Shown here: positions 1-64,000 of the stretch, in pieces | How positions within the stretch are numbered: the stretch's first letter is position 1 | Layout of the letters: the number at the start of each line of letters is the position of its first letter | DNA from: an uncultured Thermotogae bacterium | GTDB lineage: Bacteria > Bipolaricaulota > Bipolaricaulia > UBA7950 > UBA9294 | Assembly: GCA_964558595.1 (NCBI GenBank) | Contig: CAZLER010000008.1 | Location: 830 to 64,829, forward strand | Direction: 5' to 3' | DNA: 64,000 nucleotides | Made by a program: the position numbers and the translations under genes | Notes under the pieces: model-generated | Told to the model about the DNA's origin: nothing | Databases searched by the model: none | The model's input: only the letters and a program-made list of their open reading frames with translations

Positions 1-511
1 CGTGGGAGACCATCCCCGCCAGCTCCACGACCCGCCGCAGCTGGATCTCGCCCCAGCGACCGCGCGCGGTCGGCGATTTGAGCGCCTGTTCGAGCGAGAC
101 GGCGGTTCGCTGTAGCTGTAGTTGGGCCTCACCGAGGGTGCGCAGCTGCTCTCCGAGCTTGCCGTACGCGCCCTCACGCTTGGTCTCGAGCGTCCGAACC
201 TGCTGGTCCATCGCGTCGAGCTTCTGGGCTAGCGGGTCGACGAGCGTCTTCAACTCCTTCTCGGCGCGCGTGAGGTACTGCTGCGCGTTGCTGGACAGCG
301 ACTGACTGGCGAGAGCGGTGAACGCCTCACGCAGCTTCCCCTCGGCATGCTCGGTCCAGGCGACCTTCTCTCGCTCGGAGCGAAGCTCACCCTCCAGCTG
401 CGCGTTGGCGATCCGCAATTCGGAGGCCCGCTGTCCCTCGCGAATATGGGCGATGGCCCAACCGAGCCCCAGGCCGGCGATCAGTCCGATCATCAGGTAG
501 ATCCACTCCAT
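1..511 (-). CDS. rmuC: DNA recombination protein RmuC, N-terminal part (gene runs out of the window at position 1)
   Basis: Manual minus-strand translation from ATG at 511-509 gives MEWIYLMIGLIAGLGLGWAIAHIREGQRASELRIANAQLEGELRSEREKVAWTEH...GRWGEIQLRRVVELAGMVSH with no stop to position 1: N-terminal TM helix plus long coiled coil typical of RmuC. SD-like GGAAGGG sits 7 nt upstream. Not in the ORF track because it is open at the window edge. Confidence 0.8.
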   Translation of the reverse strand, partial: MEWIYLMIGLIAGLGLGWAIAHIREGQRASELRIANAQLEGELRSEREKVAWTEHAEGKLREAFTALASQSLSSNAQQYLTRAEKELKTLVDPLAQKLDAMDQQVRTLETKREGAYGKLGEQLRTLGEAQLQLQRTAVSLEQALKSPTARGRWGEIQLRRVVELAGMVSH

Positions 512-625
512 GATCGATCCCTTCCGGGCTGTTTGCCCTTCGGCCTGCCGCGCGCATCGGCGGCCGATCCGGACGCGGAGCACGTGGCGGTTCGATACTA
601 GGGTATCCGGCGGCGCGGCCGCGGC

Positions 626-1627
626 TCAAGCGGATGTTGAGCGCAGATCGAGGGTGCCGGTCTCGCCGGTGGTCCCGCGCAGGTAGTATCCACGGATTCC
701 ATCGATCCGCAGGAGCACGTAGTCGGGATCGGAGGGACCGTCCGGCCAGTCGTCCTTCCAATCGTCTTGCCATAGCTTCCGTTCGCGGTCGGCATCGACC
801 ACGACATGTGCCTCCCCGTGAATCGACGCGTAGTTGAACCGCGTCGAATCGACGAAGACGACGGTCACGTACGGGTTCGCCTCGATTTGAGCCACCTTCT
901 GCGATGCACGAGAGGTGGCGAACCACAGCGAGTTCCCTTCGCGTGCGGCGAGCAGCATCGGCCGCGACCAGGGGAAGCCGTCGTCGCCCAAGGTGATGAG
1001 CAACGGGTAGGGGAGCGCGTCGACGATCCGCCAGAACGTCTGTGCCCCGGCAGCGCCGGTGACGGTGGCGTCGAGCGCATCCTGCGTGGGAAACACGATC
1101 GGATCGTCGAGGGCGAACGTTCGCACCACGTCCTCGACAAGGGTGTCCCGGACCAGGAGGATGGGAACGACGTCGGCCGCCAGGAGGCGGCGGACGGCGG
1201 CTGCATGGCCCTCGCCGTCGAGCTCGAGGCGGCCGACCTCGTCGACGAACACGACGTCCGCCGAGTCGAGGGCCGACGTGACGGCCCGCTTGGCGACGGC
1301 CAGGCCGCGCTCGCTGACGAAGAACCGCCCCACGGCTACACTCCCGATTCCGGGATCGAGGCTGGCGAACGGGTGGGTCGTATTGGTGGCCAGATCGATG
1401 AGCGAATAGCCCACCGTCGCATCGCCGTCGAGCACGCGCGGCGCGAGGAACCCGCCGACACGAACACTGGATTGGCGGAGCAACGACAACAGACGCAGCC
1501 CGGTGGAGGTCTTCCCCGCCGCGATCCCTCCGGTGAGCAACACCGCTCGGAGGGGAGTCCGCCCCTGGACGACCGCGAGAACGCGATCGAGCAGTCCCTT
1601 CAACGGGGAGGTCCGTCGCGGCTCCAT
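626..1627 (-). CDS. Fusion protein: P-loop NTPase (THEP1/DUF2478-like, GIAAGKTS Walker A) N-terminal domain plus pyridoxamine-5'-phosphate-oxidase-like FMN-binding split-barrel C-terminal domain
   Basis: ORF 626..1798 minus. Start placed at internal Met (MEPRRTSPLKGLLDRVLAVV...) at 1627 so the gene does not overlap the upstream PLP gene; stop TAG of the upstream gene is 5 nt before this ATG. Walker A LLTGGIAAGKTS and Walker B-like VVFVDEVG; C-terminal half ...LWFATSRASQKVAQIEANPYVTVVFVD...HGEAHVVVDADRERKLW matches the PNPOx/general-stress-protein-26 fold. Confidence 0.6.
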   Translation of the reverse strand: MEPRRTSPLKGLLDRVLAVVQGRTPLRAVLLTGGIAAGKTSTGLRLLSLLRQSSVRVGGFLAPRVLDGDATVGYSLIDLATNTTHPFASLDPGIGSVAVGRFFVSERGLAVAKRAVTSALDSADVVFVDEVGRLELDGEGHAAAVRRLLAADVVPILLVRDTLVEDVVRTFALDDPIVFPTQDALDATVTGAAGAQTFWRIVDALPYPLLITLGDDGFPWSRPMLLAAREGNSLWFATSRASQKVAQIEANPYVTVVFVDSTRFNYASIHGEAHVVVDADRERKLWQDDWKDDWPDGPSDPDYVLLRIDGIRGYYLRGTTGETGTLDLRSTSA

Positions 1628-1632
1628 GCAGG

Positions 1633-3114
<1,482 letters not shown>

Positions 3115-3213
3115 CGTGCCTCCTGCATGCAGTGGATTGTCTGGCGGCTCCGGCAATGCTATCATGCTGCTTGGCCGGATTCCAGCAACGCCGTTAGGAA
3201 GGGGGATCCATCG

Positions 3214-4614
3214 ATTCGGGCGCATGAACTCGTGGTTCGCGGGGGGACGATCGTCACGCCATGGTCGGTGATCTCGGCCGATGTCGGGATCGACGGGGGG
3301 ACGATCCGGGAAATCGCTCCGGACCTGACCGGCGAGCGGTCGGTGGAGGCAGACGGCAAGATCGTCCTTCCCGGTGTCATCGACGCGCACACCCACATGG
3401 CGTTGCCGGTCGGCGGCACCCGCTCCAGTGACGATTTTGCCTCCGGCACCATGGCGGCTGCCTCCGGAGGTGTCACGACGATCATCGACTTCACCGTCGG
3501 CTCGTCCGACAAGTCGATCCCTGAGGGGATCGAGCGCCGGCTCCAGGAGGTTGATGACGCGATCGTCGACGTCGCGCTGCATGCGGAGGTCATCGGTTGG
3601 CAACCCGGTGCAGAGGAGGAGTTCGAGGAGGCGATCCGGCGGGGGGTCACCAGCTTCAAGTTCTACACGGCGTACGAGGCGTCCGGACGTCGGACGCCGC
3701 CAGCGGTCATGAAGCGGGCATTCGAAGCGCTGGCCGAGCTCGGTGGCACCGCTCTCGTTCACTGCGAGGACGAGGGGCTGATCCGATCGATCACCGAGGG
3801 CTTGACGGCCGATGAGATGGCGGAGATGGCGACGCTGGCAACCGCCCGGCCCGATCTCTGCGAGGGGTCAGCGGTATCGCAGGTCGGGCGACTGGCGGAG
3901 GTTACGGGATGCCCTGTCCACATCGTGCATGTCAGTTCGGCATTGGGCTTGGCAGCGGTCCGGGAGGCCAGAGGACGCGGGGCGCGGCTGACCGGGGAAA
4001 CCTGCCCACAGTATCTGGTGCTGTCCGCGGGCTGCTACGATCGGATGGACGGCCACCTGTTTGCTGCGGCACCGCCGTTGCGCACCGATGCCGACCAGCG
4101 CGCCTTGTGGAAGGGTCTGCGACGGGCGGAGTTGGACATGATCGCCACCGACCATTGTCCGTTCACCCGCGAGCAGAAGCGGTGGCGGGGCTCGTTCGCC
4201 GATCTTCCGTATGGGTTGCCCGGCGTGGAGACCCTCCTTCCGCTGGTGTATTCGGAAGGGGTGGGCCACGGGCGGCTGCATCTTCCCGACCTCGCGAGGC
4301 TCCTCTCCGAGGGGCCTGCCCGGGTTCACGGCCTGTATCCACGCAAGGGTACGGTGGAGGTCGGATCCGATGCCGATCTCGTGGTCTTCGATCCCGACGC
4401 GACGTGGGAGGTGCGCGCCGCGGGCCTGCACATGAATACCGACTTCTCTCCCTACGAGGGGTGGTCGGTCACCGGGCGCGTCGTCGCCACCATCGCCCGC
4501 GGGGAGGTCGTCTACCGTGACGATGACGTTGTGGCGTCGCGCGGACGGGGGCGGTTTCTGTTCCGGGAGCCACGCGCGCCGGGAAGAGGGCATGATGGGT
4601 CTCCAGGCGCCTAG
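3214..4614 (+). CDS. Cyclic amidohydrolase of the dihydropyrimidinase/hydantoinase family
   Basis: ORF 2953..4614. Conserved N-terminus begins at ...IRAHELVVRGGTIVTPW. Metal-binding DAHTHM motif, carboxylated-lysine region SFKFYTAYEA, later HCEDE and ATDHCPF motifs typical of hydantoinase/DHPase. No ATG/GTG/TTG at the expected position: candidate ATT at 3214 (SD GGAAGGGGG ends 8 nt upstream), or GTG 3232, or ATG 3127 (which would leave only 12 bp to the divergent gene). Start uncertain. Confidence 0.75.
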   Translation: MRAHELVVRGGTIVTPWSVISADVGIDGGTIREIAPDLTGERSVEADGKIVLPGVIDAHTHMALPVGGTRSSDDFASGTMAAASGGVTTIIDFTVGSSDKSIPEGIERRLQEVDDAIVDVALHAEVIGWQPGAEEEFEEAIRRGVTSFKFYTAYEASGRRTPPAVMKRAFEALAELGGTALVHCEDEGLIRSITEGLTADEMAEMATLATARPDLCEGSAVSQVGRLAEVTGCPVHIVHVSSALGLAAVREARGRGARLTGETCPQYLVLSAGCYDRMDGHLFAAAPPLRTDADQRALWKGLRRAELDMIATDHCPFTREQKRWRGSFADLPYGLPGVETLLPLVYSEGVGHGRLHLPDLARLLSEGPARVHGLYPRKGTVEVGSDADLVVFDPDATWEVRAAGLHMNTDFSPYEGWSVTGRVVATIARGEVVYRDDDVVASRGRGRFLFREPRAPGRGHDGSPGA

Positions 4615-4665
4615 CGATCATCGTCTGCGGCCGAACGCAGGACGGACAGGGAGGCAGGAGAGAAG

Positions 4666-5373
4666 ATGCCGTTCGAGAAGGTACGACCTCGCAAGGTGAC
4701 GGCGATCGCTGCCGAGCAGATCCTCGAGGCGATCCAGCGCGGCGATTACCCGTTGGGCGGCAAGCTTCCGTCCGAATTCGAGCTGGCCGAGCAGATGGGC
4801 GTGAGCCGGCCGTCGATTCGCGAGGCGCTCAGCGCGCTGCAAGCGATGGCCGTCATTGAGTCCCGCCCGGGCAGCGGCAACTATGTCATCCACATCCCAT
4901 CGACCTCCGAGGAGGACGACGCCGTCCACTTGATCGAGAGCGAAGCCGGATGCCGCGAGGTGATGGAAGCGCGGGAGGCACTTGAGCCTCCGGTCGCGGC
5001 GTTGGTGGCCCGCAAGCGGTCCTCCGCCGAGTTGTCCGAGCTCCAGGAGATCCTGAGGACGATGCACGCCTACGCGGCCGCGGATGAGTTCGAGGCGTAC
5101 CTCGACGCCGACAAGTCCTTTCACTCCGCACTGGCGGAGGCCGCGGGCAACACCTTGGTGGCGGCGGCGCTTTCCCCACTGCTCCACTCGATGGATCAGC
5201 GGGTGTATCGGGAGTTCACGCGACAGTACTACCTCAAGAACGTCGACGACCTGCAGACGGTCGCCGACCTTCATCGCGATGTGCTCGCTGCGATCGAGCG
5301 CGGCGACGAGGGCACCGCCTTCTCCAAGATGGTCGAGCACTGGACGCGGATGCGGGAGATCTGGGAAGCGTAG
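4666..5373 (+). CDS. GntR family transcriptional regulator, FadR/FCD subfamily
   Basis: N-terminal wHTH (ILEAIQRGDYPLGGKLPSEFELAEQMGVSRPSIREAL) plus C-terminal FCD-type helical domain. SD GGAGGCAGGAGAG upstream of ATG 4666. Confidence 0.85.
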   Translation: MPFEKVRPRKVTAIAAEQILEAIQRGDYPLGGKLPSEFELAEQMGVSRPSIREALSALQAMAVIESRPGSGNYVIHIPSTSEEDDAVHLIESEAGCREVMEAREALEPPVAALVARKRSSAELSELQEILRTMHAYAAADEFEAYLDADKSFHSALAEAAGNTLVAAALSPLLHSMDQRVYREFTRQYYLKNVDDLQTVADLHRDVLAAIERGDEGTAFSKMVEHWTRMREIWEA

Positions 5374-5467
5374 ACGTCGTTCAGCCTCGATTGCGATCGA
5401 CGCCACCTCGGCATCATGTCGCCGCACAAGGGCTGGGTATCGAGGAAGCCGGCCGCTTGCTGCTGAC

Positions 5468-5500
5468 TGGCCATCAAGCTATCCTACAGCTTGAGGGGCC
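5468..5500 (+). promoter_or_regulatory. Inverted repeat TCAAGCT-N7-AGCTTGA (candidate operator) downstream of the GntR gene and upstream of the M20 gene
   Basis: Perfect 7 bp arms at 5474-5480 and 5488-5494, in the least GC-rich part of a 321 bp intergenic region. Confidence 0.3.
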
Positions 5501-5697
5501 ATAGTCAGCCCAACACCAAGGCGCCGAACGCTGGGTCCGGGAGGGTTCGGAGTGACGATGTGTGTCCGATCGCGCCGACCTACCCAACAGCGCCGTGAGG
5601 AAGGGCCCGCGCGCGAGGTGTCGCATGCACTACCTGCAGACGGTTCCCCTCGGGAAGCCAGATTCCTCGCAAGCCCTTTCGCGACCAGGGAGCCACG

Positions 5698-6846
5698 ATG
5701 ACGACGTGGGAGCGCGTGTGTGCCGATGCGCGCGAGTTGGTCGAGCGTCTGATCGCCGTGCGGAGTGCCAATCCCCCCGGAAACGAGGATCGGATGGTGG
5801 AGGTGTTGTTGCCGGCGCTCGGTGACGCCGGGCTGGAGCCGATGCCGCTCCGACTGGAAGACGATCGCAGCTCGATCGTGGTCAGGATCGCGGGCGAGAC
5901 GCCGGGATCGCTGGTGCTCTGCGGCCACCTCGACACAGTGAACGCAGAACCGGAGCAGTGGACCTCCGATCCGTGGACGCCCCGACGCGACGGCGATCGG
6001 CTGTTCGGGTTGGGGGCGGCGGACATGAAGGGTGGGGTCGCCGTTCTGGTGGCGGTCATGCGAGAGCTGGGGCGCCGGGCGATCCGACCGGGTCAGGACG
6101 TGGTGCTCGTGCTGACGGCCGACGAGGAGCGGGGATATCGCGGTGCGGCCGACATCGTAGAGCGTGGGTTGCTCGACGATGCCAGGATGCTGTTGATCGC
6201 GGAGCCGACCGGCGGCCAGCCGTACATCGGGCAAAAGGGCGAGCTGTGGGTGGAATGCCGGTTTCTCGGTTGCGCGGGGCATGGTTCGATTCCGGAGTCC
6301 GGCGTGAACGCGGTCGTTCCCGCAGCGGCGTTTTGCCTTCGGCTGATCGAGGAAGCACGCAGCTTTGGAGAGGTCGAGGGACGAGGTCGGACATCGCTCA
6401 ACATCGGGAGGATTGAGGGAGGCACGCAGGTTAACATCGTCCCCGACCGGGCTCGGGTCGAGTTGGACCTCCGCGTAGGGAATGAGGAGGAGCGGAACCG
6501 CGTTCTCGGGTTGATCGAGCACGTGGGTCGCACCATGGCGTCCTCGTGGGGGGCTCGATTCGAGCACGACGTGTTCAACGATCGTGCTCCGATCTGCGAT
6601 GTGGTCGAGGATCCGGCGGTCGCGCGGTTCCTCGCACTCCACGCGCAGGTCACCGGACGATCGCAGACGCGTCGGATTGCGCCGTACTCGACGGATGCCG
6701 TGGCGATCGTCTCGCGGCTTCATGTTCCGGTAGTCATCTACGGACCCGGACGGATCGAGGATGCGCATCGTCCGGACGAGGTACTCGATCTGACCTCGTT
6801 GGACGAAGCCGTGAAGGTCATCGGGCGGTACGCCGGTCTGTCGTGA
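5698..6846 (+). CDS. M20 family metallo-amidohydrolase (ArgE/DapE/YgeY-like peptidase or deacylase)
   Basis: Motifs LCGHLDTV, GLGAADMKGG, LTADEERG and IAEPTG match the M20 metal-binding and catalytic residues; 382 aa. SD AGGGAG 5 nt upstream. Confidence 0.85.
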   Translation: MTTWERVCADARELVERLIAVRSANPPGNEDRMVEVLLPALGDAGLEPMPLRLEDDRSSIVVRIAGETPGSLVLCGHLDTVNAEPEQWTSDPWTPRRDGDRLFGLGAADMKGGVAVLVAVMRELGRRAIRPGQDVVLVLTADEERGYRGAADIVERGLLDDARMLLIAEPTGGQPYIGQKGELWVECRFLGCAGHGSIPESGVNAVVPAAAFCLRLIEEARSFGEVEGRGRTSLNIGRIEGGTQVNIVPDRARVELDLRVGNEEERNRVLGLIEHVGRTMASSWGARFEHDVFNDRAPICDVVEDPAVARFLALHAQVTGRSQTRRIAPYSTDAVAIVSRLHVPVVIYGPGRIEDAHRPDEVLDLTSLDEAVKVIGRYAGLS

Positions 6847-6909
6847 ACGACCGGGGACACCTTGTGGAAAGCTGGAAGCGAGAAAGGAAGCATGGGAAAC
6901 GGAGGTCGT

Positions 6910-7863
6910 ATGAGCGAACAGAAGAAGACGGTCGTCGTCGCCCTGGGTGGGAATGCCATTCTGCAGCCGGGCCAGCGCGGGACATTCGAGGAGCAGATGC
7001 ACAACGTCTGGATGACCTGCGAGCAGCTGGTGCGGATGGTCCAATCGGGTCAATACAAGATCGTGGTCACGCACGGCAACGGACCCCAGGTGGGCAACAT
7101 CCTGCTACAAAACGAAGCCTCTCGGGATGTCGCCGAGCCGATGCCTCTGTTCATCTGCGGAGCGGAGAGCCAAGGGTTGATCGGGTTCATGATCCAGCAG
7201 AACCTGGGCAATCTGCTTGCCGCGCATGGCAAGGGCGACGTGCCGATTGCCACGGTGGTCACGCAGGTGGTGGTCGGCAAGGACGATCCGGCGTTCACCA
7301 ATCCGTCGAAACCGGTCGGGCCGTTCTACGGCGAGGAAGAAGCCCGTGGGCTCGAGACCGAAAAGGGGTACGACGTGCGGGAAGACGCCGGACGGGGATG
7401 GCGGCGCGTCGTGCCGTCGCCCGATCCGATCGAGATTGCCGAGAAGGCATCGATCCGTCAGCTCGTCGAGGGCCGGGTCATCGTGATCGCCTCGGGCGGA
7501 GGGGGGATCCCGGTCGTCCGTGAGGACGGAGGGCTCAAGGGGGTCGATGCGGTGATCGACAAGGATCTTGCCGGTGAACGGCTGGCGGTTGACGTGAACG
7601 CCTCGATCTTCATGGTCCTCACCGATGTGGACAGCGTGTGCCTCCACTACAAGACCCCCGACGAGCAGGCGATTCCGCGCATGACCGTGGACGAAGCGAA
7701 GCGATACCAGGCCGAGGGACAGTTCGCCAAAGGCTCGATGGAGCCCAAGGTGCGCGCCGCGATCCGGTTCATCGAAGGCGGCGGCGAGCGTGCGATCATC
7801 ACCTCGCTGGGCAAGGCGTACGACGCGCTGGAAGGAAACGCCGGAACGACGATTACCGCATAG
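6910..7863 (+). CDS. arcC: Carbamate kinase (amino-acid kinase family, ArcC/YqeA-like)
   Basis: ORF 6862..7863 trimmed to ATG 6910 (SD GGAGG 4 nt upstream). MSEQKKTVVVALGGNAIL N-terminus, THGNGPQVG, and C-terminal ...IITSLGKAYDALEGNAGTTI are typical of carbamate kinases. Confidence 0.85.
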   Translation: MSEQKKTVVVALGGNAILQPGQRGTFEEQMHNVWMTCEQLVRMVQSGQYKIVVTHGNGPQVGNILLQNEASRDVAEPMPLFICGAESQGLIGFMIQQNLGNLLAAHGKGDVPIATVVTQVVVGKDDPAFTNPSKPVGPFYGEEEARGLETEKGYDVREDAGRGWRRVVPSPDPIEIAEKASIRQLVEGRVIVIASGGGGIPVVREDGGLKGVDAVIDKDLAGERLAVDVNASIFMVLTDVDSVCLHYKTPDEQAIPRMTVDEAKRYQAEGQFAKGSMEPKVRAAIRFIEGGGERAIITSLGKAYDALEGNAGTTITA

Positions 7864-7937
7864 CCACGACGACGGGGATCGACCTCCGGTTGTTGCAGGA
7901 GCGCAGGAAGGACTACAGAGATGGAAGGAGCCAAACC

Positions 7938-8975
7938 ATGTCGAATACGACCCTGAGAGGGCGAGACTTCATCACGTGGCTCGACTTCTCGCGCGACGAG
8001 ATCGACGCCATGCTGGACGTGGCGCATGACTTGAAGCGGCGGTTCATCCGTCGCGAACCGCACAAGCTGCTCGAGGGACAGACGCTCCACATGCTGTTCT
8101 ACAATACCTCACTGCGGACCCGCAATTCGTTCGAAGCGGGAATGACGCACCTGGGCGGCCACGCGCACTTCCTCCAGCCGGGGGCCGTGTACACGCCGGC
8201 GCTCAAGGGCGAGGAGGTCGCATATTCCACCGAGCGGATCAGCGACGTTGCTCGCGTGCTGGCGGAGATGGGCGACGCGATCGCGATCCGTATCTACGGG
8301 AAGCCGACCGGCTGGGAATACGGCAAGGGGGATCGGATCGTGCGCGAGTTCGCCGAATGGTCGAAGGTCCCGGTGATCAATATGGAAGACGACATGTATC
8401 ATCCGTGCCAAGCGCTCGCCGATGTGATGACGATGCAGGAGAAGCTAGGGCACGACCTGCAGGGCAAGAAGTTCGTCATGAGCTGGGCGTACTCGGGGTC
8501 GGTGGCGAAGCCGCTGGCGGTGCCACAGTCGGCGATTGTGTCGGCGGCGATGATGGGGATGGACGTGACGCTGGCGCATCCGGAGGGGTTGGATCTCGAT
8601 CCGAAGATCCTCGACGCGACGGGCAAACTCGCCGCGAAGCACGGCGGCGCGTTCAAGATCTCGCACGACATGGATGCCTCGTTCGAGGGTGCCGACGTGG
8701 TCTACCCCAAGGCGTGGACCGTGCAGCCGACCGACGGATCGGGTGTGCTCGACGAGGAGAAGGCCAAGCAGGTGTTCGAGGCGAACAAGCATTGGATCTG
8801 CACGCCGGAGAAGATGGCCCGGACTCGCGATGCCATCTATATGCACTGTCTTCCGGCCGACCGGGACATGGAGGTGACCGACGACGTCATCGATGGCCCG
8901 AACTCGGTGATCATCGAAGAAGCCGCCAATCGGCTCCATGCGCAGAAGGGCATGATGGCGCTGATCATGGCATAG
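7938..8975 (+). CDS. Carbamoyltransferase, YgeW-like (Asp/Orn transcarbamylase fold; substrate unknown), paralog 1
   Basis: ORF 7638..8975 trimmed to ATG 7938 (SD GGAAGGAG 7 nt upstream). CP-binding SLRTR (STRTR variant), HPCQ and HCLP motifs present, but the ornithine-binding DxxxSMG motif is replaced (FVMSWAYSGS). Confidence 0.8.
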   Translation: MSNTTLRGRDFITWLDFSRDEIDAMLDVAHDLKRRFIRREPHKLLEGQTLHMLFYNTSLRTRNSFEAGMTHLGGHAHFLQPGAVYTPALKGEEVAYSTERISDVARVLAEMGDAIAIRIYGKPTGWEYGKGDRIVREFAEWSKVPVINMEDDMYHPCQALADVMTMQEKLGHDLQGKKFVMSWAYSGSVAKPLAVPQSAIVSAAMMGMDVTLAHPEGLDLDPKILDATGKLAAKHGGAFKISHDMDASFEGADVVYPKAWTVQPTDGSGVLDEEKAKQVFEANKHWICTPEKMARTRDAIYMHCLPADRDMEVTDDVIDGPNSVIIEEAANRLHAQKGMMALIMA

Positions 8976-9233
8976 GACGAGCTGCCGAGGAGATCACTGC
9001 GGAGGACGCAGCGGGCGCCGAGGAAGGTCGGGAGGAAACGGAGAGCTAGCCGATGACGTCACAAGAGGGTGATGAACATGTGTTGCACTCCGCGCTCTGC
9101 GGTGGAGGCTGATACGGGGAACCGGAGGAGCCGACGCACCGAGTTCATGAGCGGCATCTTGTCCGTACCGTTGCCAACGGCTCCCCGAAGCCCGGTCTAC
9201 GCTCTGTAGTAGGGTAGCGGAAAAGGAGGTCAG

Positions 9234-10259
9234 ATGAGTTGGTACGACCTGACGGGAAAGGATCTGATCAGCGAGGTCGACTGGACACGTGAGGAGTACG
9301 ACATCGCGATGAAGGTCACCGATCAACTGAAAGGGTCCTACTACAGTCGGAAGCCGCACCGGACGCTGGAGGACAAGACGTTCGCCATGCTGTTCTTCGC
9401 CGGGTCGACGCGGACGCGGATGTCGTTCGAGACCGGGATGACGCAGCTCGGGGGGCACGCCCACTTCCTCAATCCCTCGACCATGCGCCTGTCGCTTGAG
9501 GACAAACCCGGAGCGGGAGAAACGGTCAAGGACACCGCCAAAGCGATGGAGCGGTTCTGCGATGGGATCGGAATCCGTCTGCTCGACGACAGCATCGACT
9601 ACTACGGGCACGGTGACGAAGTGATGCGCAAGTTCGCCGAGCACGCGGAGGTCCCGGTGATCAACATGGCCTCGGACATCAACCATCCGTGTCAGTCGCT
9701 TACCGACATCTACACGATGCACGAGAAGCTCGCGGGCGACGTCCGCGGGAGGAAGATCGTCATCATGTGGGCGTACACCCCGTGGATTCGCGGGTTGTGC
9801 TCGGTGCAGGGGACGGCATTGATCTCCGCGATGTACGGGATGGACGTGGTGGTTGCCAATCCTCCGGAGCACGATCTGGATCCCAACGTGATGCGACAGT
9901 GCCGTGACCTGGCTTCCGCTTCCGGCGGATCGTTCGAGATCTCCCACGATCTCGATCAGGCGCTCGACGGGGCGACGGTGGTGTTCCCGCGGAACTGGTT
10001 CACCCAGGATCGGTACGAAATCGGCAAGGAGAAGGAGCATGAGATCGCGCTGCAGTACAAGGATTGGTGCTACACCGCGGAGCGGCAACGCAGGCTTTGC
10101 GATCCCGGGTACCTGCTCCAGTGCATGCCGGTGGATCGGGGGCACGAAGCCGAACCGGCAGTGTGCGACAATGCGCTCTCCTGGATGTACGATCAGGCGG
10201 AGAACCGACTGCACACGCAGAAAGCGATCATGACGCTGACGATGGGAGGACGGCTGTAA
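9234..10259 (+). CDS. Carbamoyltransferase, YgeW-like, paralog 2
   Basis: STRTR and HPCQ conserved; SMG motif replaced (IVIMWAYTPW); HCLP replaced by QCMP. SD AAAGGAGG upstream; 258 bp leader region. Confidence 0.8.
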   Translation: MSWYDLTGKDLISEVDWTREEYDIAMKVTDQLKGSYYSRKPHRTLEDKTFAMLFFAGSTRTRMSFETGMTQLGGHAHFLNPSTMRLSLEDKPGAGETVKDTAKAMERFCDGIGIRLLDDSIDYYGHGDEVMRKFAEHAEVPVINMASDINHPCQSLTDIYTMHEKLAGDVRGRKIVIMWAYTPWIRGLCSVQGTALISAMYGMDVVVANPPEHDLDPNVMRQCRDLASASGGSFEISHDLDQALDGATVVFPRNWFTQDRYEIGKEKEHEIALQYKDWCYTAERQRRLCDPGYLLQCMPVDRGHEAEPAVCDNALSWMYDQAENRLHTQKAIMTLTMGGRL

Positions 10260-10260
10260 C

Positions 10261-12552
10261 ATGGGCGATCGGCGGACGACCGTGATTGGCGGGAGCACAC
10301 CCCGGCCGGATGCCGTGGACAAGGTGCGAGGCGTAGCGCGGTTCGCTGACGATCTTGCCTTCCCCGGTATGCTCCACGGCGCGGTCGTCCGTAGCACGTA
10401 CCCACACGCACGGCTGGTCCGCGTCGACACGAAAGACGCGGTGGGCGACCCAGAGGTCGTCTGCGTCGTGTCGCACGAGGATGTGCCCGGGGACAACCTC
10501 GTTCATGTCATCTACGACGACCAGCCGGCCCTGGCGGCGGATGTCGTTCGCTACGTTGGCGAACCGATCGCGTTGGTGGCGGCAACGTCGCGGCGGGCGG
10601 CGAAGCGTGCCGCCGCCTCCATCCGTGTCTCCTACGAGGAGCTGACGGCGGTCACCGATCCGATGGCGGCGTTGGCTCCCGATGCCCCGGCGGTTGTCGC
10701 CGATCCGCTGGCTGCCGAGGGCGGCGGCAACCTGTTCAACGCGATGGTGCTCCGCAAAGGCGATGTCGAACGGGGCTTCGCTGAGGCGGACGTCATCGTC
10801 GAGCAACGGTACGAGACCGGCTACCAGGAGCATGCCTACATCGAGCCGCAGGGCGCGATCGCGGTCCCCGAGGAGCTCGGGTCGGTGGCGGTCTACGCGT
10901 CGATGCAGTGCCCGTTCTATGTGCAGGGAGCGGTGGCCAAGGCGCTCGGCCTCCCCCTGTCCAAGGTGCGCGCGGTGCAGACGGCGACCGGCGGAGCGTT
11001 CGGTGGCAAGGAAGACGTCCCCTCGCAGATCGGGACGCTGGCCGCGCTGATGGCCGTCAAGGCACAGCGGCCGGTGAAGCTGGTGCTCGATCGAGCGGAA
11101 GACGTCTTGACCACGAGCAAGCGCCATCCGTCGCGAGTTCGCTATCGCAGCGGTGCCAAGGCCGATGGCACGCTGACGGCGATCGAGGTCGAGGTGGTCC
11201 TCGACGCCGGCGCGTACCAGACCCTCTCGTCGGCCGTGCTATGGAGGAGCCTGTGCACGGCGGCGGGCCCGTACCGGATTCCCCATGTCAAGGTCGACGC
11301 GAAATCGGTCGCCACCCACACCGTGCCCAACGGTGCGTTCCGGGGGTTCGGTAGCCCGCAGGTCATCTTCCCACACGAATCGCAGATGGACCTGCTCGCC
11401 GAACGTCTGGGGATCGATCGGGCAGCCATCCGCCGGGTGAATCTATTGCGGCCGGGTGACCGCACGTCCACCAACCAGCGGGTGCGCGACAGCGTCGGGG
11501 TCGGAGAGACCCTCGAGCGGGCGGTCGAGCTCGCCGATTGGGACGAGCGACGGCGTCGGATCGAGCGCGACAACGCCCAGGCCACCGAGCATCGGCGGGG
11601 CGTGGGCCTGGCGTGCGTGCTGTACGGGGTGGGGCTGGGAGGCAAGGCGCCGTTCCTCGACAAGGCCGGAGCCACGATCAAGATCGAAGCCGACGGGTCG
11701 ATCGCCGTCGCGGTGGGCACGGTCGAGATGGGCCAGGGACTGACGACGGTCCTCCTGCAGGTCGCTGCGGAGGCACTGGAGGTGCCCATCGAACGGATCC
11801 ATCTTGCTCCGGTGGACACCAGTCGCGTCCCCGACAGCGGGCCAACGGTGGCATCGCGGGGAACGATGATGAGCGGTCTCGCGGTGCTCGACGCGGCGCG
11901 GAAGCTTCGCGAACGGATCGACGCCGTGGCGACGGAGCTGGGGATTCCGGTCGACGATGTCCCGGCACGGTGGGACGAGATCGCCCACACGTTCTGGATG
12001 CGCAACCTGGATCCCGCGGTCGAGGGGTGGGCGCGGACCGAACCGGTTGGTTGGGACCCGGAGACCGGGCTGGGCGATGCCTATCCGGTGTACGCGTACG
12101 CAACCCACATCGCGGAGGTCGAGGTCGACACCGTGACCGGGGAGACGGAGATCGTCGACTACCTTGCTGTTCACGACTCGGGGCGGATCCTCAACCGATC
12201 GCTGGCGATCGGGCAGGTGGAGGGCGGAACGGCGCAGGGGATCGGTTTTGCGCTGATGGAAGAAATCCCGCGGCGGGACGGCCGACTGATCGTGAATGGG
12301 CTCACCACCTACCGGCTCCCGACGATCCGTGACGTCGCCCCGGCCCCGACGACGGACTTCGTGGAGGCGTGCTTCCCGGCGGGACCGTATGGGGCAAAGG
12401 GGATTGGGGAAGTGCCGCTCATGGCAGCGCATGCAGCGGTGGCCCGGGCTGTCGCCGATGCCGTGGGCACCCCCGTCTTCCGGTATCCGCTCGATCCTCC
12501 GCGGGTGCGCCGGCTGCTCGATCAGGCAACGCCATCGCCGAGCGCCGCGTGA
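10261..12552 (+). CDS. Xanthine dehydrogenase/aldehyde oxidase family molybdopterin-binding subunit
   Basis: 763 aa; a/b-hammerhead plus MoCo-binding domains (…GGAFGGKE…, …RGFG.PQ…, …GQG…TV…). ATG starts 1 nt after the preceding stop. No FAD or 2Fe-2S subunit genes in the window. Confidence 0.85.
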   Translation: MGDRRTTVIGGSTPRPDAVDKVRGVARFADDLAFPGMLHGAVVRSTYPHARLVRVDTKDAVGDPEVVCVVSHEDVPGDNLVHVIYDDQPALAADVVRYVGEPIALVAATSRRAAKRAAASIRVSYEELTAVTDPMAALAPDAPAVVADPLAAEGGGNLFNAMVLRKGDVERGFAEADVIVEQRYETGYQEHAYIEPQGAIAVPEELGSVAVYASMQCPFYVQGAVAKALGLPLSKVRAVQTATGGAFGGKEDVPSQIGTLAALMAVKAQRPVKLVLDRAEDVLTTSKRHPSRVRYRSGAKADGTLTAIEVEVVLDAGAYQTLSSAVLWRSLCTAAGPYRIPHVKVDAKSVATHTVPNGAFRGFGSPQVIFPHESQMDLLAERLGIDRAAIRRVNLLRPGDRTSTNQRVRDSVGVGETLERAVELADWDERRRRIERDNAQATEHRRGVGLACVLYGVGLGGKAPFLDKAGATIKIEADGSIAVAVGTVEMGQGLTTVLLQVAAEALEVPIERIHLAPVDTSRVPDSGPTVASRGTMMSGLAVLDAARKLRERIDAVATELGIPVDDVPARWDEIAHTFWMRNLDPAVEGWARTEPVGWDPETGLGDAYPVYAYATHIAEVEVDTVTGETEIVDYLAVHDSGRILNRSLAIGQVEGGTAQGIGFALMEEIPRRDGRLIVNGLTTYRLPTIRDVAPAPTTDFVEACFPAGPYGAKGIGEVPLMAAHAAVARAVADAVGTPVFRYPLDPPRVRRLLDQATPSPSAA

Positions 12553-12562
12553 CAAACGAACG

Positions 12563-12586
12563 ACGGGAGGGCCGAGGCCCTCCCGC
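12563..12586. terminator. GC-rich hairpin between convergent genes; intrinsic-terminator-like for the minus-strand gene, possibly bidirectional
   Basis: CGGGAGGGC-cgag-GCCCTCCCG (9 bp stem, 4 nt loop) at 12564-12585. On the minus-strand transcript it is followed by UCGUUCGUUUGU. Confidence 0.5.
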
Positions 12587-12626
12587 CGTCACGGCTCGCT
12601 ATGGCATTACGTCCTTCGCTGTTCCC

Positions 12627-13304
12627 TTATAGGCCGAGAATATCGAACAGAGCGGAGAAATCGATTCCGCCCTCGAGGACGCCCTCGAGCGTGGTCACAC
12701 CGAGCATGCCGACGATGGTGTTGAAGAAGTTCTCGATCCCCTCGGCGGGGGAGGTCATGATGATCGGCATCAGCGATTCCTGAAGCGACATCCCCAACGA
12801 TTCGGACAAGCCGGCGAGGTAGTCCTCGTTGTCCTGGAAGAACTGCTCGAAGGCAGCCGCCAGCCCTTCCGGATCCGACTCCCGCAGGTGAACGATCCCT
12901 TGGCCGAACAAAAACCCCAGCTTCTCAACCGTGGTGAAGTACGGGGTGCCCACCGCGCGCTCGCCCGATAGCCAGACCGCGTAGGCGGGAACGGCGTCCG
13001 CAGGCTCCCAATAGAGCTGGACCGTTCCGCTCTTGACGAGGTCGCCGATCATGGTGAACGTGCTGCCGGTCATCTCGGTGGCGAGCCTCATGGCTCCACC
13101 GAACGTCACCTTGCTAGAAATCGTTACCTGTTGGTCGAACTCCACCTGGAGACCGGTGACCTGCATGCCGGTGGTGTTGTTGAACAACCCCACCGCCTCA
13201 TCGCCCGCGACATAGCTCTCGATCCATACCTCTTGAGCCATCGTCGCCAACGACAGCACCGCCACCAGCCCCACCATCAGCACTAAGGACCTACCTTGCA
13301 TCAT
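12627..13304 (-). CDS. Hypothetical secreted protein (signal peptide, no recognisable domain)
   Basis: N-terminus MMQGRSLVLMVGLVAVLSLATMAQE is signal-peptide-like; somewhat lower GC than its neighbours; terminator hairpin immediately downstream. Confidence 0.5.
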   Translation of the reverse strand: MMQGRSLVLMVGLVAVLSLATMAQEVWIESYVAGDEAVGLFNNTTGMQVTGLQVEFDQQVTISSKVTFGGAMRLATEMTGSTFTMIGDLVKSGTVQLYWEPADAVPAYAVWLSGERAVGTPYFTTVEKLGFLFGQGIVHLRESDPEGLAAAFEQFFQDNEDYLAGLSESLGMSLQESLMPIIMTSPAEGIENFFNTIVGMLGVTTLEGVLEGGIDFSALFDILGL

Positions 13305-13432
13305 GCCAGCCTCCTTCGCGAGAAGAATGGATGCATTCTAGCCGTATCGCCGGCGGCGGGCAAAGCCGAAGAACTCCTCTCGAGTACCTTCTTGCGTGAG
13401 GCAAGACGGCCGATGGAGGCCAGGTCGGGCAG

Positions 13433-14107
13433 CTACCCCCGTGGCCGATGGGCCACCGCCGTGGCCCACGCCAGATCCTCGGGGTAGGTGAGTTTGCGGT
13501 TGGCCGGGTCGCCGTCCACGATGGTCACGGGGATCCCGGCGTCTAGGATCGCCGAGACGTCGTCGGTGAGCGCGGCATCGGAGCGCTCCAAGCACGACAG
13601 GAGCAGCGTTCGCCGGAAGGCTTGCGGGGTCTGTGCGCGGACGATCGATCCGCGGTCGATACGTCCGGCGACCCGGCGCTGTTGCCGGTCCACGCAGTAC
13701 AGCGTTTCAATCGCCGGCAGCACCGGGAGTGCGGCCCCGGACCGCTCGGCAGCGGTGGTGACCCGGTCGATCAACGCCTCACTGACGAACGGTCGGCATC
13801 CATCGTGGATCAGAACGAGGTCTCCACGGGCCGCACGGAGGCCGGCGAGCGATGACTCGCGACGGGTGGCGCCGCCGCCGACGATGACGGCCGACGCAGT
13901 GAGGGTGCGCACGGCATCGCGGGCGGCGTCGAGATCGTCGGGGTGGACGACGACCACCAGCTCATCGATCCGCGGGGAGGCGACGAACCGTTCGACCGCA
14001 TGGACGAACAGCGGCCGCCCGTCGAGGTCGAGAAACGCCTTCCGCACGCCTGCCTTCATCCGCTCGCCGCGCCCGGCGGCGACGATAACCGCCGTCCACG
14101 CGGTCAT
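13433..14107 (-). CDS. ispD: 2-C-methyl-D-erythritol 4-phosphate cytidylyltransferase
   Basis: ORF 13433..14179 trimmed to Met at 14107 (MTAWTAVIVAAGRGERM...). Classic IspD N-terminus and ...LIHDGCRPFV... motif. Overlaps the upstream lipoprotein gene by 4 bp. Confidence 0.85.
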   Translation of the reverse strand: MTAWTAVIVAAGRGERMKAGVRKAFLDLDGRPLFVHAVERFVASPRIDELVVVVHPDDLDAARDAVRTLTASAVIVGGGATRRESSLAGLRAARGDLVLIHDGCRPFVSEALIDRVTTAAERSGAALPVLPAIETLYCVDRQQRRVAGRIDRGSIVRAQTPQAFRRTLLLSCLERSDAALTDDVSAILDAGIPVTIVDGDPANRKLTYPEDLAWATAVAHRPRG

Positions 14108-14601
14108 TCCGTCGATGGGCTGACCTGGGTGATCTTCACCAGCGTCTTGTCGGTCGGGTCGATGGTGTACACCTCCCACGCTCCTGACCGGTTCGAGTTG
14201 AAGTAGACCAAGCCGTCGCTTCCCCAGTTCGGGTTGATGTCGTCGTCCTCATGGGTCGTGAGCCGTACGACGTCGAGGTCGGCGAGGTCGATGACGTAGA
14301 TATCGACGTTGTCGTCCCGACTCGAGGCGAACGCCAGGCGATCTGCGTTCGGCGACCAGGTCGGGGACCAATCGGGGTGTTCATTGGTGGTCAACCGCTG
14401 TACCTCTTCGCTTTGCAGGTCGCGCACGAACAGTTCCAGACTGTCTCCGGCCGGCGACTCGTACGCGAGCAAGCGGCCGTCCGGCGACAGCGCCGGCTCC
14501 CAATGGGTGTACTCCTCTTCGCCGCCGCCGAAGAACGTGCATCCGGCAAGGGCGGCGAGAAGAACGGCTCCAGCGGCGAGACCAACGATTCGAGCGTTCA
14601 C
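14104..14601 (-). CDS. Lipoprotein with TolB-like beta-propeller (PD40/WD40-like) repeats
   Basis: Lipobox LAGC after a signal peptide; repeated SPDG/WSPD..LAF propeller blades. Confidence 0.65.
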   Translation of the reverse strand: MNARIVGLAAGAVLLAALAGCTFFGGGEEEYTHWEPALSPDGRLLAYESPAGDSLELFVRDLQSEEVQRLTTNEHPDWSPTWSPNADRLAFASSRDDNVDIYVIDLADLDVVRLTTHEDDDINPNWGSDGLVYFNSNRSGAWEVYTIDPTDKTLVKITQVSPSTE

Positions 14602-14717
14602 GGCATCCTTCCTTTCTGTGGCATCCAGCGAGGCGGTTGTCGGTATGGCGGCGCGGACAGTCCGCGCTCCTCCGTGGATCGCAGCGTGCCGCTCATGATC
14701 GCGCTCGGCACCTCCGC

Positions 14718-14745
14718 TTTGTACGATCGTTCCCCTCGATCACAA
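14718..14745 (-). promoter_or_regulatory. Candidate promoter TTGTGA-16-TACAAA for the lipoprotein-ispD operon (minus strand)
   Basis: Minus-strand reading of 14718-14745; ~110 nt upstream of ATG 14601. Confidence 0.3.
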
Positions 14746-14909
14746 GCCTCCGGGCGCAAGCCTTCGGTCTGCATGCCCTGATCAAGGCGGGAAACTTGCA
14801 GAAATACGCAGGAGATCATACCACAACATCGCACCTCCCGAAGATGCGGCAGCAGCCCGTCAGGCACACACTCCCCGGGCCAGTCGACGAAATCCATTAT
14901 ACGGAGCGC

Positions 14910-14947
14910 TTGTATTGGCAACAAGATTTCGCTATTGTATTCGGCAA
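14910..14947 (+). repeat. Direct repeat TTGTATTGGCAA / TTGTATTCGGCAA immediately upstream of prmC
   Basis: 14910-14921 and 14935-14947, 25 bp apart, ending 20 nt before the TTG start; AT-richer than the surroundings. Confidence 0.35.
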
Positions 14948-14966
14948 ATGAGGGCTGTCGGCCTTC

Positions 14967-15839
14967 TTGGGTGGGGGGACGACACTGCGTACTGAGTGGA
15001 CCATCCGCGAGGTTCTCAACTGGACTCGTGGCTACTTCGAATCTGCCGGGATCGTCCAGCCGCGGCTGGAAGCTGAGATCCTCCTGGCGCATGCCCTCGA
15101 TGTCGATCGCCTCAATCTGTACATCTCCCCGGATCAGCCGCTGACGCCCGATGAACGGTCTCGCTACCGGACCGTCGTCAAACGGCGCCGAGAGGGAACG
15201 CCGTTGCAGCACCTGATCGGCGAGGTGCGGTTCTTCGGCCTGCGGTTCCGGGTGAATCGCGACGCGCTGATCCCGCGACCGGAGACCGAGGAGCTGCTCG
15301 ATCACATCCTGAAGCTCGTGCCACGAGACCGGGACATCGCCTGCCTCGATCTCGGGACGGGGACCGGAGTGATCGCCGTATGCTTGGCGAGGTACTTCCC
15401 GCGAGCTCGCGTGACGGCGGTCGACGTTTCTCCGGCCGCGCTCGATCTCGCCCGACGCAATGCCGCGCTCAACGGGGTGGAAGACGGTATTCGCTTTGTG
15501 CTGGGAGATTGGTTCGAACAGGTCGAAGGGGGGTTCGATCTGATCGCGTCCAACCCCCCCTACATCGCGGAGGAAGCGCTCGATACGCTGCCGACGGAGG
15601 TGAGAGAGCACGAACCCCACGTTGCCCTCGACGGCGGACCGGGCGGTCTGCGACAGATCGGGCGGTTGATCGAGCGACTACCCGAACACGCGAACCCAGG
15701 CGGCATGGTCTTCCTCGAGATCGGATACGAACAGGATGACGCGGTGGCGAGGATGCTGGAGGCAGCGGGTTTCGCCGAGGTACGGGTGGAATCCGATCTC
15801 GCGGGGAAGAAGCGGTACGCGGTGGCGCGATGGCCGTGA
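14967..15839 (+). CDS. prmC: Release-factor glutamine N5-methyltransferase (PrmC/HemK)
   Basis: TTG start at 14967; SAM-binding LDLGTGTG and catalytic NPPY motifs. Confidence 0.85.
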   Translation: MGGGTTLRTEWTIREVLNWTRGYFESAGIVQPRLEAEILLAHALDVDRLNLYISPDQPLTPDERSRYRTVVKRRREGTPLQHLIGEVRFFGLRFRVNRDALIPRPETEELLDHILKLVPRDRDIACLDLGTGTGVIAVCLARYFPRARVTAVDVSPAALDLARRNAALNGVEDGIRFVLGDWFEQVEGGFDLIASNPPYIAEEALDTLPTEVREHEPHVALDGGPGGLRQIGRLIERLPEHANPGGMVFLEIGYEQDDAVARMLEAAGFAEVRVESDLAGKKRYAVARWP

Positions 15840-16492
15840 TGATCCAGGTGTCGGAGCTGCATTTCGCCACCGACGACGGGATCAAGGTCCTCGAAGACAT
15901 TCATCTCCATGTCGAACAGGGCGAACTGCTGTATCTGCTCGGGCCGGCTGCCTCCGGCAAGTCGTTGTTGCTCGGCCTGCTGGGGGGGCAGCTCCCGCCG
16001 CAGCGGGGCCAGATCCTGGTTCACGGGCGCAACGTCGGCAGGCTGAGCCCGCAACGACGTCTGGAGCTGCGCCGCCGAATCGGGTACTTGCCCCAGGGGT
16101 TCACCCCACTGGCCCGAACCGTCCAGGAGAATCTCCTCTTCAAGCTCCGGTGCCTTGGCAACTTCCGCGAACAGGCCGAGGAGAAGGCGATCCTGGCCCT
16201 GGAAGCGACCGGGCTGATCCGGCAGCAAGGAAGCCTGGCGGCGGAGTTGTCCTCACTGGATCGGGTGCGGCTCGGGCTGGCGTTGGCGATCTGCGACGAT
16301 CCGCTGCTGTTGTTGGTCGACGAGCCGTTGGAGGGACTCGCGGCCGAGGAGAGCGACGAGGCGTGCCGGTTGGTCGACCACCTGCACACCGGACATCTGA
16401 CGGTGGTCACCGCGACCCGGGGGCCGCTGCCGCCGGCCACCCGGGGCCGGCGGATCGTTCGACTGGTCGACGGGGCGATGGTGGAATCGTGA
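15830..16492 (+). CDS. ftsE: FtsE-like ABC ATP-binding protein with degenerate signature and H-loop motifs
   Basis: Walker A GPAASGKS, Q-loop LPQG and Walker B LLLVDEP present. ABC signature reads LSSLDRVR (not LSGGQ), D-loop LEGLA, H-loop position ATRG (no His). Overlaps the prmC stop and is followed by an FtsX-like permease. Confidence 0.7.
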   Translation: MAVMIQVSELHFATDDGIKVLEDIHLHVEQGELLYLLGPAASGKSLLLGLLGGQLPPQRGQILVHGRNVGRLSPQRRLELRRRIGYLPQGFTPLARTVQENLLFKLRCLGNFREQAEEKAILALEATGLIRQQGSLAAELSSLDRVRLGLALAICDDPLLLLVDEPLEGLAAEESDEACRLVDHLHTGHLTVVTATRGPLPPATRGRRIVRLVDGAMVES

Positions 16493-17340
16493 GTCCATTT
16501 CTGTTCCTGTTTCGGGAGCTTCTCGGGGCGATTCGCGCTCGCTCGGCGTTGTTCTTCACGCTGGCCGGGTTGTTCTTGTTTGCCTTTCTGGGCGTGGTCG
16601 CCACCTTCTTCCTCCTCCCCTCGCCGTCGGGGATGTCCCCCGATGAGGTGGACGCGTTGCCGGTCGACGAGATCCGCAGCTACCTGTCGCCCCGACTATC
16701 GTCGGCGACGATCAACCGGATGTACCTGGATCTGAGGGCTCGCGATGATGTCCGTCGGATCGTGTTCCGGTTCAGCCAAGAGCTTGAACGCGAATCCTCC
16801 GGGGGGGTCTTCGTGATCGAACCGTCCAGTTCCGATGCGGCATCCGCTCTCGTTGACGACCTTCGTCGACTGAACGGAGTGACCGAGGTGGTGGAGCGCC
16901 GTAGCACGCGAGAACCGACGAAGGCGCCGCTGTCGGCGGCAGTGCGGATCGGCCTCCTGGTGTCGTTGGTGGTGACCGTCGGGCTCAGTTTGCTGAGCGC
17001 GCGCAGCGGGTACCGCGAACTGCTCCGCAGCTTCTCCGCCGAGATTCGGTTGCTGCGGTTGTCGGGGATTTCCGAACAGGCGGTGGTTCCGTTGACGGTT
17101 GGGGTTGGTCTTGTCATCGGCTTCCTCGCCGGACTGCTGTTGCTCGTGATCCTGTATGTGCTGCATTACGTCGTGGTTTCCCAAGCCGGGGGCGCGGGGA
17201 TGCTGGAAGCGCTGGCCGACGGCAACCGGATTCTCATCGTCAGCCTCCTCAATCTGTTGCTGGGCGTGATCCTCGGCGGACTGGTAGGGCTGTACGGGGC
17301 AAGCCTGTTGGCATCCCGAGATTACGCTGCGCTTCCCTGA
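16489..17340 (+). CDS. ftsX: FtsX-like permease
   Basis: GTG at 16489 overlapping the ftsE stop (GTGA). TM1, a ~100 aa extracytoplasmic domain, then 3 TM helices: FtsX topology. Confidence 0.7.
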   Translation: MSPFLFLFRELLGAIRARSALFFTLAGLFLFAFLGVVATFFLLPSPSGMSPDEVDALPVDEIRSYLSPRLSSATINRMYLDLRARDDVRRIVFRFSQELERESSGGVFVIEPSSSDAASALVDDLRRLNGVTEVVERRSTREPTKAPLSAAVRIGLLVSLVVTVGLSLLSARSGYRELLRSFSAEIRLLRLSGISEQAVVPLTVGVGLVIGFLAGLLLLVILYVLHYVVVSQAGGAGMLEALADGNRILIVSLLNLLLGVILGGLVGLYGASLLASRDYAALP

Positions 17341-17375
17341 CGTCGTCGTTGTGCCGGAGGGCTGAGGAGGGACCG

Positions 17376-18437
17376 CTACCGATCGAGCGGTGTCGGGGGG
17401 CTCTCGCGGGAGGCCCGCTCCCCGAGCTTCGCCATCCCCCGCTGGGCCAAGTAGTAGAGGCCGAGCGCAACCAGGATCGCTTCGGCGAACTTGTACATCA
17501 GCGAGAACGCCACCGCCCCCTCCTTCGTCACGTCCGGTGCGACGAGATGAAAGATGCCGATGATCGCGGCTTCCCCTGTACCGATCCCGCCGGGAGTGAT
17601 CCACAAAAAGAACGACAACAGGATCACGGTGAGGGTGAACAGCAGCGAGAGCTGCGGGAAATCGAACACGCGCCCGGTGGAGAAGTAGAAGAACACCTGG
17701 GGCCTCATGTAGATGAAGAAGGTGGCCACCAGTTGGACGATGAAGGCAAACAGCGTCCCGCGCCGATGGGTGGTGAATGCGTAGTAGATCTCGTCCTCGG
17801 TTTCCGACACGTTGTCCGCGGCCCGCCCCAGCGGCTCCCGCCATCGTCCCAGCATCCGACCCAGTCCGCGGAGGATCCGGCTGATCCACTTCAGGTTCCA
17901 GGCGAAGTCGATCAGTCCGATGATGATCCAGAACGTGATGAACCCGACCCCCGAGATGAGCAGGCGCTTCTCCGGCCACGGCAGCGACGGCGAGCTGATG
18001 GCGAAGAAGCTACCGATGAGGATGAACACGATCATGCTCAGCCCACCGAGGAAACGCTCCAGGAAGACCGTGGCGAATACGCGGGTGGTGGGCGCATCGG
18101 TCTTCCCGGTCACCATGAGGGCGCGGACCGGCTCCCCGCCGAAGTACAGCGTCGGAGTGAGGTAGCTGATGGCGTAGCCGCTGAGGCGGGCGCCGATCAC
18201 CCCGCGCAGCGGCAGACGGATGCCGTAGGAACGAAGGATGATCCACCAAGACAGCGTCCACGCGGCCATCGCCAGCAGCACACTGCCCACGATGCCGAGG
18301 ATGCCGAGCGTCCCGAGAGCATGCATCTGGGCGAGGATCTGACGCCACCCGACCCAGTACAAGACGCCCGCGAGCAGACCGAGCCCCACGGCGATCGAGG
18401 CGACCGTCTTCCATCGCGTCTTCTTGGGGGGGGGCAT
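17376..18437 (-). CDS. Flippase-like domain membrane protein (UPF0104 / lysylphosphatidylglycerol-synthase TM-region-like)
   Basis: 353 aa polytopic membrane protein. Sequence pattern matches the lysyl-PG synthase TM domain / YbhN family. Confidence 0.6.
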   Translation of the reverse strand: MPPPKKTRWKTVASIAVGLGLLAGVLYWVGWRQILAQMHALGTLGILGIVGSVLLAMAAWTLSWWIILRSYGIRLPLRGVIGARLSGYAISYLTPTLYFGGEPVRALMVTGKTDAPTTRVFATVFLERFLGGLSMIVFILIGSFFAISSPSLPWPEKRLLISGVGFITFWIIIGLIDFAWNLKWISRILRGLGRMLGRWREPLGRAADNVSETEDEIYYAFTTHRRGTLFAFIVQLVATFFIYMRPQVFFYFSTGRVFDFPQLSLLFTLTVILLSFFLWITPGGIGTGEAAIIGIFHLVAPDVTKEGAVAFSLMYKFAEAILVALGLYYLAQRGMAKLGERASRESPPTPLDR

Positions 18438-18527
18438 TTCGTGGATGCTAGCACAGGAAAGGAAAACCGATCAAGGACAGCTGGCACACCGAGATCGTAC
18501 CTTCCGACACCGTCGGTCTCGCTGTCC

Positions 18528-19001
18528 TCAGCTCGTAGACGTCAGCCGCAGGGCCATCTCCAGGGCTGCTTCGACCGCAGCCCGCCGCACCTCCTCCCGC
18601 CCTCCCGGAAAGAGGAATCGCTCGGTGCACGCGGAGTCCGGTCCGGTTGCGCTGATGAACACGGTGCCCACCGGTTTGTCCGGGGTGCCCCCTCCTGGGC
18701 CGGCGATCCCGGTGATCGCCACACATAGGTCGGTGACGAACCGTCGGCGTCCCTGGTCGGCCAGCACGCCGGCCACCTGGGCGCTGACCGCCCCGTGATC
18801 CCGGAACAGGGTTTCTGGCACCCCACCCCATTCGGACTTGACTCGATTGGCGTAGGCGACCAAGCTACCGACGAAATAGGCGGAAGCGCCCGGCGCGTCG
18901 GTGATCCGATGGGCCAAGCCGCCGGCCGTGCACGACTCCACGGTGGAGATCGTCCATCCTCGATGCCGCAGGGCTTCTCCCAACTGTTCGGTGAGGTTCA
19001 C
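18528..19001 (-). CDS. CinA C-terminal-domain protein (PncC-like nicotinamide-nucleotide amidohydrolase)
   Basis: ORF 18528..19334 trimmed to GTG at 19001 (VNLTEQLGEALRHRGWTISTVESCTAGGLA...). Conserved ESCTGG motif of the CinA C-terminal domain. AGGAGG upstream. Confidence 0.75.
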   Translation of the reverse strand: MNLTEQLGEALRHRGWTISTVESCTAGGLAHRITDAPGASAYFVGSLVAYANRVKSEWGGVPETLFRDHGAVSAQVAGVLADQGRRRFVTDLCVAITGIAGPGGGTPDKPVGTVFISATGPDSACTERFLFPGGREEVRRAAVEAALEMALRLTSTS

Positions 19002-19684
19002 TCCGACACCCCTCCTGGTTCGTGGGTTGCGTGGCGTTCTGCGGCATAGGCGCAGTCGTTCCGAAGTGGACAGCGGGGGCAGTCGGGGGTGCGGGGATGG
19101 CAGATCTCCCGTCCCAGCCGGATGGTCAGGAGATGGAGCCCCCCCATCAGCGCCGGATCGTCGGGCAGCAGGTCGTTCATCCGCTGATGCGGATCGAAAC
19201 CCGGCTCTACGAGGCCGACCCGGGTGAGGACCCGTCGGATGTGGGTGTCGACCGGGAAGTACGGCTTTCCGAACGAGAAGAGCATGACGATCCCGGCCGT
19301 CTTCCGTCCGACCCCGGGTGACGCGAGCAGCCATTGCATCGCCGCATCGAGGGGAAGGTCTCCGAGGAAGGATAGGTCGAGTGCCCCGCGCTCGTGGTGG
19401 ATCCTCTCGAGGACCTGGCGGATCCGCTCGGACTTCTGTCGGTGCAACCCTCCGATGCGAATCGCGTCGGCGATCTGATCGACGGGTGCTGTGCGAACCG
19501 CATCGAGGCTGCCGAACCGATCAAGCAACGATGCATACGCCCGATCGCGATGGGTGTCGCTGGTGTTCTGAGACAGGATGGTGAGCACAAGCGATTCGAC
19601 CGGTTGGGACCGGACGAGGTCCGGCTCTCCATACCGATCGATCAGCCGCTCGGCGATCCAAACGGCGCGTTTCGACGGGTTCAT
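18998..19684 (-). CDS. nth: Endonuclease III
   Basis: ORF trimmed to Met 19684 (MNPSKRAVWIAERL...). HhH-GPD fold and C-terminal C-X6-C-X2-C-X5-C [4Fe-4S] loop (CHPRTPDCPRCPLRNDC). Confidence 0.85.
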   Translation of the reverse strand: MNPSKRAVWIAERLIDRYGEPDLVRSQPVESLVLTILSQNTSDTHRDRAYASLLDRFGSLDAVRTAPVDQIADAIRIGGLHRQKSERIRQVLERIHHERGALDLSFLGDLPLDAAMQWLLASPGVGRKTAGIVMLFSFGKPYFPVDTHIRRVLTRVGLVEPGFDPHQRMNDLLPDDPALMGGLHLLTIRLGREICHPRTPDCPRCPLRNDCAYAAERHATHEPGGVSE

Positions 19685-19755
19685 GTGACGAGCATAGATC
19701 GTCCGGCGGGGGGCCGCAACTGGCCACTGACGTCGGTGATTGGTACGATCGCTGC

Positions 19756-20169
19756 ATGATCGAAGCGAGAGCGGGAGAGGACATCGTTGTACGGATGGTG
19801 GACGGAGAGGCACTTCCCTTCGGGCTGGAATCGATGGGCTCGCATGGTGCGATCGTCGTCTGCGGGATCGGGATGCTGCGGCAGATCGAGCTGGGGTACT
19901 GGAACGGCGAGCGCTACGAGAAGCATCGCTACGACCCGCCGGTCGAGCTCGTGTCCCTTCAGGGCAACATCGCTCGACACGGTGACGAGTCCGTTGTGCA
20001 TGTGCATGCCTGCGTCGCGAAGCGAGACGGCTCCACCCTTGCCGGGCATCTGTTCTCGGGGACGGTTCACAACACCGCTGAGATCGCCTTGCGCCAACCC
20101 ACGGGGATTCACCTCTCCCGAGTCGCCGAGGAGACCGGATTGACCGGGCTGCGTCCTGAGGCTAGCTGA
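19756..20169 (+). CDS. PPC (DUF296) domain DNA-binding protein
   Basis: 137 aa; …GAIVVCGIGML…NGERYEKH…LQGNI… pattern of the plants-and-prokaryotes-conserved domain. Confidence 0.6.
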   Translation: MIEARAGEDIVVRMVDGEALPFGLESMGSHGAIVVCGIGMLRQIELGYWNGERYEKHRYDPPVELVSLQGNIARHGDESVVHVHACVAKRDGSTLAGHLFSGTVHNTAEIALRQPTGIHLSRVAEETGLTGLRPEAS

Positions 20170-21085
20170 ACGTCGCGGGGCCGTGCAGTCCGTGGAGGAA
20201 GTCGACCCCGCGGACGCGGGGTCGGCCTTCCCGTTGAATCGAGAGGATCTCGATCGGCCGGTCTCCAGTTCCCACCAGCAGCCGGTCGGTCGCCGCGGGA
20301 CCGAGCTTGCCCGGACCGAGCGCTCCACCTTCGAGATCCGTCAACGCCGTCCGATGGAGCTTCACCCGCTCGTCTCCGAGCATCGTCCACGCCCCTGGCC
20401 ATGGCTGCGTACCGCGAACGAGGTCGTGGATCCTCTGAGCCGGCACGGTCCAGTCGATGCGGCCGTCATCTCGCGACAGCATCGGCGCCATCGAGACCCC
20501 CTCCTCCGGCTGCGGGGTCGGGGTGACGGTGCCGTCCCGGAGTCGCTCGAGCGTGTTGACGATCAGCTCAGCACCGAGACGAGCCAGTCGCGTTTCGAGC
20601 TCTCCGGCGGTCTCATCGGATCCGATCTCCAGCGAGCGCTGGAGGAGCAGGTCGCCGGTGTCCATCCCTTTGTCGATCAGGAAGGTTGTCACACCGGTCG
20701 TCGTTTCTCCTCGGATGATCGCCCAATGGACGGGCGCGGCGCCCCGGTACGCCGGCAGCAGGGAGGCGTGGATGTTGATCGTACCCAGGGGGGGGAGGGT
20801 GAACACCGGTGGCTTGAGGAGCTGCCCGTACGAGGCGACGACGATCGTCTCGGGCGCAGCGGACCGCAACCGCTCGACCGCCGGTTGCCGGCTGACCCGC
20901 TCCGGCTGGTCGATCGGAAGGCCGAGCCGAAGCGCCTCCTGCTTGACCGGAGAAGGCGTGAGCACCGCGTGACGTCCCACCGGACGGTCCGGCTGGGTGA
21001 CCACCAAGACGATCTCGTGTCGATCGGCGAGGGCGACGAGCGCCGGACAGGCGAACTCGGAGGTGCCCAGGAACGCGATCCTCAC
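20162..21085 (-). CDS. fmt: Methionyl-tRNA formyltransferase
   Basis: ORF trimmed to GTG 21085 (VRIAFLGTSEFA...). Formyltransferase motifs (…HASLLP.YRG..P..W…). Overlaps the def stop by 4 bp. Confidence 0.85.
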   Translation of the reverse strand: MRIAFLGTSEFACPALVALADRHEIVLVVTQPDRPVGRHAVLTPSPVKQEALRLGLPIDQPERVSRQPAVERLRSAAPETIVVASYGQLLKPPVFTLPPLGTINIHASLLPAYRGAAPVHWAIIRGETTTGVTTFLIDKGMDTGDLLLQRSLEIGSDETAGELETRLARLGAELIVNTLERLRDGTVTPTPQPEEGVSMAPMLSRDDGRIDWTVPAQRIHDLVRGTQPWPGAWTMLGDERVKLHRTALTDLEGGALGPGKLGPAATDRLLVGTGDRPIEILSIQREGRPRVRGVDFLHGLHGPATFS

Positions 21086-21573
21086 GAGGTTTCCTCGCGC
21101 TGCTTCCGATGGTACTCCTTGAGGAGGCTCTGTCGACGGGCGGGACTGAGGCGATCGAGGAACAGGCGGCCGGAGAGGTGATCCATCTCGTGTTGGATGG
21201 CCCGGGCCAGCAGCCCCTCCCCCTCGATGCGGACCGTCTCGCGATCGAGGGTGGTGCCTTCGACGACGGCCCGGCTGGCCCGGTTCACCGGTGCGTCGAC
21301 ACCGGGAACGCTCAGGCATCCCTCGGTGACCTGCATCGTCTCCTCGGACGTTTCGATCAGCCGGGGGTTGATCAGGATATGGAACTCGCCGTCGACATCG
21401 AGGACGATGATCTGCTTGGAGATCCCGATCTGGGGTGCCGCCAGACCGGCGCCGTGGGCTCGCAGCATGGTCTCGACCATCCGCTCGCAGATCGCGCGGA
21501 TGTCGTCATCGATCGTCTCGACCGGTTCGGCGGGCCGGCGTAGCGTCGAGTCTCCGTAGGTTCGTATCTCCAT
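21082..21573 (-). CDS. def: Peptide deformylase
   Basis: GCLS, QHEMDH motifs; 163 aa. Confidence 0.9.
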   Translation of the reverse strand: MEIRTYGDSTLRRPAEPVETIDDDIRAICERMVETMLRAHGAGLAAPQIGISKQIIVLDVDGEFHILINPRLIETSEETMQVTEGCLSVPGVDAPVNRASRAVVEGTTLDRETVRIEGEGLLARAIQHEMDHLSGRLFLDRLSPARRQSLLKEYHRKQREETS

Positions 21574-21601
21574 CGAACTCCTCTTGCACCCCGAAACGCC
21601 G

Positions 21602-21630
21602 CATTATAAAGTGGACGCCGGGATGCCTCA
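21602..21630 (-). promoter_or_regulatory. Candidate def-fmt promoter TTGAGG-17-TATAAT (minus strand), overlapping the recG start codon
   Basis: Minus-strand TATAAT (plus 21602-21607) and TTGAGG (plus 21625-21630); def ATG at 21573 preceded by AAGAGGAG. Confidence 0.4.
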
Positions 21631-23884
21631 AGAGAACAGCGATTGGGATGATCGGCTCGAGAAGATCGTGCAGCTGGAGCGATCGACGGGGTTTCGAGAT
21701 CGCGCGGTGACGTGCGGGCTGGAAGCGTTTGTCCGCGCCAACGTGCCGGACGCGGCGTCGATTGTGCGCGGGTATGCGGAGATGCCGGCGCCCGACCGGC
21801 GGCGCTCGGTCGATCGGTTGACCACCCATCTACGCGGTGGAATCGCCCAGCCGCCACGTCGTTCGGCGGACGGGTCGGCCCCCGTGTCGCGGGCGGAAGG
21901 CGTCGGGCCGAAGCGCGCCGCGCGTCTGGCCGTGCTGGGTATCGAGACGATGGAGGACCTGCTGCTGTACTTCCCGCGGCGTCTCGAGGACCGCTCGGCG
22001 GTCGTGCGGATCGGATCCGTCCGACCCGGACAGGAGGTGAGCGTGCGGGGCGAGGTCCAGGCGCTCAGCGAGCGGCGCGTTCATCGCAATCTGACGATCT
22101 TCAAGGCGGCGATCGGAGATGGCACCGGCTTTCTCTACGCCGTCTGGTTCAATCAACCCTGGATGGCCGACCGCCTGGCTCGCGGCGATCGCCTCGATCT
22201 CTATGGAAAGGTAGAGCGCAGCTACGGCGAGCTGCAGATGCGTTCTCCGACGTGGGAGGTGGCGGGCACCGGAGTCGAAACGGGACGGTGGGTCCCCGTC
22301 TATCCGGTGACCGAAGGGATCACCGATCGCCATCTCCGCTCGATCATCGACCGCAACCTCGACCGGTACCTGGAGAGGCTCGACGATCCGCTCCCGGCCG
22401 AGGTGCGAAGCCAACACGGTCTGCTGTCGAGGCGGGTCGCGGTGGAGACGATCCATCGTCCGCCCGATCCTGAGGCGTTCGAACGGGCCCGCCGGACGTT
22501 GGCGTTCGAGGAGCTGCTCCTGTTGCAGATCGCGTTGACCCCCGCTCAACGGGAGCTCCCGGGGCGAGCGTTGTGCCCGGTCGCCGGACTGCTCGACTCG
22601 TTCCTTGCCGGTTTCCCGTTTCGGCTGACCTCGTCGCAGCGCGCTGCCCTCCGCGAGATCACCTCGGATCTCCAGGCACCCCGCCGCATGATGCGCCTGC
22701 TCCAGGGCGACGTCGGATCGGGGAAGACGCTGGTCGCGGTGGCGGCAGCGATCCTCGCGATCGATGCGGGACGCCAGGTTGCCCTGATGGCACCGACGGA
22801 GATCCTGACTGAACAGCACGCGCTGAATCTGCGCCGGTGGCTCGCCGATCTTCCGGTCCGCGTGGAGGTCCTGACCGGAGCCACGCGGGACAAGGCGGCA
22901 ATCCGGGAGCGGGTTTCCGACGGCGAAGTGGATCTCGTGGTTGGCACCCATGCGTTGATTCAGGAGGAGATGGCGTTTCGCGACCTCGGCCTGGTGATGA
23001 TCGACGAGCAGCATCGATTCGGGGTCGTGCAACGGGCCCAGATCGAGGAGAAGGGGGAGCATGTCGACGTCCTCGTGATGAGCGCCACCCCGATTCCCCG
23101 CACGATCACGTTGACGGTCTACGGGGAGTTCGATGTGTCGACGCTCGACGAGCTTCCACTCGGACCACGATCGATCGCCACGCGGTGGCTGCCGGAGCGG
23201 CAGCGCGGTGAAGTCTACGACACCGTCGGACGATACCTGGCCACGAATCGGCGAGGGTACGTCGTCCTCCCGCTGGTCGAGGAATCGGACAAGGTGACGG
23301 CGAAGGCGGCCGTCCAGGTTGCCGAGGAGATGAGACGTCGGTTCGGCGAGGTCGGGGTGGGGCTGATCCACGGGCGCCTGTCCGCGGCCGACAAGGCGGC
23401 GGCGATGGAGCGGTTTCGGTGCGGGGAGGATCGTCTGATGGTCGCGACGACGGTGATCGAAGTGGGGATCGACATCCTCGATGCCGATTTCATGGTGATC
23501 GAACATGCCGATCGCTTCGGTCTGTCCCAACTCCACCAGCTCCGCGGTCGGATCGGTCGCTCCGGTCAGCCGGCGGATTGTTTTGCCGTCGCCGATGCAA
23601 GAACGGAGGAAGCGGCCGAGCGATTGAAGGCGTTCGTGACCCACGCGGATGGCTTCCAGATCGCCGAGGAGGACTTGCGGATCCGCGGCCCGGGCGACCT
23701 GTTGGGGACGCAACAGCATGGGTTCCTCACCCGTCTGCGTGCCGTGGATCTCTTCCGCGACCTCGATCTCATGCGGGAGGCGAGGGACGCCGCGCGCGCG
23801 CTGCGTGCCAGCGGCGCACCGGCCGATGTGGTCAACGCGGCCCACCGGCGATTCGAAGACGCGGCGAAATGGGTTCTGGTCTGA
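21623..23884 (+). CDS. recG: ATP-dependent DNA helicase RecG
   Basis: ORF 21584..23884 (TTG) trimmed to ATG 21623. Wedge domain plus SF2 helicase motifs (GDVGSGKT, DEQHRFG). Confidence 0.85.
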   Translation: MPQENSDWDDRLEKIVQLERSTGFRDRAVTCGLEAFVRANVPDAASIVRGYAEMPAPDRRRSVDRLTTHLRGGIAQPPRRSADGSAPVSRAEGVGPKRAARLAVLGIETMEDLLLYFPRRLEDRSAVVRIGSVRPGQEVSVRGEVQALSERRVHRNLTIFKAAIGDGTGFLYAVWFNQPWMADRLARGDRLDLYGKVERSYGELQMRSPTWEVAGTGVETGRWVPVYPVTEGITDRHLRSIIDRNLDRYLERLDDPLPAEVRSQHGLLSRRVAVETIHRPPDPEAFERARRTLAFEELLLLQIALTPAQRELPGRALCPVAGLLDSFLAGFPFRLTSSQRAALREITSDLQAPRRMMRLLQGDVGSGKTLVAVAAAILAIDAGRQVALMAPTEILTEQHALNLRRWLADLPVRVEVLTGATRDKAAIRERVSDGEVDLVVGTHALIQEEMAFRDLGLVMIDEQHRFGVVQRAQIEEKGEHVDVLVMSATPIPRTITLTVYGEFDVSTLDELPLGPRSIATRWLPERQRGEVYDTVGRYLATNRRGYVVLPLVEESDKVTAKAAVQVAEEMRRRFGEVGVGLIHGRLSAADKAAAMERFRCGEDRLMVATTVIEVGIDILDADFMVIEHADRFGLSQLHQLRGRIGRSGQPADCFAVADARTEEAAERLKAFVTHADGFQIAEEDLRIRGPGDLLGTQQHGFLTRLRAVDLFRDLDLMREARDAARALRASGAPADVVNAAHRRFEDAAKWVLV

Positions 23885-23915
23885 CGACCAGGGAAACGGG
23901 ACGAGAAAACGGCGA

Positions 23916-24608
23916 TCAGTGGATTCGGGTGCCGATGCGCTCCCCGGAAGCCAGCGCCGAAAGGGCGTCCGGTCGGGCGAGGTCGAAGACCTCGATCGGC
24001 AGGTCGTGCTCGCGGCAGATCTCCACGGCGACTTGGTCCATGACGCCGTAACGGTTTTCCAGGTACGCGTCAAACGTCAATTCCCCGATCTGCTGTGCGC
24101 CGTCATCCTGCGACGGGTCGACGTTGTACACCCCGGCGACATTCGATCCCTTGGCAAGCAGGTCGGCTCCGATGGAAACGGCGCGCACAGCGGCGGCCGT
24201 ATCGGTGGTGACCAAGGGGCTGCCGGTTCCACCGGCGAACACGACGATCTCTCCCCGATCGAGGGCGCGGCGCGCGGCACGCGGCGAAACCGACTCGGTG
24301 AGTTCGGTGTCGATGGCGGACTGAACCTGTACGGCGCGTCCGTGGGATTCGAGGTAGCTGCGGAGGGCGAGCGCGTTGAGCACGGTTGCCAACATCCCGA
24401 GGGTGTCCGCCTCGATCCGGTCGAGCCAGGGGCTGCGGGCCCCGCGGATGACGTTGCCGCCCCCGACGACGACGGCGAACTGGGTCGACGCAAGCGAGGC
24501 CAATGCAGTCGAGATACGGGTCAGCGCATCGGGAGAGAACGGCCCGTCGGCTCCTTTGAACGCTTCACCGCTGAGCTTTAGGAGGACGCGAGCAGGGCGT
24601 CGGCACAT
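23916..24608 (-). CDS. pyrH: UMP kinase
   Basis: [12 protein letters not shown]-terminus; amino-acid kinase fold. Overlaps the tsf 3' end by ~30 nt if the start is at 24608. Confidence 0.85.
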   Translation of the reverse strand: MCRRPARVLLKLSGEAFKGADGPFSPDALTRISTALASLASTQFAVVVGGGNVIRGARSPWLDRIEADTLGMLATVLNALALRSYLESHGRAVQVQSAIDTELTESVSPRAARRALDRGEIVVFAGGTGSPLVTTDTAAAVRAVSIGADLLAKGSNVAGVYNVDPSQDDGAQQIGELTFDAYLENRYGVMDQVAVEICREHDLPIEVFDLARPDALSALASGERIGTRIH

Positions 24609-25201
24609 CCGCTGGCCTCGATGGCGAATCGCGCGAACCGACGGACGAAGATGTTCTCGCCGGTCTTGGTGCGCAGGTCGGCGAGCAGCCCTTCGATCGT
24701 CACATCCGGGTTCTTGACGAACGGCTGCTTCGTCAGGCAGTGATCCTGGTAGAAGCGGGACAGCCGCCCCTCGACCGCTTTGGCGATGATCTCCTCGGGC
24801 TTGCCCTGTTCCTTCAACTGTTGCCGGAACTCCCCCTGCTCTTGCTCCAGATCGGCGGGAGGAACGTCTTCGGGTGAGACGTAGCGAGGATCCTCGGCGG
24901 CGATATGCATGGCGACATCATCGGCGAACTGGAGGAACTCGGCGCTGTTGGCGGCGAAATCGGTGTTGCACGCGATCTCCACCAGGACGCCGACCTTTCC
25001 CGTGTGATGGACGTAGGCGACCACACGGCCTTCTTGGGCCTCGCGGCCGATCTGGTCCATGAGCTCGAGACCCTGCTCGCGGAGGATCTCCTTGGCGCGC
25101 TCGATGTCCCCTTCCGCCTCGATCAGCGCGCGCTTGCAGTCCATCATGCCGATGCCGGTTTCTTGGCGCAGCTGTTTGATCCGCTCGATGCTAATCGTCA
25201 T
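24578..25201 (-). CDS. tsf: Elongation factor Ts (short form)
   Basis: N-terminal UBA-like [19 protein letters not shown] motif. Confidence 0.85.
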
Positions 25202-26135
25202 CTTCCTTGTCCTCGTCGTCCTCGCTTTCCGGGGCTTCAGTCGTTTCGGGCTGTTCCTCGGAGGGGGATTCCGTTGTGCTCTCCTCGCCGGCGGCGGGCG
25301 GCTTCTCGGCTTCCGCTTCGTCCGAGGGCTGTTCCGCTTCGGCAGCCTCGGGCTCAGTCGGTGTCGGCTCTTCGGTCTCGACGCCCTGTGTTTCGGCGGC
25401 TTGCTTCTCGGGAGTCTGTTCCTCGGAAGGGGCCTTCTCGGCGGTGGCTTCCTGTTCCACCTGTTGCCGTCCCTCCCGTCCCTCGATCACGGCGTCCGCG
25501 ATGCGGGCGGTGATCAACTTGGTGGCCTTGATCGCGTCGTCGTTGCCGGGGATGAGGAAGTTGATCGGGTCGGGGTTGCAGTTCGTGTCCACGATGGCGA
25601 TGACGGGGATCCCCACGAGGTTCGCCTCGTGTACCGCGTTCGCCTCGACATCGGGATCGATGACGTAGAGAAGATTCGGCATCCGTTCGAGATGACGGAG
25701 TCCGTTGAGGTTGCGATGGAGTTTGGCCAACTGGCGACGCAGCCGGCTCGCCTCCTTGTTGGGCATGTGATCGATCGTCCCGTCCTCGATCATCATCTCG
25801 AATCGCTTCATCCGCTCGATGCTCTGCTTGATGGTACCGAAGTTCGTCAGGGTCCCACCGAGCCAACGTCGGTTGATGTAGTGGGCTCCGCAGCGTTCCG
25901 CTTCCTCGACGATTGTCGCCTGGACCTGTTTCTTGGTCCCGACGAACAGGACCTCCTCGCCGGCGGCAACGTGATCGCGCACGTAGTAGTACGCCTTCTT
26001 GAACAGATCGACCGTCTGCTCGAGGTCGATGATATGGATCCCCTTGCGCTCGGTGAAGATGTAGCGTGCCATTTTGGGGTTCCACTTCCGGGTTCGGTGC
26101 CCGAAATGCACGCCGGTTTCGAGCAGCTCTTTCAT
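25191..26135 (-). CDS. rpsB: 30S ribosomal protein S2 with ~80 aa acidic low-complexity C-terminal tail
   Basis: ORF 25191..26351 trimmed to Met 26135 ([22 protein letters not shown]...). The C-terminus after the conserved domain is E/P/T/A/Q-rich and ends DEDKEDDD. Confidence 0.85.
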
Positions 26136-26183
26136 CGTAAGGACTTCCACATCACCCTCCATTGGACATTGCGGTTCGGTTGT

Positions 26184-26218
26184 CGCCGGAGTATAGCGAA
26201 CGACCGTAGACACCGCAA
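26184..26218 (-). promoter_or_regulatory. Candidate rpsB promoter TTGCGG-17-TATACT (minus strand)
   Basis: Minus-strand TTGCGG (plus 26213-26218) and TATACT (plus 26190-26195); predicted 5'UTR ~48 nt. Confidence 0.45.
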
Positions 26219-26240
26219 TCCGGGCGTTCCCGAGCGGTGG

Positions 26241-26270
26241 TTGTCGCAGCTCGGCTCCGGGGGCGATAAT
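26241..26270 (+). promoter_or_regulatory. Candidate dnaB promoter TTGTCG-18-GATAAT
   Basis: TTGTCG at 26241-26246 and GATAAT at 26265-26270; ATG at 26290. Confidence 0.4.
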
Positions 26271-26289
26271 GGTGCCGGGAGGGTGAGCG

Positions 26290-27690
26290 ATGGCACGTAC
26301 AGAGGCGGTACAGGTTGACCGCGACGCGGTCCGCGAGCTGCCCAAGAACATCGAGGCCGAGCAGGTCGTCCTCGGCTCGGCGATCCTTGAGCCGGAGGGA
26401 ACGATTCCGATTCTGGTCCAGAAGCTCGCCCCTGAGTACTTCTACCAGCGCCGCCATCGTGTGATCTTCCGCGCGATCCGTGAGTTGTTCGACCGGGGGG
26501 AGCCTGCCGACATCGTTTCGCTGGCCAACCGTCTCGAGGAGCGCGGCGAGATGGAGCGCGCTGGCGGCAGGATGTACCTCAACGAGCTCATCGACCGGGT
26601 CGCGACGACGGCGAGCCTCGAGTACTACGCGGAGATCGTGAAGAAGAAGGCGACGCTCCGGTCGCTGATCGAGGCCGGAGGTCGGATCAGCGAGCTGGGC
26701 TACGATGAAATCAGCGACACCGACGAGGTGATGGATCGCGCCGAAGCCCTGATCTTCGACATCTCCAGCCGCGACTCGGCGGGATCGTACGTCCTGGTGA
26801 GCGATTTCCTCTACGAGCATATCGATACGTTGGAGGAGCTGCATCGCGATCCCAACCGCCATACGGTGACTGGCTTCTCGACTGGCTTCTCGAAGCTGGA
26901 CGAGATGTTGTCGGGGCTTCAGCGGTCCGATCTCGTCGTGGTGGCCGGCCGCCCGGGGACCGGGAAGACCAGCTTCGCGCTGGCGGTCGCCCGCCACGCG
27001 GCGATTCGGGAGAAGGCGGGGATCGGGATCTTCTCGTTGGAGATGGCCAAGGAGCAGCTGCTCGAGCGGCTGCTGTGCGGTGAGGGGAAGGTCAGCCTGC
27101 ACAAGCTGAGGGGCGGGTACATCCCGAGCGCCAAGTGGCGAGATCTGGCGATGGCGGCGAGCAAGCTGCAGAAGGCGACGATCGTCATCGACGACACGCC
27201 GGGGGCGTCGATCCTGGAGATCCGCGCCAAGGCCCGCCGGATGGCATCCCAGCACAAGATCGACATGATCATCGTCGACTACCTGCAGCTGGTGGAAGGG
27301 GCGGTGCGTTCCGACATCCGCGAGCAGGAGATCGCCCACATCTCCCGGTCGTTGAAGCGGCTGGCCCGCGAGCTCGACGTGCCGGTGATCGCGGTCTCCC
27401 AGCTCAACCGAGCCGTCGAGCAGCGAGAGAAGAAGTACCCGCGGCTGGCCGATCTCCGCGAGAGCGGCGCGATCGAGCAGGACGCCGACGTCGTGATGTT
27501 CATCTACCGTGAGGACTACTATCGGCAGCCGGAGGAAGCCTCGTCGGCCGGAACCACGTCGTCGGAGGCGGAGATCATCATCGCCAAACAGCGCAACGGC
27601 CCGTTGGGCAAGCTCACAGTCAATTTTCACAAGGCGTACGCCAGCTTCTATCCGATGGCGTGGGAAGACGGATCGTCGGCTCCGTTCTGA
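26290..27690 (+). CDS. dnaB: Replicative DNA helicase DnaB
   Basis: N-terminal DnaB domain plus RecA-like domain ([12 protein letters not shown], …DYLQL…). SD GGGAGGG upstream. Confidence 0.9.
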
Positions 27691-27769
27691 CGATCCTCGG
27701 ACATGGGGATGCGCGCGGCGGCTTCGGTATAATGCCGCCGAATCCTCGAGACAGGAGTCAGGAGGGGAC

Positions 27770-28153
27770 ATGGCCTATCCGGAGAGGTACCGGTACACGA
27801 AGGATCACGAATGGGTCTCCATTGAGGACGGGAAGGCTCGCATCGGCATCACCGACCATGCACAAGCGGAGTTGGGCGACATCGTTTTCGTCGAGCTTCC
27901 CGCGGTGGGGACGGCCACCAGCGCCGGAGACGTGCTGGCGACAGTGGAATCGGTCAAGGCGGTCGGCGACGTGCTGGCGCCGGTCGACGGGACGGTGGTC
28001 GAGGTCAACGACGCCCTCGAGTCGGCTCCCGAGACGATCAACCAATCGCCGCACGACGAGGCCTGGGTGGCGGTCATCGAATTCTCCGATCCGGCGGCGC
28101 TCGACGATCTTCTCGACGCGGCGCAATACCAGCAGTTCATCGACGAAGGGTAG
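27770..28153 (+). CDS. gcvH: Glycine cleavage system H protein
   Basis: ORF 27509..28153 trimmed to ATG 27770 (SD AGGAGGGG). Lipoyl-lysine motif ESVKAV. Confidence 0.9.
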   Translation: MAYPERYRYTKDHEWVSIEDGKARIGITDHAQAELGDIVFVELPAVGTATSAGDVLATVESVKAVGDVLAPVDGTVVEVNDALESAPETINQSPHDEAWVAVIEFSDPAALDDLLDAAQYQQFIDEG

Positions 28154-28160
28154 GCGCGGG

Positions 28161-29483
28161 ATGCGCTACCTCCCCAATGCTTCTGCCGACCGACGCGAGA
28201 TGCTCGCGTCGATCGGCTTGTCCTCGGCCGACGAGCTATTCGCCGACATCCCGGCGACGGTGATCGAACGGTTCCGCCCGCTCGGGCTGGCGCCGCGCAG
28301 CGAGCAAGAGGTGGTCGCGGAGTTGGCCGCGCTGGCCGAGCGCAATGCGGCTGCCAAGACGTCGTGTTTCATCGGGGGTGGGATCTACGATCACTACGTA
28401 CCCAGCCTCGTCGGCCACGTCCTGTCCCGCTCCGAGTTCTACACCGCGTATACCCCCTACCAACCGGAGATCAGTCAAGGAACCCTCACCTCGATGTTCG
28501 AGTTCCAGACGCTGTTGTGCGAGTTGACGGGGATGGAGGTGGCCAACGCGTCCCTCTACGACGGAGCGACGGCGCTTGCGGAGGCGGTCTTGATGGCCGA
28601 ACGGGTACGGCGTCGGGGACGGATCGCGGTGGCACGATCACTGTTTGGCAACGTCCGCCAGGTGGTCGACACGTACTGCTGGGCCGCCGATGTCGAGCGG
28701 GTGGAGCTGCCGACGCTCCCCACGGGGCGAACCGACCTCTCCGACGTGCCCGACGACGTGTCGGCGCTGGTGGTCCAGACCCCGAATGCCTTCGGCGTGA
28801 TCGAGGATCTGGATGGGCTGCGGGAGCGGATCGGCGATGCCCTGCTGATCGTGTCCGCCCATCCCCTATCGCTTGGCCTCCTCAAGCCGCCGGGAGCCTA
28901 CGGGGCCGATGTCGTCGTTGGGGAAGGACAGTCGTTGGGGCTGCCGATGGCGTTTGGCGGTCCGCTGCTCGGACTGTTCGCCACCCGCAGAAGCTATCTC
29001 CGGCAGATGCCCGGACGGGTGTCGGGCCGCACAGTGGATGTCGAAGGGAACATCGGCTACACGATGGCCGCCCAGACGCGCGAGCAGCATATCCGCCGGG
29101 AGCGGGCCACATCGAACGTCTGCACGAATGCGGCGCTGTGTGCACTGGCGGCCACGGTGTATCTGGCAACCGTGGGAGCGGACGGTCTGCGGCGCGTCGC
29201 CGAGTTGAACGTCGACAAGGCTCACCGGCTGGCTGAGCGGATCGAGGCGCTTCCCGGCTTCGAGCTGCCGTTCTCCGGACCGTTCTTCAACGAGTTTGTC
29301 GTTCGGGTCCCAGAAGACGTCGAGGCGATCCATCGCCGCCTCCTCGAGGCCGATTGTCTGGTGGAGGCGCCGGCCGCCCTCGCAGCCTACGGCCTGGAGA
29401 ACACGCTGCGGATCGCGGTGACGGAACGGAGGAGTGACGAGGATCTGGATCGGTTCGTGGAGGCGCTGGGAGGTGCGCGATGA
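28161..29483 (+). CDS. gcvPA: Glycine dehydrogenase (decarboxylating) subunit 1
   Basis: ORF 27660..29483 trimmed to ATG 28161; N-terminal half of the split P-protein. Confidence 0.9.
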   Translation: MRYLPNASADRREMLASIGLSSADELFADIPATVIERFRPLGLAPRSEQEVVAELAALAERNAAAKTSCFIGGGIYDHYVPSLVGHVLSRSEFYTAYTPYQPEISQGTLTSMFEFQTLLCELTGMEVANASLYDGATALAEAVLMAERVRRRGRIAVARSLFGNVRQVVDTYCWAADVERVELPTLPTGRTDLSDVPDDVSALVVQTPNAFGVIEDLDGLRERIGDALLIVSAHPLSLGLLKPPGAYGADVVVGEGQSLGLPMAFGGPLLGLFATRRSYLRQMPGRVSGRTVDVEGNIGYTMAAQTREQHIRRERATSNVCTNAALCALAATVYLATVGADGLRRVAELNVDKAHRLAERIEALPGFELPFSGPFFNEFVVRVPEDVEAIHRRLLEADCLVEAPAALAAYGLENTLRIAVTERRSDEDLDRFVEALGGAR

Positions 29484-30928
29484 GGACGATCTTCGACTAC
29501 CCGCGACGCGACGTCGGCGCCGGCGTATTTCCGTCACCCGACGAGCACCCGGTCGAGATCGAGCGCTGGATTGAGCGCGGACTGCTGCGCGAGGATCCGG
29601 CCCGGATTCCCGAGTTGAGCGAGCCGACGGTGGCGCGCCACTACACCGGGCTGTCCAAGCTGAACTACGGTGTCGATGACGGGTTGTACCCGCTGGGCAG
29701 CTGCACGATGAAGTACAACCCGAAGCTCCATGAGGATCTGGCGAGGCTCATGGGGTTCGCCGAGGCGCATCCGTTGTCCGACCCGGACGACGTGCAGGGC
29801 CTCCTCGCGTTCCTCCACCGGCTGTCCGAGCTGCTTGGCGGCATCGCTGGGCTGCCCGCGGTTTCGCTGCAACCGGTCGCGGGCGCCCATGGCGAGCTGA
29901 CCGGCTTGTTCCTGTTCAAGCGGTACTTCGAGATGGCGGGTGCGCCAGAGCGATGCACCATCCTATTGCCGGACTCGGCTCACGGCACCAATCCCGCCTC
30001 GGCAGCGGTGGCCGGCTTCCGGGTGGCCGAGATTCCCTCGGATGCGGAAGGGATGATCGATCTCGACGCGTTGGAGGCGAAGCTCGATCCGTCGGTTGCC
30101 GGCATGATGCTTACCGTTCCCAACACGCTCGGGATCTTCGAGGAGAGGATCCTCGAGGTGACGGAGCGGGTCCACGCCGCCGGTGGTCTGTGTTACTTCG
30201 ACGGAGCGAACCTGAACGCGTTTCTCGGCCGCGCTCGTCCCGGCGACATGGGAGCGGATGTCTTTCACTTCAACCTGCACAAGACCCTGTCGACGCCGCA
30301 CGGGGGAGGCGGGCCGGGGGCCGGCCCGATCGCGGTGTCCGACCGGCTGGCCGAGTACCTTCCGATTCCCCGCATCGAGCGGCGGCAGGAGCGGTATGGA
30401 CTCGAGCTGGACTGCCCGAACTCGATCGGAAGGGTGCACTCGTTCTTCGGCAATGTCCTGGTCGCCGTCAAGGCGTTTGCCTATCTCCTATCGCTTGGCG
30501 ATGACGGGCTGCGAGCCGTCAGCGAGAACGCCGTGCTCAACGCCAACTACCTGCAACATCGGCTGAAGAGCAGCTACACCCTTCCCTACGATCGGCTATG
30601 CAAGCATGAGTTCGTCTTGTCGGGCAAAGGGCTCGCCGAGGATGTCAGCACGCTGGACATCGCCAAGCGGCTGATCGACTATGGCTTCCATCCTCCCACC
30701 GTGTACTTCCCGCTGATCGTCAGGGAGGCGCTGATGATCGAACCCACCGAGACCGAGGCCAAGGAGGCCCTCGATCGATTCGCCGATGCGCTGGAGCGGA
30801 TTGCTGCCGAAGCACGCGACGAGCCCCAGCGGCTGCGGGAAGCGCCGCGACGGGCGCCGGTGCGGCGGCTCGATCAAACGCGAGCAGCCCGCGATCCGGT
30901 ACTGACCTACCCGTTCGATGAGGCGTGA
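29480..30928 (+). CDS. gcvPB: Glycine dehydrogenase (decarboxylating) subunit 2
   Basis: ATGA overlap with gcvPA; PLP-lysine region FNLHKTLSTPHGGGGPG. Confidence 0.9.
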   Translation: MRTIFDYPRRDVGAGVFPSPDEHPVEIERWIERGLLREDPARIPELSEPTVARHYTGLSKLNYGVDDGLYPLGSCTMKYNPKLHEDLARLMGFAEAHPLSDPDDVQGLLAFLHRLSELLGGIAGLPAVSLQPVAGAHGELTGLFLFKRYFEMAGAPERCTILLPDSAHGTNPASAAVAGFRVAEIPSDAEGMIDLDALEAKLDPSVAGMMLTVPNTLGIFEERILEVTERVHAAGGLCYFDGANLNAFLGRARPGDMGADVFHFNLHKTLSTPHGGGGPGAGPIAVSDRLAEYLPIPRIERRQERYGLELDCPNSIGRVHSFFGNVLVAVKAFAYLLSLGDDGLRAVSENAVLNANYLQHRLKSSYTLPYDRLCKHEFVLSGKGLAEDVSTLDIAKRLIDYGFHPPTVYFPLIVREALMIEPTETEAKEALDRFADALERIAAEARDEPQRLREAPRRAPVRRLDQTRAARDPVLTYPFDEA

Positions 30929-30948
30929 GTCACGATGTCCCGCGGGGG

Positions 30949-32280
30949 TTAGCGATGGGCGGTTTCTTCCATCGCGGCCTCGATCGCCGCGGCGATCGAC
31001 GAACAGGTTGCGTGATCCTCGGCCTCGACCAGGATACGGACCAACGGTTGGGTGCCGGACGCGCGGACCAATACCTGCCCGTCTTCGCCCAGCTTCTCCT
31101 TCGCCCGAGCGACCTCCCGACGGACGGCGGGGGTGTCCACCAGTCGGTGGGGGGTCGTGCAGGCGACGTTGCGGAGCAGTTGTGGATAGAGGGGAATCGA
31201 CCGGGCCAGGGTGCCGAGGTCGGACCTCTGCTCATGGGCGATCTCCAGGAGCTTCACGGCAGTGAGGATGCCGTCTCCCGTCGGAGAGTGCTCGGAGAAG
31301 ATCACGTGCCCCGATGGTTCGCCGCCGAGCAGCGCCGCGGTCTTCTGCATCGTTCGCGATACGTGCCGGTCCCCCACCGGGGTCCGAACCACGTCAATTC
31401 CCCGGCCGGCGAGGCTGCGTTCCAGGCCGCGGTTGCTCATCACGGTGGTGACAACCGTAGCGGGGGAGAGGGTGCCCGTCTCCGCCATGTACAGCGCAGC
31501 GATGCCGATCATGTGGTCACCGTCGATCGTCTCTCCGTCCGGTGTGATGAGCAATGCGCGGTCGCCATCCCCGTCGAACGCGATCCCTAGGTTGGCGCCA
31601 TGTTCCCGCACGGCCTGGCGAACCGGTTCCAGGCAGGTCGAGCCGCAGCCCTGGTTGATCCGTCCTCCATCCAGCGCGTCGTGCAGTGGGACCACCTGCG
31701 CGCCGAGATGACGGAGGACGCGGGGTGCGATGGTTGCGGTGGCCCCGTAGGCGCAGTCGACGACGATCGTCAGACCCGAAAAGTCGACATGCTCCACGTC
31801 GATGACGCCGGCGAGAAAAGCGGCGTAGCGGGAAGCGGCCGCTTCCAGCGGAGCAATCGCTCCGATCCGGCCGCTCGGTGTCGACGGCTCGCCGAGGGCT
31901 GCCTCGATGGCGGTCTCCTCGGCGACGTCGAGCTTCATCCCGCACCGGTCGAAGAACTTGATCCCGTTGTCGTCGGGGGGGTTGTGCGACGCGGAGATCA
32001 CCGCACCGAGGTCCGCCCGTTCATCCTTGATCAGAAACGAGATCGCCGGCGTCGGGATGATCCCGGCCAGGCAGACGTCGACCCCGGCCGAGGCAAAGCC
32101 GGAGGCGAGCGCCGCCTCGAGCATCGGCCCGCTGATCCGGCTGTCACGACCGACGATCACCCGTCCGCCTGCGGGCACGCATCGGGTGGCGGCACCGCGC
32201 GCCAGCGACACGGCCAGCTCGGGGGTGAGCAGCTGATTGGCCGGTCCGCGGACCCCGTCGGTGCCGAACAGGGAGCTCAT
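30949..32280 (-). CDS. glmM: Phosphoglucosamine mutase
   Basis: ORF trimmed to Met 32280 (MSSLFGTDGVRG...). Active-site ASHNP motif. Confidence 0.9.
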   Translation of the reverse strand: MSSLFGTDGVRGPANQLLTPELAVSLARGAATRCVPAGGRVIVGRDSRISGPMLEAALASGFASAGVDVCLAGIIPTPAISFLIKDERADLGAVISASHNPPDDNGIKFFDRCGMKLDVAEETAIEAALGEPSTPSGRIGAIAPLEAAASRYAAFLAGVIDVEHVDFSGLTIVVDCAYGATATIAPRVLRHLGAQVVPLHDALDGGRINQGCGSTCLEPVRQAVREHGANLGIAFDGDGDRALLITPDGETIDGDHMIGIAALYMAETGTLSPATVVTTVMSNRGLERSLAGRGIDVVRTPVGDRHVSRTMQKTAALLGGEPSGHVIFSEHSPTGDGILTAVKLLEIAHEQRSDLGTLARSIPLYPQLLRNVACTTPHRLVDTPAVRREVARAKEKLGEDGQVLVRASGTQPLVRILVEAEDHATCSSIAAAIEAAMEETAHR

Positions 32281-32753
32281 GGCAACGCCCACCCTCCGGA
32301 AACAGCGAACATCGGCGTTGGAAAGGCAATGGGGTAGATTGCCTCACCGGAAAGGGCGATGAAGAACGGATCCACGTCGGTCCACCGCACCACCGTTCCT
32401 GCGCCCACCACCGGCGTCGGCAGCTGGCGGACCGGCTCGAAGTAGGCGAGGCCGGCGGTCAGCCGCAGGAACATCTTCGCTGTGGCTGGATCGGCGGACA
32501 ACGCCCAATCGGCGCTTCCCATCAACAGGCTGCCGCCCGTCGGCGAGAGAAGCAGGGAAAAAGCGAGCGCACCGAAGGCAGCGTCGAAGGTGACCTCGCC
32601 GCCGATCGACAGTGGGATGGAACCGAAGGGGAGGTGGAGTCGGAGTCCGACTGAACGCACGCCGGCCGGTCCGGCCACGAGGCACGTCTGCCCGAGGAAC
32701 AGGAGCAGTAGGACGGCGACGACAACAACAACCCCTCCGCGGTTCATCTCCAC
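32277..32753 (-). CDS. Hypothetical secreted/membrane protein
   Basis: 158 aa; N-terminal hydrophobic segment (VVVVVAVLLLLFLG). ATGA overlap with the glmM start. Confidence 0.45.
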   Translation of the reverse strand: MEMNRGGVVVVVAVLLLLFLGQTCLVAGPAGVRSVGLRLHLPFGSIPLSIGGEVTFDAAFGALAFSLLLSPTGGSLLMGSADWALSADPATAKMFLRLTAGLAYFEPVRQLPTPVVGAGTVVRWTDVDPFFIALSGEAIYPIAFPTPMFAVSGGWALP

Positions 32754-32797
32754 CGAGTCTAGCGAATCGAGGCGGCGTTTGCGACTCTCTCTCTCTC

Positions 32798-34447
32798 CTA
32801 TCGCACGGCCCTTACCACGTCGCCGACGCGGGGGACGAACGCGCCGATCGTCACGGCGTAGGAGACATGGTCGCGGGTCTCGCGGACCACCAGTTCGCCC
32901 TTCAGGCCGACGACATCGTAAGCGAGCACGGCGCTGGTCACGGGATCGACGACCAGGTTCTCGACCTCCAGCACCTCGAGGGTATCCCCCGAGGTGATGC
33001 CGACGGAACGACCCAGGGTGACGGCGATCCGTCCGTCGGGAAGGATCGCGGCAACCTGCCCCTCCGGCGCCGGTGCCGGAGCTTCCCTACGCTCGAGGGC
33101 CGCGGCGGGGGCCCGATCGAGCGCCTGGGATGCCCATCCCTCGAGCGACAACAGCAGCGCCGAGGTGAGACGGTCGATGGCCAGATCCATGGCCCTCCCG
33201 ACCACCGTCTCCCCAAACGCAGGATCCCCGACGGTGATCTCGTTGGTCGCCGGCACCGACAATCCGAACCCGGGGCGGATCTGGAAGCCGACCGACTCGA
33301 TATACGACGTTCCATCCCACAGCTTCGCCGTGTACAACCCCGGGCTCATCGGCAATCCGGACGCATCGCGCTGGTCCCAGAACCAGGTCCCGCACCGCCC
33401 CGTGTCCACGAAGTGCCACCCGAGCCACCGGAGGAACGCTCCCCCCGCCGAGTGGATCTCCACCCCGTACCAGCCGGGTCCCCCGTCGTTGCGATACCCG
33501 AGGAGCACCGTTTGCCCGGGATGATACCAAGCGCGATCGGCCTGTAGCCCTCCCGAGCAGAGCTCGAACGGCGTTGCAGTCAGCGACGACAGGAGTTGAC
33601 CCAGATCGATGGAAAAGCCGGTGGTGCCCTCGTGCTCGCCCTGGGCGGTCACCGAGGACAACGATCCTCCCGTGGCTGCATCGGCCACGTCGGCCGACAG
33701 CAGCGCGGTGGCTGCGGCGCTGTTGACGCGGAGCAAGCCGAGGTCTATGGACGCCTCGTCGACCTCAATGTCGAGGACCGAACCGAGAACCACGAGATCG
33801 GCGTCGAGGGAGCGGGCAGCGGCGGCGACGTCCTCACGGAGCATCGGATTCAGCTCCTGCGCTTGCAGGGTGGCGTCGAGTTCCTCACGATCGACGATCC
33901 GAAGACCACTCGCCCGCAGGCGGTTGCTCAAGGCATCGGCGACGCCTCGGCCGGCGTTGATGAAGCCGGCGCTGCCAGCATCGTCGAATCGGGCAACGGC
34001 GATCTTCAGCGGGGCCAACGCGTTCATCGTCTCCTCGTCCAGGCGGACGTCGACCGTCAAGGTGCTGGTGTTGTTCTCTTCGTTCGTTTCTTCGACCCGT
34101 CCGAACGGCGCATCCGCTTCCACCGCGAGCACGTGAGGCCCGACGGTCGCGGTCCAAGTCGTCGTGACGTCCCGGTGACGGCCCTCGCCCAGTGAGGTGA
34201 AGGGGACAAGATCGATCTCGTAGCCGTCGAGGGTGATCCGCACGAAGAACGGGCGGTCGACCTTGTCTTGGCCGACGTTCTCCACGGTCGCGGATACCGT
34301 GACCGGCGTCCCGTCGACGGGGGCCGCGGGAGAGATCTCCACCTGCGTGACGACCAAATCGGGCAAAGCCACGGCTACGTGCGTGAAGCTCACCGCCAAC
34401 AAGAGACAGGCCAGCGTGCGTTTCGTCATCATCGGCTCCTGTGCCAC
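32798..34447 (-). CDS. Secreted protein with N-terminal CARDB domain and CsgG-like domain
   Basis: Signal peptide. PDLVVTQVEISPAAPVDGTPVTVSATVENVGQ matches the CARDB consensus. KIAVARFDDAGS...GRGVADALSNRLRASGLRIVDREEL...LDADLVVLGSV matches the CsgG/LpoB-like pattern. Confidence 0.6.
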   Translation of the reverse strand: MAQEPMMTKRTLACLLLAVSFTHVAVALPDLVVTQVEISPAAPVDGTPVTVSATVENVGQDKVDRPFFVRITLDGYEIDLVPFTSLGEGRHRDVTTTWTATVGPHVLAVEADAPFGRVEETNEENNTSTLTVDVRLDEETMNALAPLKIAVARFDDAGSAGFINAGRGVADALSNRLRASGLRIVDREELDATLQAQELNPMLREDVAAAARSLDADLVVLGSVLDIEVDEASIDLGLLRVNSAAATALLSADVADAATGGSLSSVTAQGEHEGTTGFSIDLGQLLSSLTATPFELCSGGLQADRAWYHPGQTVLLGYRNDGGPGWYGVEIHSAGGAFLRWLGWHFVDTGRCGTWFWDQRDASGLPMSPGLYTAKLWDGTSYIESVGFQIRPGFGLSVPATNEITVGDPAFGETVVGRAMDLAIDRLTSALLLSLEGWASQALDRAPAAALERREAPAPAPEGQVAAILPDGRIAVTLGRSVGITSGDTLEVLEVENLVVDPVTSAVLAYDVVGLKGELVVRETRDHVSYAVTIGAFVPRVGDVVRAVR

Positions 34448-34531
34448 CTCGCCATCACCTACACCCGGCTTCCCGTGAGGTTTCGGAGCTTCGGAAGCCT
34501 CCGTGTGGCACGCATTGGCGATACACCAGGG

Positions 34532-37273
34532 CTACAGCTGGCTCCAGTCGTTGCCCCAGCGAAGCTTCACCGACAGCGGGACGCGTAGCGGGAGGACGTT
34601 GGCCATCCGTTCCTCGATCGCTGCCGCGGCGATCGCGAGGCGGCCGGTTTCGACCTCGAACAGCAGCTCGTCATGGATCTGAAGGATCATCTTCACGGCG
34701 GGATGCTCCTCGAGGATCCACCGGTCGATGGCGATCATCGCCAGCTTGATCAGCTCCGCGGCGCTTCCCTGGATCGGGGTGTTGATGGCGTTGCGCCGGT
34801 CGACGTTCCGTCGCGGGACGTTGCGCGAGGTCAGGTTCGGCAGCGTCCGCCGCCGTCCGAGAAGCGTACGTACGTAGCCGACCTCGGTGGCCCGTTCGAT
34901 TGTTCGGTCGATGTAGGTTTGGGCACCCGGATACGCGGAGAAGAATCGATCGATATAGCCCCGAGCCTGGGAGGTGTCGATCCCCAGCTCCCGCGCCAGG
35001 CCGAACGGACTGATTCCGTAGAGGATGCCGAAGTTGATCCGCTTCGCCGCGTCCCGCAGCCGGTCGGGGACGGCATCCTCGGGAAGCCCGAAGACGACGC
35101 TTGCCGTGAGCCGATGGAGGTCGACGTCGTTGCGGAACGCCTCGATCAGCCGTTCGTCCTCGGACAGATGGGCCAGTAGCCGGAGTTCGATCTGGGAGTA
35201 GTCGGCGGAGAGCAGCTGCAATCCGGGCGGGGCGACGAACGCGGATCGGATCCGCCCGCCGATGTCGGACCGCGTGGGGATGTTCTGAAGGTTCGGTTCG
35301 GAGGACGACAGTCGGCCGGTCGCCGTCGCCGCTTGGTGGAAGCTCGTGTGAATGCGACCGGTACGGGGATGGATCGCCTTGGGAAGTTGATCGATGTACG
35401 TCGTCAACAGCTTCTGCAGCTCGCGATAGGCGAGCAGCTTCCCCGGAAACGGGTGCTTCTCGGCGAGGATGGACAGCACACGTGCGCTGGTCGATGGGCC
35501 GGTCTTGGTCCGATCGATCACCGGCAGGCCGAAGCGTCCGAACAGCAGCTCGCCGACCTGCTTGGGCGAGTTGGGATTGAACGCCCCCCCCGCCAGATCC
35601 ATCAGATCGGACTCGACGATTTGCAGCTCCGTGCGCAGGTCGTCGCCCTGTGACGCCAGGATGTCGCGGTCGACCAGCATCCCGTGCTCCTCCATGCGCG
35701 CCAGCACCGGAATCAACGGCAGCTCTACATCGTGAAACAGGGGGGTCAGCTCTCCTGCTTCGAGGTCACGGAGCATCGGTGGCCGCAGCCGCTGGACGAT
35801 GTCGGCGTCTTCGGCGGCGTAGTCGGTCGCCCGATCGACCGGAACCGCGGTGAACGACCCGTTCTTGCCGGCGACGTCCTCGTAGGTCAGCATGGCATGT
35901 CCGAGGTAGCTGATGGCAATCTGCTCGAGGTTGTGGCGTCGCTCCTCCGGGCGGATCAGATGGGAGGCGATCATCGCGTCGAACGCGATCGCTCGGGGCT
36001 TCAACCCGTAGCGGTGCAGCACGATCGTATCGTACTTGAGGTTCTGGCCGATCAGGGGGGCATCGCCCTCCACCAGCGGCCGAAGCGCGTTCAAGACCGC
36101 TGGCAGCGGCAGTTGCTCCGGGACCTCGAGGCCCTCATGGGCGACCGGGACGTACGCCGCGGTGTACGGCGCGCCCGACAGCGCGAACCCGACGATCTCC
36201 GCATCGATCGGATCGACGCTGGTGGTCTCCAGATCGAGCGATACCGCTTCCGCCTCCTGCAGCGTTGCGACGCACTCGGACAGCTCCTGCTCGTCGAGCA
36301 CGGTGCGGTAGGTGACCGGAGGCGGAGGAGCCGCGGACCGATCCTCGGCGCTCGGCCTCGGTTCGAGGCCGAGCTCGTGCAAGACGCTGCCGAATTCCAG
36401 CTCGGTGAGCACGCGAGCGAGTTCTCCCGGATCGATCCCCCGCAGCCGACAGTCCTCGAGGTGTTCCTCGAGGACGACGTCGGAACGCAGGAGGACCAGA
36501 CGGTGGGCGAGCTGGGCGCCTTCAGCGTGTTCGGCGAGGCTGGCGGAGACGCGTCGGTTCTTGACACGGTCGGCGGCGGCGAGCGTCGCTTCCAGGGAAC
36601 CGAACTCCCGGAGGAGCCGGACCGCGGTCTTGTCGCCGATGCCGGGGACGCCAGGGACGTTGTCCGATGTGTCGCCGACCAGCGCCAACAAATCGGCGAT
36701 CAGCTCGGGCGGAACCCCGTACCGCTCCTCGACGCCCGACGGATCGAGGAGCAGCTGGTCGGTATCGACGCCCCTTCCCCGAGGACGCAGCAGGTGGACC
36801 CGCTCGGACACGATCTGGGCCATGTCTTTGTCGGAGGTCGCAAGGACACAGGTCAAATCGCGATCGGCCGCTTCGGCGCACAGCGAGGCGAGGACGTCGT
36901 CCGCCTCGACGCCGTCCACAGCGAACGTGGGGATGCCGAGCGCCTGCAGCAGGCGCTCCAGCCACGGCAGTTGACGGGCCAATTCCTCGGGCATCGGTTT
37001 GCGATGAGCCTTGTACTCCGGGTAGATCTCGTGGCGGAAGGTGATGCCGCCGGCGTCGAACACCACCGCGACGTACGATGAGGGGTAGTCGCGCAACGTG
37101 CGGAGGAGGATCCGCCAGAATCCGTAGACGGCGTTCACCGGCTGCCCGGTTCTCGTGGTCAACTGCGGGATCGCGTAGAAGGCCCGGTACAGGAAGGAGT
37201 GACCGTCGAACAACAGCGCGCGACGATCGTCGAAGCGGTCGGGGATTCCGAGGAGGTCGCTATAGGTAGACAT
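34532..37273 (-). CDS. polA: DNA polymerase I
   Basis: 913 aa; 5'-3' exonuclease, 3'-5' exonuclease and polymerase domains (…RRTLPNL…, …HDELLFEV…). Confidence 0.9.
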   Translation of the reverse strand: MSTYSDLLGIPDRFDDRRALLFDGHSFLYRAFYAIPQLTTRTGQPVNAVYGFWRILLRTLRDYPSSYVAVVFDAGGITFRHEIYPEYKAHRKPMPEELARQLPWLERLLQALGIPTFAVDGVEADDVLASLCAEAADRDLTCVLATSDKDMAQIVSERVHLLRPRGRGVDTDQLLLDPSGVEERYGVPPELIADLLALVGDTSDNVPGVPGIGDKTAVRLLREFGSLEATLAAADRVKNRRVSASLAEHAEGAQLAHRLVLLRSDVVLEEHLEDCRLRGIDPGELARVLTELEFGSVLHELGLEPRPSAEDRSAAPPPPVTYRTVLDEQELSECVATLQEAEAVSLDLETTSVDPIDAEIVGFALSGAPYTAAYVPVAHEGLEVPEQLPLPAVLNALRPLVEGDAPLIGQNLKYDTIVLHRYGLKPRAIAFDAMIASHLIRPEERRHNLEQIAISYLGHAMLTYEDVAGKNGSFTAVPVDRATDYAAEDADIVQRLRPPMLRDLEAGELTPLFHDVELPLIPVLARMEEHGMLVDRDILASQGDDLRTELQIVESDLMDLAGGAFNPNSPKQVGELLFGRFGLPVIDRTKTGPSTSARVLSILAEKHPFPGKLLAYRELQKLLTTYIDQLPKAIHPRTGRIHTSFHQAATATGRLSSSEPNLQNIPTRSDIGGRIRSAFVAPPGLQLLSADYSQIELRLLAHLSEDERLIEAFRNDVDLHRLTASVVFGLPEDAVPDRLRDAAKRINFGILYGISPFGLARELGIDTSQARGYIDRFFSAYPGAQTYIDRTIERATEVGYVRTLLGRRRTLPNLTSRNVPRRNVDRRNAINTPIQGSAAELIKLAMIAIDRWILEEHPAVKMILQIHDELLFEVETGRLAIAAAAIEERMANVLPLRVPLSVKLRWGNDWSQL

Positions 37274-37766
37274 TCTCGGTCAGCTGCACCCCCTGGCGAT
37301 CGAGGAGATAACACAGGGCCAGGGCAAGCCCGTCGGCCATGTCATCCGGAGTAGGGATTTCCGAGAGGCACAGCAGCCGCTGGACCATCGCCTGGACCTG
37401 GGACTTGGGCGCCTTGCCGTATCCGGTGATCCGCTTCTTGACCTGCAATGGCGTGTATCCCCGAACGGCGAGTTCCGCGGCGGCCATCAGCAAGACGCCA
37501 CGGGTTTCCGCCGTGCGCATCGCCGTCTGCGCGTTGGTCGCCAGGAAGATCTCCTCGACGGCGACGCCATCAGGACGGTACGCTGCGATGAGGCAGCACG
37601 CCTCGCGGTAGATGATTCCGAGTCGATCCGCGCGGGGAAGTCCCTTCGCGGTCTCGATCACACCTCCGGCAACCGCCTCCCAGCCACCCCGCGTGGTTCG
37701 CACGACGCCGTAGCCGGTGGTGGCCAACCCCGGATCGAATCCGAGAGCGACGAATCCACCGGTCAT
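37260..37766 (-). CDS. ruvC: Holliday junction resolvase RuvC
   Basis: ORF trimmed to Met 37766 (MTGGFVALGFDPGLATTGYGVV...). Catalytic D-E-D-D residues. Confidence 0.85.
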   Translation of the reverse strand: MTGGFVALGFDPGLATTGYGVVRTTRGGWEAVAGGVIETAKGLPRADRLGIIYREACCLIAAYRPDGVAVEEIFLATNAQTAMRTAETRGVLLMAAAELAVRGYTPLQVKKRITGYGKAPKSQVQAMVQRLLCLSEIPTPDDMADGLALALCYLLDRQGVQLTENVYL

Positions 37767-38221
37767 GTCAGCAGGTCTCTCAATCGGGTCCGTTCGCGCT
37801 CTCCCTCGTCCGGTTCGCATACGTGCTCGGGATGCAGGTTGAGGTTCATCCCGCATGACGGGCAGAGACCTCGGCAGGCTTCCCGGCAAAGAACATTCGG
37901 TTCGTGGGCCGACAGCACCAGGCGAAGGACGTCCGGAAGGAGATGGACCGATTCGGCGTGGGGGGGGATCGGGACCTCGAACTCCTCGTCGAGCTCGAGA
38001 ACCGACTCCACCGGTTTGAGGCATCTGCGGCAGGGTTGAACGAGTTGAGCCCGCAGGACGACATCGAGGTACAGCGTCGACAGCTGGGCGAACGCTTCCC
38101 CCGACACGTCGATCCGTTCGACGGTGCACAAGGTCTCCGGGTCGTGCGCGCCCCGCAGCGTGATGTCGATCGGCAATCGGCGTCCCGGGTGGGCGAGGAA
38201 CTCAGCAACGCGTAGCGACAT
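37763..38221 (-). CDS. YceD/DUF177 family protein (large-subunit ribosomal RNA accumulation protein)
   Basis: ORF trimmed to Met 38221 (38272 also possible). C-terminal CxxC...CxxC pairs (CRRC…, CPSCG). Confidence 0.6.
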   Translation of the reverse strand: MSLRVAEFLAHPGRRLPIDITLRGAHDPETLCTVERIDVSGEAFAQLSTLYLDVVLRAQLVQPCRRCLKPVESVLELDEEFEVPIPPHAESVHLLPDVLRLVLSAHEPNVLCREACRGLCPSCGMNLNLHPEHVCEPDEGERERTRLRDLLT

Positions 38222-38996
38222 GAGATCGAAGGCGAGCGGCAACGTCCGCGGTCCGCCTTCCCTCCTTTGCATCGTGAACTCGGATGATCGAGGCGCCCCG
38301 CAAGATCGCCGCGGCGTTGGCGGCGATCGTCGCCTCGAGGCGATCCTCCGTTTCGGCATCGATGAGGGTACCGAGGAATGCCTTGCGGGATAGGCCGACG
38401 AGGATCGGCGGCCCGAGATCGACGATCCGGTCGAGCTCACGGAGGATGGCGAGGTTGTGTTCGAGCCGTTTGCCGAAGCCGATCCCCGGATCGAGAATCA
38501 CCCGGCGCGGGTCGATTCCCGCATCGGAGGCGACGCGTAGCCGGTCGCACAGGAACGCGCGGATCTCCTCGACCACGTCGTTGTAGTTGGGATTCCGCTG
38601 CATCGTCTCCGGGATCCCCTGCATGTGCATCAGCACGACGTGGCACTCCGACCGGGCGACGACCGTGGCCATATCCTCATCGGACCGGAGTGCGCTGACG
38701 TCGTTGACGAGCCGTGCGCCGAGCGCGATCGCCTCGCGGGCGACGTCGGCCTTCCTCGTATCGACCGATAGGGCGACCGGGGAGCGCGCCCGAATTCCTT
38801 CGATGACGGGAAGGACGCGGTCCATCTCCTGCTGGGCGGAGATCGGACGAGCCCCCGGGCGCGTTGACTCGCCGCCGACATCGAGGATATCGGCTCCTTC
38901 ACGAACCATGTTCAGCCCATGGGTGACAGCGTCCTTGGTGACAGCGAACCGGCCGCCGTCGAAGAAGGAATCCGGGGTGACGTTGACGATGGCCAT
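38202..38996 (-). CDS. folP: Dihydropteroate synthase
   Basis: ORF trimmed to Met 38996 (MAIVNVTPDSFFDGG...). Pterin-binding motifs DVGGESTRPG and ILDPGIGFGK. Confidence 0.85.
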   Translation of the reverse strand: MAIVNVTPDSFFDGGRFAVTKDAVTHGLNMVREGADILDVGGESTRPGARPISAQQEMDRVLPVIEGIRARSPVALSVDTRKADVAREAIALGARLVNDVSALRSDEDMATVVARSECHVVLMHMQGIPETMQRNPNYNDVVEEIRAFLCDRLRVASDAGIDPRRVILDPGIGFGKRLEHNLAILRELDRIVDLGPPILVGLSRKAFLGTLIDAETEDRLEATIAANAAAILRGASIIRVHDAKEGRRTADVAARLRSHVATRC

Positions 38997-39088
38997 GACG
39001 GCGACCCTGTCTTGTCTATCGCACCGGTTGTCTAGATCGATCATCGTCTCACAGTATACCATCCAGCCGGGAGTTCGGCAGAACGCGG

Positions 39089-39117
39089 TTGACCTAGAGA
39101 TTGGCGGTTTCTACAAT
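39089..39117 (+). promoter_or_regulatory. Candidate sigma70-type promoter for rplI: TTGACC-17-TACAAT
   Basis: TTGACC at 39089-39094 and TACAAT at 39112-39117 with a 17 bp spacer, about 20 nt upstream of GTG 39138. Confidence 0.5.
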
Positions 39118-39137
39118 CACGCGGTATCGAGACAGGG

Positions 39138-39611
39138 GTGATTACGATCGCACAGGTATTGCTGACAACGACGGTGGAGAGGTTGGGCCACGTGGGAGAG
39201 GTCGTCGACGTGGCGGATGGATACGCGCGCAACTACCTGGTTCCACGAGGTCTTGCGGTGGCGCCTACGGAGCATAACGCCGCGCGATTCGCCAAGCAAA
39301 AGGCGACGCATGAAGCGGAGCTGCTTCAGCGCGAGGAGAAGGCGCGAGCGCTGCGCGACAAGCTGGCGGATCAGACATTGCGGTTCGAGCGCAAGGCCCA
39401 TGACGACGATCGGTTGTACGGATCGGTACGGGCCGAGGATGTCGCAAGGCAGATCGAAGAGCTGTTCGGCGCGCCGATCGAGCCGTCGAGGGTGCAGCTC
39501 GGACAACCGATCGAGACGCTCGGCCCCCACGGTGTGACCATCAACCTGTACAAGGACATCTCGGTCGAACTCCGGATTCAGGTCGACGAGGAGGGCGCGA
39601 AGGAGGAGTAG
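39138..39611 (+). CDS. rplI: 50S ribosomal protein L9
   Basis: GTG start; MITIAQVLLTTTVERLGHVGEVVDVADGYARNYLVPRGLAV is the L9 N-domain consensus. Confidence 0.9.
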   Translation: MITIAQVLLTTTVERLGHVGEVVDVADGYARNYLVPRGLAVAPTEHNAARFAKQKATHEAELLQREEKARALRDKLADQTLRFERKAHDDDRLYGSVRAEDVARQIEELFGAPIEPSRVQLGQPIETLGPHGVTINLYKDISVELRIQVDEEGAKEE

Positions 39612-39616
39612 CCCTC

Positions 39617-41290
39617 GTGAAACGCTGGGTGGTCGGGGGGATCGCGGTCCTGGTTGCCTCCCTCGCGGCGTCGACGGTCTACGCCGCGCCGGCCTCCATC
39701 CTCCATAACGGTGTGCCGCTGTCGCTCGATCCTCCGGGGGTGATGGAGCACGGAACGCTGCTCGTGCCGATGGCGGCGTTCGGGCGATCGATCGGGATGG
39801 AGGTCGTCCAAAGCGGTGATCGGCTGTCGCTGCGGTGGAGCGGTGGTCAGATGCAGACGGACGCCGACCTCTACCCGTTCCGACACGGGGTCCCGTACGC
39901 CGGGATCGATACCCTTGTCGGATGGTCCGGCGGTGAGGTGCATCGGATCGGTGACGTTTGGCACGTCGAAACGATCCCCGCCGCGCTCACGGGGATCGAA
40001 GCGACCCCCCAGCGGGTCGTCCTTCGCTTCGACGGATTCGTCCCGATCCAGGTCGAACCCCCGAGCGGAGGGGAGCTGCGCCTGCGCATCGATCACTGTC
40101 GTTTGGGGATCGCGCCTCGCGTGTTCTTGCTCGGCGAGGGAGGGGTTGAGGCCGTGCGCCTCCCCGTCGACACCGACGGGCGGATCGAGGTTCGGATTGC
40201 GCTCGCGGAGGGGAGCTCGTTCCAAACGCAGACGCACCAATCACCCGGACACTACGCCTACGCCCTCGTCCCGGCCGAGCGTCCCGGCTCCGAATCTGTC
40301 ATTCGGCTCGACGAGCGGCGATCGCTACACACCTTGGCGACCGTGCTGTCGGACGAGACGGTTCATGCCGATTGGATCCGAGTCGAGGGCTGGCGCGACC
40401 GGTATCGACTGACGCCCGCGGTGGCGCCTTTCGGGAGGGAGACGTTGGTATCGCTGGAAGCGATTGCCGACGCGGTCGGAGCCGATGTCGCGGTATTCCT
40501 CGGTTGCGGGGATTCGAGCCGGCCGCTCGATCTCCTGGTCGTCGACGGCACCCCGCAGGTTGTCGGCCAAGGGGTACACGAAGGGCTGACGCTCGATCTG
40601 TTCGGGCGCTGGTCGTCGTTCTCGTCGACGGCCGCGATCCAGGCGAGACACCGAGGAAGGTGTGTGCCGATCGACGACGTCAACCGTCCGCTGCTGTACG
40701 GGGAGGCGGTGGCCTACTCGACCGGGTACATGGGGACGACCGCCCGCGGCGTGCCGGGATCGTTCCGGGTCGTCAAGCTCCGCGACAAGCGGGTTGTGTC
40801 GGTCTACGAGGGGCCGTTCGTGGCTGCGGATCCGACGGCGACGCTGCTCGTGGCAAGCGGCGAGGCGAAGGGGGGATTCGCCTCGATCGGATTGGGCGAC
40901 ACGGTTGAGCTGGAATGCGTGCTCGAGGCGGGTGGCGAGCCGCTCGTGCACGCGTTCACGGCTGGACCGGTGCTCTACCAGGACGGGGTGCCGATCGTCG
41001 TGCCAGAAGATGACGGCTCGACATCGCCGCCGGCCTGGGCGGTCGTCGCGACGGATTGGCACGGCGCTCTGACGGTGCTTCGGTTCCACCGCGCTGCCGG
41101 CTCGGAGCGAGATGTCGTCGCCGATCTCCTCTCGCTTCTCGAACGGATGCCGGCCCCGGTCCGCGACGCGATCGTGGTCGCACGATGCGGGGAGGTCTCG
41201 CTGTTTGCGCGGGATCGGTTCGGCGGCACCCGTCGGGGGGGCTCGGAGCCCGGCGCGGTGGCGCTGTGCTTGGTCCCGCTGGCTCGATGA
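39617..41290 (+). CDS. Secreted protein with copper-amine-oxidase-N-terminal-like stalk domain and DUF2233/phosphodiester-glycosidase-like C-terminal region
   Basis: Signal peptide; LHNGVPLSLDPPGVMEHGTLLVPMAAFGRSIGMEV matches the Cu_amine_oxidN1 pattern. C-terminal assignment is tentative. Confidence 0.45.
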   Translation: MKRWVVGGIAVLVASLAASTVYAAPASILHNGVPLSLDPPGVMEHGTLLVPMAAFGRSIGMEVVQSGDRLSLRWSGGQMQTDADLYPFRHGVPYAGIDTLVGWSGGEVHRIGDVWHVETIPAALTGIEATPQRVVLRFDGFVPIQVEPPSGGELRLRIDHCRLGIAPRVFLLGEGGVEAVRLPVDTDGRIEVRIALAEGSSFQTQTHQSPGHYAYALVPAERPGSESVIRLDERRSLHTLATVLSDETVHADWIRVEGWRDRYRLTPAVAPFGRETLVSLEAIADAVGADVAVFLGCGDSSRPLDLLVVDGTPQVVGQGVHEGLTLDLFGRWSSFSSTAAIQARHRGRCVPIDDVNRPLLYGEAVAYSTGYMGTTARGVPGSFRVVKLRDKRVVSVYEGPFVAADPTATLLVASGEAKGGFASIGLGDTVELECVLEAGGEPLVHAFTAGPVLYQDGVPIVVPEDDGSTSPPAWAVVATDWHGALTVLRFHRAAGSERDVVADLLSLLERMPAPVRDAIVVARCGEVSLFARDRFGGTRRGGSEPGAVALCLVPLAR

Positions 41291-42792
41291 GGCGACTGGC
41301 ACGCGATATCCTGCTGATGGCCTTGGCGACTGCGCTGTCGCGGGTGTTGGGCCTGGTGCGGGACGTGGCCATCGCCGACCGGTTTGGGGCCGGAGCAACG
41401 TACGACGCGTTTCTCATCGCGTTTTTCGTCCCGCACTTCCTGAGGCAGCTGTTGGCCGAGGGGGCGCTGTCCACGGCGTTCGTCCCCCTCTACGCAGGGC
41501 TACAGGTCGCCGGTGACGATGCCGATCGCTTCGCCAGCAACGTGCTCACATGGCTGTTGGTGGGGTTCCCCGTTGTGGTCGGCGTGGGCATCTGGCTGGC
41601 GCCGATGTACGTGCCCTTCCTGGCCAGCGGCTTCCCGACGGAGAAAGTGACCCTTGCCGTGGAGCTGACCCGGATCGTCTTCCCGTTCATCGCCCTCGTG
41701 GGCCTGGCGGCGGTGTTCATGGGGATCCTCAACGCGCATCGCAGGTTCTTCGCTGCCTCCATGGCGCCGGCCTGGTTCAACGTCGGGATGATCCTCGGGA
41801 TCGTCCTGTTGACGCCTCGGTTCCCGGAGGTTCCAGCGGTCGGCCTGGCGGTCGGCGTGCTGCTGGGGGGCTGCGGGCAGCTCGCCGCCCAACTGCCGGC
41901 GCTCCGGCGGGTCCGGTTTCGCTTTCGTCCGAGCCTGTGGCCGGTCCATCCGGCGCTGTTGCGGTTGGTCGGTCTGATGGCACCAGCCGTGGTGACGTTG
42001 GCCGTCGCCCAGGTGAACCTGCTCGTCGACAACAAGCTCGCTTCGCACCTCGGTGACGGCGGGATCGCATCGCTGCAATACGGGATGCGGCTCTTCCAGC
42101 TGCCGTTGGGCGTATTCGCGGTCAGCGTCGGTACCGCGCTGCTTCCGAGGCTGTCGGAGGCTTGGACCCGACGGGATCCGAAGCGGTTCTCGCGGCAGCT
42201 GACCGACGGTATCGCTCTTTGTGCGCTGGTCCTGCTGCCGGCGACGGCCGGGTTGTTGGCGGTCGGAGGCGGCATCGTCCGTTGGTTGTTTGAGCACGGA
42301 TCGTTCCATCCGGATGACACGCTGCGCACTGCCCGGGTGCTGGCGTTCTACGCGATCGGACTGCTGCCGTACGGGCTGATCTACCTGTTTTCTCGGGCGT
42401 TCTACGCACTCGGACGGACACGCCTTCCGCTGTTCGCCGCTGGGATTGCCGTGGCGGTGAACGTGGGGCTCGACCTGTTGCTGGTGGCCCCGATGGAGGA
42501 AGCGGGGCTGGCGCTGGCGACCGCGGTGGCGGGCATCGCCAATGGCTTGGTCCTCGGGATCGCGCTTCGGCGATGGATCTCGCTGCCGACGCGAGCGTTG
42601 GCGCTGTCGACGTTGGGTAGTGGGATCGTCTTCGGGCTGGCCTGGGGGATGAAGAGCATCCTCGGTGGCGGGCCGATCGCCGTGATCGGCCCGATCCTGC
42701 TCGGGATCGCGTTCTACGCCGTGTACGTACGCTGCACGCCGCTGTGGGGGCTGATCGCCCGGGTCCGATCGGGCGTGTCCGTGGAGGGTTGA
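41287..42792 (+). CDS. murJ: Lipid II flippase MurJ
   Basis: ORF 41056..42792 trimmed to ATG 41287 (ATGA overlap). 14-TM MviN/MurJ pattern (…ATYDAFLIAFFVP…). Confidence 0.85.
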   Translation: MRRLARDILLMALATALSRVLGLVRDVAIADRFGAGATYDAFLIAFFVPHFLRQLLAEGALSTAFVPLYAGLQVAGDDADRFASNVLTWLLVGFPVVVGVGIWLAPMYVPFLASGFPTEKVTLAVELTRIVFPFIALVGLAAVFMGILNAHRRFFAASMAPAWFNVGMILGIVLLTPRFPEVPAVGLAVGVLLGGCGQLAAQLPALRRVRFRFRPSLWPVHPALLRLVGLMAPAVVTLAVAQVNLLVDNKLASHLGDGGIASLQYGMRLFQLPLGVFAVSVGTALLPRLSEAWTRRDPKRFSRQLTDGIALCALVLLPATAGLLAVGGGIVRWLFEHGSFHPDDTLRTARVLAFYAIGLLPYGLIYLFSRAFYALGRTRLPLFAAGIAVAVNVGLDLLLVAPMEEAGLALATAVAGIANGLVLGIALRRWISLPTRALALSTLGSGIVFGLAWGMKSILGGGPIAVIGPILLGIAFYAVYVRCTPLWGLIARVRSGVSVEG

Positions 42793-42794
42793 CG

Positions 42795-43115
42795 TTAGGG
42801 GTTGACGTCGAGCGCTTCCTTGGCGGAATCGGACATCCGGTCGAACGACCACGGAGGGTCGAATACCAGGCCGACCTCCACGTCGTCGACCGTGTCAAAC
42901 GCGTTGCGGACCACGCCCTCGACTTCGGTCGCGAGGGTTCCGGCTTCCGGCGCGTCGGGACGGGTGAGGGACAGGTCGATTCGGATCCGATCCTCCTCGA
43001 CCTGAAGTCCGTAGACCAGGCCGAGATCGACGATGTTGACGTTCCAGGATGGGTCGAGCACGTTCTTGAGAACGGCCCGCACCTCATCAACGGTGGGGCG
43101 AGCGGTTTCGGTCAT
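42795..43115 (-). CDS. MIP18/DUF59 family Fe-S cluster assembly protein (SufT-like)
   Basis: 106 aa; VLDPSWNVNIVDLGLVYGLQVEE is the DUF59 signature. Confidence 0.7.
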   Translation of the reverse strand: MTETARPTVDEVRAVLKNVLDPSWNVNIVDLGLVYGLQVEEDRIRIDLSLTRPDAPEAGTLATEVEGVVRNAFDTVDDVEVGLVFDPPWSFDRMSDSAKEALDVNP

Positions 43116-44950
43116 CCTGTGGCCGGCTGGGGAACGAGCGACTCGAACAAGCGGTCGAGCTCCGCGCCGGCGATCACCTCCTGATCGAGAAGCTCGCTGG
43201 CCAGGCGGTCGAGCACCGCGCGGTGCTCCTTGAGAAGCGCCTTCGCCTTCTCGTAGGAACGCACCATCAACGAGCGGATCTCCCTGTCCACCAGCGCCGA
43301 CAGCTCCTCAGAGTGTTCGTCACTCTTCACGATCTCCTCGCCGAGGAACACGTCGACACGCTCGCGGGCGAGGCTGATCGGGCCGAGCTTCGAACTCATG
43401 CCGTACTCGACGATCATCCGTTTGGCGAGGTCGGTTGCTCGCTTGAGATCGTCGTGGGCGCCGGTGGTCAATTCGTTGAACACCAGTTCCTCGGCCGCCC
43501 GTCCTCCGAATAGCGTGGTCAGCGTGTCGCGCAGCTCGTCCTCGGAGACGATGTACTTGTCCTCCAACGGAAGCTGCAGGGTGAATCCGAGCGCTCCATC
43601 AGATCTCGGGATGATCGAGATCTTGTGAACTGGATAGGCATGGGGAAGCAGCCATCCCACGAGGGCATGGCCGGACTCGTGGTAGGCGATCCGTTCGCGG
43701 ACGTCCGCCCCCAACACCATCCCCTTGCGCCGGACGCCGGCGATCACGCGGTCCGTCGCCTCTTCGAAGTCGGTCATATCGATCGCTTCCTTGTCGGCGC
43801 GGGCGGCCAACAGGGCGGCCTCGTTGCACAGGTTCCGTAGGTCGGCGCCGACGAACCCGGGGGTTCGCCGAGCGACGATTTTGATGTCGACGTCGTCGGC
43901 CACGCGCTTGTTGCGAAGATGAACCGCGAGGATCTCCGCACGGCCGTTCAGGTCGGGCCGGGGTGCCGTGATCCTTCGGTCGAACCGTCCCGGACGCAGG
44001 AGTGCCGGATCGAGCACGTCGGGTCGGTTGGTGGCGGCGAGCAGGATGATGCCACGATTCGGCCGGAATCCATCCATCTCGGCGAGTAGCTGGTTGAGCG
44101 TCTGCTCGCGCTCGTCGTGCCCCCCGCCGAGTCCCGCGCCACGCTTGCGCCCGACCGCGTCGATCTCGTCGATGAAGATGATGCATGGGGCGCTCGCCTT
44201 CGCCTTCTCGAACATGTCCCGCACACGGGCCGCTCCGACGCCGACGAACATCTCGACGAAATCCGAACCGCTGATCGAGAAGAAGGGGACCTTGGCCTCG
44301 CCCGCGATCGCCTTCGCCAGCAGGGTCTTCCCGGTTCCCGGCGCGCCGATGAGCAGCACGCCCTTGGGCACTTCGGCGCCGAGCTTGCCGAACCGCTTGG
44401 GGTCCTTGAGGTAGTCGACGATCTCCTCGACCTCTTCCTTCACCTCGTCGATCCCGGCGACGTCGGCGAACGTGACCTCCGTCGATTCTGGGCGCACCAG
44501 CTTGGCCTTCGACTGGCCGAATGACAGCGCTCCGCCGCCGGTCTGGGTTCTTCGCATGATGTAGATCCATACGGCAATCAACAGGACGATCGGCAGCAGC
44601 GAGACGAGAATCGTGGTCCAGATGCTGCCGTCCGACGGGGGCTCGTAGATCACCTCGGGGACGTTCTGGTCGAGCAGATCGAAGTACAGCGCGACATCTT
44701 GCGGGAGCTGCGCGGACAACGTGCTGCCGTCGACGAGCACGGCCTGGGCGATGCTGTCCTTGATCGTCACTTGGGCGACTTGCCCGGTCTCCACGAAGTT
44801 GCGGAACAGGCTCCAGCTGATCTCGTTCTGCCCGCTGTCCCGACCGAACCACGACTGAAGCAGGATCAGGCCGAGAATCACGACGATCGTGATGAAGGCG
44901 ATGTTGCGGAGGTTGCGGTTGCGCATCTCTCGCAGCGGGTCCTTGTCCAT
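43112..44950 (-). CDS. ftsH: ATP-dependent zinc metalloprotease FtsH
   Basis: 2 TM helices, AAA+ module (GAPGTGKT), zinc-binding HESGHAL. SD AGGAG 6 nt upstream. Confidence 0.9.
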
Positions 44951-45035
44951 CTCATCTCCTTGGTTGAGCTACGGCTGGATTGTAGCACCCGACCGGAAGG
45001 GGATCAAACACAGTACTGTACGGCAGTATCGATCC

Positions 45036-45698
45036 CTACTGCGGCCGCCGTCCGCGCCGGAGCCGCTTCCAGAGTTGGAGGCGGGAGAATACCCGCTCCT
45101 CTCCTCGCATGAGACGGCGGAGGTTGGAGCGGTGCGTGGCCACGATGAACGCCGCCAGACCAGCGGTGAGACCGATCAGGAGCAGCGGATACGACCAGGC
45201 CGTATACCGATCGAGGAGCCACGCGGAAAGCGGGATCGTCCACGCCGCCAGGATCGAGCCGAGGGAGACGATCCCGAAGACGAACAGTGTCACCAGGAAC
45301 ACGGCGAGGGCGCACAGCACGGGAAGGGGGGCGACGGCCAACAGCATGCCCCCCGCTGTCGCCACTCCCTTGCCGCCTCGAAATCCCGTGGTGATCGGGA
45401 ACACGTGGCCGATGACGGCGGTGAGCCCGCATAGGATGGCTACGGTGTCGAGCGCCAGCGGCAACGGACCGAACGGCAGACGGGAGATCCCCGCGGCGGC
45501 CGCCGCGCCCTTGGCCGTGTCCAACATCGCCACCGGCAGCCCCACGCGCCAACCGAGAACGCGCCATGCGTTGGTGGCCCCGGCGTTGCCGCTGCCGTGG
45601 TCGCGGATATCGATGCCGCGTATCCAGCGGCCGAGCAGCACCGCCGAGGGGATCGCCCCGACGAGATAGGAGAGAATCAGCAATCCCGCCAGCGCCAC
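45036..45698 (-). CDS. plsY: Glycerol-3-phosphate acyltransferase PlsY
   Basis: ORF trimmed to GTG 45698 (SD GAGGAG 5 nt upstream); HGSGNAGATN and FKGGKGVAT motifs. This start shares 1 nt with the yloV stop. Confidence 0.8.
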   Translation of the reverse strand: MALAGLLILSYLVGAIPSAVLLGRWIRGIDIRDHGSGNAGATNAWRVLGWRVGLPVAMLDTAKGAAAAAGISRLPFGPLPLALDTVAILCGLTAVIGHVFPITTGFRGGKGVATAGGMLLAVAPLPVLCALAVFLVTLFVFGIVSLGSILAAWTIPLSAWLLDRYTAWSYPLLLIGLTAGLAAFIVATHRSNLRRLMRGEERVFSRLQLWKRLRRGRRPQ

Positions 45699-47542
45699 TA
45701 CCGGCTCCTCGCCGCGATGGCACGGTCGAGCCACGCTTCATCGGTCACCGCGATCGCTGCCGCCCCCGGTCCGGCGTGGCTGCCGATCGCCGGGGCGGTG
45801 TCGGTGACCCACACCCGGGCGTTGTGTGCTTTCAACAGCAGCTGGGTGCGGTACGCCTCGGCCAGCTGCGGAGCGGCGGAGTGGCTGACGATGAACACCG
45901 GACGTTCCATCCTCCGGGCGTCCTGCAGCACCCGGGTCAGGATGCGCTGGCGTGCCGTCCGGTCGCCGAACGCCTTGCCCGCCGGGGCCAGCCCTCCCTC
46001 CTTCCCGGCGAGGATCGGGTGGAGGTGGAGCAGTTTGGCGAGCCGTCCCTTCAGCGGTGACAGCCGCCCGCCACGGACGAAGTAGTCGACGGTCGGGACG
46101 TAGACGTAGACGAAGGTCCTTCGTGTCGCCTCCCGCGCAATCTCCACGCAGTCGGAGAGCGCGCACCCGGCCTCGATTGCCGTGGACGTCGCCCACACCA
46201 CCAGGCCCTCGAAGGCCGACGCCGATCGGGAATCGACGATCTCGATCGGAAGGCCGGTCTCCTCACGCACCTGGGCCGCCGCAGCCTCCGCACTCTGCCC
46301 CGTTCCGGAGAGCTCAGCCGATAGGTGGATGGAGACGATCGCTTCGTAGCTGTTCGCCAGATGGCGGTACACCGTGAGGAAGTCGATCGGGCGCGGTTGC
46401 GATGTACGAGGAAACACCGACGAGGTTCGGAGCCGGTCGTAGAACTGTCGTGGCGTGATGTCCACGCGGTCCAAGAGCACCTCGTCACCGAACGCCAGAC
46501 GAACCGGGATCACGTGGATTCTGCGCTCGGTCAGCAGCTCGATCGGCAGGTCGCAGGCGGTATCGGTGACCAATGCGATCCCCGAGCGATCGATCGGGGC
46601 CTGCTGATCGGCGATCGCGGCGAGCATGTCGTCGATCTTCGAGTTGTGAACCTCGCCGTACGCGGACAGCGTGGCGAGGGCGTACGCAGGCACGTTGGTG
46701 TGTACGTGGGCGTGGAGCTCCGTCTCCCCCCCCGCGACGACGACCGAGTCGCCGAGGACGGATAGGTGGTCGATGATCTCCCGCTGGGGAAGCGAGGCGC
46801 CGCGGACGATCGCCTCGACGCAGTAGCGGAAATCGACCCGCTGAGACGGACGGGGAGGGGAAGGCGCAGCCGGGATGTCATCGTCCGGTTGTTCCTCGTC
46901 GTCAACCGTCCCGCGCTCGAGGAAATCCCGGATTCCCTCGAGGAAGTGCACGAACCCCAGCGCCCCGGCATCGACGACCCCCGCTTGTCGGAGGACGGCG
47001 AGACGTGCGGGCGTGTCGGCGAGTGATCGGCGCGCGACGCGAAGCCCCTCATCGAGCAGGCTCCTGAAGTCGGAGAGCCGTTCGACGTGCTGACAGAGAT
47101 GCTCGGCGACATCGCTGATCACCGTGAGAATCGTCCCCTCCCGGGGCTGCGCGAGGGCCTCCCTCGCACGCGCCGACGCTCGATGGAGCGCCTCGGCAAA
47201 CCGGTACGCGGTCAACTGAACCGAATCGCTGATCCCTTCCCGCAGTCCCTGGAAGAATTGGGCGAAGATCACGCCGGAGTTGCCCTGGGCGCCGGTCAAC
47301 GCGCTGGTGGCGATCGTCGAGCTGACCGCCGACAGCGACGGTAGCGGCTGGCGCAGTCCGTCGACGACGGCGCGCATCGTCATCGCCAGGTTCGTCCCCG
47401 TATCGCGGTCGGGGACCGGAAAGACGTTGATACGATCGAGTTGATCCCGGTGGGCGATCACCCGGCGGGCTCCGGCGATCACCGATTGCCGCAGGAACTC
47501 TCGCGTCAGGCTCTGCATCGAACGATCGGCTGGCTGTGGCAT
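45698..47542 (-). CDS. yloV: DAK2 domain fusion protein YloV (Dak2 plus DegV-like domain)
   Basis: ORF 45698..47968 trimmed to ATG 47542 (47518 also possible); a -10-like TATGAT lies 9 nt upstream, suggesting a leaderless mRNA. Confidence 0.7.
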   Translation of the reverse strand: MPQPADRSMQSLTREFLRQSVIAGARRVIAHRDQLDRINVFPVPDRDTGTNLAMTMRAVVDGLRQPLPSLSAVSSTIATSALTGAQGNSGVIFAQFFQGLREGISDSVQLTAYRFAEALHRASARAREALAQPREGTILTVISDVAEHLCQHVERLSDFRSLLDEGLRVARRSLADTPARLAVLRQAGVVDAGALGFVHFLEGIRDFLERGTVDDEEQPDDDIPAAPSPPRPSQRVDFRYCVEAIVRGASLPQREIIDHLSVLGDSVVVAGGETELHAHVHTNVPAYALATLSAYGEVHNSKIDDMLAAIADQQAPIDRSGIALVTDTACDLPIELLTERRIHVIPVRLAFGDEVLLDRVDITPRQFYDRLRTSSVFPRTSQPRPIDFLTVYRHLANSYEAIVSIHLSAELSGTGQSAEAAAAQVREETGLPIEIVDSRSASAFEGLVVWATSTAIEAGCALSDCVEIAREATRRTFVYVYVPTVDYFVRGGRLSPLKGRLAKLLHLHPILAGKEGGLAPAGKAFGDRTARQRILTRVLQDARRMERPVFIVSHSAAPQLAEAYRTQLLLKAHNARVWVTDTAPAIGSHAGPGAAAIAVTDEAWLDRAIAARSR

Positions 47543-47551
47543 CACCCGGCG

Positions 47552-47581
47552 ATCATACGCAAGGAAACGGGCGACCGACAA
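47552..47581 (-). promoter_or_regulatory. Candidate yloV promoter TTGTCG-18-TATGAT (minus strand); leaderless
   Basis: Minus-strand TTGTCG (plus 47576-47581) and TATGAT (plus 47552-47557); ATG at 47542 is 9 nt from the -10. Confidence 0.4.
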
Positions 47582-47689
47582 CTGGACAATCCCTTCGGGA
47601 AACGCCGCAGGGGCCTGCCTGGTCCCGTCGGCCCTTCCCCGGCGGCCGCGGGAGAGGATCCCCCCTCCTCCCGGATAGGGTAGAGGCCG

Positions 47690-47719
47690 TTGCGGGTGCC
47701 CGATGGGCGATCGTATACT
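47690..47719 (+). promoter_or_regulatory. Candidate mutS promoter TTGCGG-18-TATACT; -10 ends 9 nt before the ATG (leaderless or near-leaderless)
   Basis: TTGCGG at 47690-47695, TATACT at 47714-47719, ATG at 47729; no SD. Confidence 0.45.
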
Positions 47720-47728
47720 GCTTTTCTC

Positions 47729-50266
47729 ATGGGCGAGCCATCGAAGAAGACGCCGATGATGCGTCAGTATTTGCGGTTCAAGGCCGAGCACCCCGGTGCC
47801 GTTTTGTTCTTCCACCTTGGCGACTTCTACGAGACGTTCTTCGATGATGCCGAGCTGGTGGCACGCGAGCTCGACATCGTGTTGACGTCGCGGAACGGTC
47901 ATCCGATGGCGGGAGTTCCGGTACGCCGAGGAGAAGCGTACGTCAATCAGCTCCTCCAGCGCGGGCACAAGGTCGCCATCTGTCAGCAGGTGGAGGACCC
48001 GAAGTCGTCCAAGGGGCTGGTGAAGCGCGACGTCGTTCGCGTCGTTACGCCCGGCACGGCGCTCGAGGATGGCGTCCTCGAGGCGGGAACGAACAACTAT
48101 CTGGCGGCGTTGGTGCCGGGCGACGGCGCGGACCGCTTCGGGGTGGCGTTTCTCGATCTGTCGACGGGAGAGTTCGTCGCCACCGAGGCCGACGGGACCG
48201 AGTCGCTTGCCGATGAGCTTGCCCGCCGCGGCCCCGTCGAGATTCTCGTTCCCGAAGGGGACGAAACGCAGTTCATGTCTATCGTGGAGGAACGGTTGCT
48301 GACCCCGGTCCCGCCGGCGTCCTTCACCGCGGAGCGGATCGATCGACCGCCCCTGGACCCGATCGCGGAGGGGCCGCTACGGGCGGCAGCCGCGCTCCTA
48401 GCGTACATCGAGCGTACGCAGCGGGGGGCCAGCGAGCACATCCGCGCGCTGGTACCCTACAGCCTGGCGGAGCGGATGGATCTCGATCCGTTCACCATCA
48501 GCAGCCTCGAACTGGTCAGGCCGCTGCGCGACACACAGGAACGGGCGACGTTGCTCCACGTGCTCGATCGGACCGGCACCAGTATGGGGAGGAGGCTGCT
48601 GCGGCGGATGATCGTCGCGCCGCTGACCGATCGAGCGGCGATCGAAGCGCGCCTGAATGCCGTGGAACGGTTCGTCGAAGCGCCGCAGGACCGGCAGCTG
48701 CTGCGGGAGCAGGTCCGGACGGTGCACGATGTCGAGCGGCTGACCGGCAAGCTTGGCACGGGGAGGATGCGGCCGATCGATCTCCATCTTCTCGTTGTCT
48801 CGCTCGGGCCGACGGCCGAAATCGCCGGTCGGCTGCGCGTCGTGGACGGTGATCGGCCGGAGGGAAGGCTGGCTGAGATCGCCGCGTCGATGAGAGAGCC
48901 CCTGCTCGGGGAGTTGGGAGGACGGTTCGCCGGGATGCTCGTCGACCAGCCGCCGGCGGAAACGAGCGACGGCGGCTTCATTCGGGCCGGATACAGCGAC
49001 GAACTGGACGCGATGCGACGGGACACGAAGGCGATTCGCACGCGGCTGGCGGCGATGGAGCAAGAGGAGCGCCAGAAGACGGGGATCCCGTCGCTGAAGG
49101 TCGGATTCAACCGGGTGTACGGCTACTACCTCGAGGTCACCCGCGCCCACCTGGACAAGGTCCCCGAGACGTACCGGCGCCGCCAGACCTTGGCGAATGC
49201 GGAGCGATTCATCACCGAGGAACTGAAGGCGCTGGAAGAGAGGGTTTCCAACGGCGAGGACCGCGCCAGGGCACTCGAACAGGCGTTGTTCGAGGAAGCG
49301 CTTGGCCGGTTGCGGGAGGCGATTCCGCTACTCCAGCGGCTCGCGGACGCCCTGGCCGAGCTGGACGTTCTCCTCGCGCTGGCGGAGACCGCCCATCGCT
49401 CCGGGTACGCTCGACCGACGTTCACCGACCGCCACGAGGTCCTCGTGCGCGGAGGTCGTCATCCGGTGGTCGAGCGCGTCGAGGAGTTCGTGCCCAACGA
49501 CCTCGTGCTCGAGGAGGGTCGGGACCTCGTGATCCTCACCGGACCGAACATGGCCGGGAAATCCGTGTACCTGCGGCAGATGGCACTGATCAGCCTGATG
49601 GCACAGCTGGGCTCGTTCGTGCCGGCGGACGAAGCCGTGCTGCCGATTGTCGACCGGGTGTTCGCGCGAGTCGGGGCCAGCGACATGTTGTCGGCAGGGA
49701 TCAGCACGTTCATGATGGAGATGCTCGAGGTGGCGACGATCCTGCGGCGGGCCTCCGCCCGAAGTCTGATCATCCTCGATGAGATGGGCCGAGGCACGAG
49801 CACGTTCGACGGTGTCTCGATCGCTTGGGCGGTGGCCAAAGAGCTCGCGTCGCGCGTGCGCGCCAAAACCCTGTTCGCCACGCACTATCAGGAGTTGACC
49901 CGCCTCGTCGACGAAGTGCCGAATGCGTTCAACCTTCACGTCGCGGTGAAGGAGGTCGGCAAGGAGATCGTCTTCCTCCATCGGGTGGAGCCGGGAACGG
50001 CGGCGGGCAGCTACGGGGTGCACGTCGCACGGCTGGCCGGCCTTCCGGAGCGCGTCACCGAGACGGCGGATCGGATCCTCTCCGAGCTGCTCGAGGATGC
50101 GCCGCTATCTCAACTGGGGAGGACGGCGGAAGCACACGAATCGCTGCCGCTATTCGGATCGGAGGAGCATCCGGTGGTCAAGCAGCTGCGCCAGATCGAT
50201 CCGAACCGGCTCACCCCCCTCGAGGCGCTACGGCTGCTGGCCGACCTGCGCAGCCGACTCGATTGA
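47729..50266 (+). CDS. mutS: DNA mismatch repair protein MutS
   Basis: ORF 47690 (TTG) trimmed to ATG 47729; KTPMMRQYL N-terminus; Walker A GPNMAGKS; C-terminal domain. Confidence 0.9.
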   Translation: MGEPSKKTPMMRQYLRFKAEHPGAVLFFHLGDFYETFFDDAELVARELDIVLTSRNGHPMAGVPVRRGEAYVNQLLQRGHKVAICQQVEDPKSSKGLVKRDVVRVVTPGTALEDGVLEAGTNNYLAALVPGDGADRFGVAFLDLSTGEFVATEADGTESLADELARRGPVEILVPEGDETQFMSIVEERLLTPVPPASFTAERIDRPPLDPIAEGPLRAAAALLAYIERTQRGASEHIRALVPYSLAERMDLDPFTISSLELVRPLRDTQERATLLHVLDRTGTSMGRRLLRRMIVAPLTDRAAIEARLNAVERFVEAPQDRQLLREQVRTVHDVERLTGKLGTGRMRPIDLHLLVVSLGPTAEIAGRLRVVDGDRPEGRLAEIAASMREPLLGELGGRFAGMLVDQPPAETSDGGFIRAGYSDELDAMRRDTKAIRTRLAAMEQEERQKTGIPSLKVGFNRVYGYYLEVTRAHLDKVPETYRRRQTLANAERFITEELKALEERVSNGEDRARALEQALFEEALGRLREAIPLLQRLADALAELDVLLALAETAHRSGYARPTFTDRHEVLVRGGRHPVVERVEEFVPNDLVLEEGRDLVILTGPNMAGKSVYLRQMALISLMAQLGSFVPADEAVLPIVDRVFARVGASDMLSAGISTFMMEMLEVATILRRASARSLIILDEMGRGTSTFDGVSIAWAVAKELASRVRAKTLFATHYQELTRLVDEVPNAFNLHVAVKEVGKEIVFLHRVEPGTAAGSYGVHVARLAGLPERVTETADRILSELLEDAPLSQLGRTAEAHESLPLFGSEEHPVVKQLRQIDPNRLTPLEALRLLADLRSRLD

Positions 50267-50277
50267 CAGGAGAAGCG

Positions 50278-51225
50278 ATGTCCGTGTCCGACTCGATGGA
50301 ACATCTTCCGGTGCTTCGAGACGCCGTCGTCGACCGGTTGGCCCTGCAGCCGGGAGCGGTGATCGTCGACGGAACGGTCGGGCCGGGCGGTCACGCCGAG
50401 GCCCTGCTGCGTGCCGAGCCGAGGATCCGCTTGATGGGCATCGACCGGGATCGAACCGCCATCGAACGGGCGAAGCGGCGCCTGGAGCGGTACGGACCGC
50501 GAGTGACCTTGGTGCAAGGCGCCTACGAACGGCTCGACCGAATTCTCGACACGGCCCGGATTGGCGTGATCGATGGCCTGCTGTTGGACTTGGGCATCTC
50601 TACGCTGCAGCTCGATGATGTCCGCCGCGGGTTCAGCTTCCGGAGGGACGGACCGCTCGACATGCGGATGAATCGGGAGACCGGAGAACCGGCTTCCGCC
50701 TGGCTGGCCACCGCCTCGGCGGCGGAGATCGCCGACGTGTTGAGGAGGTACGGTGAGGAGCGGTATGCGCGCCGGATCGCGCAGGCGATCGTAGAGAGCC
50801 GACACCGTGAGCCGATCGTCACCACCGGACAACTGGCGACGATCGTCCGTGCCGCGGTGCCCGCGGCGTATCGGCGGCAGAGGATCGACCCGGCCACCCG
50901 CAGCTTCCAGGCGATCCGGATCCTGGTCAACGACGAATTACGATCGCTGGAATCCGGACTGCACGTCGGCTTCGATCGACTACGGGCCGGCGGTGTAATG
51001 GTGGTGATCAGCTTCCATTCGCTCGAGGATCGGATTGTCAAGCGGTTCTTCGCACAGCGCGCGGCGTCCTGTATCTGCCCTCCGGACCTGCCGGAGTGCC
51101 TCTGCGGCAAGGAGATCGAGGCGGAGATCCTCACCAAGCATCCGGTGACTGCGAGCCCCGCCGAGGTCGAGGGGAACCCCCGCGCACGCAGCGCGAAGCT
51201 TCGCGCTGCCCGGAAGGTCGTGTAG
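50278..51225 (+). CDS. rsmH: 16S rRNA (cytosine1402-N4)-methyltransferase RsmH (MraW)
   Basis: ORF trimmed to ATG 50278; HLPVL and VDGTVGPGGH motifs. Confidence 0.9.
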   Translation: MSVSDSMEHLPVLRDAVVDRLALQPGAVIVDGTVGPGGHAEALLRAEPRIRLMGIDRDRTAIERAKRRLERYGPRVTLVQGAYERLDRILDTARIGVIDGLLLDLGISTLQLDDVRRGFSFRRDGPLDMRMNRETGEPASAWLATASAAEIADVLRRYGEERYARRIAQAIVESRHREPIVTTGQLATIVRAAVPAAYRRQRIDPATRSFQAIRILVNDELRSLESGLHVGFDRLRAGGVMVVISFHSLEDRIVKRFFAQRAASCICPPDLPECLCGKEIEAEILTKHPVTASPAEVEGNPRARSAKLRAARKVV

Positions 51226-51289
51226 TTCGCGCCGGGAGTCGACACATGTCCGTTCCGAGGCGGCCGACCTCCCGTACGCTCGGTCTGTC

Positions 51290-51646
51290 ATGGCGTATCG
51301 AGCGGGGTCGAGGTCACTTGTTCCGGCGTCGAGTCGAGCCCGGCACAGGTCTCACATCCAGGCGGTGTCGGTCGGAATGGCCCTGTTCCTCCTCGCATCC
51401 GTCCTGCTTGCCGGCCTCTGTTTCCTCCACCTTTGGCAGACGACCCGGATCCATGAGTTGACCGCCGCGACCCAGCAAGCGAACGATCAGCTTGCGGGCA
51501 TCGAGGGGGTCAATCGGGTGCTGGAGGCGCGCATCGAGGAAGCGTTTTCCCTGACGCGGATCGCTCGGATCGCGCGCGACCGACTCGGCATGGTCGAACC
51601 GAAGGTGGAGCACTATGTCCCCCTGGATGCGAACGGATCCGACTGA
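51290..51646 (+). CDS. ftsL: Cell division protein FtsL-like (septum formation initiator family)
   Basis: Position after rsmH; single TM (ALFLLASVLLAGLCFL) followed by a coiled coil. Start uncertain. Confidence 0.55.
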   Translation: MAYRAGSRSLVPASSRARHRSHIQAVSVGMALFLLASVLLAGLCFLHLWQTTRIHELTAATQQANDQLAGIEGVNRVLEARIEEAFSLTRIARIARDRLGMVEPKVEHYVPLDANGSD

Positions 51647-53306
51647 CCGGGCGGTACGGCGGCGAGGCCGGATCGCGGCGGCCCTGCTGCTCATCGGCTT
51701 GCTCCTTGTCATCGGACGGTTGTTCCAGCTTCAGATCGTGCAGCACGGCTCATGGGCGGCGGAGGCGTCGGCGATCCAGGAACGCACGATCGAGCTGCCG
51801 CCGCGTCGGGGGACGATCTTCGATCGTGACGGCGAACTGCTGGCCTTCGACATCGAGGCGATGGCGGTGGCGGTGGACGGGATGCATGCCACCGAACCCG
51901 AGGCACTGGCCGCGATTCTCAGCGACGAGCTGGGGCTTCCGCTGTCGGAGACCCGGCGGCTGGTCCGGCGGGAGAGCTACTTCACGTGGGTCGACCGCCG
52001 AGTCGACCTCGACACGGCGCAACAGATCCAACGGCGCGCCCGCGAGGCGGGCGCGTACGGTCTGGTGTTGATCGAGACGTGGAAGCGCTGCTATCCGGAA
52101 GGCGCACTGGCATCGAATCTCCTTGGCTTCGTGGGCACCGACAGCCAAGGGCTCGAGGGGCTCGAGCTTGCGTTCGACGAGCAGCTCCGTGGCGAGCCGC
52201 GGGTGCTCCATGTTCTGCAGGGGGCTGACGGCCGCACCTATGACGTCGAGGTCATCGAGCCGGGGCGCTCCGGCGACGATCTCCAGTTGACCCTCGATGC
52301 CGAAATCCAGTTCCTCTGCGAAGAAGAGGTCTCTGCAGGGGTGTCGCGACATCGCGCGGAGGGAGGGATGATCGTCGTTCTCGATGCGGCGTCGGGGGCG
52401 GTGGTGGCGATGGCCCAGGACAAGACCTACGACCTGAACCGCTTCTCGTCATCGTCCGCCGAGCAGCGCCGCAATCTGGCGGTGACGCACCAGTTCGAGC
52501 CGGGATCGAGCTTCAAGGTGTTCACCGGATTGGCAGCGCTCGACGCAGGCGTGGTGTCGGTGAGCGACCGATTCAACGGGAACGACGGCATTGCGGTTTC
52601 CGGTCACGTCATGCACAACGCCGACCATATCTCCTACGGCATGGTAACGTTCGGCGAGATCATCGAGGACTCGATCAACACCGGCATGATCCGGGTGGCG
52701 CAGACGCTCGGGGAGGAGCGTCTGCACCGGATGCTGGAGGCGCTCGGGTTCGGCCGTCCCACCGGGATCGAGCTGCCGGGCGAGGTCAACGGGATCCTCC
52801 GGGACGTCGAGAGATGGTCGGGGCTGGCGCTGGCCTCGACCTCGATCGGGCAGTCGGTCGCGGTCACGGGTGTCCAGCTGGCGCGAGCGATCGCCGCCGT
52901 GGCCAATGGGGGGACGCTGGTCGCGCCCCACCTGGTCGCCAAAGCGTCGACATCGCTGACGCCGGAGATTGCCTCCTCGGCGGCCTGTACGGCGATGCGG
53001 GAGTTGATGGTGCGCGTCGTGGAGAGCGGGACGGGAATCCTGGCAGCGATCGAGGGATACCGAATCGGCGGCAAGACGGGGACGGCGCAGAAGGCCGTGC
53101 CGGGCCGCGGCTATGTCGCCGGGAAGTACACGTCGCTGTTTGCCGGATTGCTGTCGGGGGACGATCCTCGGTACGTGGTCCTCGTCGTCCTCGACGAAGT
53201 GAAGGCGGGGTCGGTGGGCGGCGGCTCGACGGCGGCGCCGATCTTCCGCGAGGCCGCCGAGCGGATTATCCATCAAGAAGGGATCCTGCCGTCCGGCATG
53301 CGGTGA
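51615..53306 (+). CDS. ftsI: Peptidoglycan D,D-transpeptidase FtsI / class B PBP
   Basis: PBP dimer domain plus transpeptidase with SSFK (SxxK), SxN-like and KTG(T) motifs. Confidence 0.85.
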   Translation: MSPWMRTDPTDRAVRRRGRIAAALLLIGLLLVIGRLFQLQIVQHGSWAAEASAIQERTIELPPRRGTIFDRDGELLAFDIEAMAVAVDGMHATEPEALAAILSDELGLPLSETRRLVRRESYFTWVDRRVDLDTAQQIQRRAREAGAYGLVLIETWKRCYPEGALASNLLGFVGTDSQGLEGLELAFDEQLRGEPRVLHVLQGADGRTYDVEVIEPGRSGDDLQLTLDAEIQFLCEEEVSAGVSRHRAEGGMIVVLDAASGAVVAMAQDKTYDLNRFSSSSAEQRRNLAVTHQFEPGSSFKVFTGLAALDAGVVSVSDRFNGNDGIAVSGHVMHNADHISYGMVTFGEIIEDSINTGMIRVAQTLGEERLHRMLEALGFGRPTGIELPGEVNGILRDVERWSGLALASTSIGQSVAVTGVQLARAIAAVANGGTLVAPHLVAKASTSLTPEIASSAACTAMRELMVRVVESGTGILAAIEGYRIGGKTGTAQKAVPGRGYVAGKYTSLFAGLLSGDDPRYVVLVVLDEVKAGSVGGGSTAAPIFREAAERIIHQEGILPSGMR

Positions 53307-53310
53307 CCGT

Positions 53311-55155
53311 CTACCGGCGAAGGTGGATCGCCAGCATCGACAGGTCGGCTTGCGACACGCCGGGGACGCGGCACGCCTGTCCGAACGAGCGAGGACGTAC
53401 GCGTCCCAGCAGGTGGCGCCCCTCGACCGACAGACTGGTAAGCTCCTCGTAGCGAAGCCCCTCGGGGATGTCGAGATCGTCCATCCGCTGCAGGCGCGCG
53501 ATCTCGCGAGCATGCTGCGCGAGATAGCCAGCATACTTGCCAGCGGTCTCCACTTCGGCGAGGACCTCGGGGGGGAGGCCGTCGCCCGTTCGGAGATCGT
53601 CCAACCGGACGTGGGGACGCCGTAGTAGGTCGAACAGGGTGGCGCCGTTGTGCAGCAGCGGCGAGCTCCCGCGCGCGACGAGGGCCCGGTTGACGGGGTC
53701 GGATGGACCCACTCGCGTTGCCTTCAGCTCCCGTAGGATCCGTTCGATCTGACGCCGCTTTCGTTCGACGCACGCGGCTTGGTCGTCGGTGAGCAGCCCC
53801 AACGCGTGGCCTAGACCGGCGAGCCGCAGGTCGGCGTTGCCCTCGCGCAGCGAGATGCGGTATTCCGCCCGCGACGGGAGCATCCGATACGGCTCGGTGA
53901 TCCCCTTGGTGACGAGGTCGTCGATCAACACGCCGAGGAACGCATTGCCTCGCGACACGATGATCGGCGGTTCGCCGCGACGGGATCGCGCGGCGTTGAT
54001 CCCGGCCAGCAGGCCCTGGGCGGCGGCCTCTTCGTAGCCGGTGGTGCCGTTGATCTGGCCGGCAAAGTAGAGCTCGTCGATGCGGTCGGAGGCCAACGAA
54101 CCGCGAAGGTGGATCGGATCGATGTAGTCGTACTCGATGTTGTACCCGTAGCGCACGATGTGGGCGCGTTCGAGCCCCTCGATGCTATGGACGATCCGCT
54201 CTTGCACCTCCGGTGCCATTGCGGTGTAGATCCCCTGCAGATAGACCTCCGCATTGTCGCGTCCCTCGGGCTCGAGGAACACCTTGTGGCTGGCCCGATC
54301 GGGGAACTTGACGATCTTCGTCTCCAGGGAGGGGCAGTGCCGGGGGCCTTCGCCGTGCAGCAATCCCGCATAGATGGCGCTGCGATCCAGGTTGTCGCGG
54401 ATGATGGCGTGGGTATCGGGATTGGTGTGGGTGACGAATACCGGATGGTCGTCGGGAAGACAAGACGGCTCGTTCCAGAAGGAGAACGCCAGCGGCTCAT
54501 CGCTGGTCGTCTGACGCTCCAGCCGGGTGGCGTCGATCGTCCGACGATGGACGCGCGGTGGCGTCCCCGTCTTGAGCCGCTGAAGGACGAACCCGAGGTC
54601 CTCCAGCGACGCCGCCAGCGCCGTGGCGGACGGCTCGCCGGCCCGCCCTGCGTCGTACGCGGCCTCTCCCATGAGGACGCGTCCGCGGAGGAACGTCCCG
54701 GTGGCGACGATCACCGCGCCGGCCGCCAGTTCCAACCCTTCGCGGAGCGTCACCCCGGCGATCGCCCGGCCGCGCACCATCAGACGCTCCACCATCCCCT
54801 CGATGAGGTCGAGCCCTTCTTGACCTTCGAGGAGGCGCTTCCAGGTCTGCTTGTACACCAGCCGATCGGCCTGCGCCCGGCGCACCTGCATCGCCACACC
54901 CTTGCTCGTGTTCAGCCGCCGCATGTGAATGGCCGAAGCATCCGCGATCTTGGCCATCGCACCGCCCAGGGCGTCGATCTCGCGGACCAGCTGGGATTTC
55001 CCCGGTCCGCCGATCGCAGGGTTGCAGGGCATCTTGCCGATCTCGTTGAGATGGATGCCGATCAGGGCCGTGGACGCCCCCAGGCGCGCGGCAGCGTACG
55101 CGGCCTCGCACCCGGCGTGGCCGGCTCCGACGACGATGACGTCATAGCGCTTCAT
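53311..55155 (-). CDS. mnmG: tRNA uridine 5-carboxymethylaminomethyl modification enzyme MnmG (GidA)
   Basis: N-terminal FAD motif YDVIVVGAGHAGCEAA; 614 aa. Confidence 0.9.
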   Translation of the reverse strand: MKRYDVIVVGAGHAGCEAAYAAARLGASTALIGIHLNEIGKMPCNPAIGGPGKSQLVREIDALGGAMAKIADASAIHMRRLNTSKGVAMQVRRAQADRLVYKQTWKRLLEGQEGLDLIEGMVERLMVRGRAIAGVTLREGLELAAGAVIVATGTFLRGRVLMGEAAYDAGRAGEPSATALAASLEDLGFVLQRLKTGTPPRVHRRTIDATRLERQTTSDEPLAFSFWNEPSCLPDDHPVFVTHTNPDTHAIIRDNLDRSAIYAGLLHGEGPRHCPSLETKIVKFPDRASHKVFLEPEGRDNAEVYLQGIYTAMAPEVQERIVHSIEGLERAHIVRYGYNIEYDYIDPIHLRGSLASDRIDELYFAGQINGTTGYEEAAAQGLLAGINAARSRRGEPPIIVSRGNAFLGVLIDDLVTKGITEPYRMLPSRAEYRISLREGNADLRLAGLGHALGLLTDDQAACVERKRRQIERILRELKATRVGPSDPVNRALVARGSSPLLHNGATLFDLLRRPHVRLDDLRTGDGLPPEVLAEVETAGKYAGYLAQHAREIARLQRMDDLDIPEGLRYEELTSLSVEGRHLLGRVRPRSFGQACRVPGVSQADLSMLAIHLRR

Positions 55156-55182
55156 GGACGGATCGACGGGCGGCGCCCTTCG

Positions 55183-55932
55183 CTATTCCTTCTCCGTGCC
55201 CTTCAGCCAATTGAACAGTTCGATCGGCACCGGGAACACGATGGTCGAGGCGTTCTCCGCCGAGATGTCGTTCAGCGTCTGCAGGTAGCGTAGCTGCAAC
55301 GCCGAGGGATTGCGCTCGATGATCGCTGCGGCTTCGCCCAGCTTGGTCGCCGCCTGCTGCTCCCCCTCCGCGTTGATGATCTTGGCGCGCCGGTCGCGCT
55401 CTGCCTCGGCCTGTCTCGCGATCGCCCGCTGCATGTCGGCGGGGAGCTTAACGTCCTTGATCTCCATGGTCTTGACCTTGATCCCCCAAGGATCGGTCTG
55501 TTCGTCGACGATTTGCTGCAGACGCATGTTGATCGTGTCGCGCTCGCCGAGCACCTGATCGAGCTCGAATCCGCCCAACACGCTCCGTAGCGTTGTCATG
55601 GCGATCTGCCGCGTCGCCTCGATGTAGTTCTCGACTTCGACCACCGCAGCATTGGGATCGAGGACGCGGAAGAAGAGGACCCCGTTGACCATCGTAGATA
55701 CGTTGTCTTTGGTGATCACCTCCTGCGGGGGAACATCGAGGGCGATGGTCCGCAGACTCACCTTCACCATTTTGTCGATGAACGGGATGATCAGGAAGAT
55801 CCCGGGCCCCTTGGCGCCGACGAGACGTCCGAGGCGGAAGATGACCCCGCGCTCGTATTCCCGGACGATTTTGATGGCGTTAGCGACGAACAGCAGTACA
55901 AAGACGACGATCGCGCCGATGGCTGTATACAT
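55183..55932 (-). CDS. SPFH/band-7 (stomatin-like) membrane protein
   Basis: ORF trimmed to Met 55932 (SD AAGGAGG). N-terminal TM, PHB domain, C-terminal coiled coil. Confidence 0.8.
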
Positions 55933-55987
55933 GGCCTGTTGCCTCCTTATGCGGGCTCGCTTTGGCCCGATCCGGATGGTAGATCGG

Positions 55988-56030
55988 TGTTCGCAACCTG
56001 TCAATCGTTCGCGACACCCGAGCGGTTCGC
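55988..56030 (+). repeat. Three direct repeats of GTTCGC spaced 18-19 bp in the SPFH/tpiA divergent intergenic region
   Basis: GTTCGC at 55988-55993, 56007-56012 and 56025-56030; the last abuts the -10 TATACT. Confidence 0.4.
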
Positions 56031-56036
56031 TATACT
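56008..56036 (+). promoter_or_regulatory. Candidate tpiA promoter TTCGCG-17-TATACT
   Basis: TATACT at 56031-56036, preceded by GTTCGC as in the rpsB promoter; ATG at 56069 with GAGGAG SD. Confidence 0.4.
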
Positions 56037-56068
56037 CTGCGAAATACCCGTGCAGAGGAGTGGAACGG

Positions 56069-56827
56069 ATGGAACGCCGTTGTCTGGTCGCCGGGAATTG
56101 GAAGATGCACAAGACGCCCGAGGAGACTCGGGCGTTCATCGATGCGTTGCTGCCCCAGGTCGGAAGCTCACCACACGCGGATCTGTTGTTGATTCCACCG
56201 TACACCAGCCTGGAATCGGCCGGTCGCCGACTCGCCGGGACGCCGGTCGAGCTGGGGGCGCAGGACGTCTTCTATGAGATGTCGGGCGCGTTTACCGGAT
56301 CGGTCTCCGCGCCGATGCTCGTCGGTTGCGGCTGCCGCTACGTGCTGGTCGGCCACTCCGAGCGGCGCCACGTCTTCGGGGACGACGACACCACGGTGGC
56401 GCGCAAGCTGCGGGCGGCGTTGGCCGGCGGACTGGATCCGATCCTGTGCGTCGGTGAGACGATCGAGCAGCGACGCGCCGATCGCACCCAGCAGATCGTT
56501 CACGGCCAGCTGGACAGCGCCCTGAGCGGACTCGCTCCGGCCGAGATGGGGCGGACGACCGTCGCCTACGAGCCCGTATGGGCGATCGGCACCGGGGAGA
56601 CCGCCACCCCCGCGCAGGCCCAGGAGGCGATCGCGGAGATCCGGGGCTGGCTCTCCGACGCGTTCGATGGCGCGATGGCCGGGCGCACGCGCATCCTGTA
56701 CGGCGGAAGCGTCAAACCGGACAACGCGGCGGAACTGCTGGGACGGCCGGACATCGATGGCGCCCTGGTCGGTGGCGCGTCGCTCGATCCGGATGCCTTG
56801 GCCGCGATCGCTGACGCGGCGGCATGA
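56069..56827 (+). CDS. tpiA: Triosephosphate isomerase
   Basis: ORF trimmed to ATG 56069; [16 protein letters not shown] and GGS motifs. Confidence 0.9.
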
Positions 56828-57372
56828 ACACCCTGCGCACGATCCCCAACCAGATCACCGTCGCACGGATCGCGTTCGTGCCGCTGTTGATGTTCCTCAT
56901 CCTGTTCGAGTCCGACGTGACCCGATGGCTTGCCATGGTGCTGTTCTTCCTCGCTGCCGTCTCCGATGTGGTGGACGGGTACATCGCCCGCAGCCTCGAT
57001 CAGATTTCGATGTTCGGCAAGTTCGCCGATCCGATCGCCGACAAGCTCCTGATCGCGGGGGCGCTGATCGCCCTGCTGCAGTTGGGGGAGCTGGGGGCGT
57101 GGGCGGTCATGGTGATCATCGCCCGCGAGTTCCTGGTCACCGGATTGCGGATCCTGGCGATCTCCGAGGGGGAAGCGATCGGTGCCAGCGCCCTGGGAAA
57201 GGCCAAGACGATCTCCCACGTCGCGTTGGTGCTGGCGGTGCTGGCCGATCACACGTTGGCCCTCGGACGAGGCGGAGAGATCGGCAAGAGCGTCTGTCTC
57301 GGGCTGGCGCTGGCGCTGTCCGTGCTCTCCGGCATCGACTACTTCTATCGATCTCGCCGGCTGTTCGCGTAG
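56824..57372 (+). CDS. pgsA: CDP-diacylglycerol--glycerol-3-phosphate 3-phosphatidyltransferase
   Basis: CDP-alcohol phosphatidyltransferase motif DxxDGxxAR...G...D...D (DVVDGYIARSL...GKFADPIADK). ATGA overlap with tpiA. Confidence 0.85.
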   Translation: MNTLRTIPNQITVARIAFVPLLMFLILFESDVTRWLAMVLFFLAAVSDVVDGYIARSLDQISMFGKFADPIADKLLIAGALIALLQLGELGAWAVMVIIAREFLVTGLRILAISEGEAIGASALGKAKTISHVALVLAVLADHTLALGRGGEIGKSVCLGLALALSVLSGIDYFYRSRRLFA

Positions 57373-57465
57373 GTCGTGTGTCGGTCGGCGGCGTGACCAA
57401 GACGTGCTCTGCGTCGAACACGCAGGCGAGGATCGGCCGGTCGGCCAGCGGATACTGAGAGGGCC

Positions 57466-60400
57466 ATGAAGCGGTTCATCTCCCTGTGCGGCCTTGTCGT
57501 CGCGTGCCTCCTGGTGGTGGAGTGCACGGTTGGCGCGGCCGATCCATCCTTCGAACTGACCACGGCTTCGTCGGCGGTAGCGCGCGGCGGGGTGGCGGAG
57601 CTGCAGTTGCTCGTGCGCAACGAGGCGGCGGCACCGCTGCAGGGATGTACCGCCTTGCTGCCCCTGTGCGTCGGGTTCGACCAATGGCGCAGCGAACTGC
57701 GTATCGACGGCGGAGGGTGGGAACCGTACCCGGCCAACGGGATGATCCCGCTGGGAACGCTCCCCGCCGCGACCACGCGCACTCTCGATGTACGCGCGTT
57801 CGTCGAGTCCGGTGCTCCTGCGGTGCTGGAGATCGCCGGAGAGCTGTTCGATTCGACCGGGAGGCTCGCCGAAGCCTCGACAACGGTGAACGTCTTGCCC
57901 TCGGTCGACGCCGGTGCCGACCTCATGGTGGACCGGGGATGGCCGGTGGAGATGACGGGAGCGTCCGCATCCGACGGGGATGGGACGATCGCATCATGGA
58001 CGTGGACCGATCACGGCGCCGGTGGAGCGTTCACCGATCCGTCGGCGGCGCATCCGACGTACACGTCGCCGGAACGCAGCGGGTTGGTCGAGTTGACGTT
58101 GACGGTGACCGACGCCGACGGCGGGGCGGCGAGTGATTCCCTCAGGGTACGGGTCAACGTGCCACCGAGCGTCGAGGCCGGTCCCGACGGCTCGGTCGTC
58201 GAAGGCGGTCATTGGGAGTTCGCCGCTGCGACCGTGCAGGATGAGGACGGGTGGATCGTGTCGATTGCGTGGAACGATGGCGGGGCGGGGGGGCGGTTCG
58301 AACCGTCCTCCACCGTCCTGCACCCCACCTACATCGCTCCCGAGGTGCCAGCGGGGGGCGACCGGGACGTGCGCCTGACGGTCTCCGCCGTTGACGACGC
58401 CGGTGCCGAGGGCCTCGACACCGCGACGATCCGGGTCCACGATGTCAACGTGCCGCCGACCGTCGACGTGGGGCCTGACCGATCGGTCGAGGAGGGAGGG
58501 AGGTTGTGGCTATGCGACCGGGCCATCGTCGGCGACGAAGACGGGCGGATCGTGGCGTACGCGTGGAGTGACGGCGGGGCCGGGGGAGGGTTCGAACCGT
58601 CGGCGTCGGTTGCCTGTCCATCGTATCTCGCCCCGCGGCTCGACGGCTGTGACGATGAGGAGATCGAGCTTGCGTTACGGGTCCTTGATGACGGCGGCGA
58701 GGAAGCGGTCGACACCGTCGTCGTGCGCATCGTCAACGTCAACCATCCCCCCCGGGTCGAGGTCGCCGGGAACCTGCATGCGGTCGAGGGGCAGTCGATC
58801 ACGCTGGCGGCAACCGCGAGCGACGAGGATGGCGATCGGCTGGAGGTCTTGTGGGAACAAACCGGCGGGCCGCCGGCGGCGATCGCTTCCGACGACGGGT
58901 CCGCGGCGGTTCGCTTCCCCGCTCCGGAGGTCGACGTTCCGCAGGTTCTCGGGTTTCGCGTCACGGCCACCGATCCGTGCGGGGCGTACGATACGGCGTC
59001 GGTGACGATCGAGGTGTCGCCGAAGGAGGAGCCCCGGCCGCGGACCCCGCTTCCCTCTCAGCTCCTTGTCGAGATCGAGGCGTTCGACAGCGATGGGATG
59101 CCGTTGCTGCCGTTCGACACCGTCGAGCGAGGGCGGCACGTCGCCCTGCGGATGACGGTGACCAACGGTGGCGAGACGACGATCGAGGAGATCGTGGTCA
59201 TGGATGAGGAGGAAGGCGAGATCGCATGGGGCGCCGTGCAACTCGACCCGGGGCAGCGGCGGGTGCACGAGGTGGACCGGCAGGTGGGCGGCACGGACCG
59301 GTCGACCTGGCGTTTGGTGGCCCGTGGGATCGATCCCCACGGGGACCAAGTGACTGCGTGGGACGAGTTCACCCTCTATGTGGAGGACGATTCCCCAACG
59401 CTCGAACTCCTGCTGGACGCCGAGCCGGAACAGGTGACCGTGGGGGAGACGGTCCGGCTGCGCTACACCCTGCGCAATCTGGGATCGGCGAGGCTCAGCG
59501 GAATCACCCTTCGCGACGACCGCATCGGTCGGATTCCGCTGTCGGCAGCGGAGCTGGCGCCGGGCGCGTCCTGCTCCGTCGACGCGGAGATTCCGCTGAC
59601 GGGGGAGCCGGCCGGGGGGGTCCTGCTCGCGGCGTCGGCATCCGGCTACACTGCGCGAGGGAAACGTATCGAAGTGCGGGGAACGGTGCAGATCGTCGTG
59701 AGCGCCTCCGTGGCCGGTGGGGGAGGCGAAGCGTCGTCGTGGACCGAACCGACGCTCAGGATCAGCGAGATCGCCTGGGCCGGAACCCCGAGCGATCCAG
59801 AGGGAGAGTGGATCGAACTGGTGAACATCGGCCCGAGTCCGGTGGATCTCGAAGGATGGAAGCTGACATGGCGGGACGCCACGAGCGGAGACGAGCCGAG
59901 CGATGGATGCATCCTCGAGCTGCGCGGGCGGGTCGAACCGGCCGGCGAGCTGGATCGAGACGGCGGGTTCCGGTTCGTCCCGACCGGCCACGGCGTCTGG
60001 AGCGTGGTCGACCGGCGGTGGACCGGGGGGCGCGATCGTGGCTCGAGCGGGTTCTTCCTGCTCGAGCGGGGCTCCGATGCGGTCGTCGCGGACCTCCCAG
60101 CGGACCTGGTCTATGACCGGCATCTCGAGCTGCCCGATGCCGGTGCAGCGGTGACCTTGCTCGATCCGGCGGGACATGTCGTCGACTCCGCCAACGCCAC
60201 CCGGTCCCCGATCACCGGATGGCCTGCCGGCCGACAGGTCTCGACGGCGACGATGGAGCGGATTGATCCGCGGGAAGGGGACCATCCCGAGAATTGGCAG
60301 ACGAATCCGGGGGTGACGGTCCGCGGGCGCGACGTGGGGGGTCGGAACGTCACCGGAACACCCGGCGGACCGAACGCGCCGTGTCTCGCCACGTTGACGC

Positions 60401-60681
60401 GGGAGGCGACGGCCGTTGTCGTACCGACCCTGGTGGAACAGTCGATCACGGTTTCGCTGCCCGATGCGGCGGACCACGGGGCGCCGGTCGTGCGTCTGGC
60501 CGTCGTCGCCGGGGAGGTCGCCGGAAGCGGAGGAGCGGCAAGTGGGGCGGCGCTGTCGACGTCCCGGGGGTCCGGCGATCTGCGGCTGAGCGTGGATCTC
60601 GCCGCTGCCGTCGCAGGCGTGTACCACGTATGGATCTCGTGCCCCGACGGCCTCCTGTTCGTGCTGGCCCTGGTCAAGTAA
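57466..60681 (+). CDS. Large secreted multi-domain protein: signal peptide, PKD-type repeats, DUF11-like domains and C-terminal lamin-tail domain (LTD)
   Basis: 1071 aa. Four repeats of the pattern VNVPP.V.AGPD.SV.EGG...L.....DEDG.I...W.D.GAGG.F (PKD-like). C-terminal ISEIAWAGTPSDPEGEWIELVNIGPSPVDLEGWKLT matches the LTD consensus. Confidence 0.6.
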   Translation: MKRFISLCGLVVACLLVVECTVGAADPSFELTTASSAVARGGVAELQLLVRNEAAAPLQGCTALLPLCVGFDQWRSELRIDGGGWEPYPANGMIPLGTLPAATTRTLDVRAFVESGAPAVLEIAGELFDSTGRLAEASTTVNVLPSVDAGADLMVDRGWPVEMTGASASDGDGTIASWTWTDHGAGGAFTDPSAAHPTYTSPERSGLVELTLTVTDADGGAASDSLRVRVNVPPSVEAGPDGSVVEGGHWEFAAATVQDEDGWIVSIAWNDGGAGGRFEPSSTVLHPTYIAPEVPAGGDRDVRLTVSAVDDAGAEGLDTATIRVHDVNVPPTVDVGPDRSVEEGGRLWLCDRAIVGDEDGRIVAYAWSDGGAGGGFEPSASVACPSYLAPRLDGCDDEEIELALRVLDDGGEEAVDTVVVRIVNVNHPPRVEVAGNLHAVEGQSITLAATASDEDGDRLEVLWEQTGGPPAAIASDDGSAAVRFPAPEVDVPQVLGFRVTATDPCGAYDTASVTIEVSPKEEPRPRTPLPSQLLVEIEAFDSDGMPLLPFDTVERGRHVALRMTVTNGGETTIEEIVVMDEEEGEIAWGAVQLDPGQRRVHEVDRQVGGTDRSTWRLVARGIDPHGDQVTAWDEFTLYVEDDSPTLELLLDAEPEQVTVGETVRLRYTLRNLGSARLSGITLRDDRIGRIPLSAAELAPGASCSVDAEIPLTGEPAGGVLLAASASGYTARGKRIEVRGTVQIVVSASVAGGGGEASSWTEPTLRISEIAWAGTPSDPEGEWIELVNIGPSPVDLEGWKLTWRDATSGDEPSDGCILELRGRVEPAGELDRDGGFRFVPTGHGVWSVVDRRWTGGRDRGSSGFFLLERGSDAVVADLPADLVYDRHLELPDAGAAVTLLDPAGHVVDSANATRSPITGWPAGRQVSTATMERIDPREGDHPENWQTNPGVTVRGRDVGGRNVTGTPGGPNAPCLATLTREATAVVVPTLVEQSITVSLPDAADHGAPVVRLAVVAGEVAGSGGAASGAALSTSRGSGDLRLSVDLAAAVAGVYHVWISCPDGLLFVLALVK

Positions 60682-60732
60682 GCTCGGAGCGGACCGTCAA
60701 AAGGGCTCCGCGAACCTGGGGAGGAGGCTCGC

Positions 60733-62202
60733 TTGAGAACGCGCAGCTCCGTCTTGTATTACCTCGGCGTGGTCCTGATCGCGTTCTCGGTGCTTCAGGC
60801 GGTTCCGTTGCTCGTCAGCGCGATCTATCGAGAGGCGATTCCGCTCTTCCCGGTGCGCTACTACGCGATCCCTGCGGCGATGGCACTCGGCCTCGGCAGC
60901 GGGCTGATGATCGCGTTTCGTCCCCGTCCGATGTCGAGTGGAGCAGCGATGGCGATCGGTGCGCTCGGCTGGTTTGTTCTCTCGTTGGTGGGGGCGTTCC
61001 CGTTTTGGCTGGCGTTGGATCTCAGTTTCCTCGACGCGTTCTTCGAAACCGTCAGCGGCTTCACCACCACCGGGATCACGATCCTCACCAAGATCGAGGG
61101 GTTGCCGAAGAGCATCCTGCTGTGGCGGGCGATGACGCAATGGATCGGGGGCCTGGGGATCTTCACCCTGTTCCTGTTCGTCGTTCGCGAGGGTGGGCCG
61201 CGGCATGCGCTGCTCGGGGCGGAGGCCCACAAAGTGCGCTCGGAGCGATTCTCCCCCGGTGTGTTCACGTCGCTACGGATCCTGTGGTCGATCTACGGGG
61301 GACTGACCATGGCCTGCGCGCTGGCACTGTGGGCGGAGGGTTTGGATCCGTTCGACGCGGTCGCGCACGCGCTGACCACCCTGTCGACCGGCGGTTTCTC
61401 GCTGTACGATGACGGGGTAGCGCAGTTCGCGATCGACCATCCCCAGTCGGTGGTCGCCATCGAATACACCTTGATCGTGTTCATGTTGCTGGGGGCGACG
61501 AGCTTCCTGGTGCATTGGGGGTTGATCCGCCGCCGGTGGCGGGCGGTTGGGCGCAACGCTGAGCTGCGCACCTGGGGGATGCTGATGCTCATCGCGGCGA
61601 TCCTGGTCGGCGTGGGGGACCGGGGACGGATCGCGGAGGTCGGCGTCCATCAGTACATTCGGCATACGTTGTTCCAGACGATATCGATCGCCACGAGCAC
61701 GGGGTTCACGATTCGCGATCTATCGTCTTCGTGGTTCTCCCCTTTGGCGACGCAGGTGTTCTTCCTGTTGATGATCGTGGGGGGGTGTGTCGCCTCGACC
61801 GCCGGGGGATTCAAGGTGCAGCGGGTGGCGGTGCTCGGCCGTCTGCTGGGCCGGCAGCTGCGGGGGGCGGTTCGCTCGCCGCGCGTCTCCAATCCGTTGA
61901 CTTTCGATGGACGGATCGTGGCGTCACTGGAGGTGGAGCGGACGGTGGCGATCGCGGTGGCGTGGGCGGGGGCGACGTTTCTGCTGTGGATCCTCACCCT
62001 GCTCCTCTCCGGATTGGAGACCTGGGAGGCGCTGTCGGGCTCGGTGTCCGCGATCAGCAACATCGGGCCGAGTGCCATGGAGCCGGGAGCGTTCCGAAGC
62101 CTCGGAACGGGAGTCAAGCTCTGTTATATTGTGGCGATGGTGGCTGGGCGGCTGGAGATTCTGCCGTTTCTGCTGATCTTCTCACGTCGTGTGTGGAGGT
62201 AG
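60733..62202 (+). CDS. trkH: TrkH/KtrB family potassium uptake transporter
   Basis: TTG start with GGGAGGAGG SD; ~10 TM helices with pore-loop-like ...TGF... segments. Confidence 0.85.
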   Translation: MRTRSSVLYYLGVVLIAFSVLQAVPLLVSAIYREAIPLFPVRYYAIPAAMALGLGSGLMIAFRPRPMSSGAAMAIGALGWFVLSLVGAFPFWLALDLSFLDAFFETVSGFTTTGITILTKIEGLPKSILLWRAMTQWIGGLGIFTLFLFVVREGGPRHALLGAEAHKVRSERFSPGVFTSLRILWSIYGGLTMACALALWAEGLDPFDAVAHALTTLSTGGFSLYDDGVAQFAIDHPQSVVAIEYTLIVFMLLGATSFLVHWGLIRRRWRAVGRNAELRTWGMLMLIAAILVGVGDRGRIAEVGVHQYIRHTLFQTISIATSTGFTIRDLSSSWFSPLATQVFFLLMIVGGCVASTAGGFKVQRVAVLGRLLGRQLRGAVRSPRVSNPLTFDGRIVASLEVERTVAIAVAWAGATFLLWILTLLLSGLETWEALSGSVSAISNIGPSAMEPGAFRSLGTGVKLCYIVAMVAGRLEILPFLLIFSRRVWR

Positions 62203-62210
62203 AAGACGGA

Positions 62211-63038
62211 ATGAGAATTGTCCTGGCGGGCGCAGGGGGGGTCGGGCGACGATTGGCCGCCCGGCTGGCAAGCGATCGTCACGACGTGGTGATCATCGAC
62301 TTGAACCGTGAGCTATGCGATGCCGTCAGTGCGGAGTACGGGGTCGTCGCGATCTGTGGCAACGCCACCGACATCGCGACGCTCGAGGAGGCGGAGATCG
62401 GGCGGGCCGACGTGGCGGCTGCGCTGATGGGGTTGAGCGCCGACAACCTCGCGTTCTCCCTCTTGGCACACGGGGCCGGTGTCGACAGGATCATCGCGCG
62501 GATGCCCAACCCGCGCTACCGGGCGGCCTACGAACGGGCAGGGGTGACCAGCATTCTTGACGCAACCGGGTTGTTTCTCGATCGGCTCGTCCTCGAGATC
62601 GAACGTCCGCCAGTCCATCAGGTTGCGGCGATTGCCGACGGCCAGGGGGCGATCGTGTGGGTTGCCGTGGCCGCCGGGTCGGCGGCCGTCGAGCGGGCGT
62701 TGGACGATCTGCGCCGCGACCGCCGTTTTCCCCGAGGATGCGTCGTCGCGGCGCTTCTGAGGTCGGAATCGGAACGGCTTCTCTTCCCCACCGGCCGCGA
62801 TCGGCTGCTGCCCGGAGACCGGGTGCTCCTCGTTGGAACGATCGACGGCGTGACGCGGGCGTCGGATCTGCTCGGTCAGCGACAGGGGCTGGTGTCGCGG
62901 TTGCTTCACCGGAGGGGGCGGGCTCCACAAGAGGACGAGACATCTCACGCACGTTTGGAGACGGCGGTGGATAGCGAGCCCGAGGCGGAGGAACCGCCCG
63001 ACGAGGCGTTTCGCGACGTCAACGTTCCCGAGGAGTGA
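62211..63038 (+). CDS. trkA: TrkA/KtrA potassium uptake regulatory protein (RCK_N plus RCK_C)
   Basis: ORF 61731..63038 trimmed to ATG 62211; N-terminal Rossmann RIVLAGAGGVGRRLA. Confidence 0.85.
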   Translation: MRIVLAGAGGVGRRLAARLASDRHDVVIIDLNRELCDAVSAEYGVVAICGNATDIATLEEAEIGRADVAAALMGLSADNLAFSLLAHGAGVDRIIARMPNPRYRAAYERAGVTSILDATGLFLDRLVLEIERPPVHQVAAIADGQGAIVWVAVAAGSAAVERALDDLRRDRRFPRGCVVAALLRSESERLLFPTGRDRLLPGDRVLLVGTIDGVTRASDLLGQRQGLVSRLLHRRGRAPQEDETSHARLETAVDSEPEAEEPPDEAFRDVNVPEE

Positions 63039-63044
63039 TCGTGG

Positions 63045-63740
63045 CTATCCCGCCGCTTCCGGGGGAGCCTCGACGATCGTGATGTCGCCGAACACGACCT
63101 GAGCCAGCAGAACCTCCATCGCACGGGTCTCGTACAGAAGCAGCGTCAACTCATCCCGGGAACGATCGGAGAAGCCGGTCTTGTCCCGCAGGAGGGGGCT
63201 GAACAGCAACCCCTGCTGACGGATCGAACCGTCGGGGCGTCGGAGAGCATCGGCAACCGACCAGAAGCCGGTGAGATCCGACCGACTCCGCTTCCCGTCC
63301 ACGATCAGCTCGAATTGGCTGCGGCCGGCCAGGCGAGCCTGCGTCTGCGCCAGCTGCGCTTCGCCGAGGGGGGTATCGCCGTGGATCGGCGTATCGACCC
63401 ACACCGGAGACGATCCGTCGATGCTCGCTTCCAGTTTCCAGCTGCGACCGGACGCGGAACCATCCAACAGGCCGAGCGGAGCGCCCGCTTCGGGGGCTTC
63501 GAGAGAGGCGACCACCGTGCCGTCCGCCTCCGGCTCGGTCAGCCGAATCGACACCGATCCCGAGACGTCGCGGATGGCGCTCCCATCGTAGGCGAACGGA
63601 TCGTCAGCGTTGCCGACGAGCACCGGTGTCGCCGCGCGGATCTGCCACGCATACGATGGGTCGGGAGGGATCCTCGACAACAGCCAGCCGGCGACGAGCA
63701 CCGCCGCGCCCGCAAGCAACCAGATCCACGACTTCGCCAT
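63045..63740 (-). CDS. Hypothetical membrane-anchored protein
   Basis: N-terminal TM (WIWLLAGAAVLVAGWLL); no recognisable domain. Confidence 0.45.
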   Translation of the reverse strand: MAKSWIWLLAGAAVLVAGWLLSRIPPDPSYAWQIRAATPVLVGNADDPFAYDGSAIRDVSGSVSIRLTEPEADGTVVASLEAPEAGAPLGLLDGSASGRSWKLEASIDGSSPVWVDTPIHGDTPLGEAQLAQTQARLAGRSQFELIVDGKRSRSDLTGFWSVADALRRPDGSIRQQGLLFSPLLRDKTGFSDRSRDELTLLLYETRAMEVLLAQVVFGDITIVEAPPEAAG

Positions 63741-63758
63741 GGTGCTCCTCCGCCCTGG

Positions 63759-64000
63759 CTACCGCGACACGGTGAACGGCTCCCGGAATGCCGGTCGTCC
63801 GCCCAGCTCCGCGCGAACGGCGTACCGGCCAGTCGCCAGCGCCGACAGGTCGAGGGTGTACAGACGCCAATCGCCGTCGCCGACGAGGTCCTCAGTGCGC
63901 TCGATCACCGTGCCGTTGGAGGTCACCCATTCGACGTCGAACGTCTCGCGGTCCTCGAGCATGGTGAAGTGCACGACCAGATGCGCGGTCTCATCGGAGC
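63759..64000 (-). CDS. Hypothetical protein, C-terminal fragment (gene likely continues beyond the window end)
   Basis: Open reading frame on the minus strand ending at stop 63759-63761 (...RPAFREPFTVSR*). Confidence 0.35.
   Translation of the reverse strand, partial: SDETAHLVVHFTMLEDRETFDVEWVTSNGTVIERTEDLVGDGDWRLYTLDLSALATGRYAVRAELGGRPAFREPFTVSR

Follow-up and report, generated by a model that had tools for sequence, protein, structure and literature searches.

Tandem, deeply divergent knotted-type transcarbamylases beside a carbamate kinase in Bipolaricaulota: candidates for a variant uric acid pathway

Two adjacent genes in a 64-kb window (the whole stretch of DNA analyzed, 64,000 nucleotides), here called TC1 and TC2, follow a carbamate kinase (CK) gene and encode transcarbamylases which, judged by their sequences, belong to two deep, separate subfamilies of the knotted type and are not orthologues of YgeW, N-acetylornithine carbamoyltransferase (AOTCase), or ornithine carbamoyltransferase (OTCase). 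We propose, with our confidence evenly balanced, that TC1 and TC2 act one after the other on 2,3-diureidopropionate, each phosphorolysing one of its ureido groups, with both carbamoyl phosphates feeding carbamate kinase, in a variant of the reductive uric acid pathway.

Genes and active-site residues

TC1 (345 aa, positions 7938 to 8975) and TC2 (341 aa, 9234 to 10259) lie on the forward strand. Both open reading frames are real and lie exactly at these positions: each opens with an ATG, which follows GGAAGGAG in TC1 and AAGGAGG in TC2, and each has the Pfam domains OTCace_N and OTCace (E-values 1e-25 to 1e-41). The motifs claimed for them were likewise found, namely, SLRTR (8109 to 8123), HPCQ (8400 to 8411), SWAY (8481 to 8492), and HCLP (8844 to 8855) in TC1 and STRTR (9405 to 9419), HPCQ (9684 to 9695), MWAY (9765 to 9776), and QCMP (10119 to 10130) in TC2. 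The residues that bind carbamoyl phosphate (S-x-R-T-R, R112, HPCQ, R322) are kept in all 58 TC1 and all 66 TC2 orthologues. As for the superfamily motifs (SxRT, HPxQ, HxLP, the beta4 Arg, and the C-terminal Arg/Lys), TC1, classified by Pfam, NCBIfam, and residue typing over these 58 orthologues, has all of them, and TC2 has all but HxLP, which reads [QH][CV]MP. The predicted replacement of HCLP by QCMP applies to the TC2 of the window, but the H-to-Q change is found in only 33/66 TC2 orthologues, the remainder having HCMP or HVMP, whereas the L-to-M change is universal (66/66).

Both proteins had also been thought to lack the ornithine-binding DxxxSMG motif, with SWAY or MWAY in its place. The loss itself is borne out: at position 252, to which the alignment assigns the Asp of DxxxSMG, TC1 has K (YPKAW, 8703 to 8717) and TC2 has R (FPRNW, 9984 to 9998). 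SWAY and MWAY, however, are not its replacement; in the alignment they correspond to AOTCase positions 176 to 179, where AOTCase has TWTY and YgeW has TWAY, and they mark the start of the knot loop. To our knowledge, absence of DxxxSMG is normal throughout the knotted transcarbamylases.

The two families differ at the second-substrate site, where TC1 has E144/K252 and TC2 has A144/R252, each pair being invariant over about 60 orthologues (for TC2, E144 to A and K252 to R in 66/66 each). The position 144 equivalents lie in NME-D of TC1 (8379 to 8390) and NMAS of TC2 (9663 to 9674). The 80s loops are also invariant inside each family, that of TC2 reading EDKPGAGE (9498 to 9521). Identity between TC1 and TC2 is 42% (264 bits), and each protein is 38 to 40% identical to Pyrococcus furiosus OTCase; their mutual distance is therefore about the same as their distance to an OTCase, in agreement with the original prediction.

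The 258-bp segment between the two genes (8976 to 9233, forward strand) exists as described, but its designation as a leader does not hold. It has no Rfam match, no promoter or terminator pattern among those looked for, a fold z-score of -0.72 (no better than shuffles), and no similarity across 80 related loci, so that a riboswitch or leader was rejected and the segment is best described as a nonconserved spacer. The TC1-TC2 gap has a median of 28 bp over 64 related loci.

Family placement

Both proteins show the sequence signatures of the knotted group, in which the 120s loop is extended and the knot loop is rich in proline. The 120s segment has 29 to 30 residues versus 20 in OTCases, and the loop past W177 has 15 to 16 versus 9, that of TC2 with a single Pro. 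The Lys slot of FxKxSxRT holds N in TC1 and A in TC2, and both proteins score below every OTCase HMM cutoff. The AlphaFold2 model of TC2 was poor (pLDDT 67, below 50 in the loop from 183 to 188), and Foldseek with this model scored knotted and unknotted templates alike (TM scores of 0.60 to 0.64 to AOTCase and 0.61 to 0.65 to P. furiosus OTCase).

In a crude neighbor-joining tree, TC1, TC2, AOTCase, YgeW, and TC1b (a TC1 relative described below) fell in separate clades. On this separation, together with the existence of archaeal counterparts of both proteins (63% identity for TC1, 55% for TC2), a recent tandem duplication was rejected. A UGTCase-like identity, as in Rubrobacter, was rejected on the motifs.

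The label "YgeW-type" originally given to the pair is apt for role and context (catabolic, beside a carbamate kinase, knotted-type loops) but not for family. Against the YgeW models TIGR03316 (cutoff, 500 bits) and NF005538 (cutoff, 453 bits), TC1 scored 165 and 173 bits and TC2 110 and 113 bits, all below the cutoff, and the proteins have 341 to 345 aa compared to 396 aa. YgeW was the most distant comparator (33% identity to TC1, 29% to TC2). The alignments of TC1 and TC2 to the 3Q98 structure end at about residue 309 and span no extra loop, and at the YgeW signature Q160, K270, and HPTQ, TC1 has E, K, and HPCQ and TC2 has A, R, and HPCQ.

Genomic context and conservation of the module

The carbamate kinase gene (6910 to 7863, forward strand) scores 430 bits with the arcC model TIGR00746 (cutoff, 358) and its product is 45% identical to Escherichia coli YqeA; although the frame is open as far up as 6862, translation likely begins at the ATG at 6910, behind GGAGG. 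One nucleotide past the TC2 stop begins a gene for a xanthine dehydrogenase (XDH)-family molybdopterin subunit (10261 to 12552, forward; Pfam Ald_Xan_dh_C, MoCoBD_1, and MoCoBD_2), 28% identical to residues 171 to 955 of E. coli XdhD; no Fe-S or FAD domain was found in the subunit, nor such a partner nearby. Upstream of CK on the same strand are an accessory M20 (ArgE/DapE-like) amidohydrolase (5698 to 6846; TIGR01910, 213 bits), a GntR/FCD-family transcriptional regulator (4666 to 5373; Pfam GntR and FCD), and a HyuA-like D-hydantoinase/dihydropyrimidinase (3232 to 4614, with an alternative start at ATG 3127; TIGR02033, 410 bits versus a cutoff of 393; 37% identity to E. coli HyuA). The M20 protein was rejected as a YgeY orthologue (114 bits with the YgeY model versus a cutoff of 321; 24% identity to YgeY).

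Divergently transcribed from these is a 493-aa PLP enzyme with a C-terminal extension (1633 to 3114, reverse strand; Pfam PALP), 75 to 86% conserved within Bipolaricaulota. Its top PDB matches are CysK/CBS, and a fold search (AlphaFold model pLDDT, 67) likewise returned CysK/CBS-like folds only. On the same strand, a fusion open reading frame (626 to 1798; Pfam, NCBIfam) joins an NTPase_1/DUF2478 domain to a PNPOx-like (flavin/F420-type) domain; in other loci, as seen by synteny and in the context of L002, its parts are separate genes beside XdhC. From the reductive uric acid gene set, the window thus holds a HyuA-like, an XdhD-like, and a YqeA-like CK gene and the two transcarbamylases; homologues of SsnA, YgfK/UacX, YgeX, and YgfM were not found within the 64 kb.

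Across related Bipolaricaulota loci, drawn from about 70 species-level genomes, the CK-TC1-TC2 order is kept, with TC1 in place in 61/62 loci and CK upstream of TC1 in 54/55. The XDH subunit lies directly downstream of TC2 in 32/56 loci, while the GntR regulator is found in 36/43 and the M20 gene in 10/43. The CysK-like PLP enzyme (31/43) is a constant partner of the module, and its gene also occurs in the SsnA loci L110, L134, L142, L149, L150, and L163. The place of TC1 can be taken by TC1b, 43% identical to it, while TC2 remains.

Links to the reductive uric acid pathway

The reductive uric acid (2,8-dioxopurine) pathway, with its YgeW/YqeA link to ATP, was described in 2025 (10.1101/2025.04.24.650524, PMC12507026, PMC12990295). 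In E. coli, YgeW phosphorolyses one ureido group of 2,3-diureidopropionate, giving carbamoyl phosphate and then ATP via YqeA, and YgeY removes the other hydrolytically (10.1101/2025.04.24.650524, PMC12507026, PMC12990295); which of the two YgeW cleaves is disputed (PMC12990295).

Genes of this pathway adjoin the module in several contigs, SsnA doing so in only a few (L047, L048, L121, L134, and, for TC1 alone, L142). One locus (L048) reads YgfK-SsnA-ThrC-like-M20-PALP-CK-TC1-TC2, its YgfK being 40% identical to that of E. coli (470 bits) and its SsnA scoring 528 bits with NF005540 (cutoff, 444). In L047 the order is luciferase-like (F420-type) enzyme-SsnA-ThrC-like-PALP-CK-TC1-TC2 and in L121 it is TC1-TC2-CK-YgfK-like-SsnA, while in L134 PALP-TC1-TC2-CK-ThrC-like is divergent from YgfK-like-SsnA-hydantoinase. 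In L142, SsnA is accompanied by TC1 only. A further locus, L017, carries TC1b-TC2-XDH followed by a diaminopropionate ammonia-lyase (NF006058, 452 bits versus a cutoff of 276).

We surveyed the distribution of YgeY in 80 SsnA-anchored metagenome loci. A true YgeY (50 to 69% identity) was present in 13 of them, and in 11 of these 13 a transcarbamylase of the Q144 type, either YgeW or a short protein resembling it, was adjacent. The SsnA loci with a TC1-type gene had YgeY in none of five cases, and both of the two that extend far enough carry a TC2-type gene and CK. In distribution, YgeY and TC1/TC2 are complementary.

Proposed role and alternative explanations

Beyond the gene identities, residue patterns, synteny, and complementarity with YgeY, which the data show, we infer the following substrates, order of steps, and ATP yield. 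TC1 and TC2 would stand in for YgeW and YgeY, so that both ureido groups would leave as carbamoyl phosphate for the adjacent carbamate kinase, with up to two ATP per urate. The order is proposed purely by analogy. TC1 would act first, on the distal 3-ureido group, because it keeps the E144/K252 pair, which in AOTCase and SOTCase holds an N-alpha-acylated amino acid. TC2 would follow with the alpha (2-)ureido group, because its Arg sits at the slot of Arg229 in aspartate transcarbamylase (ATCase), and would release 2,3-diaminopropionate, which a PLP enzyme may then convert to pyruvate and ammonia. That TC2 embodies a new specificity, in which a urate-derived N-carbamoyl-alpha-amino acid is phosphorolysed at its alpha-ureido group, replacing YgeY and yielding two ATP instead of one, we put forward tentatively, at slightly below an even chance. 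In the operon of the window, the M20 hydrolase could be an alternative agent for the second step. This counts against the proposal, as do the failure to find SsnA, YgfK/UacX, YgeX, and YgfM homologues in the window, the XDH subunit with no Fe-S or FAD partner nearby, the small number of contigs with SsnA beside the module, and the dispute over the regiochemistry of YgeW.

The names given to these genes in databases would lead to arginine synthesis instead, with TC1 as N-acetylornithine carbamoyltransferase, TC2 as ornithine carbamoyltransferase, the M20 protein as acetylcitrulline/acetylornithine deacetylase, and CK as the supplier of carbamoyl phosphate. Behind this reading stand the NCBI and JGI names of the orthologues, the adjacent ArgE/DapE-family M20 gene, and the score of TC1 with the N-acetylornithine carbamoyltransferase model NF003384 (327 bits, above the cutoff of 288; TC2, 235 bits, is below), although this model evidently also captures knotted enzymes other than AOTCase. 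Of the residues that set AOTCase specificity, E92, N185, and K302 (PMC4581275), TC1 keeps none; the three slots hold T or a gap, K, and E in TC1 and G, G or S, and E in TC2, invariantly within each family. TC2 is below all cutoffs and has neither DxxxSMG nor the FxK Lys. We found no arg genes in either the window or related loci, the context being instead one of GntR, XDH, hydantoinase, SsnA, and YgfK. We consider the arginine reading highly improbable.

The original prediction had left a choice between two different acceptor substrates and a heteromeric enzyme. Different acceptors are favored, because the subfamilies are deeply split and have different invariant second-substrate residues, and a heteromer is the less likely option, given that archaeal loci have TC2-like genes on their own. 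In its full form, the latter explanation holds that TC1 and TC2 make up one transcarbamylase (mixed trimers or a noncatalytic partner chain) that removes one ureido group only, which would fit the strict adjacency, fixed order, and short gaps (median, 28 bp) of the genes, as well as the departure of TC2 from HxLP (QCMP, HCMP, HVMP). Transcarbamylase active sites are, moreover, shared between neighboring subunits via the 80s loop (PMC4581275), and both 80s loops are invariant here. Yet TC2 keeps all carbamoyl phosphate-binding residues, eight archaeal loci (L075 to L080, L082, and L083) have a TC2-like gene without a TC1-like one, TC1 can be exchanged for the 43%-identical TC1b with TC2 staying, and the complementarity with YgeY points to catalytic replacement. 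We also know of no heteromeric catalytic transcarbamylase, which counts against this explanation, and we judge it improbable. Somewhat less improbable, though still unlikely, is that the two enzymes serve separate routes, e.g., TC1 acting on 2,3-diureidopropionate and TC2 on N-carbamoyl-beta-alanine or beta-ureidoisobutyrate (from pyrimidines), an allantoin-derived ureide, or citrulline. The hydantoinase does match dihydropyrimidinase and allantoinase models too, the accessory genes vary by locus (hydantoinase versus M20 plus a peptide-type ABC transporter), and archaeal TC2-like genes adjoin those for a PreA/DPD-like dehydrogenase, a DadD-like amidohydrolase, and adenine deaminase. Nevertheless, genes for dihydropyrimidine dehydrogenase or the allantoin pathway were seen in no Bipolaricaulota locus, the TC1-TC2 pair behaves as one unit, and YgeY is missing exactly where TC2 is present. 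The TC2-like loci of Asgard archaea and Hadesarchaea have TPR, VWA, radical SAM, and AOR neighbors, which are uninformative on function.

Significance

The pathway as described in 2025 has a single transcarbamylase, YgeW, and a single hydrolase, YgeY. A search of the literature found nothing on carbamate kinase in Bipolaricaulota or on a uricolytic variant with two transcarbamylases. If our proposal of successive phosphorolysis by TC1 and TC2 is correct, the variant would be energetically better, with both carbamoyl groups of urate going to ATP (two by substrate-level phosphorylation versus one), and the pathway would reach an uncultured, energy-limited subsurface phylum, the Bipolaricaulota, along with related archaeal genes. 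TC1 and TC2 would then probably be position specific and could decide in which order the ureido groups are cleaved, a point now in dispute. The annotation of these genes is a matter of its own. TC1 orthologues are systematically misnamed N-acetylornithine carbamoyltransferase and TC2 orthologues ornithine carbamoyltransferase, and TC1b exceeds an OTCase HMM cutoff; such wrong labels would corrupt arginine synthesis reconstructions for these genomes. TC1-TC2 clusters would escape published surveys in which 63% identity to YgeW was the minimum.

Comparison with known systems

YgeW (YTCase) of E. coli and Clostridium sporogenes resembles TC1/TC2 in being catabolic, in lying beside a carbamate kinase gene (YqeA), and in its genomic tie to SsnA, YgfK, HyuA, and XdhD-type genes. 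It also has the extended 120s loop and the W-x-Y loop insertion and, like TC1, a K in the 252 slot. TC1 and TC2, however, are about 50 residues shorter and have neither the extended 240s loop nor the extra terminal helices; they have HPCQ rather than HPTQ and, where YgeW has Q at position 144, E in TC1 and A in TC2, and they come as two enzymes instead of one, with no YgeY orthologue alongside.

The AOTCase of Xanthomonas campestris is the best solved-structure match of TC1 (41% identity in a gap-poor alignment), with 120s and knot loops of equal length and with E144, K252, HPCQ, and HCLP conserved. TC1 differs from it in the changed E92, N185, and K302, in the replacement of W77 (YTP), and in its catabolic context, as opposed to an arg operon. 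TC2 is further removed (E144 to A, K252 to R, and L295 to M).

The ureidoglycine carbamoyltransferase of Rubrobacter xylanophilus (Rxyl_2847) is similarly purine catabolic and located beside a carbamate kinase, and its substrate, allantoate, is a di-ureido acid. It nonetheless belongs to the unknotted ATCase branch, with STRT, HPTQ, and HPLA (PMC4016543), a sequence class unrelated to TC1/TC2. The catabolic OTCase and putrescine transcarbamylase (PTCase) of the arginine and agmatine deiminase pathways, each paired with a carbamate kinase, share the same energy logic, in which phosphorolysis of a ureido compound yields carbamoyl phosphate and then ATP. These enzymes are unknotted, carry DxxxSMG or the PTCase 230s-loop motif, and act singly in each pathway, whereas the module described here has a tandem pair of the knotted type and a predicted purine-derived acceptor.

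Gene organization around the transcarbamylase pair

TC1 (positions 7938 to 8975, forward strand; 345 amino acids) and TC2 (9234 to 10259, forward; 341 amino acids), the two adjacent transcarbamylases under study, are complete genes with good ribosome-binding sites, and each product carries both Pfam transcarbamylase domains (E-values 1e-25 to 1e-41). They belong to a one-directional, forward-strand string that begins with a hydantoinase (about 3232 to 4614) and continues with a GntR/FCD regulator (4666 to 5373), an M20 amidohydrolase (5698 to 6846), a carbamate kinase (CK; 6910 to 7863) directly before TC1, TC1, TC2, and a xanthine-dehydrogenase-family Mo subunit (XDH; 10261 to 12552) that starts 1 nt past the TC2 stop. 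Upstream and divergently transcribed is a CysK/CBS-like PLP enzyme (1633 to 3114, reverse). The remaining genes of the window (G+C, 66%) are housekeeping, and the 64 kb contain no arginine-biosynthesis genes. Judged from how near-identical proteins are named, the source is a Candidatus Bipolaricaulota (Acetothermia) genome.

Also upstream, a single open reading frame (626 to 1798, reverse) fuses NTPase_1/DUF2478 and PNPOx-like (weak F420-PPOX) parts, which in a 62%-identity clade (L002) are two separate genes adjoining XdhC and may form an accessory pair for MoCo maturation or for a reductase. XDH matches only residues 171 to 955 of E. coli XdhD and therefore has no [2Fe-2S] domain; genes for an Fe-S or FAD subunit were not found near it in the window or related loci. 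Just downstream on the opposite strand, a 225-amino-acid protein with a signal peptide (12627 to 13304, reverse), kept in 19 related loci and matching no Pfam or NCBIfam model, is probably unrelated to the pathway.

The reference for this string is the reductive uric-acid (2,8-dioxopurine) pathway, in which urate is reduced by XdhD, the ring is dearomatized by YgfK, UacX, or an F420-type enzyme, and the two rings are opened by SsnA and HyuA to give 2,3-diureidopropionate; the carbamoyltransferase YgeW then phosphorolyses one ureido group, the carbamoyl phosphate yielding ATP via YqeA, YgeY hydrolyses the other, and YgeX converts 2,3-diaminopropionate to pyruvate (10.1101/2025.04.24.650524, PMC12507026, PMC12990295). 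It is disputed which of the two ureido groups YgeW acts on (PMC12990295). The window hydantoinase, CK, and XDH are 37%, 45%, and 28% identical to E. coli HyuA, YqeA, and XdhD, respectively, and SsnA, YgfK, YgeX, and YgfM are absent from the 64-kb window. The Bipolaricaulota M20 protein was rejected as a YgeY orthologue (24 to 29% identity; 114 bits on the YgeY HMM versus a cut-off of 321).

Family membership and active-site residues

The original prediction described the proteins as YgeW-type, which fits their proposed role but not their family: YgeW HMMs gave 110 to 173 bits against cut-offs of 453 to 500, excluding orthology, and both lack the extra length, Q160, and HPTQ of YgeW. Identities to YgeW, N-acetylornithine transcarbamylase (AOTCase), and Pyrococcus furiosus ornithine transcarbamylase (OTCase) are 33%, 41%, and 40% for TC1 and 29%, 35%, and 38% for TC2. 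With a 120s loop of 29 to 30 residues (20 in OTCases) and a 15- to 16-residue insertion after W177 (9 in OTCases), TC1 and TC2 bear what by alignment are knotted-group signatures. AlphaFold gave poor, low-confidence models of both TC2 (pLDDT 67) and the CysK-like enzyme, and Foldseek with the TC2 model did not tell AOTCase templates apart from OTCase ones.

Among 1.84 billion representative proteins, searched exhaustively, there were 7351 transcarbamylases, many of them uncharacterized knotted types with other combinations at positions 144 and 252. Only 188 matched TC2 at E ≤ 1e-30, the best representative being 55% identical and the next 44 to 45%; the TC2 family is therefore narrow.

For residue typing, the Xanthomonas campestris AOTCase sequence was rebuilt from PDB alignments, its numbering reproducing the published active-site residues, and aligned with E. 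coli YgeW, P. furiosus OTCase, 58 TC1 and 66 TC2 orthologues, 6 sequences of TC1b (an alternative knotted-type enzyme in the TC1 slot), and 10 archaeal TC2-like proteins. All motifs quoted in the original prediction were found, and its observation was real, although the motifs had been partly mismapped. DxxxSMG is indeed absent, as is normal for knotted transcarbamylases (PMC4581275), but SWAY/MWAY does not replace it: these residues occupy positions 176 to 179, the start of the knot-forming extra loop (TWTY in AOTCase, TWAY in YgeW), while the DxxxSMG Asp falls at position 252, which is Lys in TC1 (YPKAW) and Arg in TC2 (FPRNW). Likewise, the replacement of HCLP by QCMP holds for the window TC2 but not throughout its family, position 293 being Gln in 33/66 orthologues and His in the other 33/66. 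The invariant TC2 changes are L295 to M, E144 to A, and K252 to R, each in 66/66, and the 80s loop EDKPGAGE was invariant in a ten-sequence TC2 sample. Because STRTR, R112, HPCQ, and R322 are all intact, the TC2 carbamoyl-phosphate site is complete. TC1 orthologues retain SLRTR, R112, E144, HPCQ, K252, and HCLP without exception (58/58).

The 258-bp spacer

The region between TC1 and TC2, which had been regarded as a leader, has no Rfam match, no promoter- or terminator-like site, a fold no better than shuffles (z = -0.72), and no similarity to 80 related loci. Over 64 loci the median gap is 28 bp (range, 8 to 542 bp, leaving out one locus bearing an inserted M20 gene). The spacer is a lineage-specific insertion rather than a regulatory feature of the system. 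Gaps are longer still in the close relatives L071 and L072 (501 and 542 bp), and in loci L039 and L041 TC1 and TC2 are separated by an inserted M20 gene; the junction appears to be an insertion hotspot.

Conservation of the pair

Scanning a single genome for each species, with tblastn mapping of neighbors, yielded about 70 nonredundant Bipolaricaulota-type loci (TC2 identity, 59 to 89%). A TC1-position gene lies directly upstream of TC2 in 61/62 loci and CK upstream of that gene in 54/55; XDH immediately follows TC2 in 32/56. In 43 loci the CysK-like enzyme was present in 31, GntR in 36, and hydantoinase and M20 in 10 each, M20 sometimes bringing a family-5 solute-binding protein and two permeases (L084). 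The lone exception to TC1-TC2 adjacency is the closed MAG chromosome CP070725, with TC1 split between two distant sites. In CP070725.1 (L001/L010 and L087; near 1.6 and 0.81 Mb), GntR, CK, and a 274-amino-acid TC1 occupy one site and an 88-amino-acid TC1 C-terminal fragment, TC2, and XDH the other, about 0.8 Mb apart; either a rearrangement broke the gene or the chromosome is misassembled here.

TC1b fills the TC1 slot in six loci (L017, L023, L025, L029, L040, and L070). It is a 331-residue knotted-type protein, 43% identical to TC1, with STRTR, L144, HPFQ, KSWG, and HCLP; it exceeds the TIGR00658 OTCase cut-off (299.6 versus 280.85) though it lacks DxxxSMG, an annotation trap.

An alanine racemase or class-IV (D-amino-acid type) aminotransferase adjoins the CysK-like enzyme in L028 (3971 to 5110, reverse), L059 (4806 to 5735), and L084 (872 to 1792), and may be tied to the R (D) configuration proposed for intermediates of the pathway.

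The same scan also detected archaeal TC2-like genes (45 to 55% identity) in Thermoplasmata, Thermococci, Baldrarchaeota, Asgard lineages, Hadesarchaea, and Bathyarchaeia; the neighbors of the Asgard and Hadesarchaea genes were uninformative. In Thermoplasmata (L073) and Thermococci (L075), a PreA/DPD-like dehydrogenase with two [4Fe-4S] clusters, a DadD-like amidohydrolase, the TC2-like gene (50 to 55% identity), and adenine deaminase form a string that hints at an archaeal purine-degradation cluster.

Association with urate genes

Genes absent from the window adjoin the module in other contigs. In locus L048, YgfK (40% identity over 766 amino acids) and SsnA (528 bits; cut-off, 444) are followed by a ThrC-like PLP enzyme, M20, PALP (the Pfam family of the CysK-like enzyme), CK, TC1, and TC2. 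L047 reads luciferase-like (F420-type) enzyme, SsnA, ThrC-like, PALP, CK, TC1, TC2; the same reductase substitution is reported for Chloroflexota (PMC12507026). In L017, TC1b, TC2, and XDH immediately precede a bona fide diaminopropionate ammonia-lyase (452 bits; cut-off, 276).

A metagenome scan anchored on the L047 SsnA gave 80 loci (L088 to L167), in which every transcarbamylase was typed. Three kinds were present: true YgeW (Q144, HPTQ, about 380 amino acids), a short Q144 type (322 to 325 amino acids), and TC1-proper (SLRTR/E144/YPKAW/HCLP; 56 to 61% identical to the window TC1). Of the 13 loci that contain a true YgeY (50 to 69% identical to the E. coli protein), 11 have one of the two Q144 types adjoining it; none of the five TC1-proper loci of this set contains YgeY. 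Both TC1-proper loci that extend far enough have TC1 followed by a TC2-type gene (A144, YSR[HN]W, HPMP), and CK: L121 (TC1, TC2, CK, YgfK-like, SsnA) and L134 (PALP, TC1, TC2, CK, ThrC-like, divergent from YgfK-like, SsnA, hydantoinase). SsnA adjoins the module in a handful of contigs, the window not among them. Homologues of the CysK-like enzyme recur in SsnA loci L110, L134, L142, L149, L150, and L163.

The short Q144 type with STRTR and [YI]PK[SN]WG, 43 to 47% identical to TC1 and beside YgeY in L093, L101, L110, L113, L123, and L163, is probably another uncharacterized YgeW equivalent. The ThrC-like enzyme bears an N-terminal zinc ribbon and matches NF006050 ("threonine synthase," 331 bits). 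It ranks among the commonest SsnA neighbors in the anchored set (17/50 loci of at least 6 kb; e.g., L093, L107, L110, L134, and L163), is also found in L047, L048, L073, and L076, and does not belong to the published E. coli or C. difficile pathway.

Proposed function

Gene context supports assignment of the TC1-TC2-CK module to reductive urate/purine degradation, and the alignments show complete carbamoyl-phosphate sites with differing, family-invariant second-substrate residues. The pair occurs in loci that have neither a YgeW-type enzyme nor YgeY. From context, residues, and these absences together, we infer that both de-ureidation steps fall to TC1 and TC2, each carbamoyl group presumably being released as carbamoyl phosphate and passed to the neighboring kinase. 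TC1 retains E144 and K252, the residues with which AOTCase and SOTCase hold an N-alpha-acylated amino acid; by analogy, TC1 might, very tentatively, remove the distal 3-ureido group of an N-alpha-carbamoylated substrate. In TC2, E144 is lost and Arg252 sits at the slot of aspartate transcarbamylase Arg229, so that TC2 could conceivably act on the alpha-ureido group, like reversed carbamoyl-aspartate chemistry.

Other readings are less probable. As originally predicted, the paralogs are as distant from each other (42% identity, 264 bits) as from OTCases, and a crude neighbor-joining tree without support values places TC1, TC2 (together with related archaeal proteins), TC1b, AOTCase, and YgeW in clades of their own, which rules out a recent tandem duplication. 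That the two enzymes act on unrelated substrates is unlikely; slightly less likely still is that they form one heteromeric enzyme. That they are arginine enzymes, as annotated, we consider highly improbable. TC1 does pass the NCBI AOTCase HMM (327 bits versus 288), from which its GenBank name follows, but the AOTCase-defining E92, N185, and K302 (PMC4581275) are all altered (T or gap, K, and E, respectively) and the gene is in no arg operon; TC2 falls under every curated HMM cut-off.

The preferred assignment, de-ureidation by both enzymes, merits biochemical testing. The pair appears from its residues and gene neighborhood to be a conserved, misannotated two-transcarbamylase module that belongs to a new version of the recently discovered reductive uric-acid route.
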